From an uncultured Gammaproteobacteria bacterium (GTDB lineage Bacteria > Patescibacteriota > Microgenomatia > Daviesbacterales > UBA10151): a stretch of 9,900 bases of DNA. Under the pieces are notes generated by a model. That model was not told the DNA's origin. It saw only the letters and a list, made by a program, of their open reading frames with translations, and searched no databases. The stretch lies in contig CAYHYM010000002.1 in assembly GCA_964360965.1 (NCBI GenBank), positions 72,422 through 82,321 on the forward strand. Direction: 5' to 3'. How positions within the stretch are numbered: position 1 is the first letter of the stretch; each line of letters begins with the position of its first letter. Positions 1-9,900 of the stretch are shown here, in pieces. Both the position numbers and the translations under genes were made by a program.

Positions 1-288
1 TGGCTCGCCCCGCCTTCCCTCGCTCCCGTGGCGCGGCCGGCGCGGCGGGGTGACTTCTTGATTGGTTTGTATTTCCAAACTCTGTGGTTTTTTTATCCCG
101 CCCAGTTGACCCAGCAGATTTATCACCACCAGCCTGGGCTCAAGTTTTAAAGGATCAAAACCGGAAAAATATTTGTAGGCAGAATAAGCACCTAAAATAA
201 GCACTATAAATATAGTAAGACTCAACAACATCCTAAAAATAACAAAAGGTAAAAAACTAGATCGTTTTCTATACTTTCTTCTAAACAT
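1..288 (-). CDS. Hypothetical small membrane-anchored protein, N-terminal 96 codons (partial, runs off the left edge)
   Basis: ATG at 288..286 lies 1 nt after the argS TGA, with AAGGA 6 nt upstream. The frame stays open to position 1, so it is absent from the track. Translation is MFRRKYRKRSSFLPFVIFRMLLSLTIFIVLILGAYSAYKYF..., a basic N-terminus followed by one hydrophobic helix. The last ~17 codons (PPRRPRHGSEGRRGEP) are encoded by an anomalous patch with 43/50 G+C. Confidence 0.5.
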   Translation of the reverse strand, partial: MFRRKYRKRSSFLPFVIFRMLLSLTIFIVLILGAYSAYKYFSGFDPLKLEPRLVVINLLGQLGGIKKPQSLEIQTNQEVTPPRRPRHGSEGRRGEP

Positions 289-289
289 A

Positions 290-1996
290 TCACATCCTTT
301 CCGGAGCCTCTATCCCCAAAAGATAAAGCCCCTTTTTTAAAACCTTACCAACTTCCCAAGATAATTTTAGCCTAAACTCCTCTTTTTCAGATCCAATAAT
401 CCTGCACTGCTGATAAAAAAGGTTATAAAATCTGGACAGTTCAACTAGATATTCTGCTAAGATATTTGGGTGATAGTTTTCTGCCACATCTTCAACAATC
501 TCCTGAAAGTATATCAGTTGCCTTAATATTGGTCTTTCCTGCTTTTCTAGCTTAACTTCACCAAACTCCATCCCTTTTTTTGTTAATTTCAAAACAGATT
601 GGATTCTGGCATAAGTATATTGTACATAAGGACCACTATCTCCTTCTAAAGAAACTGATTCCTCAATATCAAATACCATATTAGGTCTGGGAGAATATTT
701 AAGATAGGAAAACTTAATCGCTCCTAAAGCCACAACTTTTACAACTTCCTGATCCACATGTATCCTATTAGCTTTCATAATCTCTCTAACTTTTTCTGAA
801 ACTACATGATACAAATCATCCACAGTTATAACATTTCCTGTTCTTGAGGACATCTTCCCCTCCTTAAGATCTACAACTCCATATGATAAGTGATACTTTT
901 TACCATTAAGATATGGAAAGATCCTATTAATCGCTTCGATTACTACTTTAAAATACCCTTCCTGCTCTGAACCTACAACATGAATTGATTTATCATAGTT
1001 GAAGCTGTCATATTCCAATTGAGCCAAACCTATTTCTTTACCTTCATATGTAGAATGTCCAGCTGATGTAATAAATACCCTATTATGCAGGCCGTATTTT
1101 TCACCAGGAAATATAACAGCTCCATCATTTTCTTCAAATACTTTACCCATATTCTCTAAAACTATCTTTTTACCTGAATCAAACACTTCGCTTTCAAAAA
1201 AACATCGATCATATTTTACACCTAAAAGTTGATAGATGGGCTCAAAATATTCCAAACTCCAAGACCTTGTAAGCTCATAAACTTCTTTAACCTCTGAATC
1301 TTTCTGGTAAAGCTGAGAGTTAATTTTATCTATATCTTTTTTAGCTTCAACATCCTCATCATAAGCTGTATTTCCTTCTGTGTAAGCCTGACCTAAAAAT
1401 TTAGCCTTTTCTTTTAAATTAAGCTCCTTTGTGGGTAAACCAAGCTTTTTTATCCCCCAAATAGCCTTGGCAATATGTAAACCAATATCTCCCTGATAAT
1501 TAGCTCTAAAGACCTGATGTCCTACTGAGTCAAACACCCTACAAAGACTTTCACCTAAAATAAAAGTTCTTAAATGTCCTATATGTATTTCTTTCAAAAG
1601 GTTAACATGTCCATACTCCACCAAAATTTTGTCACCTTTTCGTAATGTCGCTAATAGATCTTGATCTTGTGAATTTTTTATCAGCTGTTCATCCTTTATA
1701 AAAAAATTAATAAATCCTCCACCAGCTACCTCTACTTTTTCTAAGTAATCGGGTTTTCCTAACTGTTGTAAAATTTTATTAGCAATCTCATCTGATGACT
1801 GATAGTTTACAGTTGATGACTGCTTAGCCAGCTGCAGCGCGATATTCGTACTATAGTCTCCAAATTTTGCATTTTTGGTAATAGCTAAAAGTGGATCAGT
1901 TGGTTGGTAACCCAATTCTTTAATAACTTTTTTTAGATCCTTAAGAATTCTGTTTTTTAGCATAAGTATAAGTTTCGCGCTTCCTGTATTAATCAT
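290..1996 (-). CDS. argS: Arginyl-tRNA synthetase
   Basis: 568-aa ORF with a class I HIGH motif (..KEIHIGHLRT..), the ArgRS-type KMSK equivalent (..GKMSSRTGNV..) and a helical anticodon-binding C-terminus. The start overlaps the comEC stop by 8 nt (ATGATTAA). An alternative start is Met12 at 1963. Confidence 0.95.
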   Translation of the reverse strand: MINTGSAKLILMLKNRILKDLKKVIKELGYQPTDPLLAITKNAKFGDYSTNIALQLAKQSSTVNYQSSDEIANKILQQLGKPDYLEKVEVAGGGFINFFIKDEQLIKNSQDQDLLATLRKGDKILVEYGHVNLLKEIHIGHLRTFILGESLCRVFDSVGHQVFRANYQGDIGLHIAKAIWGIKKLGLPTKELNLKEKAKFLGQAYTEGNTAYDEDVEAKKDIDKINSQLYQKDSEVKEVYELTRSWSLEYFEPIYQLLGVKYDRCFFESEVFDSGKKIVLENMGKVFEENDGAVIFPGEKYGLHNRVFITSAGHSTYEGKEIGLAQLEYDSFNYDKSIHVVGSEQEGYFKVVIEAINRIFPYLNGKKYHLSYGVVDLKEGKMSSRTGNVITVDDLYHVVSEKVREIMKANRIHVDQEVVKVVALGAIKFSYLKYSPRPNMVFDIEESVSLEGDSGPYVQYTYARIQSVLKLTKKGMEFGEVKLEKQERPILRQLIYFQEIVEDVAENYHPNILAEYLVELSRFYNLFYQQCRIIGSEKEEFRLKLSWEVGKVLKKGLYLLGIEAPERM

Positions 1997-2999
1997 ACCA
2001 CTTTTTACTGATAGCCAGCAAAGATCCTAACATCAAATAATACCCTATCCATACCAGAGGAACCTGCTCCCCCACATATTCCCAGGCAAAGGGAAAAGAC
2101 GAGAAAAATTGCACTATGTAGATAAAATAATTTAGCAGTATGTTTAATATTAAGGCTAAAACTTCAGCCAGCCCTGTCCAAAGCAATGCCGGCAGAATAA
2201 ATAATATGCCTATAATCATGATATAAGGAATAGTCCATAACACCAACAGGTTGGCAATTATCCCAACAAGCGAGATCTGATGAAAATACCCTGCAATGAC
2301 CGGAATGACCATCAGCTGAGCCCCAATTGTCACTGACAAATCTCCGCTGATGAATTTAGGCATAAATTTAAGGAAAGAAAATATGATCGGCGCCACTGCA
2401 ACTACCCCAAAAGTTGCCAGGAAAGACAGCTGAAAAGAGATATCAAATAGCCACTTGGGACTAATAAGCAGTAATAAACCCCCTGTGACGATCAGTACCC
2501 ATAAACCATCCTTTTGCCTGCCCAAAAAAGCAGCCAGGAAGCTCAAAGTAACCATCAGAGCAGCTCGCAAAACCGGTATTTGGGCTCCGGTTAAAATGGT
2601 ATAGAAAATTATTGTTCCAAAAGAGGCTATGATGGCTACTTTTCTGCCGATCAATCCGGAAAGAATAAGAAAAAATCCGGCTGTGATTGATAAATTCTGT
2701 CCTGAAACCACCACCAGATGTAACGTTGAAGTATCTCTTAAACTTAAAAGTAACTGGCCCGGCAAATCTTTTCTATTGCCCAGTATAATCCCTGATAGAA
2801 GCTCTGCTTGAGGGGAAGGTAGAAAATTGGTTATTTGCTGATCAATTGCCTGTCTCTCATTTTTTAAGATATCGATCTTAATTTCCCATCCTCCCTGAAT
2901 TGTTCTTAACCCATAAAGCAGCAGGAATAAGACAATGCTAAAGATCAAAGGCAGCTTCTCTAAAATATAACTAAAAACATAACTTTTTATAAAATACAT
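1989..2999 (-). CDS. comEC: ComEC/Rec2-family DNA-uptake channel, competence domain only
   Basis: 336-aa polytopic membrane ORF. It carries the competence-domain signature (..LPSPQAELLSGIILGNRKDLP..LRDTSTLHLVVVSGQNLS..) followed by multiple hydrophobic helices. It is too short for the N-terminal OB-fold domain or the C-terminal metallo-beta-lactamase domain of full-length ComEC. The start overlaps the comEA stop (TAATG). Confidence 0.85.
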   Translation of the reverse strand: MYFIKSYVFSYILEKLPLIFSIVLFLLLYGLRTIQGGWEIKIDILKNERQAIDQQITNFLPSPQAELLSGIILGNRKDLPGQLLLSLRDTSTLHLVVVSGQNLSITAGFFLILSGLIGRKVAIIASFGTIIFYTILTGAQIPVLRAALMVTLSFLAAFLGRQKDGLWVLIVTGGLLLLISPKWLFDISFQLSFLATFGVVAVAPIIFSFLKFMPKFISGDLSVTIGAQLMVIPVIAGYFHQISLVGIIANLLVLWTIPYIMIIGILFILPALLWTGLAEVLALILNILLNYFIYIVQFFSSFPFAWEYVGEQVPLVWIGYYLMLGSLLAISKKWYD

Positions 3000-3592
3000 T
3001 AATAAACAACGACAGAGTCTTTGATCTTTTCAAAAACACTTTGGCCCACAATTTTCTTCTCAATTAGCTCCTCCACTTGTCTGTAAGGCCTTTGAGAGAT
3101 GATTTTGGCAGCAGTGACAGGGCCAATACCAGGTAATGATTCAATTTCAGTTTGGGTGGCAGTATTAATGTTAATTTTTGATTGAATACCTGTTCCTGCT
3201 ACGATCCCACTTGATCCAGCTTGGCCCTGACCAGCTAAAGACTCACCCTCAAATGGTATATATATTTTGCTACCATCTGATAGTTTTTGTGCTAGATTTA
3301 AATACTTTGATATAAATTCTTTATTGGCCTGATCTAAAAAGCCCCCTGCAACTGATATGGCATCTGTCACCCTTGATTCATTATTTAATTGATAAACACC
3401 CGCATTTTTGACTGCTCCTGAAACATCAACAGAAATATCTTTTTTTTGGACCAGGCTTTCTTGGGGGAAATTTTGTTTTTGACTGCGGTTTAAAGAACCG
3501 GCCAATACTCCTCCCATAATTAAAACTATGCCCACTAAGCTCAGGGCTAAAGGGATTTTGTATTTTTCTAATGTTTCTTTTAAATTTTCCAT
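2999..3592 (-). CDS. comEA: ComEA-type DNA receptor (TM anchor + SLBB + helix-hairpin-helix)
   Basis: 197 aa. N-terminal TM helix (IPLALSLVGIVLIMGGVLAG), an SLBB-like segment (VDVSGAVKNAGVYQLNNESRVTDAISVAGG), a Gly/Gln linker and a C-terminal HhH (ININTATQTEIESLPGIGPVTAAKII). Confidence 0.85.
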   Translation of the reverse strand: MENLKETLEKYKIPLALSLVGIVLIMGGVLAGSLNRSQKQNFPQESLVQKKDISVDVSGAVKNAGVYQLNNESRVTDAISVAGGFLDQANKEFISKYLNLAQKLSDGSKIYIPFEGESLAGQGQAGSSGIVAGTGIQSKININTATQTEIESLPGIGPVTAAKIISQRPYRQVEELIEKKIVGQSVFEKIKDSVVVY

Positions 3593-3594
3593 TA

Positions 3595-3969
3595 TTATCT
3601 AGATTTAACCCACCTTTGATAATCTTGATTTAATTTACCCATCCCCCGCCTTAACATCTCTTTTTTAACTATCCCGCCAGCATGAGGATATTTAAAAAGC
3701 CTGACTCTGTTTGATGAAAATCCATGAGCAAAATGTACCAGTTCATGGGCAATGGTGTGATCAATCACGCTGATTGGTATCTTTTTATTTTTAAACATAG
3801 CGGTAATGGTAATAACAGTCTGAGGGTTATTTTTGATGAATTTAATAGAGCCCAGCCGCAGTCTGGCAAAACGTCCAAATTTAATGGCAATTTTTACCTT
3901 TGGCAAGTCTAAAAAATATCTTGACCAGATCTTTTCCAAACGTAATTTTAAAAAAGTATTATTTCTCAT
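3595..3969 (-). CDS. Small HExxH zincin-like protein (SprT-like / DUF45-like)
   Basis: 124-aa basic ORF with a single HExxH (..VIDHTIAHELVHFAHG..) preceded by an R-x-LGS-I...I-I pattern like that seen in SprT/YgjP-type proteins. The start overlaps the leuS stop (ATGA), and its stop is 2 nt from the comEA start. The fold assignment is from memory of the family patterns and has not been searched. Confidence 0.6.
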   Translation of the reverse strand: MRNNTFLKLRLEKIWSRYFLDLPKVKIAIKFGRFARLRLGSIKFIKNNPQTVITITAMFKNKKIPISVIDHTIAHELVHFAHGFSSNRVRLFKYPHAGGIVKKEMLRRGMGKLNQDYQRWVKSR

Positions 3970-6524
3970 AATACAAAGTTGATTACTTTACCTGATATAT
4001 AAATTGTCTTCACAATTTTTTTCCCGGCTAAAAATTTTTGTATTTTATTACTTTGAAAAGCCATTTTTTTTATTCTTTCTTCATCAGAAAACATATCTTT
4101 TTGTATCGTAATTGTATCCCGTACCTTACCATTAACCTGAACCACAACTGTCATCTCTTCCTCCTCTAAATAAATTTTGTCAAACTTAGGGAATGACTGC
4201 TGATGAATAGACCATTTTTCAGTAATATTTCTGACTTGCTGATCTGCTGACTTACTGATCTGCTGATATAATTCTTCTGTGATATGGGGAGCAAAAGGAG
4301 CAAGCAAAAGTAAAAATGTGTTATATTCCTCTTTTGAAACCTTTTCTCTCTTTGACAGATGATTCAGCCATTCCATCAAGGCAGCTATGGCAGTGTTAAA
4401 TTTGATATTTTCAATTTCTTCCCCCACTTTTTTAATGGTCTTATGCATCATGCGTAGGCTTTGAGCCTCCAGAGCCTCCAGGGGGACGCCTTGGAGGTGT
4501 AAATCTACCTTTTCCTGTAACATCCAGACTCTTTGTAAAAATCTGTAGATTCCATGCAAGCTGCTGTCCCTAAAATCCCCACCTTCTGAAAATGGACCAA
4601 TGAACATAAGATATGTTCTTAAAGTATCTACACCATATTCTTTAATGTAATCATCCGGATTGACTATATTACCTTTTGATTTACTCATCTTAGCCCCCTC
4701 TTTAATAATCAGCCCATGCGCCCTAAACTTACTAAAAGGCTCCTCAAAATCCAAAAACCCTAAGTCTTTAAGCACCATTGTCACAAAACGAGAATATAAC
4801 AGGTGTAAAACAGCATGCTCAGCCCCACCAATGTACATATCAACAGGTAACCACTTCTTTGTGATACCAGGGTCAAAAGGGACTTGCCCTGAGCGAGACT
4901 TCGACGGTGAGTCTTTCGACCCTGAGCTCAAGACCGAAGGGCTCAGTCGAACCGCAGAGAGAGTCGAAGGGTATCTTAAAAAGTACCAGGAAGAGTCCAG
5001 GAAAGTATCAGAAACATCTGTTTCTCTTTTGGCTGCTCCACCACAGTTTGGGCATTTAACATTATAGAAATCTGGTACAGAAGCCAGTGGTGACTTACCA
5101 GTACCAGTTGGCCTAAACTGTTCAATATATGGTAATTCTACCGGCAGATCTCTTTCTGGAACAGGTTGAATCCCACACTTATCGCAATAAATAATCGGTA
5201 TGGGCGGCCCCCAATATCTTTGCCTGGAGATTAACCAATCTCTTAGATGATAATTGATTTTTCTATTACCAAATCCTTTTTCTTCCATCCAATCCATTAT
5301 CTTAACTCTTCCGGGATTAGGTGAATTTAGCCCATTAAATTGGCCTGATGCAACAATAAAACCTTCTTCCAAGACATCTTTAGCACTCAAAACTTTTGAC
5401 TGATCACTGGCAGTCTTACCTATTACTCTGATAATTTCCAGATCATACTTTTGGGCAAATTCAAAATCACGATGATCTGAACCAGGTACACCCATCACAG
5501 CACCGGTTCCATATCCTCCAATTACATAATCTGCAATCCAAATCGGGATCTTTTTATGATTAACCGGGTTTATGCAATAAGAACCAATGAATACTCCGGA
5601 CTTTTCTCTTTTCAGGATTTTTCTTTCCAATTCAGATTTCTTTTTAGAAGATTTGATATAACCGTCTACTTCTTTTTGTCTATCTTTAGTTGTTAGTTTA
5701 CCAACCAAAGAATGTTCCGGGGCTAAAACCATATAAGTCACCCCAAAAATAGTCTCAGGAAAAACTGTATAGACATTAATTACGTCATTGCGAACGTCAA
5801 CAGGGAATTCTATCTCCATTCCTTCGCTTTTGCCAATCCAATTGTTTTGCGCTTCGCGCAGCGGTTTTGGCCAATCAATGGTTCGACTTCGCTCACCACT
5901 TTCAGCCCATAAAAGTCTTTCGGCATAATCCGTGATTTTTAAAAACCACTGTTCCATCAATTTCCTCTCAACCTGGCTATTGCATCTTTCACACAGGCCA
6001 GCAATGACCTGTTCATCAGATAGTACTGTTAAACAAGAAGGACACCAATTTACAGAAGCTTTTTTGCGATATGCCAACCCTCTCTTTAACATCTGCAGGA
6101 ATAACCATTGAGTCCATTTATAGTAATTAGGCTGGTAGGTTTCTACTGTCCTTTGCCAGTCATAGCTATTTCCAGACATTTGAAGCTGCTCATAGAATCT
6201 TTTCTCAGTGATCTTGGAAAGCTCCATTGGATGTTTATTGACACTCAAAGCATAATTTTCGCTATGAATACCAAATCCATCTAAACCAATGGGTTCAAAT
6301 ACATCAAACCCTTGCATTCTTTTGAACCTGGAATAGATATCTGAACCTGTAAAAGCATACATATTACCTACATGTAGGCCTTCTGCAGAAGGATAAGGAA
6401 ACATCATCAAGCTATAATAAGGTTTTCTGGCCTGATCCATATCAGGACTAAATAGCTGGTCCTCTCTCCACTTTTTTTGCCATTTAGGTTCAATCTCAGC
6501 TGGTATATATTTTTTCATATCCAT
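3966..6524 (-). CDS. leuS: Leucyl-tRNA synthetase (bacterial type) carrying a 26-codon low-complexity insertion
   Basis: 852 aa. HIGH-type motif (..GLHVGNMYAF..), KMSKS (..GAKMSKSKGN..), Cys clusters CPSC..CERC and CDKC..CPNC, the WIGKSEG motif after the CP1 region, and PVDMYIGGAEHAVLHLLYSRF. An alternative start is Met3 at 6518. No Shine-Dalgarno sequence lies upstream. Confidence 0.95.
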   Translation of the reverse strand: MDMKKYIPAEIEPKWQKKWREDQLFSPDMDQARKPYYSLMMFPYPSAEGLHVGNMYAFTGSDIYSRFKRMQGFDVFEPIGLDGFGIHSENYALSVNKHPMELSKITEKRFYEQLQMSGNSYDWQRTVETYQPNYYKWTQWLFLQMLKRGLAYRKKASVNWCPSCLTVLSDEQVIAGLCERCNSQVERKLMEQWFLKITDYAERLLWAESGERSRTIDWPKPLREAQNNWIGKSEGMEIEFPVDVRNDVINVYTVFPETIFGVTYMVLAPEHSLVGKLTTKDRQKEVDGYIKSSKKKSELERKILKREKSGVFIGSYCINPVNHKKIPIWIADYVIGGYGTGAVMGVPGSDHRDFEFAQKYDLEIIRVIGKTASDQSKVLSAKDVLEEGFIVASGQFNGLNSPNPGRVKIMDWMEEKGFGNRKINYHLRDWLISRQRYWGPPIPIIYCDKCGIQPVPERDLPVELPYIEQFRPTGTGKSPLASVPDFYNVKCPNCGGAAKRETDVSDTFLDSSWYFLRYPSTLSAVRLSPSVLSSGSKDSPSKSRSGQVPFDPGITKKWLPVDMYIGGAEHAVLHLLYSRFVTMVLKDLGFLDFEEPFSKFRAHGLIIKEGAKMSKSKGNIVNPDDYIKEYGVDTLRTYLMFIGPFSEGGDFRDSSLHGIYRFLQRVWMLQEKVDLHLQGVPLEALEAQSLRMMHKTIKKVGEEIENIKFNTAIAALMEWLNHLSKREKVSKEEYNTFLLLLAPFAPHITEELYQQISKSADQQVRNITEKWSIHQQSFPKFDKIYLEEEEMTVVVQVNGKVRDTITIQKDMFSDEERIKKMAFQSNKIQKFLAGKKIVKTIYISGKVINFVL
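4884..4961 (-). repeat. GC-rich in-frame insertion inside leuS (encodes LSAVRLSPSVLSSGSKDSPSKSRSGQ)
   Basis: 47/80 G+C over 4881-4960, against visibly AT-rich flanks. It contains TCGA(C/A) repeats, CCCTGAGC twice and a CTGAGC/GCTCAG inverted repeat. It sits between the conserved SSWYFLRY and PFDP..WLPVDMYIGG blocks. Confidence 0.6.
4911..4940. repeat. Copy 1 of a ~30-nt GC-rich repeat (gtctttcgaccctgagctcaagaccgaagg)
   Basis: It aligns with the reverse complement of 6724-6753 (gtcattctgaccctgagcattagccgaagg). The two share the blocks GTC-TTC-GACCCTGAGC and CCGAAGG, including a 10-mer GACCCTGAGC. Confidence 0.6.
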
Positions 6525-6532
6525 ATAGAATT

Positions 6533-6561
6533 ATTCTAAAGGGCTTTCATCAAGATTGCAA
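6533..6561 (-). promoter_or_regulatory. Candidate sigma70-type promoter of the leuS operon, placed for a near-leaderless transcript
   Basis: On the minus strand: TTGCAA (6561..6556), a 17-nt spacer, then TAGAAT (6538..6533). Only 8 nt separate the -10 from the ATG at 6524, and leuS has no SD. Confidence 0.45.
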
Positions 6562-6568
6562 GTAAAGT

Positions 6569-6598
6569 AAATCTATGCAAGATGGACAAATCTATGCA
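6569..6598. promoter_or_regulatory. Two perfect 11-nt direct repeats (AAATCTATGCA) just upstream of the leuS -35
   Basis: Copies at 6569-6579 and 6588-6598 with a 19-nt period. On the minus strand they read TGCATAGATTT at roughly -45 and -65 relative to the predicted start. Confidence 0.4.
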
Positions 6599-6628
6599 TC
6601 TGTGTCCTTTGAGCTTAAGAGGGCACAA

Positions 6629-6839
6629 CCCGAAGGATCTCTTGCGCTCGCTTCGCGAAGCGAGAATGCAAGTACTGAAACAAGTGTTGCAGAGCAACTA
6701 CTTCGTAGGACAGAGATTCTTCTCCTTCGGCTAATGCTCAGGGTCAGAATGACATATTTACGGTGCTTTTTGCCATGACGAGCGACCCATTTTGCGCAGT
6801 GACGAGCTACTTACTAGCTCAAATTACTTTTCACACCGT
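6629..6839. ncRNA. Candidate structured RNA / cis-regulatory island (family and strand unknown)
   Basis: 108/220 G+C over 6601-6820, against 9/60 in 6841-6900. Nested helices: a closing helix 6630-6637/6723-6730 (CCGAAGGA/TCCTTCGG); hairpin 6641-6672 (CTTGC-g-[18-nt perfect palindrome CTCGCTTCGCGAAGCGAG]-aat-GCAAG); hairpin 6682-6703; hairpin 6713-6724; a second closing helix 6760-6765/6834-6839 (ACGGTG/CACCGT) around hairpin 6804-6820 (GAGCTA-cttac-TAGCTC). TGACGAGC occurs twice, at 6776 and 6800. Confidence 0.3.
6724..6753. repeat. Copy 2 (inverted) of the ~30-nt GC-rich repeat
   Basis: The plus strand ccttcggctaatgctcagggtcagaatgac is the reverse complement of a close relative of 4911-4940. 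Confidence 0.6.
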
Positions 6840-6989
6840 TTTCACAAATATAAATTATTCATAACCATATATTATTTGATATAGTTTATATGTATTTTGT
6901 TGTATCTATTATCTATGAACTATTAAAAATTAACTATTGTTGAAGCAGTGCGTTAATTTCTTTGACAAACTTTGATATATTTTGACCTC

Positions 6990-7019
6990 TTGACAAAAAT
7001 AATAAAGAAGTTTTATCCT
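6990..7019 (+). promoter_or_regulatory. Candidate promoter P1 (CCTCTTGACA - 18 nt - TATCCT)
   Basis: TTGACA at 6990-6995, an 18-nt AT-rich spacer, TATCCT at 7014-7019. The architecture is the same as P2. It would start transcription around 7026, just before the hairpin. Confidence 0.35.
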
Positions 7020-7028
7020 TAGAGCATG

Positions 7029-7065
7029 AAGCAGGGCTTGTGCAGACGGAGAGCCCTGCTTTTTT
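7029..7065 (+). terminator. Intrinsic-terminator-like hairpin with no upstream gene
   Basis: Stem GCAGGGCT (7031-7038) pairs with AGCCCTGC (7052-7059). It has a 13-nt loop tgtgcagacggag and is followed by T6 (7060-7065). Flanking A:T pairs can extend the stem. Confidence 0.6.
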
Positions 7066-7109
7066 GAGCGGTTAGCGAAGGATCTAGATAATGAATTTCG
7101 TTTTCCCTC

Positions 7110-7139
7110 TTGACATATTATTATTATAGTGGGTATGCT
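7110..7139 (+). promoter_or_regulatory. Candidate promoter P2 of the giant ORF (CCTCTTGACA - 18 nt - TATGCT)
   Basis: TTGACA at 7110-7115, an 18-nt spacer, TATGCT at 7134-7139. The predicted start near 7146 gives a ~33-nt 5'UTR containing AAGGTG (7160-7165). Confidence 0.4.
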
Positions 7140-7178
7140 AAATCTAGGCAGACGGACTCAAGGTGCATACCAAAACCT

Positions 7179-9900
7179 ATGAAAAGACCGTCTGACCAAA
7201 ATACCCCTTTACTCAAAATTGGTGATGCTGCCAAAGCCTTAAAAGTCTCCATTGATACTTTAAGAAGATGGGAAAAGAAGGGGAAGATCTTATCTGTCAG
7301 AACTCCAGGTGGCACCAGACTGTTTGATGTATCTGAGCTTCAGCCCAAAAATTTAGCTCAAACTGTATCAATTTCCCAAGCTGCTCAAAAATTGGGGGTT
7401 TCTATTAAAACCCTAAGAAGATGGGACCAAACTGGTAAACTCCAAGCCACAAGAACTGATAAAGGTGAGAGAAGCTACAAATTAGGGGATATAGAAAGAG
7501 TGACCCAATCAGTCATTCTGGAGGGAGGTGCTAACCAACCAAGAGAATCTAGAGACTCTCTTCTGTCACTCCAGAATGACAGGTTAATTCCTTCTTTTCT
7601 TCCCAAAGCTCTTTTGACTGGATTGATCTCCACCATTCTGATTACTGGTATTATCACAGCTGGTTATTTAAAAGCTCCACAGCAAACTAAAAGTTTTCTG
7701 GCAGCTTCTTCCATTGTTAGCAAACAGCAAAGCCAAGTGCTAGGAGTTGACTCAGATGTAAAAGGGTTATTGCAGCAGTCCGCATCAGTGCTACTGCTCC
7801 CGTTTGATACCCTATCAAAACGGATCATTTCATCTGTTTCCCCGGGTAAACTTAAGGAATTAGGTTTTGCCCCGGAAGACTCTAACTCTAAGATAAACGC
7901 CAAAATAGACCAGCTTAAAAAAGATTTATCTGACAAAGTATCACAAGTTGACCTTAACACCAAATTATCAACTGTCAATTCTCAACTATCAACTGTGGAT
8001 ACCACCATGTCAAGCTTAATCATTAACTCCTCTTTTGAGGCCAACTCCTCCGGACAACCATTATCCTGGTTGTACCTTAATCAATCCACCAAAGATAACA
8101 CTTTTGTCAATAATGCCTCAGTTCGAACCGGTAACCTGGCTTTAAGAATAGAGCCTAAGGGAGGCGCTACCAGTTTTGGCATCTATAATCCATCTGCCAA
8201 AACCTCTTTTGGCAGAAGCTACACCTTATCTTCATATATTAATAACCAATCATCCCAAAAAATCAATGTCAAACTAACCTTTTGGGACAGAGTCAACAAT
8301 AAAAAAGCGCAAACACACGATCAATCAATCCCTGCCCAATCAGGCTGGCAAAAAGTCTCCTACACCATAGATAATAGCCAAACCACCCAGGGCATTGACT
8401 GGTACCCCATGATTGAGGTTGAGGCTTCATCAGGTGATGTTTATATTGATGATGTGGCTCTTACCGAGGGCGCAGCCACTTTTGTCTATCATCCTTTAAA
8501 TCAATATCTTGGGGATGGCACAGTCTATGCTGATTTTAATGCCAACCTCTATCCTCTCTCTCATCGGGGTGGCTCTTTGGGGATGGATAACCAGAGATTT
8601 GGTTCCCTGTACCTGACCGGTGGATCAATTGACTCATCAGGCAATACCAACTTATCAGGCAACTTGACCATATCAGGCTCTATCACCATCAACTCACCCA
8701 CCAAATTCTCAGACGGCACTGTCTCTGAACCCGGCATTGCCTTCTCATCTGACAGTGATACCGGCATTTACAAATCAGGGGCCAATATCTTAGATTTTAC
8801 CAGCGGCGGGGTGAGAACTTTAACTCTGGCCACAGCCACAACTGGAGTCAACTATATCAGTATGACTCCTGCAGCCTCAGGCTCCGGACCAACTATCGCC
8901 TCAGCCGGCTCTGACACCAACATTCCTTTAACCATTAACTCCCTTTTGACCGGAGCATTAACTTTGGATTCCACTTCCACCGGGACAGTGAACCTGGGAA
9001 CAGGAAATAGCGCCAAGACAGTCAATATCGGTACTGGCTCAGTAGCCAATACCATCACTATTGGTTCATCCTCTGCCACCACCACTGTTAATAGTGACCT
9101 GACAGTGACCAGAGTAGGCACTTTTACCAGAGTGCCCAGTGGAGCCCACACCGGCACCTGGGCGATTGATTCCAGTACTTGGAATGTTTCAGGGGCCACT
9201 CTCTATATTAACCCTGCCAGCGCTGGTAGTGATACTAATTTGATAGGCTTGGCAGTAGCTGGTGGAGTCAAATTTGCTGTTGATGCTGAAGGTGATGTTT
9301 ATGGTAGAAATTTAATACTGACTGGTACCACTACCACCAGTACCACTTCTGTGACTGGTGATCTCACTGTTGAAGGTAACACTACCTTGGGTGACTCAAC
9401 AACTTCTGACACCCTAACAGGTAATCTATTAACCTCAGCCATTACCTCAGGAGCCACTACCCAGACTGCTTTTGCCATCACTGCTGCCTCTTTAACTACA
9501 GGTGAACTACTTGATTTAACCTCTACCTCTGCCCCCACAGATGGATCTACTAATGAAGGAATAGATATAAACATCACCCATACAAATACCACCTCTGCTG
9601 ATAATTTCAGGAGCATAGATTTAGATACCTCTGATGGCACAGCTTTGGGTAATACCATATATAACTATGATGGGACCTTAACCTTAACCGGTAATGCTGC
9701 CAAGGTGGGTTATGGACTGTATCAGACCATCACCTCCAACTCCACCACCGCTGATACCATCTATTCCATCTACGGGGCCAATTCTGTGACCGGTGCCATA
9801 GCCTCTGGTACCAGATCAACCTATGGACTGTATTCTAATCCTGCACAGAGTGGGGCCAACTCTGGTGGCACAGCCAACCTCTATGGAGCATACATTAACC
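7179..9900 (+). CDS. Giant membrane-anchored protein, N-terminal >907 aa (partial, runs off the right edge): 2x MerR-type HTH + TM + CBM-like + tail-fibre-like Thr/Gly/Ser-rich repeats
   Basis: A hand translation from ATG 7179 shows no in-frame stop through 9899, and an in-frame TGA lies upstream at 7092. It is not in the track because it has no stop in the window. The six minus-strand track ORFs here have low-complexity, shadow-like sequences. Coherent domain-like sequence runs throughout (see the sub-features). Confidence 0.9.
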   Translation, partial: MKRPSDQNTPLLKIGDAAKALKVSIDTLRRWEKKGKILSVRTPGGTRLFDVSELQPKNLAQTVSISQAAQKLGVSIKTLRRWDQTGKLQATRTDKGERSYKLGDIERVTQSVILEGGANQPRESRDSLLSLQNDRLIPSFLPKALLTGLISTILITGIITAGYLKAPQQTKSFLAASSIVSKQQSQVLGVDSDVKGLLQQSASVLLLPFDTLSKRIISSVSPGKLKELGFAPEDSNSKINAKIDQLKKDLSDKVSQVDLNTKLSTVNSQLSTVDTTMSSLIINSSFEANSSGQPLSWLYLNQSTKDNTFVNNASVRTGNLALRIEPKGGATSFGIYNPSAKTSFGRSYTLSSYINNQSSQKINVKLTFWDRVNNKKAQTHDQSIPAQSGWQKVSYTIDNSQTTQGIDWYPMIEVEASSGDVYIDDVALTEGAATFVYHPLNQYLGDGTVYADFNANLYPLSHRGGSLGMDNQRFGSLYLTGGSIDSSGNTNLSGNLTISGSITINSPTKFSDGTVSEPGIAFSSDSDTGIYKSGANILDFTSGGVRTLTLATATTGVNYISMTPAASGSGPTIASAGSDTNIPLTINSLLTGALTLDSTSTGTVNLGTGNSAKTVNIGTGSVANTITIGSSSATTTVNSDLTVTRVGTFTRVPSGAHTGTWAIDSSTWNVSGATLYINPASAGSDTNLIGLAVAGGVKFAVDAEGDVYGRNLILTGTTTTSTTSVTGDLTVEGNTTLGDSTTSDTLTGNLLTSAITSGATTQTAFAITAASLTTGELLDLTSTSAPTDGSTNEGIDINITHTNTTSADNFRSIDLDTSDGTALGNTIYNYDGTLTLTGNAAKVGYGLYQTITSNSTTADTIYSIYGANSVTGAIASGTRSTYGLYSNPAQSGANSGGTANLYGAYIN
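7209..7499 (+). other. Two tandem MerR-type winged-HTH units (aa 11-52 and 62-107 of the giant ORF)
   Basis: LLKIGDAAKALKVSIDTLRRWEKKGKILSVRTPGGTRLFDVSEL and VSISQAAQKLGVSIKTLRRWDQTGKLQATRTDKGERSYKLGDIERV. Both follow the MerR pattern I-x-x-A-A-x-x-x-G-V-S-x-x-T-L-R-x-W-(E/D)-x-x-G-x-(L/I)...R-x-x-x-G-x-R-x-(F/Y). Confidence 0.75.
7605..7667 (+). other. Single transmembrane helix (aa 143-163, KALLTGLISTILITGIITAGY)
   Basis: This is the only long hydrophobic stretch in the ORF and there is no N-terminal signal peptide. The implied topology is N-in (HTHs cytoplasmic) and C-out. Confidence 0.7.
8007..8474 (+). other. CBM4/9/22-like jelly-roll carbohydrate-binding-type domain (aa ~277-432)
   Basis: It begins ..LIINSSFEANSSGQPLSW.., has ..NASVRTGNLALRI.. 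in the middle and ends ..GDVYIDDVALTEG. These are the typical N- and C-terminal strands of this fold as I remember it, not searched. Confidence 0.5.
8565..8813 (+). other. Phage-tail-fibre-like conserved motif block (aa ~463-545)
   Basis: GGSLGMDNQRFGSLYLTGG followed by DGTVSEPGIAFSSDSDTGIYKSGANILDFTSGG. The second pattern (G-T/S-x-x-x-P-G/S-I-x-F-x-x-D-x-D-T-G-I-Y..G-x-N-x-L-x-F-x-x-x-G) is recalled from phage tail fibres and giant surface proteins. Confidence 0.45.

Follow-up and report, generated by a model that had tools for sequence, protein, structure and literature searches.

The characterized regulators ToxR, CadC, and TcpP each combine in one chain an N-terminal cytoplasmic DNA-binding domain, which is an OmpR-type winged helix, a single transmembrane (TM) helix, and an extracytoplasmic C-terminal part, a small periplasmic sensor, and they act on DNA from the membrane. 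RsgI-type anti-sigma factors of Clostridium thermocellum are single-pass proteins in which an extracellular CBM couples polysaccharide sensing to transcription. RacA of Bacillus subtilis (PDB 5i41, 5i44) holds DNA at the cell envelope with a MerR-like winged HTH; it is soluble, reaches the membrane via DivIVA, and binds many origin-proximal sites. TraN of pIP501 (PDB 4pm3), a small soluble type IV secretion system component, has two excisionase/MerR-like HTH folds per chain and binds double-stranded DNA as an internal dimer. The N-terminal domain of IS607-family TnpA binds helically phased direct repeats of ~9 bp (Chen et al. 2018, PMC6188088), and BldC of Streptomyces (PDB 6ama, 6amk), a soluble 68-aa protein consisting of a minimal MerR-like winged HTH without coiled coil or effector domain, binds direct repeats as head-to-tail multimers (PMC5859096). 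A catalogue of 50,302 transmembrane regulators comprises more than 100 kinds of DNA-binding domain, including MerR (386), MerR_1 (350), and HTH_17 (151), so that the view, adopted in the preliminary description of the locus analyzed here, that membrane-tethered factors use OmpR-type domains is outdated (Demey et al. 2023, PMC10269533).

Here, we describe a protein family of Patescibacteria (CPR) in which an HTH of the IS607/BldC type, single or tandem, is joined through one TM helix to an ectodomain of thousands of residues; a literature search found no published description of this HTH-TM-giant-fiber architecture. By the operational definition of Demey et al. (2023, PMC10269533), under which a single protein contains a recognized DNA-binding domain together with one or more TM regions, these proteins are transmembrane regulators. 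Their layout is that of ToxR, CadC, and TcpP, and we propose, from sequence comparison, that they likewise act on DNA from the membrane; they differ from these regulators in the type of HTH, in the size of the ectodomain, and in that the apparent target is their own promoter. With IS607 TnpA they share an N-terminal DNA-binding domain with a near-identical recognition helix region (SIDTLRRWEK.GK...RT.GG.R.Y), the same 10-bp motif by the gene start, and helically phased direct-repeat arrays, but the fiber gene has no serine-recombinase domain, tnpB, or transposon ends and retains conserved chromosomal synteny. BldC is the best PDB sequence match and a close fold match to the HTH and follows a similar direct-repeat logic, with a different recognition helix (DPKTVTRWAKAG). 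RacA ranks first among the fold matches and also matches the second HTH in sequence, whereas the fiber protein has an integral TM helix and motif sites clustered at one promoter. TraN, also among the fold matches of the HTH model (Foldseek), is a precedent for two such HTHs in one chain, although it has neither TM helix nor ectodomain, and RsgI differs in its cytoplasmic anti-sigma domain, which does not bind DNA, and its modest ectodomain. The arrays of the motif AATCTA(T/G)GCA over the fiber genes' own promoters, which the preliminary description had not noticed, are new in this analysis.

The window, that is, the whole analyzed stretch of 9,900 nucleotides, derives from a Daviesbacteria-like member of the Patescibacteria (CPR), an ultra-small groundwater bacterium. 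As originally described, a single frame runs from the ATG at 7179 to the window edge at 9900 on the + strand (907 codons without a stop), and this start is backed by an M-x-x-P-S N-terminus conserved among orthologues. The encoded features are as follows.

7179-9900, + strand: 5' part of a giant membrane-anchored surface fiber gene (open frame that exits the window)
7209-7343, + strand: HTH1, a minimal MerR-like winged HTH of the IS607-TnpA/BldC type, aa 11-55 (Pfam MerR at 13-49, HTH_17 at 11-54)
7362-7508, + strand: HTH2, a second winged HTH, aa 62-110 (MerR_1 at 64-108)
7527-7592, + strand: cytoplasmic linker, probably disordered, aa 117-138 (pLDDT below 50)
7596-7673, + strand: single TM helix, a signal-anchor with the N-terminus inside, aa 140-165 (hydropathy and AlphaFold)
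7674-7988, + strand: juxtamembrane helical stalk rich in Ser, Leu, Lys, and Gln, aa 166-270 (model and composition)
8013-8480, + strand: CBM_4_9-like beta-sandwich, aa ~279-434 (Pfam, AlphaFold, and Foldseek)
8254, + strand: C that is absent from the sister contig (CCC-AAAAAA context; homologues back the window's frame)
8586-9900, + strand: Thr/Ser/Gly/Ala-rich fiber region without Cys (composition; no profile match)

The gene could be followed further, as had been proposed, in a 99.7% identical sister contig (L001; 4x coverage), in which it reaches at least ~1,860 codons and continues, across a run of N, as far as the contig end. A frameshift separating the HTHs from the ectodomain had been named as a possible objection to the fusion, and L001 does lack one nucleotide, the C at window position 8254, so that its frame is broken at aa ~359; the break falls 3' of the TM helix region, and the HTH-TM junction is the same in both assemblies. 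Homologues run in the window's frame straight over the indel, and thus the window's frame is the correct one; the missing C in L001 reflects an assembly error or else variation between strains. The window itself stops within a repeat, and 7 mismatches fall in its final 47 nt.

In the 907-aa ORF, Pfam detects MerR in two stretches (E = 8e-24), MerR_1 (2e-16), and HTH_17 (3e-11), with the MerR and MerR_1 matches above their cut-offs and the best MerR-type stretches at aa 13-49 and 64-108, which bears out the two MerR-type HTH units read from the sequence. HTH1 is predicted with high confidence (AlphaFold pLDDT ~90), matches BldC in a PDB sequence search (6amk, E = 2e-5), and superimposes on the BldC-DNA structure (Foldseek TM 0.75-0.85, rmsd 1.2-1.5), whereas HTH2 matches RacA (5i41, E = 3e-3) and also MtaN. 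The two units are 41% identical (blastp) and have a common recognition helix, SI(D/K)TLRRW. HTH1 is the conserved core of the family, with I14, G15, T27, L28, R29, R30, W31, G35, R41, T42, G44, T46, and R47 invariant. The tandem arrangement is real in the window, but only 6 of the 50 related loci have two HTHs and most have one, and so the pair that had been put forward as the hallmark of the architecture is a variant of a minority clade, not the family core.

The MerR-type label holds for the winged-HTH profiles and has to be narrowed to the minimal type, the nearest relatives being BldC, RacA, and the DNA-binding domain of IS607 transposases. According to AlphaFold, HTH1 runs directly into HTH2, followed by a 17-residue helix (aa 102-118), the disordered linker, and the TM helix. 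The long antiparallel coiled-coil dimerization helix and the C-terminal effector-binding domain of classical MerR proteins are absent (AlphaFold, profiles), and the NCBIfam equivalog models for MerR, CueR, ZntR, SoxR, and related regulators match the HTH alone, far below their cut-offs. The sites, too, differ from the classical MerR operator, a palindrome in a 19-20 bp spacer between -35 and -10: the spacers are 17-18 bp and the sites 10-bp direct repeats. A classical MerR regulator was accordingly rejected. The protein does not belong to either of the nearest named families: the BldC model (NF033787) scores 56.7 bits against a cut-off of 77 in a protein of more than 907 aa, the IS607 transposase model (NF033518) reaches 44.5 of the required 110 bits, over profile positions 2-45 alone, and Pfam finds no resolvase/serine-recombinase domain in the 907-aa ORF.

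Exactly one hydrophobic segment is found in the 907 aa (aa ~136-167; Kyte-Doolittle maximum 1.92 at aa 144), within which AlphaFold places a helix at aa 140-165, and the ORF has no N-terminal signal peptide, in agreement with the topology first described. In all 50 related long ORFs (50/50), the TM segment lies roughly at aa 100-250 and throughout within aa 72-268. Homologues of the CBM-like module form ~100 clusters (99-101), in most of which it sits behind a plain N-terminal hydrophobic signal/anchor segment, and this placement backs the predicted topology, with the N-terminus inside and the module outside.

The helical segment noted behind the TM helix is present as well; its helices (AlphaFold; aa 167-188, 192-220, and 235-248) are rich in Ser, Leu, Lys, and Gln, and it holds a motif, SP..AKELGF.P.D, conserved in alignments of the relatives. 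The jelly roll described as CBM-like is recovered as a beta-sandwich (pLDDT 80-96) whose predicted fold matches CBM16/22/4/61 (CBM16 2zew, E = 5e-9, TM 0.71; Foldseek). In isolation, it matches Pfam CBM_4_9 (PF02018) with E = 4e-5 at 24.3 bits, just below the 25.9-bit cut-off, and 16 of 21 of its homologues match the same profile, the best with 1.7e-11. Most ectodomain homologues are without any HTH, which argues that the fiber can do without one.

The long Thr/Gly/Ser-rich stretch also stands (aa 470-907; T 19%, S 13%, G 13%); L001 contains three copies of a 1,149-nt (383-aa) repeat unit, the first of which begins at ~9490. The designation of part of the ectodomain as tail-fiber-like does not find backing, since neither PHROGs nor Pfam matches anything in the fiber part (aa 470-907 and its 609-aa continuation). 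The fiber most likely is an attachment or glycan-binding surface structure, a role that amounts to a guess because no homology to characterized adhesins or tail fibers is detectable with Pfam or PHROGs. The only hints of tail fibers are weak, namely, Mtd_N in L094, a weak Peptidase_S74 match in a neighbor of P0014, and the motif GNVGIGTT.P..L.V, which recurs in relatives.

A cytoplasmic MerR-type HTH is thus indeed fused, through one TM helix, to a huge ectodomain, and this fusion is conserved: the domain order, which it had been suggested to look for in CPR, is present in ~50 species-level genomes of Patescibacteria, mostly Daviesbacteria/Microgenomates. A word-index search gave 13 homologues, and in 50 of 80 GTDB loci, HTH and TM occur together in a long ORF (315 aa or more), which in most cases extends beyond the 3-kb flank. 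The longest homologues have at least 4,245 aa (L094) and at least 3,160 aa (L164), and the carriers include complete or near-complete chromosomes (CP066688.1; contigs of 1.0-1.1 Mb). Orthologues keep their position, either adjoining leuS or downstream of the atp operon; in lineages other than that of the window, the ATP synthase operon lies between leuS and the fiber gene.

The upstream region contains the following features.

6561-6533, - strand: promoter-like site facing leuS (promoter scan)
6569-6598, + strand: motif in two exact copies (AAATCTATGCA) at a distance of 19 bp, immediately upstream of the promoter-like site of leuS (motif scan)
6990-7065, + strand: second promoter-like site (TTGACA, 18 nt, TATCCT), then a hairpin, then T6 (promoter scan; z -2.6)
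7110-7139, + strand: proximal promoter-like site (TTGACA, 18 nt, TATGCT), conserved in L011 and L012
7140-7150, + strand: operator-like motif AAATCTAGGCA right after the -10 hexamer (motif scan; family-wide enrichment)
7147-7197, + strand: leader RNA hairpin around the start codon (folding against shuffles)
7174-7183, + strand: degenerate motif copy AACCTATGAA spanning the start codon (read from the sequence)

Across the family, the 10-bp motif AATCTA(T/G)GCA forms helically phased arrays over the promoters of the fiber genes themselves. In 268 kb of related loci, chosen by peptide pattern and not by DNA, 107 of 126 matches lie within 250 nt upstream of the gene; the density is 9.9 per kb upstream versus 0.375 per kb elsewhere, a 26-fold enrichment. 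At least one copy is found upstream in 41 of the 50 loci, and several of the nine loci without the motif as defined have a variant in the opposite orientation (TTTGCATAGG). Copies recur at spacings of 10 bp (18 times), 22 bp (11), and 32 bp (7). Directly 3' of the -35 hexamer TTGACA, the motif occurs in 33 of 50 loci, its 10-bp direct repeats occupying the -35/-10 spacer, often with an inverted copy; sometimes it spans the start codon, exact ATG-containing copies being found in L021, L027, L037, and L047. The window has 4 matches (0.46 expected); the proximal promoter has one good and one degenerate copy, and the best pair, at 6569-6598, lies 580 nt upstream, by leuS.

The motif also accompanies related HTHs in other contexts. 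It is present in promoters of ~200-aa tail-anchored HTH proteins of Woesebacteria, and it lies directly upstream of and over the start of cyanobacterial IS607 transposase genes, whose products (201 and 210 bits against the cut-off of 110) have the identical recognition helix SIDTLRRWEK. At these cyanobacterial loci, a further inverted copy ~2.3-2.4 kb downstream would fit the opposite end of the IS. When metagenomes were scanned for pairs of neighboring motif copies, at least 15 more HTH(+TM) genes were recovered 30-170 nt downstream.

The arms of the leader hairpin, CAGACGG (7149-7155) and CCGTCTG (7188-7194, codons 4-6), enclose the start codon (dG -18.6, z -5.2; 0 of 200 shuffles as good). 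Among 31 distinct leaders, the hairpin recurs in most, with compensating pairings in alternative registers, and cognate arm pairings outdid permuted ones in 10,000 of 10,000 trials. Farther upstream, a second hairpin (7029-7038 with 7052-7061) has GCAGACGGA in its loop and is followed by T6 at 7060-7065; L012 has an equivalent element with another stem and the same loop. This element (6990-7065) is a candidate short RNA or attenuator.

Given matching motifs in its own promoter across dozens of genomes, the fiber protein probably controls its own production from the membrane, and we favor, with reasonable though not full confidence, the reading that it is a membrane-tethered giant surface fiber that regulates itself through its HTH on the own-promoter motif. 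The cytoplasmic HTH would bind the motif in cooperative head-to-tail arrays, like IS607 TnpA and BldC, and the membrane-bound protein would thereby regulate its own promoter. Regulation would most likely be repression, as the motif copies lie over the spacer, the transcription start, and the start codon; the 18-bp spacer also leaves room for MerR-like activation. The leader hairpin may add translational control, and in the window's clade, the two HTHs of one chain would sit on neighboring motif copies. The motif could also be occupied by another near-identical HTH protein, for example, a soluble paralogue or an IS607 transposase of the same genome.

A more specific account, which we offer tentatively, is that the 5' module originated as the left end of an IS607 element, was exapted and joined in frame to the fiber gene's signal-anchor, and acts in cis. 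The module would comprise the array of motifs at the promoter, a motif copy spanning the start codon, and a DNA-binding domain of the transposase type, and the fusion partner would have been a pre-existing surface-fiber gene, most fiber homologues keeping a plain signal peptide. The DNA-binding domain would be the first portion synthesized, and membrane insertion of the chain of several thousand residues would be cotranslational; this could allow the HTH, whether still nascent or already anchored, to act in cis on the promoter of its own gene. Such action would tie the locus to the membrane and cap initiation at roughly one giant transcript at once, and fiber engagement, shedding, or turnover could reset expression.

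It is unlikely, by our estimate, that the protein is instead a contact or glycan sensor, a one-component transmembrane regulator like ToxR/CadC or RsgI with a regulon wider than its own gene, in which engagement of the CBM or fiber with a host surface or polysaccharide alters oligomerization or releases the HTH. The single-pass, N-in topology with a cytoplasmic DNA-binding domain, the CBM-like ectodomain, and the catalogued transmembrane regulators with MerR-type domains (PMC10269533) are in line with such a sensor, and the extra motif copies beside the leuS promoter would suit a wider regulon; however, in the 268 kb of related loci, the motif does not rise above background anywhere but upstream of the gene itself, and the metagenome scan for motif pairs produced no recurring second target gene. 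Moreover, most ectodomain homologues have no HTH, and a cleavage site or partner protease is not in evidence.

That the HTHs serve as a DNA tether and not as a regulator, either keeping the chromosome at the envelope in the manner of RacA or retaining incoming DNA close to the products of comEA/comEC, is improbable. The divergent neighbor of the gene is leuS and not, as the preliminary description had it, comEA/comEC, which lie at least 2.9 kb away behind leuS within the leuS-orf124-comEA-comEC-argS operon, and in other lineages the gene adjoins the atp operon; comEA and comEC do belong to the divergent operon, and HTH2 and its model do resemble the DNA-binding domain of RacA, but the motif clusters at one promoter in the related loci (268 kb) and not at many chromosomal sites, and sequence-specific binding is ill suited to the uptake of foreign DNA. 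Still less probable is that the HTH is a protein-interaction or other non-DNA-binding module, as the RodZ HTH binds MreB, with the motif belonging to another factor. HTH-TM architecture alone is no proof of DNA binding, because RodZ-like HTH-TM proteins (HTH_25) make up ~11% of catalogued transmembrane regulators (PMC10269533), but here the residues of the recognition helix and of the wing do not vary and are the same as in IS607 transposases, which bind DNA, and the motif accompanies this HTH in three unrelated architectures. An artefactual fusion, through a chimeric or mis-assembled contig or a decaying pseudogene, is very improbable in spite of the 4x coverage, 1-nt ORF deletion, and run of N within repeats in L001 and the window's end inside a repeat with 7 mismatches in the final 47 nt, given the same architecture in ~50 independent assemblies, including CP066688.1 and the 1.0-1.1 Mb contigs, the homologues aligning in the window's frame over the indel, and the identical HTH-TM junction in both assemblies.

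Members of the Patescibacteria (CPR) are ultra-small, for the most part uncultured, and believed to live in attachment to other cells. The family described here bears on their means of attachment and on the control of the few very large surface proteins that they can afford, and its 60-residue DNA-binding domain, 10-bp site, conserved promoter grammar, and start-codon hairpin make it a testable system. If the HTH binds its own promoter from the membrane, the fiber protein would be the first worked example of a MerR/IS607-type transmembrane regulator and the first of a surface-structure protein with its own transcriptional feedback, and probably also the first case of a transposase DNA-binding domain and its end-binding sites reused jointly as a regulatory cassette.

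The fibre gene forms an open reading frame of 907 codons from the ATG at 7179, with no stop before the window edge. A Pfam scan of the translated frame gave significant matches to MerR (E = 8e-24), MerR_1 (2e-16) and HTH_17 (3e-11), with the best stretches of the two MerR-type units, HTH1 and HTH2, at aa 13-49 and aa 64-108; identity between them is 41%, and both carry the recognition helix SI(D/K)TLRRW. AlphaFold2 modelled this N-terminal part as two confident winged HTH domains (pLDDT ~90), followed by a disordered linker (aa 117-138), a helix (aa 140-165) that coincides with the only hydrophobic segment of the product (aa ~136-167), and more helices up to aa 248. The HTH pair and single TM helix of the preliminary description are thus borne out, and so is its CBM-like jelly roll: aa 270-494, scanned in isolation, matched CBM_4_9 just below the cut-off (E = 4e-5; 24.3 vs 25.9 bits) and were modelled as a beta-sandwich matching CBM16, CBM22, CBM4 and CBM61 structures (E = 5e-9, TM ~0.7), and 16 of 21 homologues matched CBM_4_9. 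From aa 470, the composition (19% Thr, 13% Ser, 13% Gly) agrees with the Thr/Gly/Ser-rich stretch described earlier; Cys is absent from the entire 907-aa product. The block called tail-fibre-like received no profile support from Pfam or PHROGs, and descent of the gene from a prophage or a tail fibre was rejected because chromosomal synteny is conserved and PHROGs matches are absent.

A sister contig of the window, ENA Hain_H51_01um_R1_1702 (99.7% identical, 20.7 kb, 4x coverage), the name of which suggests Hainich groundwater collected on a 0.1-um filter, is one C short at window 8254 (in CCC ahead of AAAAAA), so that the gene call there ended at 365 aa. This break lies 190 residues past the TM helix; in an exhaustive search, homologues aligned uninterrupted across 8254 in the frame of the window, which is therefore the intact version. 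In the sister contig, the frame stays open to the contig end apart from an N gap, giving a full length of at least ~1,860 codons; an apparent stop at ~1,351 aa was dismissed as an artefact of this scaffold gap within the repeats. The fibre repeat unit spans 1,149 nt (383 aa) and is present in three copies in the sister contig, with the window stopping within copy 1. Inside this repeat, the final 47 nt of the window carry seven mismatches to the sister contig (9854-9881), probably cross-talk of repeat copies at the assembly end, and its last ~50 nt therefore call for careful reading.

The type of HTH differs from what was first proposed: the MerR-signature units are real, but they are not of the classical MerR regulator kind. 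The nearest solved structures are BldC (6amk, E = 2e-5), RacA (5i41) and MtaN by sequence, and RacA-DNA, BldC-DNA (rmsd 1.2-1.5 A), Xis and TraN by fold. BldC-family, IS607 transposase and excisionase models ranked highest in NCBIfam, where every classical MerR equivalog fell far under its cut-off; PHROGs matches of the HTH part were to transposase and excisionase families, and the AlphaFold2 model contains neither a long dimerisation helix nor an effector domain.

A word-index search yielded 13 relatives, assigned, where an organism was named, to Patescibacteria, Daviesbacteria or Microgenomates. A GTDB scan using one genome per species returned 80 loci, 50 of which combine the HTH with one TM helix (aa 72-268) and a long ORF of at least 315 aa; most of these ORFs extend past the 3-kb flank. 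Two metagenomic examples reach at least 4,245 aa and at least 3,160 aa. Two HTHs occur in only 6 of the 50 loci; HTH1 is the conserved core of the family: 13 residues of its recognition helix, its wing and their surroundings are invariant. The feature is genuine and forms a conserved family; the HTH-TM-fibre architecture we regard as highly probable.

In three loci of other lineages (L007, L008 and L010), the fibre gene lies downstream of the F1Fo ATP synthase operon, which in L007 and L010 is divergent from leuS and sits between leuS and the fibre gene (L007 1169-8000; L010 1448-8000). The clade with both HTHs (the window, L012 and L011, which is Daviesbacteria chromosome CP066688.1) lacks the atp operon, and its fibre gene is divergent from leuS across a 550-1,040-nt spacer. 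The fibre genes of these loci are orthologous by position. The 650-bp spacer of the window (6525-7178) showed no blastn similarity to other loci, and the idea that it holds atp operon remnants was rejected, since a tblastn query with the L007 atp proteins returned nothing above noise. The proposed link to comEA/comEC was not supported: both genes sit behind leuS in a tightly overlapping leuS-orf124-comEA-comEC-argS operon, and L007, L008 and L010 do not share this neighbourhood. On the minus strand (290-6524), leuS, a 124-aa ORF without family, comEA, comEC and argS are contiguous or overlapping (4-, 1- and 8-nt overlaps) and look like a single operon; comEC is short, its 336 aa comprising a Competence domain alone. 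Such tight enclosure of competence genes by two tRNA synthetase genes is unusual. In L008 (10103-17599), two further large genes come after P0014, an orthologue complete at 677 aa: one encodes 656 aa, and the product of the other (1,809 aa) contains LVIVD repeats and matches Peptidase_S74 weakly, which suggests a cluster of surface-fibre genes.

With the CBM/fibre part as query, the word-index search gave almost nothing, and an exhaustive search was needed to recover 101 clusters homologous to the CBM-like module. In the majority of the 99 checked, an N-terminal hydrophobic signal or anchor segment alone precedes the module; 15 carry the SIDTLRRW-type HTH plus a TM helix, and in 8 the TM helix follows another kind of N-domain, canonical-MerR-like (GDPNNRLRYYTK.GLLPH). 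This distribution places the fibre part outside the cytoplasm and the HTH part inside it, and marks the HTH as an add-on to an already existing surface-protein class. The eight paralogous CBM-fibre proteins (P0018, P0020, P0064, P0070, P0071, P0078, P0088 and P0102) continue after ..GDPNNRLRYYTK.GLLPH.. with EGHYP.. and ..G....EIK before the TM helix. Their N-domain resembles a canonical MerR HTH that runs into the beginning of the dimerisation helix; a MerR-like domain would thus have been fused a second time, independently, to this surface-protein class. Some orthologues (P0012 (L010/L056), P0008 and L111) have an intein or Hint domain (PF14890) within the extracellular fibre, immediately after the GNVGVGTTSP..LHVVGQ|C motif; an intein is unexpected at such a place, and the insert may be an autoprocessing domain of the bacterial intein-like type instead.

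The promoter and leader upstream of the family genes are strikingly conserved, with the consensus CCCTTGACA-AATCTATGYA-AATCTATGTA-CGATGG-ATTAAG-AATCTATGCA-(~8)-CAGATT-TGCATAGATT-T-AGGCAGACGGA-(15-25)-ATG-(6-9)-CCGTCTG. They contain an operator-like 10-bp motif, AATCTA(T/G)GCA, which matches the window four times vs 0.46 expected; the altered promoter layout of the window is common to the tandem clade.

Promoter-like sites and motif copies in the window
6569-6598: two exact motif copies, adjoining the leuS promoter-like site
6990-7065: second promoter-like site, CCTCTTGACA, 18 nt, TATCCT, with a hairpin and T6 directly after
7110 to 7134-7139: proximal promoter-like site upstream of the fibre gene, TTGACA (7110), 18 nt, TATGCT (7134-7139)
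7140-7150: motif copy AAATCTAGGCA, directly after TATGCT
7174-7183: degenerate motif copy, containing the ATG

Across 268 kb from loci selected via a peptide pattern, not DNA, 107 of 126 motif matches fell within 250 nt upstream of the gene, and the relaxed motif was 26-fold denser there (9.9 vs 0.375 per kb). At least one copy is present in 41 of 50 loci, immediately after the -35 hexamer in 33 of the 50, and the start ATG lies within a copy in several. Successive copies are spaced by 10 bp (18 times), 22 bp (11 times) or 32 bp (7 times) and are therefore helically phased. Two tandem-HTH orthologues (L023, +638..+662; L024, +479..+503 from the gene start) have three copies at 12-nt spacing inside the coding region, which may be operator sites within the gene or may reflect a repeated 4-aa peptide. 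A metagenome scan for two adjacent copies was noisy (satellite arrays, eukaryotic sequence) and offered no clean test for a regulon.

The motif also occurs in promoters of ~200-aa Woesebacteria proteins whose resemblance to the fibre protein is confined to the HTH and a TM helix, here C-terminal. These proteins (L055, L061-L065, L068, L073-L077, L083-L085 and L088-L089; 180-260 aa) join the same HTH through a long low-complexity linker to a TM helix at the extreme C-terminus, ending in a conserved (I/L)SP(I/V)P, and several of their genes have the motif right behind the -35 hexamer. It further lies directly before and over the start of cyanobacterial genes for genuine IS607 transposases (201 and 210 bits vs a cut-off of 110), whose recognition helix is identical to that of the fibre protein; another inverted copy, ~2.3-2.4 kb downstream, is consistent with the other end of the element. 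In IS607-family elements (L066, L070, L072, L075 and L080 in cyanobacteria; L071, L078, L081 and L090; L079), AATCT(A/G)TGC(A/T) copies stand immediately upstream of tnpA, with one inverted copy overlapping the ATG and another ~2.3-2.4 kb downstream, and provide a ready prediction of the TnpA end-binding motif of these elements.

In the leader, CAGACGG (7149-7155) pairs with CCGTCTG (7188-7194, codons 4-6), enclosing the start codon in a hairpin of -18.6 kcal/mol (z = -5.2) that RNAfold predicts in most of 31 distinct leaders. Both arms co-change in alternative registers (TAGACGG/CCGTCTA, GGACAAAC/GTTTGTCC and GGACGAAG/CTTCGTC), and cognate leader-CDS pairings beat permuted ones in 10,000 of 10,000 permutations, by a modest margin (-12.8 vs -11.4 kcal/mol). 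This pattern suggests an additional, translational control. The hairpin loop in 6990-7065, GCAGACGGA, has the sequence of the 5' arm of the leader hairpin; in the L012 equivalent (alignment A2, columns ~585-690), the loop is kept and the stem is completely different. The element could be a ~40-nt RNA or attenuator competing for CCGTCTG in codons 4-6; a partly duplicated promoter-leader is another possibility. A G+C-richer spacer stretch (6596-6830, plus strand) with palindromes such as CTCGCTTCGCGAAGCGAG folds with z = -2.55 vs -0.88 on the minus strand; it matches no Rfam family, and L011 and L012 have no conserved counterpart. Rfam matched nothing in the window or the 6450-7250 spacer, even at E <= 1, nor in L011/L012, and the tRNA search found none.

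The N-terminal domain of IS607-family TnpA is known to recognise ~9-bp direct repeats, helically phased, close to the ends of the element (PMC6188088), and BldC molecules line up head to tail on direct repeats (PMC5859096). On the most economical reading, an HTH of this type would bind AATCTA(T/G)GCA and the fibre protein would regulate its own promoter, an autoregulation through the motif that we consider more likely than not. Transmembrane one-component regulators are widespread, and because their catalogue contains MerR-, MerR_1- and HTH_17-bearing members (PMC10269533), the general kind is already known; our literature search found no paper describing the HTH-TM-fibre family. This family differs in its DNA-binding domain of the IS607/BldC type, its giant repetitive ectodomain and its conserved, putatively self-targeting operator-like array with a hairpin.
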